The position numbers were made by a program, and so were the translations under genes. Source: Carpediemonas membranifera BICM (Eukaryota > Protista > Fornicata). From it: DNA of 64,000 bases. Numbering within the stretch: the stretch's first letter is position 1; each line of letters begins with the position of its first letter. Below, in pieces: positions 1-64,000 of this stretch. The notes below the pieces were generated by a model that saw only the letters and a list, made by a program, of their open reading frames with translations, did no database searches and was not told the origin of the DNA. Location: the NCBI GenBank assembly GCA_019828565.1, contig JAHDYR010000008.1, forward strand, positions 1 to 64,000, in the 5' to 3' direction.

Positions 1-1385
1 TTTGCGGGTGGCCTCCTTGTCGTTGAGATAACCAAGGAACACTTGAGGGCCACTGAAGCAGATCTCGCCAATCTCGCCGTCTTCAAGGACGTCACCAGCG
101 GACCCGTCCTCCTTCATGGCCTGGCGGATAGTGAGGGGGAAGTTGGGGGCACTGTAGCCGACAAACAGGGAGATGCTGGTAGGGTCCTCGAGGTCGACGG
201 GGGTGTACGTGCAGAAGCCACCGACCTCCGTCAGACCAAGACCGGTGGCGACCTTCATGGTGGGGCCGCCCATGGCTATCACCTTTCTCATGAAATCGGC
301 AGTGACGGATTGACCGCCATAGACTGCGAATTTGAGGGAAGAAAGGTCGTACTTGCCCTCAGTGTACTCCTTGACGCGCCACTCTAGCTGGAACATGGAG
401 GGAATCTGACCAATCCTGTGTGAGTTGGTTGAAAGAAGAGGGGTACATACATGGAAACACGGTGCTGGTGGATGGCTTCGAGGCACGTCTTGGCATCAAA
501 GACAGGGATGAGGACGCCAGTGCAGCCGGAGACGATGGTAATGCAGAGGAGCTCGCCGATGCCGCCGATGTGACTGAGGGGTAGGTTCAGCAGCACCCTG
601 TCTTCAGCCGTAAAGGCCACGAGCGTACACAGGTTCTTAGCCTGCACTGCTAGGTTCTGGTGGGAGATCAGGGCGGGCTTGGGGTTGCCAGTGGACCCCG
701 TGGTGAAGATGATGAGGCATGGATCATCCTTCTCGAGGGCAGCAGAGATACGACGGACGGAACCAGAGATCATCGTCACAGCAAGATGCCACACGGCGAA
801 CTTAAGGAAGCGTTTGATGTGGACAGCGCCGGGGATGATGTCAGCGGGAGCTTCGGAAGGTTGGACCTGGATGAACTTGACCTCGGGGTGCTTGGCGACG
901 GAGGGGGCAATGTTGGGGCGCAGGTCGATCTTGGCGAGGCCGAGGAAGAAGAAAGCCTTGGGCCGGGTCTTCTCGATGCAGTATTCTATCTCGTCAGTCT
1001 TGAGGCGCAAGTCGATAGGGCACATAATGGCACCGATGCGCATGGCGGCGATGAAGAGGGAGACGTGCACGGGGAGGGCGGGGAGGTACGTCATGATGAC
1101 GTCGCCCTTCTGGATCCCGTGGGCACGAAGGACAGCGGCGATAGCATTCGTCTGAGTGCGGAACTTGGAGCGGGTGATCATCTCACCGGTGCTGTGATCG
1201 ATCAGAGCGATGGAATCAGGGCGAATGTTCGCCCAGTGGTCCACAGAACCAAAGAGAGTGCCCGAATCGCCGCAGTTGGCGTTAATAGCCTTGATAGAAT
1301 CTTGGTAATTCTTCAGCCAGCGTGCGTAGATCTCATTGTCTTCATTCAGAACGCCGCCGGGAAATGGAAGATTTTCCGTTGACAT
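1..1385 (-). CDS. AMP-binding (adenylate-forming) acyl-CoA synthetase, 3' end runs off the window; intron 416-450
   Basis: AMP-binding motif IIFTTGSTGNPKP. Splicing the 35-nt intron GTATGT..TCACACAG continues the frame into GQIPSMF, YGGQ, GLGLTE and GEICFSGPQVFLGY. First ATG at 1385 (MSTENLPF). Confidence 0.9.
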
Positions 1386-1570
1386 TTGTGCCGTTCTGTC
1401 GATTTGTTCGTTGTAGTCCAGGAAAGAATTTAGGGGAGAATTTAAGCCGTCTTCTGAAAGATACTTTCCTCTCTCGAAAGCCCCGAAAAGCGCTACAACC
1501 AGCCACACCCGTCACCAACTTTCCCTCTGATCTCAATCGTATCGTGAGTCAATCATACAGGATCGAGCCT

Positions 1571-2761
1571 TTATTCCACTTCGCCCGCCCTCCTCGGCTC
1601 AGCCCTAGTACGCTGAGTAAAGTGCCCGAGGTCCGTCGTCAGTCTAGCGACGAGTCGGGCCTGCTCCTCTTGAACCTCCCTCGCGTCCTTTGGTTGCCAG
1701 TAGGCTTGGGCAGTGTAGCACTTGAACGCTGCCGGTGACACAATCTCGGATAGTTGACGGTCCGTGATATCGTCGTATCTTGCCTTGACATCCCGCACGA
1801 TCAAGGCGACCGTGATCTCTGCCAGCCTGGTTGCTGCCCTGCCAGCAGATGTATGGTCACGCTTGACTGTCGAGAGCCGGCTTAAGAGATCAGGCAGACT
1901 ATCGAACGAGCACTCGTCGGCCAGCATGCTGACAGCAAGAAGGTGATTCGAATCACTAGTCGGCAACAGCGTCCGAGCGGCAAGGATGAACGGTCTCTCA
2001 AGCCCCACGTCCGATAGTATCCGTGCCACTGCGATCTCCTGGAAGTAGACGCCGAGAGCTTGCTTGTCAATCATCTTCGGGTTGGGGATGTAGGCATAGC
2101 CTTCCCAGGCAGTCAACGTGTCCGAATACCGCTCGCTGTTGTTGTACTGTGTTGCCAAGAGGGAATGGAAGACTGAAATTGACCTTGGCGACATAATCTG
2201 CACCATTCTCTGAAGCTCGGCGACAGCGGAGGCGTGTCTGGCAAAGATTGTCATCACCTTGATAGTCAACCGGGGGCATGCCTTGAAGTGCAACGGATGT
2301 CCGTTCATGAATATACGCCGCATGATGTCGATATGAATATCGTCGACGTGGTGTTTTGCCTCTTCCACCGCCTTCTCGGCCATCAAACGCTCAACTGGAG
2401 CAGTCACCGCATCACCACTGACATTCGGGTCGAGCAAGGCACGCATGATTTGCATCATCGGGAGTGCGTGAATTGCTGGGTCGCCAGTGAGGAGAAGACT
2501 CTGGTCCGTGGGGTCCACTTTGGCCCGCTCGAACTCTTTGAGGAGGCTAGTACCAATTGTATCGACGAATCTGTTAAATCGCATGGGTTCTGCCTCGTTA
2601 AAGGGGCCTATACGCTCACAAGCCAAGCGAACTTGCTCAAGAGGAAGGTTGGAATCCCCACGGGCGTTATCCATCATATCATCGGCTGTACTACGTATAT
2701 CGATTCCTCTTCTCTCCCAGAAGTTAGGAGGTATTTGCCCAGCGCCACCAATCTGTCTCAT
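1571..2761 (-). CDS. Hypothetical protein, 396 aa
   Basis: Long ATG-started ORF filling the space between neighbours; no motif recognised. Confidence 0.65.
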   Translation of the reverse strand: MRQIGGAGQIPPNFWERRGIDIRSTADDMMDNARGDSNLPLEQVRLACERIGPFNEAEPMRFNRFVDTIGTSLLKEFERAKVDPTDQSLLLTGDPAIHALPMMQIMRALLDPNVSGDAVTAPVERLMAEKAVEEAKHHVDDIHIDIMRRIFMNGHPLHFKACPRLTIKVMTIFARHASAVAELQRMVQIMSPRSISVFHSLLATQYNNSERYSDTLTAWEGYAYIPNPKMIDKQALGVYFQEIAVARILSDVGLERPFILAARTLLPTSDSNHLLAVSMLADECSFDSLPDLLSRLSTVKRDHTSAGRAATRLAEITVALIVRDVKARYDDITDRQLSEIVSPAAFKCYTAQAYWQPKDAREVQEEQARLVARLTTDLGHFTQRTRAEPRRAGEVE

Positions 2762-2960
2762 GTCAATTCATGGCCGCTTATCCTGCGCGTTTTGGGCCTT
2801 TCTGGAGACGGCTCTTGACGGCACGGGACAAGTCAGCCATGGGACTATGCCACGTCAGCTGTACCTGCGTCTGTGTCTGAGAACGCAGGTTAATGATCAA
2901 GGCACTCTAGTGATCGAGCGAAAGCCATTTTTCCGGTCCTTTTGAGTATTCAGTAACGTA

Positions 2961-4793
2961 ATGCTTGCAAGAACATTTCATATTCCCGTTATTCTGGCAT
3001 TGGTTGTGTTCGCTGCCTGTACGATGCACACAGAGACATATCCCTTCTCCCCCTTCTTCAGCCAGCTGTTTTCCCTCGATCACACACATATACCTTCTTC
3101 AGATCAGCCTGCATGGGCGCAAATCACCGAGACGGCCAAAGGCTACCGTCTCTATCGGCAAAGGTCAGACAGCTGTCCCGACGATTGCATGACTTCCTAC
3201 ATACCCATCCCAACTCACCCAGGGCTCCACCCAGAGAAGGGACAGGCTATATGGCGCGAGCTTCCAGCAATAGGAGGCGTTGACCTCCCACCGGTCGCGC
3301 AGAACCAGCTCAACGTCTATGCTGAGCTCCGGTGCAACTGCGCCAACTCAACCAAGCATGCATCCATCGCAAGACCCTTGCGCGCAGCTCCAGTAAGCCC
3401 TATCCAGATTGATCTAGCAAGGGACGGGCTAGAAGGACTTGAGAAGATCATCCTGGTTCATGTCAAGGGGCTGACAAGGGCTAGGGGGGCACGGTACACG
3501 CGATACAACCCCGTACTCGAGATGGATGACGGTTTGCACACTTGGAGATTCCCCGCATATACAAGCACGGGCGACGCAGATTCGGACTTTATTGAGCTCA
3601 TCACGGGCGAATATCACGCGATAACACCCTCCAGCGCCCCTGAGGCGAGTCCGTACCAGTTTACCGACAACATCTTCAAGGCGTACCGCCGGAAACGGTA
3701 TGCCAACATGCTCACATCCGACCACTGTCTTTCCCTCGGTGGAGCGATCCACGGCTTTTCTATGCCGTCGATACTGTCATACTTCATGACAGGCCCCGGT
3801 TGTGACTCCATTTCAGTCGAGACGGAGTCACAAGTGCAATTTATGGTCGATTACACGACTGCGGTTCTCCAACATGAGCAGCCGGCCATAATGGTACTTA
3901 ACGTCGAGCACGTAGTCGACAGTCAGGTCGATAAGGCTCTAGCCGACCTCCATGCGGCTGCCGTGAATCACGGGAAGACTGGCATCATTGTGTCAGGATC
4001 GCATTGTGACAATCCCGCGACAATATGGGATACGATCTCCGCGGATCTGCCACTATTGGATATAACACTACCCGCCCATTTCGTCGAGGCCCATCCCATG
4101 TTCGAGGAAGCCCTCGAGGCACACATTGGCGATGCAGTCAGGCCTAGAGACGTCATGCTGACGCTGATTCACCTCATTCAGCGGCACCACGCCCTGATTG
4201 ACAGAGAAGGCAAGCATCCGGACGCCATGTCGCTAATGCTGCCTTCTAAGTCCACTAGTGTCGCCCGGAGGACATCGGCAATGGCCGGGCTCGAAAGCAT
4301 ATTGGATCAGATACCAACACCGCCAGATACTGACCTGGATGAGACTAAGATGCGTGAGATCATCATGGATTGGCTTAGACTGCACATTCGACTCCAGAAG
4401 TCGACCGAGTTACTCCGAATTGATGGGCCGGTTCTTGTCAGAGACATGGGCTTGACTTTGATTCAAGTCACTGCCACTTTGTCAACAGGCGAGCGGTTCC
4501 CAGTGTATCTTGCCCGGGTCGGAGGTGAAGAGTCTGTTATTGCTGCAGACCTTGTCGGCATGGAACGTATTGACTTGGGCGATGGGTCGACTGGCCTCCC
4601 GTTCTGGATCTTGCCCCTCGTTGGTGTTGTGGTATTAGCCTTAGCTGGCATTGGCATTTGTTTCTTCCGCCGCCGCCCACTGCATGGCAAGTCTGACCCA
4701 ACCCTTCCAGTGTTCGATGTTGATGACATGGCAGTGTCATCCCTGCCCATGTTTGGCACGAAACGCCGCACCAAACTTGAGGCCGAGACATAA
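2961..4793 (+). CDS. Type I membrane protein with a degenerate DUF229 / alkaline-phosphatase-fold domain
   Basis: N-terminal signal-like segment and C-terminal TM (FWILPLVGVVVLALAGIGICFF-RRR). Segments NIFKAYRRKRY, GIIVSGSH and LPLLDITLPAHFVEAHP..RPRDVMLTL resemble DUF229 blocks. Confidence 0.6.
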   Translation: MLARTFHIPVILALVVFAACTMHTETYPFSPFFSQLFSLDHTHIPSSDQPAWAQITETAKGYRLYRQRSDSCPDDCMTSYIPIPTHPGLHPEKGQAIWRELPAIGGVDLPPVAQNQLNVYAELRCNCANSTKHASIARPLRAAPVSPIQIDLARDGLEGLEKIILVHVKGLTRARGARYTRYNPVLEMDDGLHTWRFPAYTSTGDADSDFIELITGEYHAITPSSAPEASPYQFTDNIFKAYRRKRYANMLTSDHCLSLGGAIHGFSMPSILSYFMTGPGCDSISVETESQVQFMVDYTTAVLQHEQPAIMVLNVEHVVDSQVDKALADLHAAAVNHGKTGIIVSGSHCDNPATIWDTISADLPLLDITLPAHFVEAHPMFEEALEAHIGDAVRPRDVMLTLIHLIQRHHALIDREGKHPDAMSLMLPSKSTSVARRTSAMAGLESILDQIPTPPDTDLDETKMREIIMDWLRLHIRLQKSTELLRIDGPVLVRDMGLTLIQVTATLSTGERFPVYLARVGGEESVIAADLVGMERIDLGDGSTGLPFWILPLVGVVVLALAGIGICFFRRRPLHGKSDPTLPVFDVDDMAVSSLPMFGTKRRTKLEAET

Positions 4794-4850
4794 AATCATT
4801 TTATTACGGATGCACGCAATTGTTGAAAACAGGGAAGTAGGGTTCGCAGT

Positions 4851-5345
4851 ATGAAATCATGTCTCGAGGATGTCCTGCAGGACATCGGGGTGCCCCTCCC
4901 GCCCGGCCTCACGCTGAAGCAGATGACGGCGGATAAGGTCGCCTCCACCAAGCCGACTAACCCTAAGTGCGTGTTCTGCGGCAAGCACGATTCCAGCATC
5001 ATCGGCCCAATCAAGTCGAGCAAGAAGGCGGGGATATACTTCCACGAGATGTGCGCGCTTAGTCTCCCAGAGGTTTGGAGAGCGGCGCCCTCGCAGCTTG
5101 TCAAGGCCGGGCTGACCCCGCATGAGACGCTGGGCGATCATTGCTGGTTCAATGTCGCCAAGTCGTTCAAGAGAGCTGGCCCGCTCAGGTGTAGCATCTG
5201 CAGCAAGCTGGGTGCGGGCGTGGGTTGCTGGGTGCCCAGTTGCCGCGTCTCCGTGCACTATCACTGTGCGTGCCAGACTGGCTGGGTGTACAAGCCGGAG
5301 CTGCACGGCCAGTTCTTCTGCGAGAAGCATCGGAAGATGGTATAG
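4851..5345 (+). CDS. Stand-alone extended PHD (C2HC + PHD) ORF created by the duplication; ATG comes from the unique flank
   Basis: Identical to the C-terminal ~159 aa of the 44098-45451 gene: CVFC..HEMC..CSIC..GC..C..HYHCA..CEKH. Confidence 0.5.
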   Translation: MKSCLEDVLQDIGVPLPPGLTLKQMTADKVASTKPTNPKCVFCGKHDSSIIGPIKSSKKAGIYFHEMCALSLPEVWRAAPSQLVKAGLTPHETLGDHCWFNVAKSFKRAGPLRCSICSKLGAGVGCWVPSCRVSVHYHCACQTGWVYKPELHGQFFCEKHRKMV

Positions 5346-7208
5346 CCTGCTGGGCGAGTGTATTGTTGTAAAGCCGCGTCAAGACCACTGGAGTGCCATA
5401 AAGTTGAAGCGAACTGCGATCATTTATGCTCAATACTTCAGTTATGGTGCGTCACGCATGACCCTTGACCCGCGCGGTGATGGCCCTGATCTTCTCGGTC
5501 AGCTCCTTCCTGCGATCGAGCTCCTTCATCAGCACACGTACCTTCCGCAGATTCTCCTCTTCGGTCTCCCGGATCCTCTTCTGCATCTCGAGCTCCTTCT
5601 GTAGGATGCGGGGGACGGTCTCATTCGTGAATCTCCTGGCCTCCATCATTTCCTGGACCTCGGCAGTCATCGTCCGAATCATCGCGCGCGCTTCTGACTC
5701 CAGCTTCTCCTTCTGCTCAGCCGCCTCGATCTTGGTGTCGGCCAGCTCGGCGCTGAGTGCATCGACCTCCTTCTGTAAGCCCTCTTGGCGCTTGATGTCC
5801 TCCTGCATGCGTTGGACCTCGCGCTTGTCGTTCTTGCGCTTCTGATCCTGCTTCAGCTCAATCATTCGCGTGACGCTCTCGATCTCCTCGTCCAGCGCTG
5901 CCTCCATTGACGTCATCGAAGCCGCCTCGGCCCTCACACTCTCGGCCTTAAGCTCCAGCTCGGTCTTGGTCTTCGCCTTGGTCGCGGCCTCCGCTTTCAG
6001 GCTCGAGTCAAAGTCAACAAGCGTCTTGCGGCACGCCTTAACCTCGGCCAGCGTCCCGTCGAGCAGGCTGACGGTGCCGGCCAGCTGCGGGGGGACGTTG
6101 TCCCTGAGGGAGTCGACGATCTGCCGCTTGGCGTCTTCAGTCTGGCGGCACTGCGCCTCGACCTGCTCCACCTGGCTTCTGATCGTGGAGAGCCCCTCCT
6201 GGAGGATGTCCCTGGCTTTGACGAGCTCGCTCGTGCCCTGCTGCCGCAGTCTCTTCTCAGCGTCCTCGAGGTCCTTCTTGTGGGCTGCCAGCCGAGCCTT
6301 GGGCGCCTCAACGCGCGCCAGGGACGACGAGGCAAGCTTGTCCAGCTCTGCACGGAGCAGCTTGATCTCTGCCTCGTTGGATGCTGTCTGCTCGACGAGC
6401 TCATTGGTGGCGCGGATGATGTCCTCGCACTCGGCCTCAATCACCTCCCTGGCGGTGAGGGTCTGCCTCCTCGAGGCCCAGCATCGCGCAGACCTGGCGT
6501 TCGGAGTTCGGGTCGTCCACGGGGAGGCCCGCGCATGCGAGGGCGGCGTCGCCCAAGCCTTCCTGCTCGCCATCCATGACGGTGCCCTCTGGCATCGCCC
6601 TGATCCTCTCTTGGTGTTCTGCGACTTGCGCGTTCATCGTGAGGCACGCGTTGTTCAAGCTTTTGAGCACGACAGGAAGGTGGGTCATCTCCTGCCCTGC
6701 CCGGGGGAACTCGCTCAGGTAGTTCATGTCCTCTTTGAGCCCCAGCTCCATCGCTGTGGCGAAGGCCTTGCTGGCGTTCTTGCGAAACTCCGCGAGGCTT
6801 CGCTTGTCGCCATCAGCAACGATGTCGATCTGTACACCAACGTGTTCGAGAGCAATGTGCCTGATGGCTCGACAGAGCGTAGGCATGGATTTCGTAAGGC
6901 TATCTTCGGATACAGCCTCCTTAAAGCCCGAAAACGCAAGCCATTCGATGATGGAGGCGACGTCGGGGCCGCCACGCGTCCGCGAGGGCGTCTTTGGCGC
7001 TTTGGCTACCGATTTTGGCACCGCAAGAGTCGTGCGTCTCTTGCCCGGCGTGCGGGCTCTCGTACTTAGCCCAAATGTCTGTCGGCGCTGCATATTGCGG
7101 AAATCTCATTCATATTCTGCACCGAAGACTACGGCCGGCACGACTGCAGACTGCTCTGCCTGTGGCATGGGTAGGCCGTAGTAATGCTGTTCTGATAGTA
7201 GCCGGCCT
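4861..7208 (+). repeat. Direct segmental duplication, copy of 44967-47312 (~2.35 kb, >99% identical)
   Basis: Sequences align throughout. Differences seen: 4864 and 4871 at the junction, SNPs 5593/45699 and 6292/46397, and 1-nt indels at 6447-6449 and 46195-46199. Confidence 0.97.
5452..7093 (-). CDS. Ndc80/Nuf2-like protein (basic tail, CH-like domain, coiled coil), copy A, +1 frameshift near 6448
   Basis: Removing the extra C at 6447-6449 (absent in copy B) joins ORFs 6437-7093 and 5452-6573 into 546 aa. Confidence 0.6.
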
Positions 7209-7273
7209 CATTCTTATCCTGACACCGGATGAACGGCAAATATCATTTAGTGTACACACGTAAGTAACGTAAT

Positions 7274-10200
7274 TCAGTGCTCAAGGCATAGTAATACATC
7301 TCTGACTCTCGGCCAGATCTCATCGCTCACCGGATCATACCGAATCGGGTTCTTTGTCGCAGCAATTTCATCCGCATCCAGGAGGCAAGCAGGGTCTTCA
7401 GCAGCCGAGTTCACACTGAACATGACGGGTAGTACAAGGTCAGACAGACGATAATCCACCCAAGCCTCGTCACAGGCCAGGGTCTGGAGCGTTGGCACGA
7501 GGGAATGCCGGACGGCCGACAGAATGCCCTCGTTGGGGCAGACGGTGATGATTCCAAGGACCCTGCGGATAGTCTCATAGGCTGCGGGACATGGTTTCGT
7601 GGCCGCACCAGTGAGGATCTCAGCCAGGAGGGAAACACCTAAAACTGCATCGACTGTGGTCGACCCGATATGACTCCAGATCGAGTCAGTCACGGACACC
7701 GTGACGCCAGCTTGGCCTCTGCTGGTCTCCAGGGAGATGGTGTCTCCCGTGAATGCGAGGTATGCAATGACGAGAGGGGTCGTGAGGTCCGTCTGAGTCA
7801 GGAACCTGCTGTGCATTTCCCGTAGCATCGACGTAGCGACTGTGTTGGAGTCAAACTGTAGCAGTACGGGCAGCATGAGCCTTACCAGGGACCAGAGGGG
7901 CCATCCTGCCGGGCTGATTCCCATCATGGAGGCAACGCTGGCCTCATCAGGAGTCATAGACTTTGGCTTGACCGCGGCAAGTGAAGAAAACGGATGGCCC
8001 GACACAGAGAGCGCCTTCGGGTCGAGGATCGCCAGCATCAGGTTGTTTGCCGCCTTCCAGTCCGGCCTAGTGAGCAGGCAGAATGCCGAGAGCCAGAAGA
8101 GGGTCCGTATGTGCTCTGCATTGGCCTCAGAACCAAGCGCCATGTTCGAGACGACAATGGCAAGGGATGACAACGCCTCGTGCATCACAGGGCTGGGGTC
8201 GGGCGTCGCTACCTTCAGCACAGTTTCATGACAGATCTTGACGGCCGACATCGGCGAGTGAAGCAGCCCGACGAGGCATAGTGCTCGCCCCCTGGTAGAT
8301 GCGAGGGCTGGGGCGCTGGCAGGGGCAAAGGCGAGGTGCGAGGCCATCTTGAACCACTCAGACCTGGTTTGGGCCAGCTTGGCAGATGTGTTGGCGGCCA
8401 CTATGGCGAGTCTGACGAGTACGGGAAGGAGTACGTCCATGGCGGCCCCGGGCTCAGGATGGAGGAACGATTCAGCCAAACTAGGGGACGTCAGCTCAGC
8501 GTGGATCTGCTCGAGATCGGGGGACGATGCTTGGGCGATCAAACTGTGGGAGACTGCCCGGACGGTGTCATAGGCGACGGACGCGGTCTCGGGCAGCCCC
8601 ACCGTGAGGGCGAGCACGTGTAGGACAGGCGGCAATGATGCGTCCAGGTTGATACAGTCGAACGCGAGTTGGTGTATCAGGGAAAGGTAGGGGTGGGCGT
8701 CCGCTGGCCGGGCAGACTGGGCCTTGTCGATGCCGCGTCTCACCACAGCGTCCACACAGGGCGCCATGCTCTCAGCCTCACCGACCATGGCGAGTAGAGC
8801 GAGGCCGACGTCCTCGTGGGACTCGGGGTCCTTCTCAAGCGACTCCAGCACGACTCCAATGATTGATTCAACCACATCTGGAGCAGCGCCTGCGTACATG
8901 GCGAGCTGACGCCACACAACCTGCGCCAGGAGCACGCGCTGGCCTGGTAGAGCCCTGGTGAGGGCGAGACCAGCTGACACGATCTCGGGAATCCGCTCGG
9001 GCATGGTCGCGGCAACGATGGAGATGATATGGGGGACGAACTGGAGAGCGGGCATGACCAGCTCGGCGGGCATGCTTGGGGCGAGCTCCATGGCTAGAAC
9101 GCACATGTCGACCGTCAGGGCAGGCAGGGCCTGTCCGAGCTGGCTGACCACGGCGATGACAGTGGGATAGGGCAGCGGCGAGACTGAGACGACAGATGAA
9201 CCACTGCTGGCAACGAACATCCCCTTGGCGACGGACTTGTGTCCGGCGATGGGGTGCATTTTGGTCAGGACGGCGTGGACAAGGGTATAAGCGGCACTGC
9301 GGGCAACTATGTCCGCTGAGAACATGGATGCGAACCCGACTACGAGCATGCGGGCCGGGAGGACGGCCTGGCGCGTCTCCTCGCCCACTACGGCAACAGG
9401 CGCGTCGACCCGGGCCTGGTGGATGCACTCCTGGCATATAGCACTGACCTGCTCGACAGACGCGACAGGGCCGGTTAGGCGGACAGCGGGGCACACTGCT
9501 GAGGCCTCTGACACGAAGATGGTCTCCCCGTCAACGGCGACAGTGACGTCGGCGAGTGCAAAGGCGTCGACCCTGGTGGTCTGGGGGGTCGCCCCGTGCA
9601 TAGTAATGATGAGGTCCTTGGCTGAGATCGACAGCGTGGCGTCATGCCGTGACTTGGGCACTCCCAGGTCAAACGAGTGAAGGATCCTGGCATCCAGCTC
9701 CAACGACCGTGCAGTCAGCGGCATCGGCTGAGCCTTCTCACCGAGGGCCTTGCGGATCATAGACGCAGAGGTGTAGACCCGGATTTTCCGTATGTCCGCC
9801 TGGGACAGAGTTTTCGCTAAACTGCGGAGACTTGAGTCAAAGTCAGTCCCGGGACGAAGCACGTGCAGCGCCTTGAGGTTCTCTCGTGCCTCAGGGGGGA
9901 CCACAGCGAATAGTCTCATGAGCCATGCTGTCGGGACCCTTTGGGCATGGGTGCAGTCAATGACGACCTCGAATGGCAACGTCCAGAAGGGCTGGGCGAT
10001 GTCGATCATGTGCCGCAGGATCGCAGTGTGGTCGAGCTCAGCAGAGTAGTGCTCGCCGCGCCACCAGAACAGGGGACGCCTCTCGGCCGACTGGCCCGAC
10101 TGGACGAAGACGGCGGAGGCGGCCTCAAGCAGGGCTGGGTCGATGTTGTCCGAGTGGCGTTTGAACTCGTCAAGGTGCGGGGATGCGATAGAGCCAGAGT

Positions 10201-13200
10201 TAATGGCGCGAACCTTCTTAATGATCTCAGGTGGCGGCCCGAGATTATCGAGCAATGATTCGAGGGCTTCGACGGAGTCAGCATGGGTTGCGGCAAGTGT
10301 AGTGGCCATCACGCCGGACTTCTCGACGATCGAGCGGTGGATCCTGGCAGATGCATTCTCAATCTCATCCTCATTCACCGATATCGGATCCAGATTTGTG
10401 AGATCATCCATCTTATCGGCGACATCGATAATCTGCCCTAGATACTGACCCCGGGATCCCATTAGCTCAGTGATGAGGGGGTTGACACCGTCCATAACCT
10501 CATTTGACCGGCCTGCCTCATGGAACAGCATGCCGTTGCCCACCTTGATGACGACCTTTGACACATGGAGCAGGTTCCGTCGGGCGCTGACTGGTACAGA
10601 TTGCACGATCTGGTAGGCGTCAGGGGCGGCGATAGAGGGCGCTATGAACTTCAGGAATAGCACAGCCCCGGTGGCGCTGACCTTGGTGCCAGGAAACCGG
10701 CGCTCGAGGGCATCTTGCAGCTTACGGCAGACGATACGGGGGCCGAGTGGCATGGCGTCGACAGCAGCGAAAATGGCCTTCAACACGCCTCGGGAGACGT
10801 CAATGAGGCGCTGGACATTGTCCTCGATGAGGGCAGCGATCACCGCCTCGCTCTCCACGCCAGTTATGTCAGAAGACACTCGGGAACGGTCAAGCTCGAG
10901 GTCAGTGGCGCCAAGACGAATGATATCGGCTATAACCGGCTTCAGCGTGTCCTCAAGGTACTCGAGAGCGGTCAGACGGAGATACTGGGCCAGTAGCTTG
11001 GCCGGGAACGTGTTCTGACGGAGAACAGACGTAGCATCGGCCATTTCATTGATCTCCGCCTCTACGAACGAGGAGACGACGTCGATAGCGGTCTCGTGAG
11101 ATGGACAGAGCCGGAGCAAGGCCTTGGCGACGTCATCGCCCTCAGATTGGCCGGTGGTCTTCGCCAGTTGGCCCAGCAAGCCGTCGATGGGCTCCATGAA
11201 CAGGGCATCGCGGATCAGGTCGGTGGGCGGCACCTTCGTCTCCTCGGCGATAGCAGCGGTCAGTGACTCGTCAGAGTCGAGCAGCTTAGTGATGGCGGCC
11301 ATGGCAACGCCCCGACTGATGACCGAGTCGCCCTGGGTCTGCCGCACAATGAAGCTGATGGCAGTGGGGTTGGATACCAGAAGGCCGACCATGCAGGCAC
11401 GGGCGACATCCGGGTAGGCTGTGGCCAGGGGCAGCAGGGCGTTATAGTGGGTCGCCAGGTCTTGATCTGACACTATCAGGCCGTCGTACAGGAGAGTGAG
11501 TGCGGGCGAGACGGAGGACGGGTCGAGTCGTATCCACTTCCGGACGATTTCGAGCAGAATATGACGGGTGCGGTGGGGCTGGCGAAATGACACTGATGTC
11601 GAACGGCTGAACATGACCGATATGAGCTCTGGGACAATGGTGAGGAGCCTTGAGCCCCTGTTCTGGGCAGTCAGGCGGTCAGTCTGCTGGACCAGAGCAA
11701 TCAAAATGCCATCAAAGTCAGGGAGAGCAAGAGTGGCAGATTCGTTGAAAGACACAATATCTAGCACAGTTTGCGAGATATCTGCCAGGATTGCCTCGAT
11801 CTCGGCCCCGCCCACCGCCCGAGAGGCCGCCAGTGCGTTGGTAAGAACACCAACGAACCGCACATAAAGCAAGGGAGACAGGGCGTTGACCACTGCTGAC
11901 CGGGCTCGGGTCCTTATGGCTTCGTCGTGTGAGCCCAAGGCACTTACGGCCAGCTCGATGAGGCCAGGCGCGGTGGTGTCGACGGGGAGGATGGAGGGGG
12001 TGAGCAGGTTGACTGTCACACCGCCACCCAGTCCGACTGCGCTGAAGGCGAGTGTCATGGCCAAACTGTCGCCGGCAAGGGGCGACTTCCCGGCCGGGTC
12101 GGCGGCAAACAAGGCGTAGGCAGACTCACAGGCCATGCGGATCCCGCCGACGTTGGCGACGGTCGACCTGAGAACACCGATCGTCTCGAACACGTCGTTG
12201 TCCCCCGAGATGGCGGCGAGTCTCTTATAGATAAGGTAGCTGCCAGTGATGGTGTGAGTCTTGGCCACACCGGAAGGGATGATCGCCCAAAACTCCAATA
12301 GGAAGGCCAGTGCGGTCCGAGCCTGCTGTCTAGCGTTGGCGTCGGGAGAAATCGTGAGTAACACCATCCCGCACTCTAAGGCAGCGCTGGCTCTGGCTAG
12401 CGTCGATGCCACACGGCCCCAGTCGGCGGCAGAGTCGGCATTGGCCTTGAGGGCGTCAATGCTGTCTGTTATCAGCTGGACCGCTGTATCGAGCACAGTC
12501 CGTTGTGTCAGAGGGGGGCAGTGGATCAGATTCATGGTCATGGCCTGGCCCACGCGCTCAAGGGTCGAGGTCACGAAGGCAAACTGGTCCGACGTTGAGT
12601 CCAGCGCAGTTCTAAAGACGTTAGCAACACCACTGCAGCACACATCAACTGATTTGATCGTGGTGATGGCTTGGCAGAGGGCGACCCCCAAGAGGCTGCC
12701 CAGGACAGGTGTGTGTGCGTCTGGAATGAACCTTACTAGGAGGGGGTCCAGGGAAAAGAGCGTGCAGAGGGCAATGGTCAGATCAGTGGGCGCGGGCAGG
12801 ATCTTCTTTGTATCTATCATATCTACTACAGATTCAAGATCCTCTTTGAGCAGGTCGAATACAAGAGGTGCGAGCATCTCCCGGACTGAACCGAGTGTCG
12901 GATGGAACGGCATCTCGGGCGACGTGGCATCGCCGAATGCCTGGATCAAAGGCACCACCATCGGATGCGTCCTCGCGTGCAGAAGGTTGGTCAGCCGCTT
13001 GATGGTTTCAAGGGGATTAATCCGGAATGAAGCGAGGAAGTAGGCGCGGGTGTCGTCGGGCGAGAGCTCGAGCTGGTCGGCGATTAGGAGCTTCTCGACG
13101 TATGGCTGCAGGTCTGGGACAATATGCCTTAGCACACAGATATCGCCCTTGTCAACAAGTGTGGAGAGGCCCACCAGGTCGATCACCGCCGCTGCTGCAA

Positions 13201-14260
13201 AGGACGCGAACCGGGCATCGAATGTCTGGGGGAGGATTGATTCCCGTAGCCGTTGGCAGTATGAGAAGAGGACAGGATACTCTTGGGCCGCCCGGGCGGG
13301 CTGGAGGAAGACGGCGAGCATGATGTCGGGGCAGCAGACCAAACCTGCTGCTATGGCGCGGTACAGTGCCATCAATGTCTGCGGGTGCTTGTGCGTGGTA
13401 TCCTCTGCCCATTGAAAGAGTGTCACACAGAGCAGGTCTGGGTCACCCCTCATTCGACCCTCAGAAGTCGCCAGGACCACGAACTGCCGGCCCAAGGCAT
13501 GGGCCCAGCCCAGGACAGCGGAGTAAACAAGCGTGGCGATCGCTTTCCTGGATATGGGTGACACTATTGCTCTGAATGTGGCAGGCTCGGACAGGGGGGT
13601 GAGTGCCGTGAACAGGGCAGACACCCGCGGTCCTGTGTACTCTAGCGCGCCCAGTAGATGGCAGTTAATGCTCACAGTGGCTGGGTCGGCATCCTGCGCC
13701 AGCGTCTGGGGGAGCAGTAGGTCAATGAGCGTTGCAAAGTAGTCCCGCGACAGTGAATGGATGAGATTCGCGGCAATGTGACGAAGGTGGGGCTCGTTAG
13801 AGATAGCAGCGAACTCCTCCGCTACAGATACGATGAATGTGATGTCCTTTGAGGGAAGAGGAGTCCCACCGACACGGGAATTGAGGTCGATGGCCGAAGT
13901 CATGGTCTGAGCCAGGAATGCCTGGATGAGATCCACAGAATGAGAGTATGTCTTATATAACGTCTCTAGCTCCTCAAGCACTGCCGAAACTGAGTCTTGC
14001 ACGAGAGAAAGCATCGCGTTTGCGTAATTCGACGCGTCTGCATTCGTCCCGACCACTCGGTTGTGTTCAAGTTCCAAAGGAACAGGATTTTGACTGAGAA
14101 TGCTGTTCAGCTGCGATGAAAAGACACGCAGCATCCTCGTCGTTGAATGCGAAAGTTCTGCATAAACTGCTCGTCCACCCCAGCGCGGTCGGTGGAGGTG
14201 TCGACACTCTGTATCGACAGTTTTTGCGTCCAATACGGTGTGTGCACGCGCCTGAATCAT
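7274..14260 (-). CDS. NF1: Neurofibromin-like RasGAP (RasGAP + Sec14/PH + helical repeats); start is 14260 or 14134
   Basis: 2328-aa ORF. Arg finger VLRQNTFPAKLL, GAVLFLKFIAPSIAAPD, NLLHVSKV, then Sec14-like PFEVVIDCT..WL..LF..VPPEARENL. Confidence 0.85.
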   Translation of the reverse strand: MIQARAHTVLDAKTVDTECRHLHRPRWGGRAVYAELSHSTTRMLRVFSSQLNSILSQNPVPLELEHNRVVGTNADASNYANAMLSLVQDSVSAVLEELETLYKTYSHSVDLIQAFLAQTMTSAIDLNSRVGGTPLPSKDITFIVSVAEEFAAISNEPHLRHIAANLIHSLSRDYFATLIDLLLPQTLAQDADPATVSINCHLLGALEYTGPRVSALFTALTPLSEPATFRAIVSPISRKAIATLVYSAVLGWAHALGRQFVVLATSEGRMRGDPDLLCVTLFQWAEDTTHKHPQTLMALYRAIAAGLVCCPDIMLAVFLQPARAAQEYPVLFSYCQRLRESILPQTFDARFASFAAAAVIDLVGLSTLVDKGDICVLRHIVPDLQPYVEKLLIADQLELSPDDTRAYFLASFRINPLETIKRLTNLLHARTHPMVVPLIQAFGDATSPEMPFHPTLGSVREMLAPLVFDLLKEDLESVVDMIDTKKILPAPTDLTIALCTLFSLDPLLVRFIPDAHTPVLGSLLGVALCQAITTIKSVDVCCSGVANVFRTALDSTSDQFAFVTSTLERVGQAMTMNLIHCPPLTQRTVLDTAVQLITDSIDALKANADSAADWGRVASTLARASAALECGMVLLTISPDANARQQARTALAFLLEFWAIIPSGVAKTHTITGSYLIYKRLAAISGDNDVFETIGVLRSTVANVGGIRMACESAYALFAADPAGKSPLAGDSLAMTLAFSAVGLGGGVTVNLLTPSILPVDTTAPGLIELAVSALGSHDEAIRTRARSAVVNALSPLLYVRFVGVLTNALAASRAVGGAEIEAILADISQTVLDIVSFNESATLALPDFDGILIALVQQTDRLTAQNRGSRLLTIVPELISVMFSRSTSVSFRQPHRTRHILLEIVRKWIRLDPSSVSPALTLLYDGLIVSDQDLATHYNALLPLATAYPDVARACMVGLLVSNPTAISFIVRQTQGDSVISRGVAMAAITKLLDSDESLTAAIAEETKVPPTDLIRDALFMEPIDGLLGQLAKTTGQSEGDDVAKALLRLCPSHETAIDVVSSFVEAEINEMADATSVLRQNTFPAKLLAQYLRLTALEYLEDTLKPVIADIIRLGATDLELDRSRVSSDITGVESEAVIAALIEDNVQRLIDVSRGVLKAIFAAVDAMPLGPRIVCRKLQDALERRFPGTKVSATGAVLFLKFIAPSIAAPDAYQIVQSVPVSARRNLLHVSKVVIKVGNGMLFHEAGRSNEVMDGVNPLITELMGSRGQYLGQIIDVADKMDDLTNLDPISVNEDEIENASARIHRSIVEKSGVMATTLAATHADSVEALESLLDNLGPPPEIIKKVRAINSGSIASPHLDEFKRHSDNIDPALLEAASAVFVQSGQSAERRPLFWWRGEHYSAELDHTAILRHMIDIAQPFWTLPFEVVIDCTHAQRVPTAWLMRLFAVVPPEARENLKALHVLRPGTDFDSSLRSLAKTLSQADIRKIRVYTSASMIRKALGEKAQPMPLTARSLELDARILHSFDLGVPKSRHDATLSISAKDLIITMHGATPQTTRVDAFALADVTVAVDGETIFVSEASAVCPAVRLTGPVASVEQVSAICQECIHQARVDAPVAVVGEETRQAVLPARMLVVGFASMFSADIVARSAAYTLVHAVLTKMHPIAGHKSVAKGMFVASSGSSVVSVSPLPYPTVIAVVSQLGQALPALTVDMCVLAMELAPSMPAELVMPALQFVPHIISIVAATMPERIPEIVSAGLALTRALPGQRVLLAQVVWRQLAMYAGAAPDVVESIIGVVLESLEKDPESHEDVGLALLAMVGEAESMAPCVDAVVRRGIDKAQSARPADAHPYLSLIHQLAFDCINLDASLPPVLHVLALTVGLPETASVAYDTVRAVSHSLIAQASSPDLEQIHAELTSPSLAESFLHPEPGAAMDVLLPVLVRLAIVAANTSAKLAQTRSEWFKMASHLAFAPASAPALASTRGRALCLVGLLHSPMSAVKICHETVLKVATPDPSPVMHEALSSLAIVVSNMALGSEANAEHIRTLFWLSAFCLLTRPDWKAANNLMLAILDPKALSVSGHPFSSLAAVKPKSMTPDEASVASMMGISPAGWPLWSLVRLMLPVLLQFDSNTVATSMLREMHSRFLTQTDLTTPLVIAYLAFTGDTISLETSRGQAGVTVSVTDSIWSHIGSTTVDAVLGVSLLAEILTGAATKPCPAAYETIRRVLGIITVCPNEGILSAVRHSLVPTLQTLACDEAWVDYRLSDLVLPVMFSVNSAAEDPACLLDADEIAATKNPIRYDPVSDEIWPRVRDVLLCLEH

Positions 14261-14407
14261 TTATATCGGTCGGTTATCACGGAGCGCTTCCTTGCCTTAG
14301 AAGAGCGGCGGCGAAATGGCCGACTATACTCGTCATTGGCTCTGTCAGGGCACACTCAGGTGCCCAGACAAGTCCTGACTTGGTGGCGCATTTTAGCAGA
14401 CAGCGCA

Positions 14408-15563
14408 ATGCAGGAGCGCAAGTCGGATTTCTGGTGCGTGGTGTCAAAACGCATTGTAGAAAGCAGTAGCAGTGAAGCTCTCACATTCATCCACACAGAT
14501 GCTGTTTGTTTCCTCCAATTCAGTTGGTATTACTCAGTCACGCCTCACATACTCGCTTCTCCGTGCACTTCACGTCAACCGGGTCAAGCTCAACACGTTC
14601 TATGAGCCGCTGATCGCCAACTTCCACACCGAGGAGTACATCCGTGCGCTGAAGGAGGAGAAGCCGTGCACTTTCTTCCGCGAGGACAGCCAGCCCTTCC
14701 CGGGAATCTACGAATATGCCCGTCTGATCGTTGATGGCACGTGTACAGCTGCGGATATGCTCATTGATGGCGTTGATATGGGGTACCCTGCGCCAGTGAC
14801 GCTCTTCTGGCAGGGCGGGAGGCACCATGCTCATGCAGACCTCGCACACGGCTACTGCTGGCTGAATGATGTGGTTATTGGCATCAACCGGCTACAGGAG
14901 CGCTTCCCCCGCGTGCTTTACGTCGACACTGACTTCCACCACGGCGACGGCGTCCAAGCAGCCTTCTACAACGATCCTACCGTCACCACCGTCTCGTTCC
15001 ATGCGTTTGGCGACGTATTCCCCTTCTCTGGGTCTGAGACTGAGCGGGGCGAGGGCCCGGGCCTGGGCCACTGCATCAATGTCCCCATCCCGTCAACAGT
15101 GCGGCTATCCGACCGCGAGTTCGAGTTGCTGTCCATGCCCGTCCTCGAGTACGCCTTTGAAATAGCCAACCCCGACGTTGTTGTCTACACTGTCGGTGCT
15201 GACACCGTCCTTGGAGACCCCCTCACCCGCGGGTACAACACCACGACCAGGGCCATCTGCAACGTTGTCCAGTACCTCCTCTCCAGGGGCAAGCCTCTGC
15301 TGCTGCTCGGCGGTGGCGGTTATGAGCCCACATCTGTCGCTAAGATGGCCGGGGCCGTCGCTGAGACCGTGTCGCTCGGGATGGTGCCCGACAACGACGC
15401 CACGCTTCCTGTGACCGACAGAAACCTGGATAAGTACCGCCCCCATGTGCAGCTGCACACTCAGCGGGTTTACGACGATGGTGAGGGCTACCGCAACAAG
15501 CGCGTCAAGAAGGTCGAGGAGATATTGCGGCAGACGCTCCCAGAGAAGGCGAGGAAAATGTAA
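14408..15563 (+). CDS. Class I histone deacetylase (HDAC8/Hos1-like); intron 14504-14537
   Basis: Motifs GGRHHA, GYCWLND, DTDFHHGDGV, GAD and GGGGY. A 34-nt GTTTGT..TTACTCAG intron links the ATG at 14408 in frame. Confidence 0.92.
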
Positions 15564-15657
15564 ATGAGAGGAATGTCACTGGTAAGTGATCTTTACATTG
15601 GTCTGTCAGATTCAGCGGGCCACCCCAGTGTAGGGCGTCTCGTCTCCTATAGTACAA

Positions 15658-16569
15658 TCAACTGGCTGGGTCAAAGGACATCATCTGCACCTGCTGCTCC
15701 ACAACCTGCTGTTGCTTGAGTTCGAGCGGGTCCGTGGTCTCGGCCATCACAAAGTCCTCGAGGTTTCCGTTCTCGGGGTAGACAAGGATGTCCCGGACGT
15801 CGGGCACGTCAATGAGGCCGTGGAGGAATGGGAGGAGGTCGTATAGCTCAGTGTCGAACTTGTCCTCGAACCACGTGACGCATGGTATGGCGTTTCCGGC
15901 ATGGAGAGCATAAGAGGCCGGTGAATTGTCGATGATAATCGTGTGTTCAAGTGGTCGACCGAGCTTGGACAAATCCTTCACATACCGGCCTTAGTGCATG
16001 CTGCATGCGTCTCGGTACAGCCGGTAGCGGACGACACGATGGGCGTCAAGCAGATCAAGGAGCGGGTCAGCATACTTGGACAATGATGCCGTGAAAACAA
16101 CGATCTCGAAGTACTTGCTGCAATTCAAGAGGAAATCATCCACACCCGGCCGCTTTCGAACGAACACTTGGTGAACTCGGTTGTCGATCTCCACTGGGAT
16201 GATGTAATCGGGATTAGGGATCGGCTTGAAGCTACTATGAACTAATGTCTCATCTAAGTCGAGTACCAAGCACTTCTTGCCCTTGTCAGTTGGGTCAATG
16301 GCTCCGAGAAGAACTCCTTCGCCTAATGGACTCGAAACATCCTCTGGCTCGATTTTTGCAAAGCATGAACGTGTAAAGAGCGTTAGGAAACCTTTTGGTG
16401 AGATTAATTTCCTCTTTGGCCTTTGGGTTGCTGTGGTAGCTTTTGGATCCGCGCTAGTCTCTTGTGTCCGAACCTCCTTGATAATTGGAACTTGTCGAGC
16501 TCCAAGACGTGGAAGTCTTGACAGTTGTTCCGCTTCATCACGGCTTACGCTCGTGATAACAGAATCCAT
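15658..16569 (-). CDS. Small CTD phosphatase (SCP/CTDSP, FCP1 family) interrupted by an in-frame TAA at 15991-15993
   Basis: MDSVITSVS start, [33 protein letters not shown], then [18 protein letters not shown] and IIDNSPASY in the same frame. Confidence 0.88.
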
Positions 16570-16926
16570 GCGTTCGTTCGAGTTCGGAACGGCGTTATCG
16601 AATCCGCATGTATGCAATGTAAATCACATCAACGGGGGCTCCCATGGGCGTAGGATTGCCGCACTAGACCAGCTTAGGACCTAGCCTCGTGGCATTGGAA
16701 GTTTTTCGTTAGAACGGTCAATTCCCATATAATTGAAGCATGTCGCAAAATCTAGCGCCACCGTATTTCCTGCCGCAAGCAATCTCCTTGTCCCGCCGGT
16801 CCGCCATATATCCTTGCATCAAGATGTGTTTATGAGTTATCGAATCCTTGAATGCTGATTCGATGTGGATCGGGTCGGATCCAACCATGGTCGCCGGCGA
16901 ATATTGTTCCAACAAAGAAAAAAGTC

Positions 16927-17409
16927 TCATACAGCTGATCCTCCAGCGCGCTTGACAACCTTGCGCTTGGCATTCTTCTTCATCTTCAGCTTCTTGTTGG
17001 GTACTGCTGTCTCGAAGGACTCGGCCGAGTCACCCGGCATAATATCAGTAGATTGGACCTGCCCCATCATCCTGCTCATCTCCTCCTTCCTCTCGTTGCG
17101 TTTTGCAAGCTTCTTCTCCGGAATCGGGACGACTGTCTTGGATTGGACGGCCCGGGTCATTACCGGCGCCACAATGCCAGTCTGGAGCATTTGCGCCTTC
17201 AAAAGAGCTTCATCGTGGTTCTTACGTTCGACCAGTTTCTCTTGTTTGCCCGCATCAATCGCGCGCTGCTCTCTATTCTTGTGAGCGTCTGAAAGGATGT
17301 GCTGCTTGATAGTGAATGGTTTGTTAACAATCCAAACCTTGCAGCATTCACAATAGTACTGCTTTCCCAGGCCTACGCCTTCCACGATGCCTTCTTTCGT
17401 GAGATTCAT
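16927..17409 (-). CDS. U1C/matrin-type zinc-finger protein (WBP4-like N-terminus)
   Basis: YYCECCKVWI..IKQHILSDAHK with a Lys-rich tail; first likely ATG at 17409. Confidence 0.7.
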   Translation of the reverse strand: MNLTKEGIVEGVGLGKQYYCECCKVWIVNKPFTIKQHILSDAHKNREQRAIDAGKQEKLVERKNHDEALLKAQMLQTGIVAPVMTRAVQSKTVVPIPEKKLAKRNERKEEMSRMMGQVQSTDIMPGDSAESFETAVPNKKLKMKKNAKRKVVKRAGGSAV

Positions 17410-17533
17410 CCTCAGACACAAGGTGCAGTTTATGCTGCTGCGATGTGGGCGATCGGCAGGCTCCTGGAACCCCAAGATCAGCCCTACAAACTTGTTGCAT
17501 CAGGCAGCAAACCAAGAGTTCCAAGAAGTGACC

Positions 17534-18725
17534 TCATCCCGGTGTATCAAAGCTGCCGACCATCCTGTTATCATCAATCACCTCGACATATGGGACGTCA
17601 TTCGGCTGGTAGGTAGGAGGGGGCATGCGGTAAGGAATGGCCTCAAAGACATCAGCATTGGGGCTCAGGAACACAAAGCCCGCCTCATGGTTCCTGATGG
17701 TGATAGTCTGGCCGGTGATAACGCCCCAAGCTGCCGCGCTGAGGTTGGCTGAGCCAAGGTACACCCAGGCCAGATCCCCGCTGGGCTCTATAGCAGTAAT
17801 CAGCTTTGAATGGCTCAGCAAGCGGGGTTGGCCTTCTTTCATAACAATATCAGAGAAAGACGACTGGCGATGCGCTCTAATACACTCCGCTGCTTCCGGC
17901 TTGCAGTGAAGATAAGACGCCCCTCCCGCAGAGCCGACAACGGCTCTCACTGACGGAAATGCGACCCTAAAGGTGCCGTGTGGTCTCAGCATGAGGCTGT
18001 CCAGCAGTTGCTGGTGAAACCTCGGGTAAGACTGGACTGAGCTGCACTGCACTGTAACCTCGGACAGGATCTGATGGGGCAGGGCTAGGTGACCGAGAGG
18101 AACAGTGCCGGATGTGCTGTGCTGGCCAGGGATTGACACAACCATGCGGACATCGGGGCCGATGGATGTCCAGTCGTACCGATCAAAATCAAGCGTTGAT
18201 TGGTCCACCCCGAGGTCGGACATCAATGCACTGAGAGCGGCAGCAACTTGGTGTTCTACTCGATGCGGGAACCTTCTTCTCGGCAGGTCGAAGTAGACTA
18301 TCGCCTGTCTCATGCCACTGTGGTCGGTGGGAGTCAGGTTAGCGCTCCCGACGACTAGCCGCAGGAACATGGCATGGTATAGGAGGTAGACCTTGGCGTG
18401 CATGGATTCCTGCGGTGCTATATGAGGCAGGGCGAGCTTGATGTTGGGTGTGAGGGCGCGCGCGCCACTTGAGACGCGGTTTGCGTCGTAATGGCAGATA
18501 ACAGTGAACGGTGCGGTCTCAGGAAGCTGAGTGACAACAAACTCCGTGTTGACACCGTATGTAGTCAGGATTCCGTGGCTAATGTCCTCGTTGCTGCATG
18601 AGCGTCGGAACTTGGATAACAAACATCAGCTCCTTGAATTCATATGTCAAATCAGCACCCACAGAGTCCAAACATGCCGCTACTCTGTTTGAGAGGACAC
18701 GCCCAGCTTTGAACGGTGGGAACAT
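17534..18725 (-). CDS. TDP1: Tyrosyl-DNA phosphodiesterase 1; intron 18594-18624
   Basis: Two HxK motifs (HAKVYLL..SANL; HSKLI..LGSANLSAAAWG) and IRNHEAG. A 31-nt intron links the ATG at 18725. Confidence 0.9.
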
Positions 18726-19151
18726 GGTTTGCTGCTCTCCAGAAGAGAACAATTACGCGAGGTTACATAAATGTTTACAACATACAATCGAGTAAATTCA
18801 TAAATGGGCGCCGCTGACTCAGCCTTGGTGTTGCCACCGCACGGTCTCAAGTTCTAGGCTGGCGGCCGCTTTACTTGCAAAAGGGTTTTGCCAGAAAAGG
18901 TGCACCACCATCGTGTCATTAAAGGACGAGAAATTCCGATGCCCCCAACAACGTTTCATGCTGATGTGCGCGTTTTGTTAGATGGAAAGGTGGATCGGTT
19001 CTCTTTTGATGTCATGCGAGATCAGCTTGACGTTGGTCACATTACTATTTCGATTTGCCAACGTTTCCAGCGCTCTATGGATATAACAACTTGCCTAGGG
19101 CAGCTTTCAGCAACTACACTCCATATTCATTACCTTTTACAACGCAACAAG

Positions 19152-21413
19152 ATGGAGGATTCCACTACGTTCTTCGTTCGGGAAGTCGACTCCTCAAGCG
19201 TTGGTGCCCCGGGACTAAAGTGCGCCTCGGCCTCTTCAACCAACGCAGACACGCACGCAGCCATCGAGGCATGTGCTCTCGAGCTTTCATTGCGGATGGG
19301 GTCGTGCTCTCCCAACTTCATTTTCATGTCTTGCCACTCCGACCACGATCCGGAAGCCATACGCCACGCCATGAACCAAGTCATGCCTGACGTGAAGTTT
19401 CTGGGTGTGAGCAACTGCGAGACAGCAATGACCGAGGACATTATCTTCGATGGGATGCACTTGACAATGTTTGCTTTGTCGGACGGGGGCGACATCGCCA
19501 TCAACATTGCAGAGAAGAAACCAGGCAGGATGTCAGAGATCGCTTACAACCTCTCGAAACAGGTGTGCAAGGACGCTGGGAAGAACCCCGACACAGTACA
19601 CCTACACCCTCCCTCCATTGTCATGCTCTACAACACGCTGGGGGAAGAGAAGGACACCATCACCGGCATCCAGGCGTGTTTCGGCCGGGCAGTACCAGTG
19701 GTTGGGGGGTCGGCGTATTTCCAGATGGACGGTAGCTCCAAGGGCTGGGTTGTTGTCCCAAGTGCCAGTGGATGGAACAGCATCGTCATCGTAGCTATGT
19801 GGACAGAGTGCGAGGTCATGGCCGTGTCTCGGTATGGTTTCAGCCCTAGTGCGATCAGTGGTGTTATCACCAAGGTCGGCGAGGACAGCCATGTCATCCA
19901 GGAGATCGACAACCAACCCGCGACACACGTGTACTCCTCCTGGACCGCTGATGCCCTAGATGATGAAGTGAAGAGGTCTGATGGCCCTGAGACCTGCAAT
20001 GTGTCCTGGAAGACGGTGCTCCATCCACTGGGGAAGATGGTCGGCTTCGACTCGACCGGCGATGAGGTCATGCAGCTCACACATGTGCTGCTGTTCCTCC
20101 CCAACGGCGGGGGTCTGAAGACAGCCGTGGAGCATTCCGTCGGTGAGAGACTGATGTTGATGAGCGGTACCACACGCCAGGTCGTCAATCGGGTCTTCGC
20201 GGTGCACCGGCCAGTCCAGGAGAGGTTCCACACAGTCCACGGCGGGCTGTTGGAGTGGTGCTGCGGGATCCTTTCGGCGACAAGAGACCAGCTTCCGATG
20301 CTGCAGCGGCATTTTAAGACCATCTGTCGCAGCTCGCTCATCTCACACTTCCCCATGGGTGAAATCGCTACCTTCCGACTCAACCGCCAGATGATGGACG
20401 CTACTAGTCCCTGTGACTCGTGCGACCCGTTTGGAGCCCCCTGCGAGCCTGTGATATACGAGAAGACCACCTCGGACACCTCATCCTTTGACTCCGAGCC
20501 GGATTCCGAGTCTGACTTTGACGAGGAGATGGCAGTTATCTCGCCTAATGAGAACATCTCCTGTTCATTCTCTCAGTTCGCCGTGGACGTCGACAGCGAG
20601 ACCTGCCTCACCCAGTTCTGCAATCTTTCCTTCAATCTCATTGTATTTGGCGAATCCCAGTCGATCCTGCCAACTGGCGAAGTCACGTTGCTGTTCACGG
20701 ACATCATGTCCAGCACAGACCTGTGGAAGTCCGACTCGAGGAACATGGCAAGGGCCGTCCACTGTCACAACGACGTTCTTAGAGACCTGCTCCAGACCCT
20801 GAAGAGCGCTTGGCCGGGTACTGAGATGAAGTTCGAGGGTGACGCTTTCATGATCGCGTTTTCATCCCCGATCCACTGTGCCCTGTTCTGTGCAGTCGCC
20901 CAGCTAGCTCTGATGCAGGCCGACTGGCCCGAGATCGATCATCCTGACTGCGACACCCTCCGCACACCCATCGATGAGGACCGCTACTGTGCTACGTGCG
21001 CCTTTGCTGCCGAGAAAGGCGAGGCGCCATTGCCCCACTGCTGCACCAAGGAGGTGAGGCGGTCATCTTTCCAGTATCGCGGGCTGAGGATCAGGATGGG
21101 CTTCCACACCGGCCGACCCAAGCCGACGTTTGATGCAGCTTCCAAGCGGGCCGACTACATTGGCATGGATGTTAATCTGGCCACTCGCATCGCCGATTCT
21201 GGCCATGGCGGGCAAATCCTTCTCAGTGGGCAGACATACGAGCAGATCAAGAATGAGGATTTCACAATCGTTGGTGGAGTCGAGTTCAAGCGACTGGGTC
21301 GGTTTGCTCTCTGGGGTCTCGAGGCTCAGGAGATATACGAGATGCGCCTCCCTTGGCTCAGCATGAGGGATTTCACTGGGTTGCCTCTTCGGGGAGCGGA
21401 GCGGCTCGATTAA
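19152..21413 (+). CDS. Soluble FIST-domain / class III adenylyl cyclase fusion (frame is open from 18888)
   Basis: FIST: VPVVGGSA, VIQEIDNQPATHVY, HPLG, GERLMLMSG, WCCG, FPMGEI. Cyclase: LLFTDIMSST, KFEGDAFM, GLRIRMGFHTG, ADYIGMDVNLATRI, GGQILLS. Confidence 0.85.
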   Translation: MEDSTTFFVREVDSSSVGAPGLKCASASSTNADTHAAIEACALELSLRMGSCSPNFIFMSCHSDHDPEAIRHAMNQVMPDVKFLGVSNCETAMTEDIIFDGMHLTMFALSDGGDIAINIAEKKPGRMSEIAYNLSKQVCKDAGKNPDTVHLHPPSIVMLYNTLGEEKDTITGIQACFGRAVPVVGGSAYFQMDGSSKGWVVVPSASGWNSIVIVAMWTECEVMAVSRYGFSPSAISGVITKVGEDSHVIQEIDNQPATHVYSSWTADALDDEVKRSDGPETCNVSWKTVLHPLGKMVGFDSTGDEVMQLTHVLLFLPNGGGLKTAVEHSVGERLMLMSGTTRQVVNRVFAVHRPVQERFHTVHGGLLEWCCGILSATRDQLPMLQRHFKTICRSSLISHFPMGEIATFRLNRQMMDATSPCDSCDPFGAPCEPVIYEKTTSDTSSFDSEPDSESDFDEEMAVISPNENISCSFSQFAVDVDSETCLTQFCNLSFNLIVFGESQSILPTGEVTLLFTDIMSSTDLWKSDSRNMARAVHCHNDVLRDLLQTLKSAWPGTEMKFEGDAFMIAFSSPIHCALFCAVAQLALMQADWPEIDHPDCDTLRTPIDEDRYCATCAFAAEKGEAPLPHCCTKEVRRSSFQYRGLRIRMGFHTGRPKPTFDAASKRADYIGMDVNLATRIADSGHGGQILLSGQTYEQIKNEDFTIVGGVEFKRLGRFALWGLEAQEIYEMRLPWLSMRDFTGLPLRGAERLD

Positions 21414-22797
21414 CGTCATGTTTGCAAGCTATTACTATAAAGTCACTGTGTGTCAATGAAGGCCAATCCGTTTTGGACGGGTCGGGCCCAGAATTTCAAA
21501 ATATAAATACGGCGCCAGTAGAACGGGTGCACCATCTGAAGTCGACTACGGATGTAGGATACCTCACATGTACATTGAGAGACTGTTCTTGACTCAGAAC
21601 GTCACGATGTCGTTTGGCCACAAATTCAGAAAACCAATTGTGATGAAAACTGCAGCATCAACATCTCTATGATAGTGTTTACAATTCACCTATCGACTCT
21701 CTTCCACAGAAGACTCGAACTGCGTGCACATCATGTTGCTTTGAGGCACGATGAATCGTAATCTACCGCATCCAGGCAAGATGTCCCCCAACAACCCTCA
21801 TCGGCTTCATCGAGGTAGTATGGAGTCGCTACGTTGCCCATTGGTTTCTAACTCGTTGGTTTGAATGAAAGTTGTGATTATTCCAGGAGGCGCGTTGACG
21901 AAGCACGAACAGATGATTGAGACACAAATCATGTGCCCCAATCGATGTCACTTGCAACACAACGAACACTAGTAATCCAGACACACCCGACCCGTTCAGC
22001 GCCAGTCGATATTACAGCGTATTGATTCGATCTGATTCTCAGGCCTGATTGTTGGTTCCTCAGTATGCGGTGGAGGACATCTTTCTCATGTAAATGTTAC
22101 ATATTCAAAGAATTGCTCTTTTGGGATTTGCAGTGATATGATTCTGTCAAATCGGATCAGCAAGATTGTGTGGTTGGTTGGTTGAGTCAGCCTCGAATAG
22201 CATGCGAGAAGGGAATGATCTTCGGCGACTACTTGCTGAAGATTTACAAGCATGCCAACTGGCCACTGGTGCAAGTACTGGTAAGGATAGTCCATGCGGG
22301 TAACACTGTGCCATCCGACAAAACATACAGACGGGATGATGGCGCAAGCTGCTGGGTAGACAACTGACTACTGTCCAAAAATAGATCGTCAAATCGATGT
22401 TGCTTCGGTCCTACCGCGTCAACGGCCAGACCATCACCAACGATTCTATGCAATGCTTACCAACCAACCAGGCGTTCCCGCTTATGGTTATGAACGACGA
22501 TAGCGTTCCGTCAACTATCGCTTACGGCATGCGCCGTTTTGAGGCCATTTCATCGTCTCATTGTGCTGGTTCTTTCCGGAAAGTGAAGGATCGAAAACGA
22601 CGAGCACTAAACCTTCACAGATGCAATGGAAGCAAGTAAAATCTCCATTGGCTGCTGATCTATGTGTTTCATCATGCTCGAAGGGGTCTTCGAATAATCG
22701 GATATTCAATCTGCTGCGTGTGGTAGTCAGCTTCGCTGAATACCCCCAATACCGGTGCCATAGCGAAGTTGGCTGATGCATATGCGCTATTCATCGC

Positions 22798-23217
22798 TCA
22801 CTTTCCAGTGCTACCAAACCCATTCGTCCCGCGATCGCTGATCGACACCTCGTCGGCAGCGACTAGCTCTGGCCGGACAAAGGGGGTAACAATCATCTGT
22901 GCTATACGGTCGCCAACGTGCACATGGAATGGCTCATTCTTATCATGATTGAAGAGGATTACTCCAACAATGCCGCGGTAATCGGCATCTACCACGCCAG
23001 CACCAACATCAATGCCAGAACGAGCAGCAAGACCAGAACGGGGAGCAATGCGTCCATAAGTATTGGCAGGAAGCTCAACGATGATTCCAGTTGAAACCAC
23101 AGCTCGCTCTCCGGGAGCAATGCTGCATTCAACGGCAGAATACAAATCCATGCCAGCAGCACTTAGACTACCATATGTTGGGAGCTTGCTATTTGGTTCT
23201 TTGAGCACAACGTTCAT
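22798..23217 (-). CDS. DUT: Trimeric dUTP diphosphatase
   Basis: All five motifs present: AGMDL, PRSG, GVVDADYRG, GDRIAQ, RGTNGFGSTG. Confidence 0.97.
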   Translation of the reverse strand: MNVVLKEPNSKLPTYGSLSAAGMDLYSAVECSIAPGERAVVSTGIIVELPANTYGRIAPRSGLAARSGIDVGAGVVDADYRGIVGVILFNHDKNEPFHVHVGDRIAQMIVTPFVRPELVAADEVSISDRGTNGFGSTGK

Positions 23218-23284
23218 CTAATTCTTCTTCGACGTCCTTTGCGCGTGAAAAGTCAAGATCCGTCAAAGGACATCGTGACAACGT

Positions 23285-24781
23285 TTACTGTGCGATCGCA
23301 GTCTGGCATACGTGAGAGTTCTTGAATGCCGGTGACTCGGGCTCACTGGGGCACTTTGCTGGCGAAGAGATGAACTCGGGCTGGCCCTCGATGGAGTGGC
23401 AGTCGTTCGATCCAAGCACATACCAGCCGTTGTTAGACTTCAGCCAGATGTTAACACCGGATTTCCTCACCTCGGTCACGGGTAAATCAAGAGACCAGCT
23501 CTGGCCGGCCTGAATGTGCTCGCCCCTCTTGTCATAGGCCTCAGTATCAACGAGAATGGCACCGGACGTCTTATCGGGACCCATAAAGCAAATTATGCTG
23601 CTGTTATCGGCTATGGCAACAGACGTCCACTCGTGAGAGCATGTCAGGGGTGTGGCAGTCAGCAGGTTGTCTGGGGCGTCATCCTCGAGGAAAGGCTTGA
23701 TCAGCGTAGTGTCCCCGGCACCAAAGAGCGTCTTGCCGCTAAGGTAGAAGGTGTTCTTTCCATAAGAACAGGGCCAGATAGCGTCCACAGGGAAGGGGAG
23801 CTCCGTGAACAACGGCACATTCTCATCACTACCGACGCCGAGGTTGCCGGTAACCTCGTTAAAGCCGGAGACAGCAAGACGTCTGTCGGTTGTCATCAAG
23901 AAGCAGCGGCTATCCGTGTCGTCGGCGGTGATGTCGTCGGGCACGAACCCAGTGGGAAGCTCGACAGGCACGAACTCGTCGTAGTCATCCGCGTTGTCGG
24001 TCGAGCCAACACCAAGAAAGCCACAATCATTACCACCAGCTGCAACAGTGCCGGCCGGGGTGACGATCATTGAGAAGTAGAAGCTCTCACACGGAGAGCC
24101 GAGGAACAGCTTCGTGACGAGCTCATGCTTGTGCCATGCGGGGAGACTGGCCTCATACTCGGCCACATCCCCTGCTTTGACAAAGTCAACTGCTGACGGC
24201 AAGACACCATCGTACTCGCCAACGCCGAGAGAACCGTTGTGGCTCTCACCCCAGACGATCACACCATCAACGGTAGCCGCAAGAGTGCGATCGCCGTCAG
24301 AGACATACTTCATGATGTGGGGAACACGGGCATGGCGGTAGCGGGCAATATACTCGACATCGGCGTTGCCCCCGAGGAGGAACCCAGTCTGGAAGCTGTC
24401 GTTCTGACCCTTGGCAAAGAATCGGCCACCGTAGAAGCGGATACGGATCGGATATTGGCCAGTAACGTCGCCATCAATCTCGGAGTGGTCGAGGGCAGCC
24501 TTTGTCTTCTTGGAGAGGAACCAATGAGCCTTGGCAAACTCGGGGTAGGCGAAGTCGGCTTTGCCGAACAGTCCAAAGACGTGTTCCTCATACTCTTCTC
24601 TTTCTTCCTCCTCCTCTTCTTCATCCTCGTCATCAGAGTGCCTCGCCTCCTCCTCATCTCGTTCTATCAGGTCGTTGGGCTCAAGATCGGGATTGGCATC
24701 CCCCTCAAGGAAAATAGCCCACAAGAGCTCATCGCTCAGAGAGAGGATCGTTGGTTCGGTTTGTTTTCCAGTTGCAAGCAT
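23285..24781 (-). CDS. RCC1-like repeat protein with an F-box-like N-terminus and an acidic insert
   Basis: Repeats VWGESHNGSLGVG, AAGGNDCGFLGVG and VSGFN..GNLGVG; N-terminal ILSLSDELLWAIF. Confidence 0.75.
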   Translation of the reverse strand: MLATGKQTEPTILSLSDELLWAIFLEGDANPDLEPNDLIERDEEEARHSDDEDEEEEEEEREEYEEHVFGLFGKADFAYPEFAKAHWFLSKKTKAALDHSEIDGDVTGQYPIRIRFYGGRFFAKGQNDSFQTGFLLGGNADVEYIARYRHARVPHIMKYVSDGDRTLAATVDGVIVWGESHNGSLGVGEYDGVLPSAVDFVKAGDVAEYEASLPAWHKHELVTKLFLGSPCESFYFSMIVTPAGTVAAGGNDCGFLGVGSTDNADDYDEFVPVELPTGFVPDDITADDTDSRCFLMTTDRRLAVSGFNEVTGNLGVGSDENVPLFTELPFPVDAIWPCSYGKNTFYLSGKTLFGAGDTTLIKPFLEDDAPDNLLTATPLTCSHEWTSVAIADNSSIICFMGPDKTSGAILVDTEAYDKRGEHIQAGQSWSLDLPVTEVRKSGVNIWLKSNNGWYVLGSNDCHSIEGQPEFISSPAKCPSEPESPAFKNSHVCQTAIAQ

Positions 24782-25197
24782 TTCACTTTCTGGATCCAGA
24801 AATTCGAGATAAAAAAAAGGAAGAATTCGAGATCGATGAGATTGATCCAGTCAATGACGGTCCTCGATGCCTTGTGGTGGATGTGTAGAAGATGAGCAGT
24901 CGGCTTCCCGCTACAGCCGGCCTCTAGTCCCTTCTAGGCGACTGTCCGCGATGTGCTGTGTATTGAAGTCGCAGAGAACAATTACCGGAACAAGCCCAAT
25001 CAACGGCATTTACATACATAACCTGTTACAAACCAGCTGCATTGGGCTGTCGCTGGCTTGAGAACCACTGACTCAATCGACGATGAATCCAGCCAACCAG
25101 CATATGAACCATTGAAATAGTGTACTCGACACCAAGTTACCTCGGCCGCAGCTGTATGCCCACGCGTGACGTTGATGGCAAACCTGCCAGCATCGAG

Positions 25198-26355
25198 ATG
25201 AAAATCTCAGTCCTCTCGTTTGAACACGATTCAGATGGAAATGACAATGAATTTGACATAGACACAACATCTTTCGAAGAATTTCAGGCTGTGCTCACAA
25301 GTATCTACGATTCGGAGGCTGCAGGGATCTATGGCCTTGCAGAAATGCTATTCTCCTACAATATGGCGGCTCTTGTGCCAATTCGCTCACAAAAAGAGCT
25401 CGATTCGATGAACCTTTCGGACGGGAGCGAGCTCTTCGTCATCTTGCGAGAGTCGATCCCACCACAGTCACTTGAGCGCTTGACCAGGAAAGCCCAGAGT
25501 ATTGTCCCTATCCATGTTCCAGACATCTACGCGGCGCTCCTGAGAGGCTTTACTCCTGTTAGCGATAGCTTTGTGAGGATCTGCGCGGCTATCCACAGTC
25601 AATACCGCGTCAAACCATCACAGCTGTTTGGTCTGTTTACAAATGACCCACCGACAACGTATGGCGAAGCCAACGAACTGATGACACTCTTCGGCTACCA
25701 AGAACGTGATTCAGAGATTGCCTTCGTTCCTGAGGTCGAGCAGGAGTCACACCTACTCCCTCTGCTGCCAAAGACTCAGGCAAAGGTCGATCCGATTGCT
25801 GAATTGATTGAACCGTTTGTAGGAGACACATTGGATCAGATTACTGATATGGTTGCCAGCATCAAGGCTGCTGGCGCTAAGGATCTGCTGGACACCCTTG
25901 GTGAGATCTACAATCTTTCAAAGGAGACTATTCGTCACATCAAAGCCGATTTCACCGAACGTATAACCCAGCCAGCTGTGGGTGGCTCGCGGGGGTCAGT
26001 GTCTGTGAGTGCCCTGAAGACGGCCCCAGCTGGCCCCTCGCATATCATCGACCTCCATGGCTATGACCGTCTCACGGCAAAGTCAATCACAGAGCAGCTA
26101 ATACGCGTCCATTCGGGACCTCAACGCCAGTTTGGTGCCGTCGTCATCACCGGCAAAGGACTCCACACGCACCATTCCATGAACCAGGGGCAGCCGGTTA
26201 TCCAGCCGGCAGTCAAGCATGCTCTGGAAAATAATGAAGTTCCGCATCGCTGGTGTGAGGGCTATTATCTGCTGTGGCCAGAGAGACCGCTGAAGGAGTT
26301 TGTCAGAAGTCAGGTTGCCGGTATCTCCTGTTACTGTGGGGACTTTCAGACGTGA
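25198..26355 (+). CDS. Smr-domain endonuclease-like protein with a ubiquitin-like/PB1-like N-terminus (start 25156 or 25198)
   Basis: IIDLHG and VVITGKGLH..PVIQPAVKHAL are Smr motifs. Confidence 0.8.
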   Translation: MKISVLSFEHDSDGNDNEFDIDTTSFEEFQAVLTSIYDSEAAGIYGLAEMLFSYNMAALVPIRSQKELDSMNLSDGSELFVILRESIPPQSLERLTRKAQSIVPIHVPDIYAALLRGFTPVSDSFVRICAAIHSQYRVKPSQLFGLFTNDPPTTYGEANELMTLFGYQERDSEIAFVPEVEQESHLLPLLPKTQAKVDPIAELIEPFVGDTLDQITDMVASIKAAGAKDLLDTLGEIYNLSKETIRHIKADFTERITQPAVGGSRGSVSVSALKTAPAGPSHIIDLHGYDRLTAKSITEQLIRVHSGPQRQFGAVVITGKGLHTHHSMNQGQPVIQPAVKHALENNEVPHRWCEGYYLLWPERPLKEFVRSQVAGISCYCGDFQT

Positions 26356-26896
26356 CTATGTGGTGTTAAATTTTCTTGCCCTCGCTTGCCGATTGACCAA
26401 CAGAGACCTTGATCTCAGACCAACAGAACCAATATCTCACACAGCAGAGCGGATCACCGCGGAGGCCCAGGCCTGTAATGTGCGGCCGGCACTCCGAGAA
26501 TTCGTTCCGCTACATCTACTTGCCTCAAGTGCTCGAGAACCTGTCTGTAAGATAAGCTGATCGAGCAAGAGCCGGACGATGAGGAGAAGGCCATCATGGC
26601 CACGCTGCAGAGCATTCGTGAGTCGACGCCGTCTTCTGGCAGTGCACTGCTGCCACGGGTCGTCACACCGAAACCCAAGACGAAGACGAAGACGAAATGG
26701 GACATGCTCATCCCATCAGAAGCAGAACAGGTCACGCAGCGCCGCGCTGCCAGTTGTCCGAGAGATCGATGAGGAGGAGAACATCGAGTCGACCTAGTGC
26801 TGGTTCCACCGCAGAAAGCACCGACCAGGGTGGCGATGGAGCCCACCTCGGAGGGCCAGTGCCTTGCCGGGACATGCGTCCTCTCACTGTAAAGCA

Positions 26897-27613
26897 TCAC
26901 TTCTCACGACCGCGTGGAATTGTGCGAGGTTTCGACGGACGTCGACAAGGCCACGGCTGTGCTCCCCCGCCGCGACGACTCCCACCGTGAGCGTGCACCC
27001 GTCTCTCGACCCCGGTCACAAGGAGGTCCTTTCGCCGCCTGGGCAGACTAGCTTCGAAAGCAGCAACAGTCTCCGGCAGCTGGATCCTCCTCGGCTTCGC
27101 CGCCTCGACTTCTCTGACCCGACCCGACTGAAACCCGAGCTGAGAGATGCCGGAACCCTGACTGTACTCAAGGCCGAACAGCCCGCCCGAGGTCACAATG
27201 ACGATGGAGGAACCGTTGTGAGTGTACATGCTGACAACTGGTGGGATGTCAAGTCTGGTGTACCGTGGGTGGACCCTGTATCGTGACCACGCGAGCTCGA
27301 ACAGTCGACCGGCGGTGTCGGTAGTGCTCGTTGAGGAGGCCTGTGCCATTGTACACGTGATATACACCGTCATGCTCTGCTCTAGTGTGAGTGTCTTCTT
27401 GCACAAGAACCAGACTGCCTTATCCCTCGCCGACTACAGCTCTGGCACAGGCTTGAGGTAGGCTGGGGCCTGACTCAGCCCCTTGTCCCAAAGCCTGGTA
27501 TCTTCCAGGTCTGGGTCGGCCCCAGCTGCCATGAGCACTGCCCAGAGAGTGCCCTGGAGCAGGGTGTGCAGGGCGGCTGGGAGCTCTTGGCCGTCAGCCA
27601 GCTCGACGTTCAT
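26897..27613 (-). pseudogene. Degenerate paralogue of the 23285-24781 RCC1-like family
   Basis: LWAVLMAAGADPDLE, KAVWFLCKKT and VAAFEASLPRRRKDLLVT match LWAIFLEGDANPDLE, KAHWFLSKKT and VAEYEASLPAWHKHELVT. In-frame TAG at 27434-27436; truncated. Confidence 0.8.
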
Positions 27614-28005
27614 GGACAGCGGGGGACCACTGTAGGTAAGACCTGTAAGGTATACCTTACCTTACCTTACAGGCGTGATCGATGTGCACCTGCGCGTCGT
27701 GCCTCATGGGCGGGAGGTTGGAGCATGGCGAGAAGCTCGTCGGGGAGAAGCTCGGGCTCGGGCGTAATCCTGCCACGCCTTGGCTTTGCGGCCTTTGCGT
27801 TCTGAAGACGCATTGGTCGCTATCCTCAAACTCGGCCTGGGCGGCAGCGATCGGTACATCGCTATATCTGCCCGGCAAGACGCTGCGGATTTCAGATGCT
27901 GCTGATCCGCTTCGTACGGCCATTTGTCGAGATCCCATCTTCCCTCATTGGAGTCCCGATCAGTCAAGTCATGACTGCCGGCGGTAAGAGAGCCCAGAGC
28001 AGTAC

Positions 28006-29007
28006 AATATACTCTACTACACCGCAGAGTCGTTCCTCTACAGACTGCCCCTGGGCGTCATCCTGCTCGTCCTGTCGACTCTGGCCTCCTCCTTCATCAC
28101 ACCATGGATCCGGCTGATTCTGGGTCTATCCCGGGGCTCGGTGTTCTCCATCTTTCTGTACATCCTCGGAGCACTGGGCACTATCGTCGCAGTCATTGAG
28201 TATAGGTCAGGCACGTTCAGCCAGCTTGTAGCTCTCATCCGCCGAAAGCCTGGAGGGCCGTTGTTGCCCCTGCCCATGCGCGGAGGGAGGTATAGCGCCC
28301 TGCTGAGACGGAGCCTGAAGCTGCTCGAGCAGACCATGGGCCACGGTGTTCCGTTTAGCATCATCGTGCTCTCGTCGGCCGTTTATTTCGTGTTCCAGCT
28401 TTTTTTCTCTGAACAGGAAAGGGTCAATGTTTTTGGGTTTACCGCGGTCGATCAGATCGTCCTGCCTTTCTATATTATGCCGTACACCTTTATCATGTAC
28501 CTTTCGCCGCTTAGATCCCTTTTTACGGAAACTGAAATCAAGTCGGCGAAAAAGATTCGGCGGACACAATCAAAGGCGCTCCAACTGTCAGAGTACGACC
28601 TTCTCGCCCCAGGAGACGATCGCCCCCGGCCCATTCCCATGGCGTGGCTGATGAACGCCCTCCACTTCACATGGGATGGTGCTCGTATCTTCTGGGTTGA
28701 CCTCAAGTCCGCATTTACCGTTGAGTTCGCCCCGCTGGAGATCATGGCGTATAGACTCTTCCTCAACTCCAGAGCGGTGCTCTACTTCTACTTTGCTGTC
28801 ATGTATGAGCTCAACACGGTTTACTTCGAGCTCTGCTTGGTGAGGGTCTGCCTTTCTTGGGTCGGTACCGCCATGGTCACCGTGTTCGCGCCCTGGTTCC
28901 TGGGGATGCTGAAGCCCGAGAGGAGGAGGACGATGCACCCATTGAATCTGGCCCTGAAGGCGACGGGGACAGCCATTTGTCTGTTCGTGTTGTGGCTTTT
29001 ACAGTGA
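28006..29007 (+). pseudogene. 5'-truncated duplicate of the multi-pass membrane protein gene 52139-53470
   Basis: Lacks the first ~110 codons and the ATG; the remaining frame is intact. Confidence 0.75.
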
Positions 29008-29718
29008 GTTGGGCAGGATAGTTTAATACAGCAAATGATGTGGATAAACGAGACACGGTTTCTATATCTCGGACAGAGGCCGGGTTTGACTGACGTGTCT
29101 TCCTTCAGGTGGTGGAACAGTCTGAGAAAGTTTTATTCACATTCATGACCGGTCACATGCTGTGTAAGCGCAGTCGGACCGTCATGGTAACCAGGAGATT
29201 TGGGTCATGTATTTGCTGTCACTGACGTCGACGAGGACCTGCTTTGTGGCCGTTGGTCTGAGGCCACAAGCCATCCTCGGGCTCAGCCACACTGCTGTGT
29301 TGCCACCGTCGGCCTCCAGGTCTGCCGCGTGTCGATTGTCGTTAAACTGCTCTTGTTGTTTATGAGTGTCGCACTCAAGTCTGAGGGTCGGTCACTTGTC
29401 CGTGTAGCAGTGTTGCACAGAGAATACTGCCGGCCATGCAAGACCGAGTTCGATGACTCAACTCATTCCTGGCCCAGCTCTCAGTTCGCCTACGAATGAC
29501 ACCATATCGCGAACGAAACAGAACAAGGGTTGTTCCAGTCGTGGTTGACAGAGCGCGTAGCATACGTGAGGTCAAGTCTTGGACGCCCAGCCCGATCATG
29601 ATGAGGGGTCGAGACATGTCTTTCACTCCATCTGACGCTGCGAACAACCACCTCGACCGATCAATGCCACACTCCCGCGATAAACGTCACCCCGCCGTAA
29701 CAACAGCCTTTACTACAT

Positions 29719-30838
29719 CTACATTACGTCGTCGTCCTTGATGTCCCACGGCTGCACCGTCCTGTGGCTCGTCTGGGCCGGCTCCCACATCTGCACGCTG
29801 CATTCTCCACCCGCAGACACCAGCGTCCACGGCCTGCTGCTCCACTGTAGATCATTCACAGTCTCTTCATGTCCACGGTGGTCGAACACTAGCTCGGGCG
29901 GACCGTCCTCCTTGTCACCCGTCGCCTGCTCTCTCCCGACCAGAGCCAAGTCCCACACCCGCACCGACCCGTCTGTCGCCCCCGTGGCAAAGACGGTGGG
30001 TATGGCGGGGGACCATTCGAGGGCGTATATGTCGTCCTTGTGAGTCTCTGGCGCATAGTACAGGGGCGTCCCGAGGGCCCGGAGGTCTCTAAGTACCCAG
30101 TCCTTGCCCGCACACGTGATTACATAGTTATCGGGGCCGTGTTTGCCGCATATAACATCATCGTAGTGCGCCTCCTCCACAACAGCGGCGGGCGTCGCCA
30201 TCCTAGTGTCCAAAACTGCCAGAGACTTTCCGTCGGTGGAAACTAGCATCGTGTGATTGTCGAGCCAGTCGATGTCGTTGATCGTGCGGTCGGCCCAGGA
30301 TGTCTTGAGCGACATGGCCTGCTGGTCACCGCCCTCGAGGTCCCAATAGACCACCGCGCCCTCAGTGGAAGCTGTCGAGAGATAGTTCGTGGGCGCCCAG
30401 GAGATCGGGAACATGTCGCCTGAGGCCCCGTGGAGGGAGGTCGGGAGCGTTGTCTTGTGGTCCTTGAACAGAAGCACTGTCCCGTCCGCCTGCCGGGCCG
30501 CGAGCCGGTCCGAGAGGGGCCCGCGGTTGCCCGGGGCCTGGCGGATCCGGTTGCATTCCGAAGGCAGGGCGCACAGCTCGGAGCTGGAGACGTGGATCCC
30601 CTTGTGACGGAGCTCGTGGCGCTTGCAGTGAAGGTAGTGGTCGTGTCGGCCTTCGATGGTCTGCTTTGTGGTAATGGAAACAGTGGCGGTGTTCATGGCG
30701 AAGGTCCCGTCTTCGTTTGACACGCTGGAGATGAATGAGTACGTCTCCGTCTCCTTCTCGTTGTCGATCTCGAAGTCTCGGAGGGAAATGGCCGTCTGGC
30801 ACGTGGAGCCCTGCTCGATCTCCACAAACAGGTCATAT
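29719..30838 (-). pseudogene. 5'-truncated duplicate of the RBBP4-like gene
   Basis: Lacks the first ~20 codons; there is no in-frame ATG in the new flank before a TAA. Confidence 0.75.
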
Positions 30839-30950
30839 GGAGGATATGATGAAGAGTTGACAAGTGACAGTGTGGTGGTGGCTTAAGGTCTATACCGGTG
30901 ACTCCTCGACTAACGGTGACATTGTTGAGGGTCCAGGATCGGTGTTTATG

Positions 30951-33900
30951 TCAAGTCGACAACAGATCGTACGTCCGAGAGCGCGCCTCAGGAGCCTTCT
31001 TCCGTATCTCCCTCAGCCTTCTCACGACCACCTTCATGCTCGGCCGCTTGGCACTGTCTTGCACCCACATTTCCCTGATGAGATTGTGCAGATTGTGCCT
31101 TGCAGCGAGGAGACCATCTTGACACTCGTCCCCCAGCATGGCCTGGCCGAACTCCGGACGAATACCATGCAAAATCATGTTTGTGATTTGAAGCGATGTT
31201 GTGGCATTGATGAAAGGCTCCACTCCTTCAATCAGTGCGAAAATCGTCATGGCGAACGAGAAGACGTCCGCTTTCTGGTCATACGCCATGCGACCGAGGA
31301 CCTCGGGGGCCGCAAAGCCCATGGTGCCAACATTGATGCTAGTACGTCCCTTTGGATCGACCGCCAGGCCGAGATCCCCGACCTTGACGCGAATCTTGTT
31401 CCTTCCAATCTTCTCCTCGACTGATACGAAGAAGTTGTCTGGCTTGATGTCGCGGTGGACGATGCCGCGAGAGTGAATGTACTCGAGACCGACCGCAGCC
31501 TGGATGATGAGGTCGAGCAGTGTCTTAAAGGACAGCTCACCCTCTTCGGACAGCTGCTTCACATAGCTTGAAAGCGACCCCAGAGCGCAGTACTCGGTGA
31601 CGATCTTGATAGCCAGGCCGTCGACCATGCAGCCGATAAACCTGAGCACGTTGGGGTGACTCAGTTCAACCAGGGTCTTGGCCTCTCGAGCGAACTCCAC
31701 GCGGCAAATCTCGTCGGTCTGGAAGGCATCGTGCAGCTTCTTGACACAGACGACCGAGTTGCGGTAAACTGCGCAGGACACTGAACCGATGCCTCCGGTG
31801 GCTACGACCTGTGTTTCCGTGATCTCCTCCTTCGCGATGTAGAAGTCGACAATCGCTGAGAACTTGTACCGATCTTGACGCCGGATGTCAAGCTTGGCGA
31901 GCTCGCTTTTGGCAAAGATCTTCTTACGACGGCGGATATCCCACGCCTGCAGCCGCTTGACGGACAGCCCGCACCCAATGGTTGTGAGGGCAAACAACGC
32001 GAGTTGAATGCAGAAGATTCCGGTCAGGAACGAGACGACAACGGCCGTGGTGAAGATGACGAACAACACAAGAAGGACGAACGCCATGCCAGTGTGATCT
32101 GGGATGACTGGGAACAGGGCGAACAGCCCCGTGGGGTTGGCCGTGCTGTAGAGCAAGAGCTCATCAGAGACAGACATGTCGATGATGACCTGGCCGTACT
32201 CAAGAGGCACGTCGATCACGGAGGGGGTGAACTGCGATGACCTGGGCTTTGGGTCGAAGCGTCGGATGCGCCCGGTCGAGCCGTTGTACCCGTCTGCGAT
32301 GAGAACCGAGGACTCCTGGTACCGCACATGCACGACCGAGTTGGAGCAGAGCTCCTGTCGCCCAGTGCTCTTAGGTGCATGAAGCGCGGCTGAGTAGACC
32401 CAGCCATTGTCTGTGCGCTCAAAGACGGAGCCAAAAGTGCACCCCGAGGCCGTGGAGCTGACGTCAGACGTGGCGATCTTCGTCCCGTCACCCCTGATGC
32501 TCACGTAGTACCCGAACTGGATGTTGTCTGGCGATGGACTGGCGATGGTGACCATGTTGGTCATCTTCCACTTCTCGTCCATCGTGGCCACGTAGAACTG
32601 GGAGTTCCGGGATCCGATCACGAAGAGATGGTCGTGGATGGCGATGTCCGTCCCGAAGTAGAAGGCGTCGCTGGGTACGGGTGCCGGCATGAGGCTGAAG
32701 GCGTTGGTGTCGCCGTGCGGCAAATACCCGTTCTCGATGGGGTAGACGTACAGCACATTGTTCTCGGTCCCCGCAACGAGGAAGCCGCTCGCGGTGTCGT
32801 CAACGTAGAGCTCAAGGATGTTGCTGCCGAACCTGACGATGCTTTCGCCCGGCGGCCAAACCATGAGCTGACCGTTGTCTTTCCACGGGATCGGCTCGAA
32901 GTACGACGATTGGTTCTGGAAGAAGAAGACGCCGCCCATGCCTTCTGATGCTCCAGGGGCGCTGATGGCCATCATATCGCGGCTGATGGTGACCCTGGAC
33001 CCGAACTCCGAGGAGAACGTCTTCTGCATGGGATCAACCCTCTGGAGTGTGTCGATCGCGAGCTCTGCCGGGGCACTGCCCTTGAGCTGGTTGAACGTGC
33101 GCCTGAAAAAGCTAGTCTCGACCTCCTGGACCTGCATGAGCTCGGTGACCCCGAACACCCTCCTCTGCGGGTTCCCAGGGAGCCCGACGGCGGCGTATGC
33201 CCCATGGGCCCTGATGAAGCCGTCAGAGATGCCGGCGATGGCCTCGCTTGTGATGGACCCGACTGGCTGGAACTTGCCCGACCGCTCGATCTGCTGATAA
33301 ACGACAATGTTGCTCGTGTCGGCTTGAGTGGTCTCGAATGTCTGGACGAGTAAATCGTCGAACATGGCAGCATTCTGAGGCCTGTTGGGCATGAGAGTGT
33401 TGAGCGAGTTGAAGGCTAGACTCCATCCGGAGTCATCCTTGACGAGCTGGAACACAGCACTGAGTAAGGGGCGTAAGAAGGGACTCACGGGACATGGGTT
33501 CCGATAACATGTATAAATGGCGGCTCGTGGGCCGACACCGCGACCCTCAGGCCGGGCGAGTCAAAGGAGTAGCCGTGCTCGGTCGGGATGGCCGGCAGCG
33601 TGTCGACGACAAGGCCCCACTGGTCTTCTTCGAGGTGGAACACGTAGAGCCGGCTGTCATCCGAACTCATCTCAGACACAACGAGCGTGGTGTTCGATAT
33701 GGCGAAGGACTGGAAGTGGCGGCCGGCCTCGGGGTGGGGGGCAGTCAAGATGCCCCTGACATCGTATGAGGCGGTGGCGTCGTTATAAGCAAAGATCTTG
33801 ACCTCCCAGTTGGTGCCATTGGCAGTGAGCATACCGAAGAAGCGGCCGTCAGCGAAGACGGTGTCGAGCGCTGCGTCGGTCGAGACTGTCGTGTTGGTGT

Positions 33901-34411
33901 CAATGAGAAGTTGCGGGTCGCTCACAGCGTCAATAGTGTATATATGAACAGGCTGCGGACTACTGTCGCACATAACAAGGACGCGTTCGCCGCTGTCAAT
34001 GAAGGCCTTATGCCAGGTGCAATTATCGAGGGCAACAGAGTTGATCCAAAAGCCAGTAGCGAGGGTGTGGGAAGAGAAGCGGACCTTGTCAGTGGATACA
34101 GAGATATAATCGCGGCTCAGCGACAGATGCGGCGATTTGAGTTCTTGGTCCGAAGATCCACCAGGAATGCTGAAGTCAGAAAGTGGCAGAAACGTGCTGC
34201 CGACCTTTTCGTAGATGATGAGAAAGGCGTCATGGTAATCGTTGCCCTGCATGAATGGGAGCGAAGCAATGGCGAGATAGGCCTCGTTCATCACAAGACT
34301 GGCGCCGAAGGAAGCGAAGTCCACTTGAGAAGGAAGCACGGCGTGTGGAATGGGCGAAAACTGCTTCAGGCAGCAGCAAACTGCTATAACTGCGAATATA
34401 ACCAGATTCAT
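30951..34411 (-). CDS. Receptor-like TKL kinase with an FG-GAP-type beta-propeller ectodomain (~1143 aa); intron 33460-33488
   Basis: Signal peptide MNLVIFAVIAVCCC; repeats FGSRVTIS..AISAPG, FGTDIAI, FGYYVSI; TM; kinase motifs GGIG, VKK, HRDIKPDN, DLG, GTMGFAAPE. A 29-nt intron joins the two ORFs in frame. Confidence 0.88.
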
Positions 34412-34945
34412 GTCGCTGTTGGTGAGTAAGGTCACTATGGAAAACTCGACACAAGAGTGTCGAATGTCACCATGGAAGTGCCCGTGAAGGCATGGAAGAT
34501 GATGTGCATGGCCTCGAGATTGCCACTCGCACCTTCTACATGCCCAGAAAACGAGTATTCCGGTGGTCAATCGCGACTGCCAAATTCTCACAAGGAATTA
34601 GCACTTCACGAACTAACAGAGTTATCTGCGTATTCGTATCTAATCAAGTATGATGTGCGTATGAATACACATTCGCCTGACTTGGCCGCCGCCCAATGTC
34701 AAGTATGCAGGATCTGGACCGATTATTCCAACCATGGAGGGCAAGAATTGACCCATGCATGACCAGAGCAGCACGATCGCTCGGGTTCCCTGACAGGGCG
34801 GCCAGGAGGACCTCTCAACACCGTATATGAATACATGACCTAGTAGGCCCATTCTCACATAAAGTATGTAAATTACTTAAACTGCACATCAACTCAGAGT
34901 GTCCTACCCCAACTCCGTTGCAGCGCATCGTTTAATCCACACTCA

Positions 34946-37168
34946 TCAATCTAGCAAGTCAATCACATCGAAATCCTCTGCGATGGCCTCCTCGATGGCA
35001 GCTGACGGGCTTGGCTCACGGATGTGTACGGAACGCGCAGAGGGCACCGGTGATGGCCTGAGGCTTTCTTCGTCGCGGACGCTGGCCATATTCGCGCTGT
35101 CCATCCTCGACGGGACCTCAGACGACCTGCCGCTGATTCCGCCGAGACTCCGCATCTTACGGGCACTTGTGACTCTCGCAGACCTGGCACGGTCTCTGCT
35201 CTTGGTCTCCTTGGCGTGGCTGACGCGGCCCTCTGTCTCAGCAAGGACAGATCTGGCGTGGGCGGCCTTGTCTGCCTCCCGGCGCTCGTCGTAAAGACTG
35301 ATCATCGCCTTGATGCACTCAAGGTTGTCCGGCCACTTCCTGTGGACGTCCTCGTACTCCTTCAGCGCAGCGGCCGTCTGACCCGCCCTATGGAGGCAGC
35401 CGGCCGACAGCAGCGGCCACTGAGGATCTTGGGGCCGGAGCTTGGCCGCCCGCTGGAAGGCCTCGAGCGCCTTGGCAGGGGAGCCGGCAGAGGCGTGGAA
35501 TGCGCCGACCCAGTCGAGCACGTCGAGAGAAGGGGCGACCTCGAGTGAGACCTCATACGCACTGACAGCGCGCTTCAGGTCGTCGACTGACCTGTAGATG
35601 TTACCAAGCCTGGCGTGGGCGCTGGCATCGTTCGGCACCCGCGTGGCGAGGAGTTTAGCCTGGACTATCGCCTCGTCGGGGTCGTCGCTGGTGCGGCAGA
35701 TTTCACTGAGCTGCCACAGCGCGTCTGCGGAGGCTCTGGGGTCGAGCTCGCCAATGGTGTCAGAGTACAACTGGAACTGGTCGATCGCCTCATTGAGCAT
35801 GCCGAGCCGCTTGTACGCAAGGCCCAGGTTATAAATGGCCTCGTTACAGTCCGACTGGGGCACGTCGACAGCCTTCTCGAGGGCCGACACAGCCCCGTCT
35901 GCATCACCGCCCCGCAGCAGTGTGCAGCCCAGCATGTTGAGGGCGTAGGCGCTGTGGGGGTCCTGGGCCACAGCCTCGCGGGCGTACTGCGTGGCCTTGT
36001 CGTTCTCGCCGGTGACGTAGTGGACAAAGGCGAGGTTTGTGTGCAGGCCCTCGGGGGCACGGTCGCGGGACTCCCCTGAGTCCTTGATGCCCTCGAGCAG
36101 ACCAATGGCACGGCGATAGTTCCCCTTGCGGAGACAGGCCAGGGCCATCTCGATCTCTAGGCGGCGGGCCGGACCTGTCTGGGCGTTCTCCTTGAGAGCG
36201 GATACAACCGCCTGGAATCCAGCTTCGATGTCAGAATCTACACGCGGGGCAATAATACGGGCCAGTGTGGTAAGCTTATGCTCCCAGTCACTCTGCCTGG
36301 AGATCTCGTCGCGATAGAGCTCATCAACTGGCCTAAACACGTCGAGCTGGCTGTCCTCGGCCCTTGGAGCATATTCCAACATACGATTGAACGTGTCGAA
36401 CATCATCGTCTGCTCGTTGAGGATGACACAGCAAATGGCGAGGTTAAAGAACGTCTGGGGATCGATAACAGGCGCATCGTCGTCGGGTTCCCGGCCGGAC
36501 TCGACTGACTCCTGAAGCTCGATGATGCGTTCAAAATACTCGACGGCCTCGGGGAAGTTCTCGGCGCGAACAGCACACAGAGCGAGGTTCTTCATGATCT
36601 TGACCCTCAACTCGACGTTTGAAGTGGGAACGTTGTCCAGGGCCATGTTGTAGTGCCGCGTCGCCTCACCGTGTTTGCCGAGCTCGAGGCAGATGTTACC
36701 CAGGTTGATGTGGCATTGGGGCCTTATGTGTGAGTCTCCGTTGTTGCCCAATGAGTCTAGGATGCCCTCGTAGGTCCGGACAGCCTGCTGAGGCTGGTGA
36801 TCTTCTTGAAGGGCGAGGGCAAGCTGGAAGAGGGCGGCGTAGTGAAGCTCTGTGTTGGTCATGTCGACAATCTGGTGCTTGCGGCGGTAGACAAGGATAT
36901 CTTCGTTCACCTTCTGTGCTTTGCGAGCGTTGGCGACGGCCTTCTGGCTCTCACCCTTGGACAAACAGAGCGCAGATTCCTCCATGTTTCTGTGTACTTG
37001 TAGTTCCATGCCCTTGGCGACCTGCTCGGGCGTCTCCTCCTTCTTGAAATTGAAAAGACTGGATATGTCCTCGTGTAGCGGGTCAAAGTTCTTCTTCGCA
37101 GTAAATCCTGCTGCTCTAACAGCAGTCATGGGCCTAGCGCCCGTTTGGCCTCTCTGAGCAGTGCGCAT
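34946..37168 (-). CDS. IFT88: Intraflagellar transport protein 88 (TPR)
   Basis: Signature RPMTAVRAAGFT..FDPL, then ETPE..AK.ME..V...EES, TPR repeats and PDNLECIK. Confidence 0.9.
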   Translation of the reverse strand: MRTAQRGQTGARPMTAVRAAGFTAKKNFDPLHEDISSLFNFKKEETPEQVAKGMELQVHRNMEESALCLSKGESQKAVANARKAQKVNEDILVYRRKHQIVDMTNTELHYAALFQLALALQEDHQPQQAVRTYEGILDSLGNNGDSHIRPQCHINLGNICLELGKHGEATRHYNMALDNVPTSNVELRVKIMKNLALCAVRAENFPEAVEYFERIIELQESVESGREPDDDAPVIDPQTFFNLAICCVILNEQTMMFDTFNRMLEYAPRAEDSQLDVFRPVDELYRDEISRQSDWEHKLTTLARIIAPRVDSDIEAGFQAVVSALKENAQTGPARRLEIEMALACLRKGNYRRAIGLLEGIKDSGESRDRAPEGLHTNLAFVHYVTGENDKATQYAREAVAQDPHSAYALNMLGCTLLRGGDADGAVSALEKAVDVPQSDCNEAIYNLGLAYKRLGMLNEAIDQFQLYSDTIGELDPRASADALWQLSEICRTSDDPDEAIVQAKLLATRVPNDASAHARLGNIYRSVDDLKRAVSAYEVSLEVAPSLDVLDWVGAFHASAGSPAKALEAFQRAAKLRPQDPQWPLLSAGCLHRAGQTAAALKEYEDVHRKWPDNLECIKAMISLYDERREADKAAHARSVLAETEGRVSHAKETKSRDRARSARVTSARKMRSLGGISGRSSEVPSRMDSANMASVRDEESLRPSPVPSARSVHIREPSPSAAIEEAIAEDFDVIDLLD

Positions 37169-37396
37169 GAGGCTATTCGGTTCGAATGATATTTTCGCAC
37201 TTTTGGGTCAGAAATTTGGGGCGGCGGAGCGCCATTGATGGGTTGAATACTGCGCAATACTGTTCTCTCTTCCTCCTAGTCACTATTTACGGCGGCTGGG
37301 AGATCGTCAGACATGCCCCTCCGATGGCTCAAGTGTCCCTGATCTAAAACGGGCTCACCTGGCAGATGTAACCCCGAATGCTCACCCCATCTTATA

Positions 37397-37558
37397 AGCT
37401 GGCGCCAACTTCATGGAGGTCGACCCCTACACATGTGGGTGATCGGGGACATGAAGCACTATGCTGGCTCGGCCAGCTCCGGCACCCACTCCAAGCGCGG
37501 ATACAAAGACACACAGCTTCTCTCATCCCTTGCCGACCCGATGGCAGCTGGCCGAGCC
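37397..37558. other. Intergenic stem-loop cluster, candidate structured RNA
   Basis: Perfect 13-bp inverted repeat 37466-37478/37546-37558 and hairpin CTTCATG..CATGAAG (37409-37456). Confidence 0.3.
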
Positions 37559-37587
37559 CCACGCACACTCTCCTCGAACCGCAAAAT

Positions 37588-38613
37588 TTAATCAGTCGGG
37601 CGCTTGAGCACCCCGACGCCAGGGGCCTTCCGCTTGACGGCGCCATGCTCCTTCTTCTCGTGCTTCCTCTCCTTCTTATCGCCCTTCGCCCTCTTCTCCT
37701 TCTTCTCCTTCTTGTCCTTGTGCTCCTTCTTGCTCTTCTTCTCCTGCTCCACCTCGACCTCTTCATCCTCATCATCATCAGCCTGGTCTCTAAGGGCATA
37801 GAGCACATGGCCCTCGTGGAAGCCGGCCTCGATCTTTCCGAGGCGGATGTCCAGGCGAGGCCCCAGCTCGACCAGGCCTACGGAGGACTTGCCCTTGGTG
37901 AAGGAATGCTCGGACTGTGACGCCTTGGTGCCCTTGACGGCGTCTTCAATGCTATCAAACTTCGAAAGATCCATCATCTTGCCCTTGGAGAGGGACTCGA
38001 TTGTCCCAGACGTCAGCTGGGGCTTGAGGGTGATAGCGTACTGTCTGATATGGACAGTATCGTCGTCGGCACAGTAGTTCACAAGCATAACGCGCTTGCA
38101 GTGGTCGAGCTCAATCCGGTCGAGCACGACGGCGGGGAACATCTTCTGGAAGAGTGTGGTCATCAAGGCGTGCTCGGGTCGACTCTGGTCGAAGTTGTTG
38201 AGCACGACGAGGGGCGGGTGTTGGTAGTCGGAGCTGGTGGCATGGGGATTCTTCTGCACACGCCGGATGTCTTCCATTAGGCTGTATTGCTCGATGTTGA
38301 AGTGGAACGTGGGACCTTGCGGGACACGGGCGATGCGGAGACGGGAGTGCTGCTCGCCAGAGGACACAATGAGGAAGTGGGTTACCCCGAGCGGCGCAGC
38401 AACGTGCACGAAGTCCTTGAGCTTGTTGGATGGGCGCTCCTTCAGTTCAGAGGCTGTGTATGGCTTCATGAGGTCTCTAAGATCACTCACAAGCTTTGTG
38501 AGGTTCGGGCCAATGATTCCGCGCTTAAAAACGAACGAAAGAGGAGTACTCTCATCTCCAACATCGTCTGTGATGTGAGTACGGTGCTTATGACGTCTCT
38601 TATGGCTAGGCAT
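37588..38613 (-). CDS. PPAN: Peter Pan / Ssf1 Brix-domain ribosome biogenesis factor
   Basis: MKPYTASELKER..NKLKDFV..A.PLGVTHF, PQGPT and LVELGPR. Confidence 0.92.
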   Translation of the reverse strand: MPSHKRRHKHRTHITDDVGDESTPLSFVFKRGIIGPNLTKLVSDLRDLMKPYTASELKERPSNKLKDFVHVAAPLGVTHFLIVSSGEQHSRLRIARVPQGPTFHFNIEQYSLMEDIRRVQKNPHATSSDYQHPPLVVLNNFDQSRPEHALMTTLFQKMFPAVVLDRIELDHCKRVMLVNYCADDDTVHIRQYAITLKPQLTSGTIESLSKGKMMDLSKFDSIEDAVKGTKASQSEHSFTKGKSSVGLVELGPRLDIRLGKIEAGFHEGHVLYALRDQADDDEDEEVEVEQEKKSKKEHKDKKEKKEKRAKGDKKERKHEKKEHGAVKRKAPGVGVLKRPTD

Positions 38614-38808
38614 CCTTGTCGTGCTCTCGCTTCTCACAAGAATACATATCCCGCCATAAATCATGTAACTCCTCAAATGAACAGAGCAACGGACGCGGGA
38701 GGGAATATTCACATCCAATTCACTCTCTGCTTCCTTGGTGGCCCCAAAATCACACGTCGCGGAGCCTATCTCAATCTCAGCATCCAATGATGTCGCCACA
38801 GAGTTTAG

Positions 38809-40125
38809 TCATGTAAGGCCGTCTATTTCCCTAATTAGCGCAGATACGGCATGCAGCACACCAGCCTGCTTCTCACTGGCCTCGTCCATGGCCTTCCGTC
38901 GCCCCTCTGCCTGCTCCAGCTCCTCTGTCAGGCGGGCGATGTCAGCCATGAGGGCCGCTTTCCTTCTCTTAGCTGCAGCCAGCGCTGACTTGGCATCAGC
39001 TGCCTTTGCCCTGCTCTGCTCCAGGGCGGCCGTCTGCTCGGCCAGCCGTCCGTCCAGGAGTTCGACATCATTGGCCAAACTACCGGCCTCCTCGTCAAGA
39101 GCCTCTGTTGACCTGGCAGGCCCCTCCCTGACTGACTCCAGCTGACAACGAAGATCGCCTAACTTGGTCTCAGCCTCGTGAATCCCGGTCTCGAGATCAT
39201 CAAGCTGGGCTGAAAGCTTGGCTACAGTGTCATCTGCCCGCCGAACCTTTGCCTCTAATGCATGTTGGGCCGCGATCGCCTGTGACACCGCTTTTCCCCC
39301 AGATGCAGCTTGGTCATAACCAGCACGACGCCCCAGCATGGCATGTAGTGAGTCCAGACTCGCTTCTATCCTCCCACTGGCCTGCAGTGCCCGTGAAGTT
39401 TCCCCATTGATCTTTGAAACTCTATCCCGGCTCGTCTCCTCCATCAGCTTTGTCTGAGCATTAAGAGACGTCGTAGCGTCATGAAGAGCCTTCAATTCAT
39501 CCTCCCACTCGGCCTTCTGTAGCCGGAGATTGTTCCTCGTCTTGCGCATGACGGCCAGTCGGTCGACTGCGAGCTTGACATCGTTGTGTCGACTCTCCAT
39601 GTCATTGAGCTGAAGCACAACCTGTGATAGTGCCTCTTCAGCACGTTTTGACTCCTCTTCCGCTGCCATTTCTGTCTCCATCGCTCGTTTTAAGCGCTGC
39701 TCCAGTCGCTTCATCTTGGCTTGGCCAGCCGCAGTCATGTCCGCGGCGTGGGTCACATCGGCTCGTAATATAGATATACGTTCCCTAAGCTCCTCGTTTT
39801 CTGTCCTAGCGCTGTTGTTCGAGGCCTCAAGGGCGTCAATTTTGGCTTGGCGTTCATCCCGCGATGTCAACTGCTGCTGGAAGCTAGAAATTGCAGAATC
39901 AAGCTCGCGTTTCCTGTGTTCCCGAGCTCCCAGTTCCCGTTTGGCCAGCTGCAGCTTCTTTTGCAGGTCCTGGTTCACTGTGCGATACTCGGCCCGTTCT
40001 TTCGTCACTTTTGTCTCATATTCGCGCTTCTTTTCCTCCCTTTCCTGTAATAGTTCCCTTGATTGTCCTAATTCCGCCGTCAACTGGCGGATTTGCTCGT
40101 CATAGAAGGCTAAAGGCGTCGCCAT
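38809..40125 (-). CDS. Long coiled-coil protein
   Basis: Heptad-rich E/K/R/L/A ORF of ~438 aa from the ATG at 40125. Confidence 0.75.
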   Translation of the reverse strand: MATPLAFYDEQIRQLTAELGQSRELLQEREEKKREYETKVTKERAEYRTVNQDLQKKLQLAKRELGAREHRKRELDSAISSFQQQLTSRDERQAKIDALEASNNSARTENEELRERISILRADVTHAADMTAAGQAKMKRLEQRLKRAMETEMAAEEESKRAEEALSQVVLQLNDMESRHNDVKLAVDRLAVMRKTRNNLRLQKAEWEDELKALHDATTSLNAQTKLMEETSRDRVSKINGETSRALQASGRIEASLDSLHAMLGRRAGYDQAASGGKAVSQAIAAQHALEAKVRRADDTVAKLSAQLDDLETGIHEAETKLGDLRCQLESVREGPARSTEALDEEAGSLANDVELLDGRLAEQTAALEQSRAKAADAKSALAAAKRRKAALMADIARLTEELEQAEGRRKAMDEASEKQAGVLHAVSALIREIDGLT

Positions 40126-40276
40126 TGAGGTGAATAATGATCGTATCAAATGGCCAGCGGAATTTTAGCCAAGCCAGACGCATAGCAGATGCTAGTACCA
40201 TGCGGCTGGCATGCACTGCGAAAATCTCGCCTGAAACGGCCACGGACTCTGATATTCTAAAACTGCACTGGAGACA

Positions 40277-41800
40277 ATGCAGCCGCTCGAATTCTCAGTA
40301 TCCGTCGCGGTTGCAGGGATTAAGTCGATTGATTCGACGTTGTGTGGGAGTGTCTCGTGCACTGTGAACGCTTTTAGCGTCATCGGTCTTTTGCTCGTCT
40401 CATTTCTGTGGATCCTCCTCATTTTGAGCCGTCAAGGCGTTCTCAACCGCCTTGAGAGGAAAATTGAGATTGAGAAAGCGACTCGTTGCGACGTTTCCGT
40501 CCCTGGGCTTGATCTATCGCAGCATCAGGTGTCCATGGTTATCTATGTCCGGCGCTACTGGCACACCGTCATTTCCACGATAGACTCGATGCCAATGGAG
40601 GGTCAACCGCCCCTAGAGGTCATACTTGTCACGGACAATGACAAGCGTCGTCCCTACAAGGAGCTTCACGCAAGGTTGAACGCCCGGCAGCGGTCCGGTA
40701 TCCCCATCACCCTCGCTACGGCCGGGCTATCGTGGCATAGCAGCCAAAAGTGCCATGCCCAGTTGTGCGGTGTGGCTCAGACCAGCGCTCAGTCCAAGTA
40801 CATCCTCTTCATGGACGAGGACGCCGTCCTCACCCGGTCGACCATTCCTGCCCTGGTGCACTCGCTCGCCACAAATCCAGATACTTTTGCGGCCACGGGT
40901 CTCGGGTTCGACTATCCAGTGCCTGGCACGCCTCTCTGGTCATACTTGCTCCTGGCATACCGCACTATCAACATGACCGCATTCATCACGGAGCGGCCCA
41001 ACTTTGCATGGGGCGGGTGCCTCATGATGCGGCGAGAAGATTTCTTTGTTAACAAGTACGCAATCTGTGATGCAATACGCGACGGAGCTTTTGCCATCGA
41101 CATGACAATATCTCACATTTGCAAGCGGGTGGGGCAGACGATCTCTGCACCCGTCGCTGCTATGTATTCAGCACCTCTCCGACCGCTAAGATTCGGATCG
41201 TATCTGAGATTTGTCCGGAGTCAATTATTTGTTCTCGGGACCCGATCCCAAGCAAGCTTTGATCGACTGCAGAATCTACTGATTTCCATTCTGATTCAGC
41301 TGATGCCGATCGTGTTTAGCCTTCCGATCTGGTGTCTGTTCATCGAATCTCCATATATTTGGGCCAGGATGCTTCTAGGATTCGACGGTTGTTTCGTTTC
41401 CCGCTTATTTGTTCTTATCCTTGCCGCGGCGTGCGCACTAACCCTCATCATCGAGGCTCGCATCGTGAGGGTCTACCACAAGCTTGCGACAGCCCTTTAC
41501 GGCCGGGGCACCCTCGAGCCTCTCCATGTGAACCCGATACTTTTTACCCTCGGGATGGGGCTCCATCTCTTGCTGGTACCGCTGGTGTCCATTCATCTTT
41601 TGATTACCAACAGGATCATCGTAGGCGGTGTGATGTATCAACGCGCTGGGGGTCGCATCATTGGCGTTCACAGACCCGAGGTCGACCCGATCACGAGGAA
41701 GACTGTCAACTGGCGAACTAGGGCCTGGGGAACCAGCCTTGCCGCCGCAATCGCACGAGACCACCGTTTTGGCCTCCTGCACGCGCCAACTCTAGTTTAA
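40277..41800 (+). CDS. Glucosylceramide synthase-like glycosyltransferase (GT-A, GT21-like)
   Basis: SSQKCHAQL, LFMDED, FAWGGCLMM..DF and DMT resemble plant-type GCS; N- and C-terminal TMs. Confidence 0.75.
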   Translation: MQPLEFSVSVAVAGIKSIDSTLCGSVSCTVNAFSVIGLLLVSFLWILLILSRQGVLNRLERKIEIEKATRCDVSVPGLDLSQHQVSMVIYVRRYWHTVISTIDSMPMEGQPPLEVILVTDNDKRRPYKELHARLNARQRSGIPITLATAGLSWHSSQKCHAQLCGVAQTSAQSKYILFMDEDAVLTRSTIPALVHSLATNPDTFAATGLGFDYPVPGTPLWSYLLLAYRTINMTAFITERPNFAWGGCLMMRREDFFVNKYAICDAIRDGAFAIDMTISHICKRVGQTISAPVAAMYSAPLRPLRFGSYLRFVRSQLFVLGTRSQASFDRLQNLLISILIQLMPIVFSLPIWCLFIESPYIWARMLLGFDGCFVSRLFVLILAAACALTLIIEARIVRVYHKLATALYGRGTLEPLHVNPILFTLGMGLHLLLVPLVSIHLLITNRIIVGGVMYQRAGGRIIGVHRPEVDPITRKTVNWRTRAWGTSLAAAIARDHRFGLLHAPTLV

Positions 41801-42077
41801 TCATATTTTGATAAACTTTTCGCGCGAAATCTGGTTAAGAATTAAAACCTGGAAACCCTCTGGTTTAAAACTGGCAGCTGGCGCAGAAAAGTGGTGTAGA
41901 TTAGCGCAGAGGACCATCGCCCTTGTCAATGTTCAATCCCATCATCTCTTCGCGACGCCTGATGCGAACCCAGGCTCCACTTGGGGTTACCGGGCAGGTG
42001 GCAAAAATAAAGTTGGAGTTTAAAAATGATATGATACGAATCAAGTTTCAGAAATGAGTCCATCAAATCGGAGACCC

Positions 42078-43250
42078 TCACGTTGTCTCACTCTCGAGGA
42101 ACTCGACCCACAACCGCCCCAGCGTCATCTTCCCGTCGGGGTTACTCGGGGCTAAGGCCAATCCCAGCGCCACCAGCTCTTGCCGATCAAACTTCATGAC
42201 GTTGGTAGCGAATTCCAGGACCTGAGCCCGCTTGGCTGGGTCGGGGTTTGATCCAAGGGAGACGATGATGGACTTGGCAATGCCGACGTCGACTCGATCA
42301 GACTCAGAGGTCGCCAACGAATGGACCTGCTGTGAGAGGCGATCCACGGCGGTCATGGCAGATCCAAGGTCCCGATTGAGCTGGTGCTTCTCAGCGGTGA
42401 GTGTCCTAATCGTCTGCTGGAGCTTGGCGTGCTCCTCGAGGGAGAGCTGGGCCCCGGAGTCTCGGTCACACAGCTCCTTCTCGGCCTCAGCCAACTTCTT
42501 CGCAGTCTGCGCGAGTCTGCTGTTTGCTACCGCTAGCCTGCTGTCGTAGTCGGCGGCCAATGCATCAAATGCTAACCTCTGCGCCGCAATGGCCTGCTTG
42601 TAGCTTTCTACGTCTGCAGCAGCGGCACTGTTGTCCTTAGACGCCTGTGTGTTGCTACTGTTCTCCTTCCGCTCCTTCTCCAGCGCAGCCTTGGTCTCAT
42701 CGAGCTGTGACTCGAGCAAGTCGACCGTCTGAAGCAAGTTATCACGCTTTGCCTTAAGCCCGGTATTCTCACCTTTCAACTTCGCCATGACAGTCCTCGT
42801 AGCGTTGAGCTCGTTCAGTTGCCGCTCAATCCGCTCCCACGCGCCGCCCCCGCTCTGTCGGGGCCCAATAGTCAGCGCAGAATCCGACAACGGCAGTGAG
42901 TTAGAGCGAGAAAGGCGGCCTCTGCGCACAGGCGTCCCATCAGCTGGCGTGATTGGAGGGTTCGTGGTCTTCTTCACCTGGTCGCGGAAGGCCATGGCGT
43001 CGGCACTCGTCTGGGCAAGTGTTCGGCGGGTCTCAGCGAGCTGCTTCTGATAAAACTGCTCTTTTTCTGTCAGTTGTTGCCGTAATGCGTTCTCTCGAGC
43101 GATTGAAGCCCTTCGTTCGTCCTCCAGGAGGGCGATCTTCTGTTTCATGGACTCCATGACCTCGTTCTCTTGTCCTTCCTGCTCTGTATCTTCTGCTAGT
43201 GCATCTTTCATCATCGTCGCAATGCCAGAGAATCTTCCCCGCCCCCACAT
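42078..43250 (-). CDS. GMAP210/Rud3-like golgin (coiled coil + GRAB + GA1)
   Basis: C-terminal RVD..IAKSII..KRAQVL..VMKF..E..LGL and LGRLWVEFLESET. Confidence 0.7.
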   Translation of the reverse strand: MWGRGRFSGIATMMKDALAEDTEQEGQENEVMESMKQKIALLEDERRASIARENALRQQLTEKEQFYQKQLAETRRTLAQTSADAMAFRDQVKKTTNPPITPADGTPVRRGRLSRSNSLPLSDSALTIGPRQSGGGAWERIERQLNELNATRTVMAKLKGENTGLKAKRDNLLQTVDLLESQLDETKAALEKERKENSSNTQASKDNSAAAADVESYKQAIAAQRLAFDALAADYDSRLAVANSRLAQTAKKLAEAEKELCDRDSGAQLSLEEHAKLQQTIRTLTAEKHQLNRDLGSAMTAVDRLSQQVHSLATSESDRVDVGIAKSIIVSLGSNPDPAKRAQVLEFATNVMKFDRQELVALGLALAPSNPDGKMTLGRLWVEFLESETT

Positions 43251-43409
43251 TTGCTCACTGAGAATTTGTCGTTTGCCCGAAATCGACTCAACCGAGGAAG
43301 AGAGGTTGACCGCACGATGCGTGCCAGCATGCTCTCCTGAGCGCATAGATACAGCTATTTATTCGAACGGCCGCTGGTTGTCCTGGTTAAAACACAAGAG
43401 TGTCGCGCC

Positions 43410-43885
43410 TCAAAGGAGATACTTGCGGGCGACATTGGCAACCTTCTCCCTGAAAGAGTCGCTGCTGATAGCCTGGCCCTCCACATAGAAAGGGTTCATG
43501 ACGTGCCTGAGGTAGCATTCGTTAATGTCGAGAAAGAAAGACCGAATGGCGTCCTCGCTCTTGATGGAAGTCGAAGAGGTTGGCTCCGCTAGAAGCATGA
43601 ACCTTGTTACTGTGTCAGTAGTTGGAGAAAGAACATACGGCCGGCCGTGATGTAGGCGAAAATGGACTTGTCGTTGAAGCGGTCTACGCACCGAAGGAAC
43701 CATTGAGTAGTAGACGCTTGCGCCTCATCCACACAATCAAGGGCGGCATGAATGATGAACTGGTTCAGATGGCCAGATTCAGACTGTATGAGGTTATTGT
43801 GGTGAATACTGACAGCATCGCCATTCAGGACATATTCAAAGATTGGAGAATCATTTTTGCTAACAATAACGAACGAATAGCTCAT
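43410..43885 (-). CDS. TRAPPC2: TRAPP subunit 2 (sedlin/Trs20); introns 43784-43813 and 43610-43638
   Basis: FVIVSKNDSPIFE, HLNQFIIHAALD, VDRFN..AYITAG and MNPFY. Confidence 0.95.
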
Positions 43886-44097
43886 GAGAGTCTCTCAGTG
43901 GTGCGTCCTGCCGTGGTTTCGATTTCGTGACATAAACTGCGAAATGACGAAAGTGACCCAGCTTGGAGCCTATTATGCCGGTATAGGCTTTGGAGATAAG
44001 GTAGTCGTTGAATTGCTAATTTTGCCCAAGTTTTGTGACACGCAGTTTTGGCGCGCAACCGAAGCCGACCGCTCGGCTAACAACAAATAGGGGGCAC

Positions 44098-45451
44098 ATG
44101 AACAGAGATTGGTTCGTAGCAACCGAAATAGCATGGGGGAAAGTCGATTCCTTCCCCTGGTGGCCGTGTGTGGTCGTTAAGGATCCTCCTGAAGCAATCA
44201 TTGCGTCGCGCATCCATCTAGTACGCTACGAGTATTGCGTTTGTACTTTTGACACCAATTATGACACAGGTTAAGTTCTTTACCGGCGATCCTGACGAGG
44301 AAGACGAGTTTGCCTGGGTTACTCCCGAAGATCTCAAGAAATGGCATGAATTCGACCCCATGCCTCTCTCTGATGACATCAAGGCGCCATACGAGGAAGC
44401 TAAGGCCGCGTTGGCCATGCAGTCAGAGCCCCAGGCCCCCTACCTCGTCGGTGCAGCCATCCCGACCGACATCATCCGGACGGTGCAGTTCCCCTACATG
44501 CGGCTCGAGAAGGCCATCATGAACAGGGCCCTGGAGCATCTCGGGGGCAAGGGAAAGGATTCATACAGCAATATGAAGAAGCTGCTGCACGACGACCTTG
44601 AGACAGGCCCACTGTCTGAACCGGCCGATTTCTGGGGCTGCGTGCTCGCTGACGGGACCCTCTTGACCGTAGGAGACTGTGTCAGGGTCCAGCACGGCGA
44701 CAGGTGGGATGGCATCCGTGTCGAGCGCATCTACGTCGGCAGTGCCCAAGGCCAGCCCGTGTTCGTCCATGGCACCAGCTTGGCCGGCCGGTCTGACGGC
44801 AGTCGGCTTCTTTCAGTAGAAAAGCGCGGCCGCATGGCGACTTGGGCCGAGGTGACCCGGATCACAGTTGTCCGGGCTGACGAGCCTGGCGAGACGGGCT
44901 TCTGCTGCCCAGACCTCGAGCCCCTGCCCGAGCTGCCTGAGGAGGACGCGTTGATTGAGCCGCCAAGTCCCGAGGACGTCCTGCAGGACATCGGGGTGCC
45001 CCTCCCGCCCGGCCTCACGCTGAAGCAGATGACGGCGGATAAGGTCGCCTCCACCAAGCCGACTAACCCTAAGTGCGTGTTCTGCGGCAAGCACGATTCC
45101 AGCATCATCGGCCCAATCAAGTCGAGCAAGAAGGCGGGGATATACTTCCACGAGATGTGCGCGCTTAGTCTCCCAGAGGTTTGGAGAGCGGCGCCCTCGC
45201 AGCTTGTCAAGGCCGGGCTGACCCCGCATGAGACGCTGGGCGATCATTGCTGGTTCAATGTCGCCAAGTCGTTCAAGAGAGCTGGCCCGCTCAGGTGTAG
45301 CATCTGCAGCAAGCTGGGTGCGGGCGTGGGTTGCTGGGTGCCCAGTTGCCGCGTCTCCGTGCACTATCACTGTGCGTGCCAGACTGGCTGGGTGTACAAG
45401 CCGGAGCTGCACGGCCAGTTCTTCTGCGAGAAGCATCGGAAGATGGTATAG
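44098..45451 (+). CDS. PWWP-BAH-extended PHD chromatin reader; intron 44239-44269
   Basis: AWGKVDSFPWWPC..VKFF..FAWV (PWWP); DGTLLTVGDCVRV..RVERIY (BAH-like); C2HC + PHD at the C-terminus. Confidence 0.85.
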
Positions 45452-47312
45452 CCTGCTGGGCGAGTGTATTGTTGTAAAGCCGCGTCAAGACCACTGGAGT
45501 GCCATAAAGTTGAAGCGAACTGCGATCATTTATGCTCAATACTTCAGTTATGGTGCGTCACGCATGACCCTTGACCCGCGCGGTGATGGCCCTGATCTTC
45601 TCGGTCAGCTCCTTCCTGCGATCGAGCTCCTTCATCAGCACACGTACCTTCCGCAGATTCTCCTCTTCGGTCTCCCGGATCCTCTTCTGCATCTCGAGTT
45701 CCTTCTGTAGGATGCGGGGGACGGTCTCATTCGTGAATCTCCTGGCCTCCATCATTTCCTGGACCTCGGCAGTCATCGTCCGAATCATCGCGCGCGCTTC
45801 TGACTCCAGCTTCTCCTTCTGCTCAGCCGCCTCGATCTTGGTGTCGGCCAGCTCGGCGCTGAGTGCATCGACCTCCTTCTGTAAGCCCTCTTGGCGCTTG
45901 ATGTCCTCCTGCATGCGTTGGACCTCGCGCTTGTCGTTCTTGCGCTTCTGATCCTGCTTCAGCTCAATCATTCGCGTGACGCTCTCGATCTCCTCGTCCA
46001 GCGCTGCCTCCATTGACGTCATCGAAGCCGCCTCGGCCCTCACACTCTCGGCCTTAAGCTCCAGCTCGGTCTTGGTCTTCGCCTTGGTCGCGGCCTCCGC
46101 TTTCAGGCTCGAGTCAAAGTCAACAAGCGTCTTGCGGCACGCCTTAACCTCGGCCAGCGTCCCGTCGAGCAGGCTGACGGTGCCGGCCAGCTGCGGGGGA
46201 CGTTGTCCCTGAGGGAGTCGACGATCTGCCGCTTGGCGTCTTCAGTCTGGCGGCACTGCGCCTCGACCTGCTCCACCTGGCTTCTGATCGTGGAGAGCCC
46301 CTCCTGGAGGATGTCCCTGGCTTTGACGAGCTCGCTCGTGCCCTGCTGCCGCAGTCTCTTCTCAGCGTCCTCGAGGTCCTTCTTGTGGGCTGCCAGACGA
46401 GCCTTGGGCGCCTCAACGCGCGCCAGGGACGACGAGGCAAGCTTGTCCAGCTCTGCACGGAGCAGCTTGATCTCTGCCTCGTTGGATGCTGTCTGCTCGA
46501 CGAGCTCATTGGTGGCGCGGATGATGTCCTCGCACTCGGCCTCAATCACCTCCTGGCGGTGAGGGTCTGCCTCCTCGAGGCCCAGCATCGCGCAGACCTG
46601 GCGTTCGGAGTTCGGGTCGTCCACGGGGAGGCCCGCGCATGCGAGGGCGGCGTCGCCCAAGCCTTCCTGCTCGCCATCCATGACGGTGCCCTCTGGCATC
46701 GCCCTGATCCTCTCTTGGTGTTCTGCGACTTGCGCGTTCATCGTGAGGCACGCGTTGTTCAAGCTTTTGAGCACGACAGGAAGGTGGGTCATCTCCTGCC
46801 CTGCCCGGGGGAACTCGCTCAGGTAGTTCATGTCCTCTTTGAGCCCCAGCTCCATCGCTGTGGCGAAGGCCTTGCTGGCGTTCTTGCGAAACTCCGCGAG
46901 GCTTCGCTTGTCGCCATCAGCAACGATGTCGATCTGTACACCAACGTGTTCGAGAGCAATGTGCCTGATGGCTCGACAGAGCGTAGGCATGGATTTCGTA
47001 AGGCTATCTTCGGATACAGCCTCCTTAAAGCCCGAAAACGCAAGCCATTCGATGATGGAGGCGACGTCGGGGCCGCCACGCGTCCGCGAGGGCGTCTTTG
47101 GCGCTTTGGCTACCGATTTTGGCACCGCAAGAGTCGTGCGTCTCTTGCCCGGCGTGCGGGCTCTCGTACTTAGCCCAAATGTCTGTCGGCGCTGCATATT
47201 GCGGAAATCTCATTCATATTCTGCACCGAAGACTACGGCCGGCACGACTGCAGACTGCTCTGCCTGTGGCATGGGTAGGCCGTAGTAATGCTGTTCTGAT
47301 AGTAGCCGGCCT
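44967..47312 (+). repeat. Donor copy of the direct duplication (matches 4861-7208)
   Basis: Here the ePHD is continuous with its intact parent gene, so this is the source copy. Confidence 0.95.
45558..47197 (-). CDS. Ndc80/Nuf2-like protein, copy B, -1 frameshift at 46195-46199
   Basis: G5 here versus G6 in copy A (6089-6094); restoring the base gives the same 546-aa protein. Confidence 0.6.
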
Positions 47313-47406
47313 TTATTCACCCGCATTCACCGTCCTCAGCCGACCACTTGCCCAAGAATTTCAGTGCTTCCCAGTGAGATTACGAGCAATCCGCAATTTT
47401 ATAAGT

Positions 47407-48859
47407 CTAGATCTGAGGCTTGTCGCTCTTCCGTGACGCCTTCACCGCGGCCTTGTTGCCGTGCGTCCCGGCCGTCTTCCTCAGCGGCATCACGGCTGCA
47501 CCAGCCCTGACGACCTCGCGCTCCCTGATCTGGCGGTGGTAGTTGGCTGTGTTGTTCCACTCGCGGCCAAGAGGCGCGGCCATGATGGCGTTGTGTTCAT
47601 CGGATGAAATCAGAGGGTGCGCTGTCTTGCTGGCCTGGTACTTTGCAAAGCCCTTCATGCGACTCACGTCCCGGCCGTACGTCACAGTGCTCTGCTTCTT
47701 GGCGATCGCTGCGGTCTTTTGGATGGCTGCCCGCCGTCTCTGTCGTTTCTTGCTCTTGTTGCTGGCTCCGGCGCCAGCCCAGTAGTTCAGACCGACCGTG
47801 TCCCGTTGGGGCGCAGCTCCCTCGTCGTCGCTAGCCTCGTCAAACCCGGCAGCAGCAGCAGCTACGTTCGTCTCGGCGTCCTCGTCGCTGGACTCGTCGC
47901 TGGACTCGTCTCCCGCGTCAAAGTCGAGGCTGATGCCCATCCCGCCCTTGCGTTCCTCCTCTTCATCCTCCAGGCCCGAGTCCGTGTCCGTCTCCGAGTC
48001 TGAGTCGCCCCGCCGGTCGTGAGTCTCGCGTGTGTCGTACCGGAGGCCCGTGGGAGCGTCGGCATCGCTGTCACTGTCACTGTCATTGTTCTGTATGAAC
48101 GCCAGGTGAGAGTACTGCCCGGCGATACCCTTCAGGTACCTCTGGGCCCTGGTCTCATCGTCTTCGTCAGAATCAGAGTCGGAGTTGGACTCATGCTTGG
48201 CGGCGTACGTCGCCTCGATGTTCTCCCCGCTCCGGATCATCGCCTCGAGGTCCGCCTCACGGTTCATCTCGGCCTGTTCGAGACGCCGCTCGGCCTCCTC
48301 CTCTGCGATGGTCTGGGCGATAGCCTCGGCCTTCTTACGTTCTCTCTTACGGCGCTCGCGAGCACCCCGGGACTTTTTCGCGCGGAACTTATTCCTTGAC
48401 TCTGTTTGGGCGGCGAGGGCGCGTCTCTTGGCTTTCTCGACCCAATCGGGCACCTTCTTTCCAACTTCGAGCACATCGTCCTCGGTCTGCGGCTTGTAAA
48501 GGGCCCTCTCGAGTGCGTCGGTGGGAACTATGTGTCCAGCAAGCTTGTTGGCCGTCAATCTCGACTTGGATGACCCGATCTGTTGGTCGTGGTAGACGAT
48601 GGTCCGTTTAGCGCGGTTGCTTTTCACGATACCGTCCCAGTCGTCAGCCTCCTTGTGTGAGCGTTTCTTGGCAACAGCTCTGTCGGCTGCCTGTTGCACA
48701 GCTGTGGGGAGGTTCTTCGTAATACCCGTGATCTCCTTTTCATGGCGGCTGAGCTTTGCAACCTGCTCGGCGCCAGGATCTGAGTAATAATTACGAAACA
48801 AAACACAAACTATTGGCCAATGCCGCCGCAAAAAGATCCTCTTGCGAAAACTCGCTCAT
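47407..48859 (-). CDS. UTP14: U3 snoRNP-associated protein 14; intron 48780-48810
   Basis: WDGIVKSNR, WAG.G and PLGREWN; a 31-nt intron links the ATG at 48859. Confidence 0.85.
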
Positions 48860-49299
48860 CTTGAAGGGAGCAGTTTTAGATCATTTACGTTCACGTAAAT
48901 GCCCTGTCAAGCGTATTTGAGTGTCTTCGCTCGATATGAGTCTCGCCGGTCAACTGTTCACCGTTCCCAAGGGCTACACTGCGTGGCTAAGCACGGGTGC
49001 TGATCAAGCAACAACGGTGGATTGAAGCAGCCCTTATGTGGGCAGAATTGGCTATGATTCGCCATAATTCCGTGCTTGTGGGCTATTACTATTAGAGAAT
49101 AACAGCCCCAGCTCGTCATCGGATGATCATCAGTCTCCAACGATGATGTCCAACGATGTCCGAAGGGAACACACGAGAGGCTTGTCTGACAGCACACGGC
49201 ATTAGGACCGTCTATTTGGCCTGACCAGGGGGTCTCTGATAGATATACATGCGTCGTAAATCATGTAAATCGCTTGACAACGTCGACAGGAGCTCATTC

Positions 49300-50075
49300 A
49301 TGAACATCCGTTTGTCTCAGGCCTTACTATGACACAGCATGCGATGAATTCGCGAATATCAACCTATACCCCAGGTACTACGCCGAGTTGGCCCGCAAAG
49401 TCGAAGAAATGGCAGAAATGGAGACTTTCATCCTATTCGCTGCCCCTGTGATCAATTGTATGTTCCCAAATCCCATTGTATGAATCATTTACACCAGACT
49501 TTGAAGAAGAGCAGCAAGATCAGTATCTTAGCGTCGTTGAAAAGCCAATGGACCTCGGCACGGTTGCCCACAGCACCCGGAGCGGAGAATACCTCTTCTT
49601 GTGGCAGTTCATACAAGATGTTGACCTCATACGATCGAACTGCATCCTCTACTACGGCGACTCTGGGGAGTTGGTTCCCATAGCTAATCAGATCAACAGC
49701 GAGATGGCAACAATTGTCAGTTCGGTGATCGGGCAACCCTTTACAACCACCATGTTCAATCAGATAGTAGCAGGAACATTCACCAAGAAGGCACCCGACT
49801 TCCCCTGCGTCGACCTGCTAGCCGGCATGATGACGTATATCCCAGAAGATAAGCTCGGTAGAACGGTGCGGCGACTCATCGAACACGCCGGTATAGAGAT
49901 TGAGGAGGGGGCAGAGAGGCTAGATGTTGATATCACTGCCCTCAGCGTGGACAACTTCTTGTGGCTTTGGAGTGAGGCTCGGAGGCTGTCTAGCATCGCC
50001 AAGAACAGGCGGGATGGTGTGGCCAAGTATGTAGCGTCGGCGGCAGAGTCTTATGAGCAGAAGAACGCTGATTAA
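49300..50075 (+). CDS. Single-bromodomain + ET-domain protein; introns 49310-49337 and 49458-49497
   Basis: FAAPV..Y..VVEKPMDLGTV..F..DV.LI.SNC (bromodomain); P.DKLGR.V..DVDITAL (ET). Confidence 0.85.
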
Positions 50076-50248
50076 ACATTTTTACTGGGCCGGTGTCGAC
50101 CGGGGGCTGAAAGAGATGGGGTGCCCTGGTAATGTCAGCATAGGAAGAGCTTCAGCAGAGTGGCTTGCCCGTTTCTCCCTGCTTTGAGGACCCGACTCGA
50201 CCGACTGTCAACAGCGCGCATTGGCGCACTCAACACGGAAATCCAGCA

Positions 50249-51427
50249 ATGGAGCTGAACAAGCCGCAGGAGGAAGAAGAAACGTTCAAAGATGCTATCC
50301 CTTATCTATATGACCTGTTTGTGGAGATCGAGCAGGGCTCCACGTGCCAGACGGCCATTTCCCTCCGAGACTTCGAGATCGACAACGAGAAGGAGACGGA
50401 GACGTACTCATTCATCTCCAGCGTGTCAAACGAAGACGGGACCTTCGCCATGAACACCGCCACTGTTTCCATTACCACAAAGCAGACCATCGAAGGCCGA
50501 CACGACCACTACCTTCACTGCAAGCGCCACGAGCTCCGTCACAAGGGGATCCACGTCTCCAGCTCCGAGCTGTGCGCCCTGCCTTCGGAATGCAACCGGA
50601 TCCGCCAGGCCCCGGGCAACCGCGGGCCCCTCTCGGACCGGCTCGCGGCCCGGCAGGCGGACGGGACAGTGCTTCTGTTCAAGGACCACAAGACAACGCT
50701 CCCGACCTCCCTCCACGGGGCCTCAGGCGACATGTTCCCGATCTCCTGGGCGCCCACGAACTATCTCTCGACAGCTTCCACTGAGGGCGCGGTGGTCTAT
50801 TGGGACCTCGAGGGCGGTGACCAGCAGGCCATGTCGCTCAAGACATCCTGGGCCGACCGCACGATCAACGACATCGACTGGCTCGACAATCACACGATGC
50901 TAGTTTCCACCGACGGAAAGTCTCTGGCAGTTTTGGACACTAGGATGGCGACGCCCGCCGCTGTTGTGGAGGAGGCGCACTACGATGATGTTATATGCGG
51001 CAAACACGGCCCCGATAACTATGTAATCACGTGTGCGGGCAAGGACTGGGTACTTAGAGACCTCCGGGCCCTCGGGACGCCCCTGTACTATGCGCCAGAG
51101 ACTCACAAGGACGACATATACGCCCTCGAATGGTCCCCCGCCATACCCACCGTCTTTGCCACGGGGGCGACAGACGGGTCGGTGCGGGTGTGGGACTTGG
51201 CTCTGGTCGGGAGAGAGCAGGCGACGGGTGACAAGGAGGACGGTCCGCCCGAGCTAGTGTTCGACCACCGTGGACATGAAGAGACTGTGAATGATCTACA
51301 GTGGAGCAGCAGGCCGTGGACGCTGGTGTCTGCGGGTGGAGAATGCAGCGTGCAGATGTGGGAGCCGGCCCAGACGAGCCACAGGACGGTGCAGCCGTGG
51401 GACATCAAGGACGACGACGTAATGTAG
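50249..51427 (+). CDS. RBBP4: RBBP4/MSI1-like WD40 histone chaperone
   Basis: PYLYDL, ECNRIR, VRVWDL..G.EQ...D.EDGPPELVFDHRGH and PWTLVS. Confidence 0.88.
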   Translation: MELNKPQEEEETFKDAIPYLYDLFVEIEQGSTCQTAISLRDFEIDNEKETETYSFISSVSNEDGTFAMNTATVSITTKQTIEGRHDHYLHCKRHELRHKGIHVSSSELCALPSECNRIRQAPGNRGPLSDRLAARQADGTVLLFKDHKTTLPTSLHGASGDMFPISWAPTNYLSTASTEGAVVYWDLEGGDQQAMSLKTSWADRTINDIDWLDNHTMLVSTDGKSLAVLDTRMATPAAVVEEAHYDDVICGKHGPDNYVITCAGKDWVLRDLRALGTPLYYAPETHKDDIYALEWSPAIPTVFATGATDGSVRVWDLALVGREQATGDKEDGPPELVFDHRGHEETVNDLQWSSRPWTLVSAGGECSVQMWEPAQTSHRTVQPWDIKDDDVM

Positions 51428-53140
51428 ATGTAGTAAAGGCTGTTGTTACGGCGGGGTGACGTTTATCGCGGGAGTGTGGCATTGATCGGTCGAGGTGGTT
51501 GTTCGCAGCGTCAGATGGAGTGAAAGACATGTCTCGACCCCTCATCATGATCGGGCTGGGCGTCCAAGACTTGACCTCACGTATGCTACGCGCTCTGTCA
51601 ACCACGACTGGAACAACCCTTGTTCTGTTTCGTTCGCGATATGGTGTCATTCGTAGGCGAACTGAGAGCTGGGCCAGGAATGAGTTGAGTCATCGAACTC
51701 GGTCTTGCATGGCCGGCAGTATTCTCTGTGCAACACTGCTACACGGACAAGTGACCGACCCTCAGACTTGAGTGCGACACTCATAAACAACAAGAGCAGT
51801 TTAACGACAATCGACACGCGGCAGACCTGGAGGCCGACGGTGGCAACACAGCAGTGTGGCTGAGCCCGAGGATGGCTTGTGGCCTCAGACCAACGGCCAC
51901 AAAGCAGGTCCTCGTCGACGTCAGTGACAGCAAATACATGACCCAAATCTCCTGGTTACCATGACGGTCCGACTGCGCTTACACAGCATGTGACCGGTCA
52001 TGAATGTGAATAAAACTTTCTCAGACTGTTCCACCACCTGAAGGAAGACACGTCAGTCAAACCCGGCCTCTGTCCGAGATATAGAAACCGTGTCTCGTTT
52101 ATCCACATCATTTGCTGTATTAAACTATCCTGCCCAACTCACTGTAAAAGCCACAACACGAACAGACAAATGGCTGTCCCCGTCGCCTTCAGGGCCAGAT
52201 TCAATGGGTGCATCGTCCTCCTCCTCTCGGGCTTCAGCATCCCCAGGAACCAGGGCGCGAACACGGTGACCATGGCGGTACCGACCCAAGAAAGGCAGAC
52301 CCTCACCAAGCAGAGCTCGAAGTAAACCGTGTTGAGCTCATACATGACAGCAAAGTAGAAGTAGAGCACCGCTCTGGAGTTGAGGAAGAGTCTATACGCC
52401 ATGATCTCAGCGGGGCGAACTCAACGGTAAATGCGGACTTGAGGTCAACCCAGAAGATACGAGCACCATCCCATGTGAAGTGGAGGGCGTTCATCAGCCA
52501 CGCCATGGGAATGGGCCGGGGGCGATCGTCTCCTGGGGCGAGAAGGTCGTACTCTGACAGTTGGAGCGCCTTTGATTGTGTCCGCCGAATCTTTTTCGCC
52601 GACTTGATTTCAGTTTCCGTAAAAAGGGATCTAAGCGGCGAAAGGTACATGATAAAGGTGTACGGCATAATATAGAAAGGCAGGACGATCTGATCGACCG
52701 CGGTAAACCCAAAAACATTGACCCTTTCCTGTTCAGGAGAAAAAAAGCTGGAACACGAAATAAACGGCCGACGAGAGCACGATGATGCTAAACGGAACAC
52801 CGTGGCCCATGGTCTGCTCGAGCAGCTTCAGGCTCCGTCTCAGCAGGGCGCTATACCTCCCTCCGCGCATGGGCAGGGGCAACAACGGCCCTCCAGGCTT
52901 TCGGCGGATGAGAGCTACAAGCTGGCTGAACGTGCCTGACCTATACTCAATGACTGCGACGATAGTGCCCAGTGCTCCGAGGATGTACAGAAAGATGGAG
53001 AACACCGAGCCCCGGGATAGACCCAGAATCAGCCGGATCCATGGTGTGATGAAGGAGGAGGCCAGAGTCGACAGGACGAGCAGGATGACGCCCAGGGGCA
53101 GTCTGTAGAGGAACGACTCTGCGGTGTAGTAGAGTATATT
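50308..53140. repeat. Donor copy of the inverted duplication (matches 28006-30838)
   Basis: Both genes that cross the boundaries are complete here. Confidence 0.95.
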
Positions 53141-53470
53141 CGTGATGGTCGTAATGAGTACTGTTGGGTGGTAGTAGATGGTCTGGAACATGCTGAGTGG
53201 GCCCTGGGAGGGACATGTGACCACTGTGCATATGGCTGGGTCGCAGGCCATCTTCTTGTGCTGATAGTCGATCTCTTTGTAACAGAGCGTCTTGTCATGC
53301 CCATTATAGACAACGCCGGTGAGGTCAGGAAGCATCAGCTGCATTATTGCTAAGATCACAAACACCTGGATTGCTGATAGGACCGGGAAGGTCATTAGCA
53401 GGCGCCCCATCGACCCTTTGTGGTGAACACGGATGCAGCGCTGCCCCCAGATGTCTCCAGTGACAGCCAT
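52139..53470 (-). CDS. Multi-pass membrane protein (~443 aa; possibly DMT/EamA-like); compensating indels at about 52737 and 52408
   Basis: Many hydrophobic segments. The duplicate at 28006-29007 shows the uninterrupted frame. Confidence 0.7.
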
Positions 53471-53690
53471 TGCTCTATATGAGATAAATTAGGTGGAAAC
53501 ACACTGCGCAAGAAAGATCAGGGGCAAAGGAGCCCGGTCTGCACCCATCTTGCTCGTCCATGTGTTTAAACTGCACATCTCGAAAGAGGCGGACTCGGGC
53601 AAGCACGTCGTCCGCTCCATGCGGCTGACTACCGGCTGTGTCGCCTGGCCATTCCTCAGTATGTGCAGGTTAAGGTTCATCCCCATCGCG

Positions 53691-56600
53691 ATGGCCGATT
53701 TCCAGCCCACTGCAGCAAGTGCGGCGGGTAGGATCATAGGGACATGTACAACGCTATGTCCTAGTCCAGAAATCCGCGATCGTCTGTCATCTAGGGGCAT
53801 CAGTCAGCTTGAGAACCCCGAGATCGTAATAGCGGGCGGTACAACAGTACCACGCGCTGTGAAGAAGTTTGCCCGGTCCGATGCTGCTAAAGTGCCGAAA
53901 CCCGAGGACCTGAGGACCGAGGACGCGCTCCAGCGGTCTATGGGCTTCCTCCTCCGTGATGTCCTCGATTTCGGCGAGTTGACCCTTGAGGATGGCACGA
54001 AGACCCCAGCCCCGTTCCATGCAAAGTACGCATTCATGTGGGACCGCATCCGTTCCATCTGCAACGACTATACTATCCAGTCCCACGTTCGATCTCTCGA
54101 CGCCATCCGCGTGGTCGAGCTTGGAGCAAGGTTCTTCATCCTGTCCTCGTTTGCCACCAAGTTCTTTCCAGAGACATCCAATGGACAGTTTAGCCTGAAG
54201 CTACACAACGAGGCAATCACTAAGTGTATCTCTCAGGCCACTGACCTCTACAAAGCATACAGACGAGACCATCCCGACCATAGCGGTCCCGTATCACTAG
54301 AGGAGGAGATAACAGCCTACCGCCTGATGCTAGCGTTCAACGATCGTGGCCTAGCAACAGACATCCTTGCTCTACCAGACGACCTCCGCAACGCCCGATA
54401 CACCCAGTACGCTCTGCGGGTAAGTACTGCAGCCAAGGCCAAGAACATCGGTCTGCTAGTGAAGCTGGCTAATGCCGGGTCGCCACTGATTGCCTGTGTC
54501 ATCCAGCACATCATCCAGACCTGCCAAGAGCCGCCTCTTGGAGTGATAATGGACGCAGCGCCACCTGGGAATAGAGTGTGTGAGATCAGTGAGGAGCAGC
54601 TGGAGGCGTTTGGTTTGGACAAAGCTGATGTGACGAAGCTTGGGGAAGTCGTGGCCGCCGACACCCCGCAGAAGAAGCTCGACGCCCTTCCTGCTGGCAT
54701 GATCCTGTTACCAGCCAGCAAGGCCGATAGGGCGTACACGAGCTTCACGCCTGGGCACGGTTACATCTCTGACGTCATCCTGGACGCGATCACCGCTATC
54801 GCGGCAAAGTATGACGGCGACTTTGATCTGGACCCCGATAGAGATCATCCGTCAACTACGCGGGCTGGGAACGGATACACAGGTGCTGACGGCAAGCCCG
54901 CGTTGCTCCGCCTGGCGCCCGTGTTGTTCGCTCGGTTTGATGGGCCGACAGACAAGGGGCTCTCGCTCAAGAGAGAATTGATGAACGTGTCCTCCAAGTA
55001 CCGCCCCAGACCACTGGGTGACGGCGATGGCGTGTCTTTCCGATACAAGCCGGACGATTCCATCGAGGTCGTCGGCAAGGATTCACCTAAGAGCGCGAAG
55101 AAGAAGCTCAACGAGTACACGCCCCCCACCCCGCGAGAGGAGGCCCAGTCGAGACCACATGAGCAGGCGCAGACCAAGCAAAGGCAGGCCCCAAACCCAT
55201 TCGCGGCGCTCGGCGGTGTGGTGCGCGCGGGCGCCGCGAAGTCGATCACCGGCAACCCCTTCGGACACCGGGCCAAGGAGCAGGAAAAGATCAAGGAAAA
55301 GGGAAGGAATCCCGTGACACCAGAGGCCGCTCAAGTCAAGCCGCAGCCAGCAACAACTGGCGACGGAGAGAAGGTGGAGCTGAAGCGGTCGGCCGCGGCA
55401 TTGCCAGCATGGTCCTTTCCAGCCCCAAAGCCCAGCACACCAACCCCGGCACCCGCCCCACCGATGGTGCCGAGGAGGACTGAACCCGCCCCAGCACCGC
55501 CCCAGACTGCACCGCACCCCACACCAGTGCTGCAGCCGCCTAAGCCTGCTCAACCCTCACCCCCAACACCACCAACCCCGACCCCGCCCCCGAAGCCAGT
55601 CGAGTATGACCCGCCCAGCCCCACTGTTGCCCAGCTTGACTACGCGGACGGCTATAGAGCCTGGGCTATGCTGTGTCGCGTGTTCTCCGCATGGAGGCGG
55701 GTCGACTCGGACGAGATTGACTGGATCCGTATCTTGGTTGATACGCTCGACCGTTTCCCCGGCCCGAGACTCAGTATGACGATAGCCGTCGCCCCCACCT
55801 ACCTCCGACAGACCGACTGGGCTCACCATCTTGCCTCCGTCCTCCTTGCACATGGTGTCAGATCCACAGTGGTGCCGTCCTCTGGTCATGTCCCATCACA
55901 CTGGGCTGCGACCCCCGACATCATCGTGACCCACTTCACGCCCACCCCAACACATGAGTGGGGCGTTGCTTCAACCCCTTGGGTCACCCGTGGGATGGGT
56001 CCCCGCCTGCTGTGTCGGGCAGCCCGCGCGGTGCTGCGGGACCGTCTGCAGCTGTTGGGGCCAGACGGGTTGAGAACGAGGACGCCGTTTAGTGGATCTG
56101 AGACAATCATTGAAGCTGTGTCGCGTGTGATGGGTACTAGACGGTCGGTCGGCGCGTTCAATAAGGCGGTAGCTGCGGTTGAGAACACCTTTCATGCCCA
56201 CGCAGCCAGGCTTGCCGAGTGTCGGGCGACGCTGTTCACTGAGCCTTCCGACGATGAATGGACTCCGCTCATTGACGATATCAGATCTCTACCAATCCCC
56301 GAGAGATCTAGCCCGACCATGATCGATCTTGGATACACCGGATCAGATTCTGCCAGGATTGCCAGTGTTCTGAATGGTGGCGACGTGACAAAGCTGAAAG
56401 CCATCCTGTTGGATCTCCGAAAGGCCGTGAGAAAAGCAGGGCCGGATGCCCTCGGCGTGTCCAAGGGTTCGGCTGAACTCATGTTGCAGAAAATCATATC
56501 TGCGAGATTGAGTGGATCTATTGGGTATCTATATATCCCCCTTGAATCCGATATGGAGCCCTTGCCTGATTTTGGGGCCTTTACGCCCAAACGTGTTATG

Positions 56601-56693
56601 CACGCCGAGGCGGTTGAGCTAATCTGCATCATCGAGGGTCTGCTGCCCGTGAACTCCCCAGAGAGATCTGGAAAGAGAGCGCGGGTTGGCTAG
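53691..56693 (+). CDS. SAC3: SAC3/GANP-domain protein (TREX-2 scaffold)
   Basis: GTCTTLCP..E, AVKKFARS..P.PEDLR and FMWDRIRSI.ND..IQ; Pro-rich middle region. Confidence 0.85.
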   Translation: MADFQPTAASAAGRIIGTCTTLCPSPEIRDRLSSRGISQLENPEIVIAGGTTVPRAVKKFARSDAAKVPKPEDLRTEDALQRSMGFLLRDVLDFGELTLEDGTKTPAPFHAKYAFMWDRIRSICNDYTIQSHVRSLDAIRVVELGARFFILSSFATKFFPETSNGQFSLKLHNEAITKCISQATDLYKAYRRDHPDHSGPVSLEEEITAYRLMLAFNDRGLATDILALPDDLRNARYTQYALRVSTAAKAKNIGLLVKLANAGSPLIACVIQHIIQTCQEPPLGVIMDAAPPGNRVCEISEEQLEAFGLDKADVTKLGEVVAADTPQKKLDALPAGMILLPASKADRAYTSFTPGHGYISDVILDAITAIAAKYDGDFDLDPDRDHPSTTRAGNGYTGADGKPALLRLAPVLFARFDGPTDKGLSLKRELMNVSSKYRPRPLGDGDGVSFRYKPDDSIEVVGKDSPKSAKKKLNEYTPPTPREEAQSRPHEQAQTKQRQAPNPFAALGGVVRAGAAKSITGNPFGHRAKEQEKIKEKGRNPVTPEAAQVKPQPATTGDGEKVELKRSAAALPAWSFPAPKPSTPTPAPAPPMVPRRTEPAPAPPQTAPHPTPVLQPPKPAQPSPPTPPTPTPPPKPVEYDPPSPTVAQLDYADGYRAWAMLCRVFSAWRRVDSDEIDWIRILVDTLDRFPGPRLSMTIAVAPTYLRQTDWAHHLASVLLAHGVRSTVVPSSGHVPSHWAATPDIIVTHFTPTPTHEWGVASTPWVTRGMGPRLLCRAARAVLRDRLQLLGPDGLRTRTPFSGSETIIEAVSRVMGTRRSVGAFNKAVAAVENTFHAHAARLAECRATLFTEPSDDEWTPLIDDIRSLPIPERSSPTMIDLGYTGSDSARIASVLNGGDVTKLKAILLDLRKAVRKAGPDALGVSKGSAELMLQKIISARLSGSIGYLYIPLESDMEPLPDFGAFTPKRVMHAEAVELICIIEGLLPVNSPERSGKRARVG

Positions 56694-56778
56694 CCATCAT
56701 GCCGTGCTTGTTGTTTCCACCATTATTTGTTTAAAACTCTCAACTCCCTCCATGAGACCCCAACCATCATTGTGCCCT

Positions 56779-57936
56779 TTACAGCCAGCCATGGTCCGCG
56801 TCGTCGGTGTATGGCTCTGTTCCGTAGATTGCCTCCCAGTACTGGACGAAATCGTGGATGACGAACTTGTCGACGGCACAAGAGGTCTCCTCGACGCTGC
56901 ATCCGACAGCCGACTCTACAGAACTGCGCACCCCCGCGAATGTATTAAACCAGGATGACGGTATCGATCTGATTTGGTCATAGAAAGTTTCGGTCGACTC
57001 GGCGTTGACATAACCAGTTTCAAGGGCAATCTTGAAAGGGCCAATGTCTTGTGATGCAGCGTTCCTGACGAGTTCAGCGACCTTCTCGGCGTTGTTGTAG
57101 TATGCTAGGAGAGTGACTTCATCGACTGAGGTCGCCAGGTGCTCCAGCATAGTCGAGCGTGTGCCGTTGATTGTCAAAGAATCTGTCACATAACGGGGCT
57201 TGGAGCTAGAGGAGAGTTGGATCCCATTCATCTTAGCAATATTGTGGCTGGCCTTGAGCGTTGTGATGAGAGCCGCCATGCTCACGATGGAGCTCGGTTC
57301 CTGGTCTATGTGGACGCCGGAAAAGGCCGATGATGGGTTGGCATCGTTAAACTGCTTGATAGCGGTGATAATGTTGTCCAGGCAGGGCGAGGAGATGTCT
57401 TCGACGTCGTCATTGATGTAGACGAGGGCTGTAACGCCGATGCCATTCTCAATGAAAGGGGCGTTGAAAGCGACGAAATCATCATGTAGTGGGATGCTTC
57501 CCTTTGTGAACGTTGACCCATCCCACTCGCAGCAGCCGACATAGACGAGGAGGTTGTCCATGCCATGCATAACGGAGAAGTCGGCTAGCTTCGTGGCGAT
57601 GCCGTTGTAGTTCTTCACCAGCGCTGTGCGTGAGGTTACCCCGAGACGCGTGGAGTCTGTGTATGCACCCCAGACGTACATATCCTTGGTGATATTGAGA
57701 TAGCCCGAGTTGATGTCGGCGTCGTCGGCGGTGACGGAAGAAGAGCCAAAGTCCACAAGGCCGTATGAATGGTTAAAGTAGAACAGAATGCCGAGAATCA
57801 CAGCACAGGTCATCGCGGCAAATGAGCCTAGAACGAGCAATCGAAGCAGCGACCACTTCATATTGGACAGCCAGTCGATGGGAGCGTTATACCGCTTGCT
57901 ACGCTGTCTTATCTCCTGTCTTATCTCACGATCCAT
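56779..57936 (-). CDS. Type II membrane protein with a glycoside-hydrolase-like TIM barrel
   Basis: One N-terminal TM; FSGVHIDQEP (DxE), VDEVTLLAY and IALET. Confidence 0.55.
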   Translation of the reverse strand: MDREIRQEIRQRSKRYNAPIDWLSNMKWSLLRLLVLGSFAAMTCAVILGILFYFNHSYGLVDFGSSSVTADDADINSGYLNITKDMYVWGAYTDSTRLGVTSRTALVKNYNGIATKLADFSVMHGMDNLLVYVGCCEWDGSTFTKGSIPLHDDFVAFNAPFIENGIGVTALVYINDDVEDISSPCLDNIITAIKQFNDANPSSAFSGVHIDQEPSSIVSMAALITTLKASHNIAKMNGIQLSSSSKPRYVTDSLTINGTRSTMLEHLATSVDEVTLLAYYNNAEKVAELVRNAASQDIGPFKIALETGYVNAESTETFYDQIRSIPSSWFNTFAGVRSSVESAVGCSVEETSCAVDKFVIHDFVQYWEAIYGTEPYTDDADHGWL

Positions 57937-58086
57937 CGTCAATAATTGAGTATCCTGCGCCTTCGCTTGTCTTCACATCAATGACATGCTGAATCGCCAG
58001 ATTAGACCAGGTATATATGAGCCTGTACAGTGCCACATGACACGGCATACAAGCCTGCCACTCGCCCTGCTTCCTAATATTTATCA

Positions 58087-59351
58087 TTAAAACCCGTCCT
58101 CACTCCAGTCATCGGAGTCTGAGTCGCCGCCCGACCTCATCTGGGCCATGGCTGCTATCTTGTCGACCATGCTGTTGCTCTGTACGTGCGTCGGCTTGGC
58201 TGGGGCGGGTGCATGTTTCAAGCTGTCCCTGGCCATCTGGGACTCTGTCGGCGCTGGGGCAGTCCGGGGACCGGGGTCCTCGGGTAGGTCGAGGTCGGAG
58301 TCCGACGAGTCGTCGCTGACCTCGGCCTGGACCATCACGCGTCTCATGGAGGCCAGGCGCTTCTTGAGCTCATCGAGGTGGCTGGGTTCGCCGCTCTCTT
58401 CCTGCACTGGCGAGGGGGCTTCAGATGTCTCCTTCTCGTCCACCGGCTTCAGCTTCGTGCCCTGTTTGATGAGATCAAGGAATGATGACCTTAAATCCTC
58501 ACCACCGGCTGCGGGCATAACCGGCATTGCGGGCGGTGCTGCCGGGGCCGGGGCTGGAGTCATGCCAGGAGCAGGGGGTGGCGGGGCGGCCACTCGCGCC
58601 ACTGGGGGTGGGGGGCGCTGGCCATCGGCGGTGGGGGTGCGGGGGAAGCGGCCGGTGCGAGGGAAGGCAGGGGGATCGCTGAGGGCGCGATTGACTCGAG
58701 TGATACGCCGGCAGCACCGAATGTGATCGTTGTCGCGGCGGCCCCGAGTCCTGGTAGTACTGTGGGCATCTGGGAGGCCAAGCTGGATGATGTGTCGGCC
58801 TCGGGCTTGAAGGTAAAGTCGATCTGCGAGGCGGCAGCGACTGCATCCTTGCCGAGCATGGTAGGTCTGAGGTCCTTATCATCTGTTGCATTCGCCTGTG
58901 TTGTCCGTATCGTCCTGTCAACCTTGATTCCAACAGGACCTCTCGCGACCTCTTCTGACGGGGGATAAAGATCGGTAACAGTCGGCTGGGGAGCTGGCGA
59001 ACTTCTAGGGACTAGCACGGGTATCCTACTCTTATCCGCATACTGGAAGTGCTTGATAGGAGCCAGTGGGGCTGCTTTCGGGCGGGAGTCTACATCGGGC
59101 CCCGGATCTGGCCATGAATGGCTATCCAAGATGGTCATAGGAGCACAAACGGCATGATAACCCTCGAGTTTCTTCTGAATTTTGTTCACACGCTGCTGCA
59201 TGTCGCTCATATGCGAAGAAACAATACTTACACGGCCAGAGATACCCGCAAAGACTTCATTTGCCGTTCGTTCAAGAGTTAATAACGCATCAATCGTTTG
59301 GCGATAGAATTCATCATCCGCAAGCCCAGATGAGACCACGTAAGTGGACAT
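58087..59351 (-). CDS. WASHC1: WASH complex subunit 1 (WAHD, Pro-rich, VCA); 1-nt frameshift in the G run 58610-58615
   Basis: N-terminal L..DE..RQ..DAL..LE..ANEVF..IS.RV; WH2 RSSFLDLIKQG.KLKPV; central LDELKKRL..RR; acidic DSDDW. Confidence 0.8.
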
Positions 59352-59579
59352 CGAGATGACTGTGCGCAAACCTGACAAAACGCGAATCAAGCGTCCATCG
59401 AGTCAACGAGGCGGCTCCTTCACTGGCAGAGAGTCATGCAGGATGTTGGCCTCAATTTCTGTTTATGATCGCTCTACGAATTTTGCAAAGCCTCGAAACG
59501 ACAAAATGTCGCCTGAGTGAAGATCTCTCTGATTCGCTGTTTTTTCTACTCGTCCCTTTTCTGCAGAAGCACTGAAAAC

Positions 59580-60276
59580 ATGAAGTTCTTTCTGATTAGC
59601 TTCCTGATCCTTGGTTTAGCGCTTTCAAGCGCCGTTGAGCTTCCCGAATCATTCGATGCCCGCGTGAAATGGGGCGAGAAGTGCCCTGCGCTGAATGAGA
59701 TTCCTTTTGCAGGTCAATGCAAATCATCCGCCCTTCTCACAGCCGTTCAAGTTGCGTCCGATCGCCGCCACTGGCGAGTCCGTGTCTTTCTCTTCCCAGT
59801 GGCTTCTGTCATGCGCGGAGTACGATGATGATTGGACACCATGCGAGGGTATCAACTATCCCGACGTTTACGATGCCATGAAGAGGAGCGGCATTGTTTC
59901 CAAGAGCTGCCTGCCCTATGATTCACGTGACGGCGTCGCTGCCGTTGCCCGTGACATCCAGAAGGAGATCTTCCTCCGCGGCCCAGTGTCTACACGGATT
60001 GATTTTTATGATAACATGTTTGCTTATCGGTCAGGCATTTATACAATCGATCAAAATTCGAAGAAAATTGGCTCTCATGCCATACGACTCATCGGCTGGG
60101 GCATCGAGCATGGCATCCCCTACTGGCTATGCACCAACACCTGGGGCCGTCACTGGGGCATCGGTGGCGCGTTCAAGATCCGCCGTGGCGTGAATGCTTT
60201 CAACGTCGAGATGAGACTTTTCAAGGGACGATTCAAACCGAGTATTTTCTTCCCAATATTCCGGAAGCAAGAGTAA
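59580..60276 (+). pseudogene. Cathepsin B-like gene, catalytically dead and frameshifted near 59765
   Basis: LPESFDAR, RGPV, HAIRLIGWG and NTWG retained; the QGxCGSCW motif reads AGQCKSSA. Confidence 0.75.
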
Positions 60277-60339
60277 ATGAACTGAACACCGGTGTTTACA
60301 ACATCTGTTCATGACACAGGGAAGAGACAATCACCAGCA

Positions 60340-60783
60340 TCACCGCCAAAGCTTGACCCTGCCGTCGGCCCCGCTCGACCAGACCCCGCCCAGCGGACTC
60401 CACGCCACACCGCCGACAGGCTCGTCGCCGTGCCGCAGGATCTTGACTGGGTCTGTTGTCATAAACTGCTCACGGTTGGAGTCGACCTTCCATAAGAACA
60501 CACCGCCCTTGCCAGAGCCAGAGACAACATAACGGCCGTCGGGGGAGGCGTCAAGGCCGATAGTCTGGCCTGTAGTGAACCCGCCGCCACGAAGAGACAC
60601 GTTGGTCTCCTTGCCGTCAACACGCGAAGTCATGAGTTTGATGTGACGGCAAGTCGAGCAGGATCGCTGATTGGTCCAGCTTCCGCCCAAGTTTGAGCGC
60701 CGGAGAACTAACTGATTGTTGAAAGGTCCAAGCAGTCTTCCTCCATTTTGACTCCAGGCATACCGATTCATATAACACGACAT
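60340..60783 (-). pseudogene. C-terminal WD40 fragment resembling Prp17/WDR25
   Basis: SPDGRYVVSGS..G.V.LW and VAWSP..SSGADGRVKLW; only about three blades, and no convincing upstream exon. Confidence 0.5.
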
Positions 60784-61227
60784 ATCGGATTATGTGCACC
60801 TCTCGAGGAGTTAATCAGAGCACAGCTCAGAGCTAGCCTCTACTTCGGGGCTTGTGATGACTCACCCCGCGTCACACGGGATTCATCAGTCAGCCGTATC
60901 TGATGTTGTACTCATAAGCAGGAGAGCTTCTTGCGGCAGACACGCAGCAGCGAGTGAGCCTCCACACACAGTTGTCCCAGGTATCTGCCGGGTGGGCTAC
61001 GTGTTGGACTGACGGGACTGTGTTGATTTGTTAAACACTGAGGCGTCCCTTGATTCGACCCCTACCAAGGGAATTGACCCTCAAATCAACTGATGAGAGT
61101 CGGCCACGCGGTCTACCCTCAGAGAGCAGGCTCAGGGAGCAGCGAGAAAGGGAGGATGAATGATAAACCGGTCACCACTGAAAGATACGGTCACGCACAC
61201 ATTTATAATAAACAGTTTATATGACAG

Positions 61228-64000
61228 TTAGCGGCGGATGTGGGAACACGCCTTGTCTCTGAGCCGCTTGGTGTCGGCATTGACATGCCCCAGTGCCCTG
61301 AGGCACTCAAGGACAGCTATGCAGCGCTCCCCGTCGCCAGCCTTCTCATAATTAAACGCGAGCCGGAAACCGACGTCGGCGTTCTTCTTCGCACTGAGCT
61401 CCCAGGCCTTGACGTACGATTCAATCGCGTTAACGTAGGCGGCCCCCCGCTCATCGACGATGCCCAGGATCTCGAGGGCTCTGGGATGGTGCGGCATGCG
61501 GGGCAGGACGTACTTCTCCACCAAATCCTTGGCCTCGCCAGGCTTGGACTTGAGGCCAAGGTAGAGGTCCGCATAGAGAAGCATGGCCTCGACGTACGCG
61601 TCTGCTTGCTCTGGTGGGATGTGGCTGTCCTTGTTGAGCTCCTTGAGCAGCGTCCTCGCCCGTGTGTCCTTGTTGACGTGCACATTCATCAAAGCAGAGT
61701 GATACTTCAAACTTATGTCCATCGTCGTGTCGTTGGCTACAAGTGAGTTCAACCGCGACAGGAGCTCTTCGCATTGGTCCTTGGAGTCACCCCGGACGAT
61801 AGCAACACCCGTCTCGAGGCAGACCAGCTCGGATGCGGTGAGGAGCGGCCTTGCCTCCCGGATGATCTGGACAGCGTTGGCTACGTTGCGTGTCTCCTCG
61901 TCTGTGCGGTTCTTAGCGAAGACATTGTAGTGGGGAATCCCCTCGGGGTTGAGGTAGACCTGGGCCATACCGACAAGCGCCTTGCCACGCCACACAGGAT
62001 CAACCCGAGCCCGGTCAAAACTGCGCAGCGCAAGCTCAGCCCTGCCTGTATACTGCATGTAAAGCCCCCTACAAGCATGGAACCCCCCCGATGCAAACGA
62101 CGGTGGAACAGGCGCGTCAGGGTGGGCTGGGTCAAAGGCGACGAACTGGGCGGCGTCAGTGTCCAGCTTGCCCCTGCGTAGCATAGTCACCAGCCGCATA
62201 GTCAGGGTCCACGTGTCGGTGGAGGACCCACACCGATCGACCAGGGCGCGGACGGCCGCCACTGCTGATTCCACGGAAGAAGCGTCGTCTTGGGCAGTGC
62301 CGCTGGCACTCCGCTCGACACTCGCCTTGGCCTTAAGGAATACGGCCTGTGTGTTTGAGGGGTCCTGGTCGGCGACAATATCGCAGTTTTTGGCAACTTC
62401 GTCATACTTTCCTACAGCAAGATATTGCTCCGCTTGTTGGAGAAGGGATGGGATGTGCCGCGGAGCCATCTGTAGGGCCTGTGTGAGGTACTCGCCCGCC
62501 TTCATGAACTCGCCGCCACGTGCTTGACGCCCTAGTCGAGTTGCCAAGTCATGCAGTTTAAGACACAACGAAGCGATCTGGTCCTTATAGGCCAGGGCAT
62601 CGGCGGGGTCCGACACGTTGTTGTTGAGGACCATAGTGAGTAGGGCAAATGCCTGATGCAGCACTGCCATCGCCTCCCCAACGCAACCAGGCGCAGAGGC
62701 ACCCAGGATGGCGTCGGCGCAGAGCATGGCGAAGGAGGAGACGGGCAGAACAGCTGCAGTGTCGTCAGTGTCTGCCGAGTGGATCGAGATGGCAACACGG
62801 GCCTGTTCAGCGGCCGCGGCGTACTCCTGGAGATGCAGCAGGAGCTCGACATAAGCTGTCCGGACGTCGGTGGCCAGCTCGGTGTTCTTGCCGAACAATG
62901 CGGTGTGGTAGACCTGCCGGGCGTCGTCCACTCGCCGTGTGGCGACGAGGGTGCGACACACATCCACCGTGACGTCCGTATCAGCGTCAGATATGCCGTC
63001 AAACGTCTCTAGGGCCCGCTGGAGCATGCCAATGCGGCCGTACGCCCTGCCCAGCAGCACTGCCGTCTCCGCGGTCCCGACGGCGTCGTGGATGCCCGTG
63101 TAGCAGTCAATGAACCCCCGCTTGTCATTCCTACGCTCGAGCAGGGCGTCGGCGAGGGCTATAGCGGCCTTGGGGTAGACCACAGAGGACGAGGGGACCT
63201 CCTTCAATAAAGCTATGGCGTCTTCAACGTCGTTGGAGTCCAGCATCCGCTCGGCTTCCTGCACCCGCACGGCATCCAGGGCCTGCTCACCTTCGTACCG
63301 CGTCCAGAGCACCTCCTTGAGGCTTGCCGCATCTGTGAGTCTACCCGCCTTGAGATACGCCGTCATCAAAAGATTAAACAGTCTCAGCTCCACTGCCGTG
63401 GGCATTGAGAGGGCGGCGTGGGGCTGGGGGTCGACTACCCCGCCCCTGCCCGCCACAGCGTCCCTTGTAAATGTCCTGCCACCACGCCTGACGGTCGGGC
63501 CGAGGGTGCGGGTGCCGCTGTCAGGCTTAATGACCGCCGCGAGCTTTCTTTCAAGGGATGCGATAGAATCAGCGTACCGGCCTCTGGCTTGCATCAGCTC
63601 AGCGTTGACAGCGATGGCCCTCGGGTCACCTGAGACGATAAGTCCCGAGGCTGAACCCATCGAAGCATCGGCAGCGGTGTAAAGGTTCATAGCAAGCTCT
63701 GCCTCAGCCAGTGTGACGAACGAGTCTGGGGGGAGGAACTCGCTGACTGTGGACCGACTCAGGGCAGACCGGACGGCCTTGACGTCGCCCATGGCACTCG
63801 CAAGCTTGCCGCGGAGGATGACCGTGCGGGGGATGACCCCGAGCACTGCTGTTGCTGACTCGAGCAGACCTGCCATCTTCCCAAGAATCGGGGGCTTGGT
63901 GAACAACTCCGTCATGGGCGGGGGGACGAGAGCCGTGACAGTGTCAACCAGACTGCATGCCGCGTCTGCTAAGCGGTACTGCTCAAGCCCTTCGGCTGAG
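61228..64000 (-). CDS. IFT139: IFT139/TTC21B TPR protein, 5' end runs off the window
   Basis: TPRs; C-terminal YVKAW..S...NADVGFRLAFNY..RDKA...IR; frame open to the window edge. Confidence 0.82.
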   Translation of the reverse strand, partial: SAEGLEQYRLADAACSLVDTVTALVPPPMTELFTKPPILGKMAGLLESATAVLGVIPRTVILRGKLASAMGDVKAVRSALSRSTVSEFLPPDSFVTLAEAELAMNLYTAADASMGSASGLIVSGDPRAIAVNAELMQARGRYADSIASLERKLAAVIKPDSGTRTLGPTVRRGGRTFTRDAVAGRGGVVDPQPHAALSMPTAVELRLFNLLMTAYLKAGRLTDAASLKEVLWTRYEGEQALDAVRVQEAERMLDSNDVEDAIALLKEVPSSSVVYPKAAIALADALLERRNDKRGFIDCYTGIHDAVGTAETAVLLGRAYGRIGMLQRALETFDGISDADTDVTVDVCRTLVATRRVDDARQVYHTALFGKNTELATDVRTAYVELLLHLQEYAAAAEQARVAISIHSADTDDTAAVLPVSSFAMLCADAILGASAPGCVGEAMAVLHQAFALLTMVLNNNVSDPADALAYKDQIASLCLKLHDLATRLGRQARGGEFMKAGEYLTQALQMAPRHIPSLLQQAEQYLAVGKYDEVAKNCDIVADQDPSNTQAVFLKAKASVERSASGTAQDDASSVESAVAAVRALVDRCGSSTDTWTLTMRLVTMLRRGKLDTDAAQFVAFDPAHPDAPVPPSFASGGFHACRGLYMQYTGRAELALRSFDRARVDPVWRGKALVGMAQVYLNPEGIPHYNVFAKNRTDEETRNVANAVQIIREARPLLTASELVCLETGVAIVRGDSKDQCEELLSRLNSLVANDTTMDISLKYHSALMNVHVNKDTRARTLLKELNKDSHIPPEQADAYVEAMLLYADLYLGLKSKPGEAKDLVEKYVLPRMPHHPRALEILGIVDERGAAYVNAIESYVKAWELSAKKNADVGFRLAFNYEKAGDGERCIAVLECLRALGHVNADTKRLRDKACSHIRR

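What the first reader, a model, noticed from the sequence alone, without database searches (positions are those of the whole stretch)
45558..47197. Hidden, highly divergent Ndc80-like kinetochore protein, frameshifted in both assembled copies
Seen: combining the two copies (5452-7093 and 45558-47197) gives a 546-aa protein. It has a ~40-aa basic tail with R-x-T Aurora-type and TP CDK-type sites (MQRRQTFG, KRRTT, RTPG, KTPS), a ~110-aa helical domain, then a long coiled coil. By-eye comparison with human Ndc80 as I recall it: VASIIEWLAFSGFKEAVSEDSL vs [22 protein letters not shown]; MELG vs KDLG; AGQEMTHLPVVLKSL vs VGAPHTWPHIVAAL. Established: tail-CH-coiled coil is the Ndc80 architecture. As I recall, Carpediemonas was reported to lack the Ndc80 complex. 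Inference: if this is Carpediemonas or a relative, this may be the missing microtubule-binding kinetochore subunit. Divergence plus an indel splitting each copy into anonymous coiled-coil ORFs would explain why it was overlooked.
Basis: partly seen in the sequence, partly recalled or inferred. Interest (0 to 1): 0.9.

Follow-up and report, generated by a model that had tools for sequence, protein, structure and literature searches.

The report
Probable missing Ndc80 of Carpediemonas
This gene probably encodes a very divergent Ndc80, the protein that ties chromosomes to spindle microtubules, in a protist that was published as having lost it; no alignment or structure test confirms the identity yet.

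Summary
The window is from Carpediemonas membranifera. Two near-identical copies (5452-7093, 45558-47197, minus strand) each carry a 1-bp homopolymer indel; together they give 546 aa. A third, intact copy lies on contig C8 (97% identical) and is already annotated as 'Smc' (KAG9396233.1). So divergence, not frameshifts, hid it. Short-read contigs restore the base missing in copy 2. dN/dS between copies is 0.08. The protein has a basic 44-aa tail with Aurora- and CDK-type sites, a five-helix domain, and a coiled coil broken at about 284-288 and 331-347, the Ndc80 layout. A protein-language-model search ranks Ndc80 clusters first (0.92, 192 shared features), ahead of Nuf2, IFT81 and CCDC22/93. 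IFT57, CLUAP1, CCDC22 and CCDC93 have their own genes elsewhere. Against: no HMM, BLAST or fold search supports it, there are no relatives to build a profile from, both AlphaFold models are low-confidence, and no Nuf2 or Spc25 was found. Verdict: probable cryptic Ndc80 orthologue (about 0.75). It would overturn the 2021 claim that Carpediemonas lacks the Ndc80 complex; I found no paper reporting it. The scan noted what is probably the C8 copy before (s1-536207, unchecked).

The parts
45558..47197 (-). Copy 2 of the Ndc80-like gene (donor position, between an intact ePHD gene and Utp14); no intron
47066..47197 (-). Basic N-terminal tail, aa 1-44 (net +11; R-x-T at 6, 21, 22; T-P-x-K/R at 15, 35)
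46733..47065 (-). Five-helix domain, aa about 45-155; inferred NN-type calponin-homology domain
   Evidence: helix pattern; language-model hits; fold itself not confirmed
46553..46720 (-). Acidic, Gly/Pro-containing linker with two short helices, aa about 160-215 (position of the Ndc80 head-to-shaft region; inferred)
46208..46552 (-). First coiled-coil stretch, aa about 216-330, with a helix break at 284-288 (candidate hinge, window 46334-46348)
46158..46207 (-). Pro/Gly interruption of the coil, aa about 331-347 (candidate shortened Ndc80 loop)
   Evidence: loop definition from PMC10308368
46195..46199 (+). G5 run that is G6 in the other copies and in short-read contigs: the copy-2 frameshift, an assembly error
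45558..46157 (-). Second coiled-coil stretch to the stop, aa about 348-546
5452..7093 (-). Copy 1 (derived duplicate)
6447..6449 (+). C3 run that is C2 in the other two copies: the copy-1 frameshift; probably an assembly error, not directly covered by contigs of this copy type
4858..7208 (+). 2.35-kb direct duplicate of 44964-47312, with the 3' part of the neighbouring ePHD gene
44964..47312 (+). Donor block of the duplication

Best explanation
The gene family (three copies: two on C9, one intact on C8) encodes the Ndc80/Hec1 subunit of the outer kinetochore of C. membranifera, diverged beyond HMM detection. Shown: a real, selected, probably transcribed 546-547-aa protein with a basic phospho-site tail, a helical domain and an interrupted coiled coil. 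Inferred: the helical domain is an NN-CH domain that, with the basic tail, binds spindle microtubules; Aurora/INCENP and CDK phosphorylate the tail to loosen wrong attachments; the coil pairs with an equally cryptic Nuf2 and joins Spc24/Spc25-like subunits at its C-terminal end.
For: ESM Atlas feature search, residues 1-260: ranks 1-4 are Ndc80_HEC clusters (0.89-0.85), followed by other NN-CH families, IFT81_CH (rank 10), Nuf2 (17, 19), CCDC22/IFT57/CCDC93 (29). Intact full length: first hit 0.92 with 192 of 256 features, the top three are Ndc80 clusters, and no other family appears before Nuf2 at rank 13. Layout matches PMC10308368 and PMC5371998: basic tail, CH, hinge, loop, about 200 aa of coil after the loop. 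IFT57, CLUAP1, CCDC93 and CCDC22 have separate genes. dN/dS 0.08. Aurora, INCENP and a CenpA candidate are present; Ndc80 is found in Kipferlia and some diplomonads but was also missed in Giardia, where Nuf2, Spc24 and Spc25 are found.
Against: No Pfam hit to Ndc80_HEC, NDC80_loop or Nuf2, although the genome's CCDC22 and CLUAP1 do hit Ndc80_HEC weakly (E 0.14, 0.087). No PDB sequence hit. No relatives in 5.8 billion or 1.84 billion proteins or in metagenome contigs. AlphaFold models have pLDDT 49-52 and match no CH structure. The two Atlas searches are one kind of evidence without E-values. The candidate loop (about 15 aa) is shorter than the 30 or more described. No Nuf2 or Spc25 found. No localisation.
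Confidence: 0.75

Rival explanations
1. It is another NN-CH plus coiled-coil protein (augmin/HAUS6- or HAUS7-like, an IFT81-related tubulin binder, or a lineage-specific paralogue) that binds microtubules outside the kinetochore.
For: IFT81_CH and CCDC22/93 clusters appear in the N-terminal feature search. IFT81_CH and HAUS6_N find nothing in the genome, so those slots are not shown to be filled. In Paradiplonema the nearest Ndc80/Nuf2 look-alikes turned out to be CCDC93 and Cluap1 (PMC11633173). Weak local similarity to the genome's CLUAP1 domain (rank 4 of 967 pieces, E about 1).
Against: Ndc80 clusters outrank all of these, and the full-length list shows only Ndc80 and Nuf2 sets. CCDC22, CCDC93, IFT57 and CLUAP1 have their own genes, and in CCDC22 and CCDC93 the domain starts at the first residues without a basic tail. 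An unchecked scan note reports a separate IFT81 gene (s1-522045).
Confidence: 0.11
2. It is Nuf2, the CH-domain partner of Ndc80, rather than Ndc80 itself. The kinetochore conclusion would stand.
For: Nuf2 clusters score 0.88-0.89 at full length, close to Ndc80 at 0.91-0.92.
Against: The basic tail belongs to Ndc80, and Nuf2 is one continuous helix opposite the loop (PMC9993044); this protein has both a tail and a Pro/Gly break.
Confidence: 0.05
3. It is an unrelated, lineage-specific coiled-coil protein, and the language-model similarity comes from generic features.
For: All alignment and fold searches are blank. Shuffled proteins reach 0.9 in 4-10% of Atlas searches, and a third of them give ten hits from one clan.
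Against: The search with residues 1-260 returns several different families whose common element is the NN-CH domain. The family hit is the one predicted beforehand. Tail, hinge and loop positions fit.
Confidence: 0.09

Closest known systems
Ndc80/Hec1 (PF03801 Ndc80_HEC, PF24487 NDC80_loop)
   Same: Basic N-terminal tail with Aurora-type sites, helical domain of CH size, long coiled coil with a hinge-like break and a later loop-like break, about 200 aa of coil after the loop; top language-model match.
   Different: No detectable HMM similarity; tail 44 aa against about 80 in human; candidate loop about 15 aa against 30 or more; three gene copies; partners not identified.
Nuf2 (PF03800)
   Same: NN-CH plus coiled coil; next-ranked family at full length.
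   Different: [quoted passage not shown]
NN-CH outparalogues IFT81, IFT57, CLUAP1, CCDC22, CCDC93, HAUS6
   Same: Same domain clan and the same head-plus-coil plan.
   Different: Four have separate genes in this genome; none gives a significant alignment with the candidate.
Cryptic kinetochore orthologues of Plasmodium and Tetrahymena (PMC11633173; bioRxiv 10.1101/2025.11.28.691167)
   Same: Conventional kinetochore subunits first scored absent because of extreme divergence.
   Different: Those were confirmed by proteomics, localisation and deep profiles; this one rests on a language model and architecture.

Membership tests
Ndc80/Hec1 | Basic, unstructured N-terminal tail with several Aurora B-type sites | tested here: met
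   aa 1-44, net +11, R-x-T at 6, 21, 22; no helix predicted. Motifs only; phosphorylation not shown.
Ndc80/Hec1 | Sequence match to the Ndc80_HEC profile (PF03801) | tested here: not met
   No hit at E up to 10 with HMMER filters on. The profile also fails on Giardia by the authors' table, so this lowers but does not exclude membership.
Ndc80/Hec1 | NN-type calponin-homology fold after the tail | tested here: inconclusive
   Five helices of fitting size and NN-CH families in the feature search, but models at pLDDT 49-52 match no CH structure.
Ndc80/Hec1 | Closer to Ndc80 than to other NN-CH families | tested here: inconclusive
   Ndc80 ranks first in both Atlas searches; margins are 0.03-0.05, with no alignment or tree.
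Ndc80/Hec1 | Long coiled coil with a hinge and a loop insertion before the last ~200 aa | tested here: inconclusive
   Breaks at 284-288 and 331-347 fit in position; no PF24487 hit; loop shorter than described.
Ndc80/Hec1 | Heterotetramer with Nuf2, Spc24 and Spc25 | not testable with these tools
   PF03800 and PF08234 find nothing; candidate partners in scan notes could not be located; no multimer prediction available.
Ndc80/Hec1 | Kinetochore localisation and microtubule binding | not testable with these tools
   Needs experiments.
Nuf2 | Continuous helix opposite the Ndc80 loop, no basic tail | tested here: not met
   Tail and Pro/Gly break present; no PF03800 hit.
IFT57 / CLUAP1 / CCDC22 / CCDC93 | Match to the family Pfam model | tested here: not met
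   Each model finds a different gene in the genome, not this one.
IFT81 / HAUS6 | Match to IFT81_CH or HAUS6_N | tested here: inconclusive
   No match here or anywhere in the genome.
SMC (the public annotation of the C8 copy) | ABC-type ATPase head and hinge domains | tested here: not met
   547 aa with no SMC or ATPase Pfam domain; the name is a generic coiled-coil label.

The most novel reading that the evidence does not exclude
Carpediemonas keeps Ndc80 but has really lost Nuf2, Spc24/Spc25, Mis12, Knl1 and CENP-C, so Ndc80 works as a homodimer or with new partners in a minimal kinetochore unlike any described.
Probability: 0.12. Interest if true: 0.92.

Novelty: new member of a known kind. 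Interest (0 to 1): 0.78.

Why it matters
Salas-Leiva et al. 2021 (PMC8516963) reported all four Ndc80 complex subunits absent and called the working of the Carpediemonas kinetochore without them a mystery; a 2024 paper still says the loss appears to hold (PMC11633173). A cryptic Ndc80 would remove one of the very few claimed losses of the core microtubule-binding kinetochore module, leave Euglenozoa as the main exception, and warn that other claimed absences in this genome (ORC, Cdc6) may be detection failures. It also gives a named bait (KAG9396233.1, residues 146-692) for antibodies, pull-downs and multimer screens.

Tried and rejected
Frameshifts as the reason the gene was missed: rejected, an intact copy is annotated. 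Real pseudogenisation of copy 2: rejected by short-read contigs. Pfam, PDB sequence, 5.8-billion, 1.84-billion and metagenome searches: no relatives. Two AlphaFold runs without a real alignment: low confidence; five fold searches uninformative. An attempt to deepen an NN-CH profile from the genome's four paralogues found nothing, and the shallow profile did not single out the candidate. The joined 546-aa model was built only inside local scripts for comparison with the intact copy; all searches used pieces by reference or the natural intact protein P0003.

Full report
Observation. The two stretches are copies of one intronless minus-strand gene inside a 2.35-kb direct duplication, 4858-7208 and 44964-47312, 99.7% identical. 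Over the gene they differ by two substitutions and two single-base indels in short homopolymer runs: copy 1 has an extra base at 6447-6449 (near codon 215), copy 2 lacks one at 46195-46199 (near codon 333). Joined in a local script they give 546 aa. Copy 2 lies between an intact ePHD gene and Utp14, while the block with copy 1 holds only the 3' part of the ePHD gene, so copy 1 is the derived one.

Organism and third copy. An exact look-up places the 364-aa and 373-aa pieces in one cluster with KAG9396233.1, 692 aa, 'Chromosome partition protein Smc [Carpediemonas membranifera]'. The genome has 24.2 Mb in 69 contigs, as in Table 1 of PMC8516963. A genome search finds exactly three copies; the third, on contig C8 at about 948.9-950.6 kb, is 95% identical in DNA and has an unbroken frame. 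Its residues 146-692 match the joined model at 529 of 545. The 145 extra N-terminal residues of the annotation are probably an over-long gene model: the C9 copies have an in-frame stop four codons upstream of the ATG and homology between loci starts about 9 bp before the ATG. An intact protein was in the searched proteome and was missed through divergence alone.

Are the frameshifts real? Logan contigs of runs X1 and X2 (apparently one data set filed twice) put the missing G back at 46194 at full depth, so copy 2 is intact in the organism. Both alleles at 46397, where copies 1 and 2 differ, occur in contigs, so both C9 copies exist. The copy-1 indel is covered only by a C8-type contig, so it is not directly tested. 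The assembly is from Nanopore reads polished with short reads, and the other large duplication in the window also carries exactly two reciprocal 1-bp indels; an unpolished error is the likely cause. The contigs cover 45568-47196 and the neighbouring gene but nothing upstream of the ATG, and total 10 Mb for a 24-Mb genome. That looks like RNA and suggests transcription, but the tool marks RNA as a guess and contigs cannot show starts or levels.

Selection. C8 against C9 gives 54 synonymous and 16 non-synonymous changes, dN/dS 0.08; even the tail is constrained (17 against 3) and all five phospho-motifs are kept. Codons 291-545 have only 2 synonymous differences against 52 in codons 1-290, which points to gene conversion of the 3' half (inference).

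Anatomy. Residues 1-44 are basic (12 K/R, 1 D/E), with R-x-T sites at 6, 21 and 22 and T-P-x-K/R sites at 15 and 35. Among 102 ORFs of 300 aa or more from the window and 200 kb of C8, only one other independent ORF has so basic a start. Residues 45-165 are predicted as five helices. An acidic Gly/Pro linker with two short helices follows, then coiled coil from about 216 to the end, broken at 284-288 and by a Pro/Gly stretch at 331-347. Human Ndc80 has an 80-residue basic tail phosphorylated by Aurora B, a CH domain, a hinge at 359-362 and a loop at 421-450 (PMC10308368, PMC5371998); Nuf2 is one continuous helix opposite the loop (PMC9993044). The order and rough spacing fit: tail end to hinge 240 aa here against 280, hinge to loop about 45 against 60, loop to end about 200 against about 190 (human length 642 is from my own knowledge). 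The candidate loop is shorter than the 30 or more residues described.

Homology evidence. The only positive test is the ESM Atlas feature search. Residues 1-260 return Ndc80_HEC clusters at ranks 1-4 (0.89-0.85), then IFT81_CH, Nuf2 and a CCDC22/IFT57/CCDC93 cluster, families whose shared element is the NN-CH domain. The intact 547 aa return Ndc80 clusters first (0.92 with 192 features; 0.91; 0.91), and the first other family is Nuf2 at rank 13. By the tool's own figures this favours a same-family hit, and the family is the one named beforehand. The two searches are one kind of evidence and give no alignment or E-value. Everything else is blank: Pfam, PDB sequences, the large protein collections and metagenome contigs. 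With no relatives, AlphaFold gave pLDDT 52 and 49, and fold searches of these models found no CH protein and nothing significant; this neither supports nor refutes the fold. One point counts against: the genome's CCDC22 and CLUAP1 score weakly on the Ndc80_HEC model (E 0.14 and 0.087), while the candidate does not.

Exclusion of paralogues. PMC11633173 warns that CCDC93 and Cluap1 mimic Ndc80 and Nuf2 in such searches. Here IFT57 (C4), CLUAP1 (C1), CCDC93 and CCDC22 (both C65) are separate, easily detected genes, and none aligns significantly with the candidate. IFT81_CH and HAUS6_N find nothing in the genome, so those two rivals are not closed; an unchecked note reports an IFT81 without its CH domain elsewhere (s1-522045).

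Mechanism. Most likely the protein is the Ndc80 subunit of a conventional but fast-evolving outer kinetochore: head and tail bind microtubules, Aurora and CDK tune the tail, and the coil pairs with a cryptic Nuf2 and reaches Spc24/Spc25. Aurora, INCENP and a CenpA candidate are listed for this species, and the same table finds Ndc80 in Kipferlia, Spironucleus, Trepomonas and Trichomonas but not in Giardia or Monocercomonoides, which have Nuf2. Ndc80 is thus known to drop below detection in metamonads. Every functional step is inferred from the family; none is shown. Partners were not found: PF03800 and PF08234 are blank, and the scan's Nuf2, Spc24 and Spc25 candidates could not be located or tested.

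Novelty and scores. PMC8516963 states that all four subunits are absent, PMC11633173 says in 2024 that the loss appears to hold, and five searches of the library found no later report of a Carpediemonas Ndc80; subscription papers are not covered. The scan's note s1-536207 (1665 letters) equals the C8 frame counted from an ATG seven codons upstream, so it is probably the same gene and is not independent evidence. I put Ndc80 orthology at about 0.75, Nuf2 at 0.05, another NN-CH protein at 0.11 and no CH domain at 0.09. It is a new, very divergent member of a known family; the interest (0.78) comes from the published claim it would overturn and the concrete bait it offers.

Left out. The joined model was never sent to a search tool.

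Noticed in passing
window 28006-30841 and 50305-53140: 2.83-kb inverted duplication, 99.9% identical, also with two reciprocal 1-bp indels; suggests that frameshifts in recent duplicates of this assembly are polishing errors.
   Followed up: partly
G000:C8:948920-950618 (L003) against window copies: Synonymous divergence is high in codons 1-290 and almost nil in 291-545: probable gene conversion between contigs. Ten of the 16 amino-acid changes lie in residues 1-93 region's helical part and tail side (12 of 16 before residue 94).
   Followed up: partly
KAG9396233.1 / L003:1073-1507: The public gene model carries about 145 extra N-terminal residues that are absent from the other copies and is named 'Smc'; both look wrong.
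   Followed up: partly
L003:536-1260 and G000:C8 about 947.1-947.8 kb: Upstream of the C8 copy lie a short frame with a Cys/His pattern resembling a Mutator-type zinc finger (by eye; no Pfam hit) and a 689-bp repeat with a 99% copy near C8 896.5-897.2 kb. RPL21 lies downstream.
   Followed up: partly
L037:829-2484 (C65), L035:1069-2577 (C65), L007 (C4), L013 (C1): CCDC22, CCDC93, IFT57 and CLUAP1 orthologues of C. membranifera; CCDC22 and CLUAP1 cross-hit the Ndc80_HEC model weakly.
   Followed up: yes
whole genome G000: No match for IFT81_CH or HAUS6_N; fits an unchecked note of an IFT81 without its CH domain.
   Followed up: partly
window 7274-14260 (-): 2328-aa neurofibromin-like protein (RasGAP plus CRAL-TRIO) right beside copy 1.
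   Followed up: no
window 4851-5345 (+): The duplication creates a frame that holds only the ePHD finger of the donor gene, with an ATG at the junction.
   Followed up: partly
G000:C8:927445-930012 (+): Kinesin with N-terminal and linker T-P repeats (CDK-type sites) 19 kb from the intact copy; possibly mitotic (by eye).
   Followed up: no
PMC8516963 Supplementary Data 4: Ndc80 is also scored absent in Giardia and Monocercomonoides, which have Nuf2; the same language-model search could find those too.
   Followed up: no
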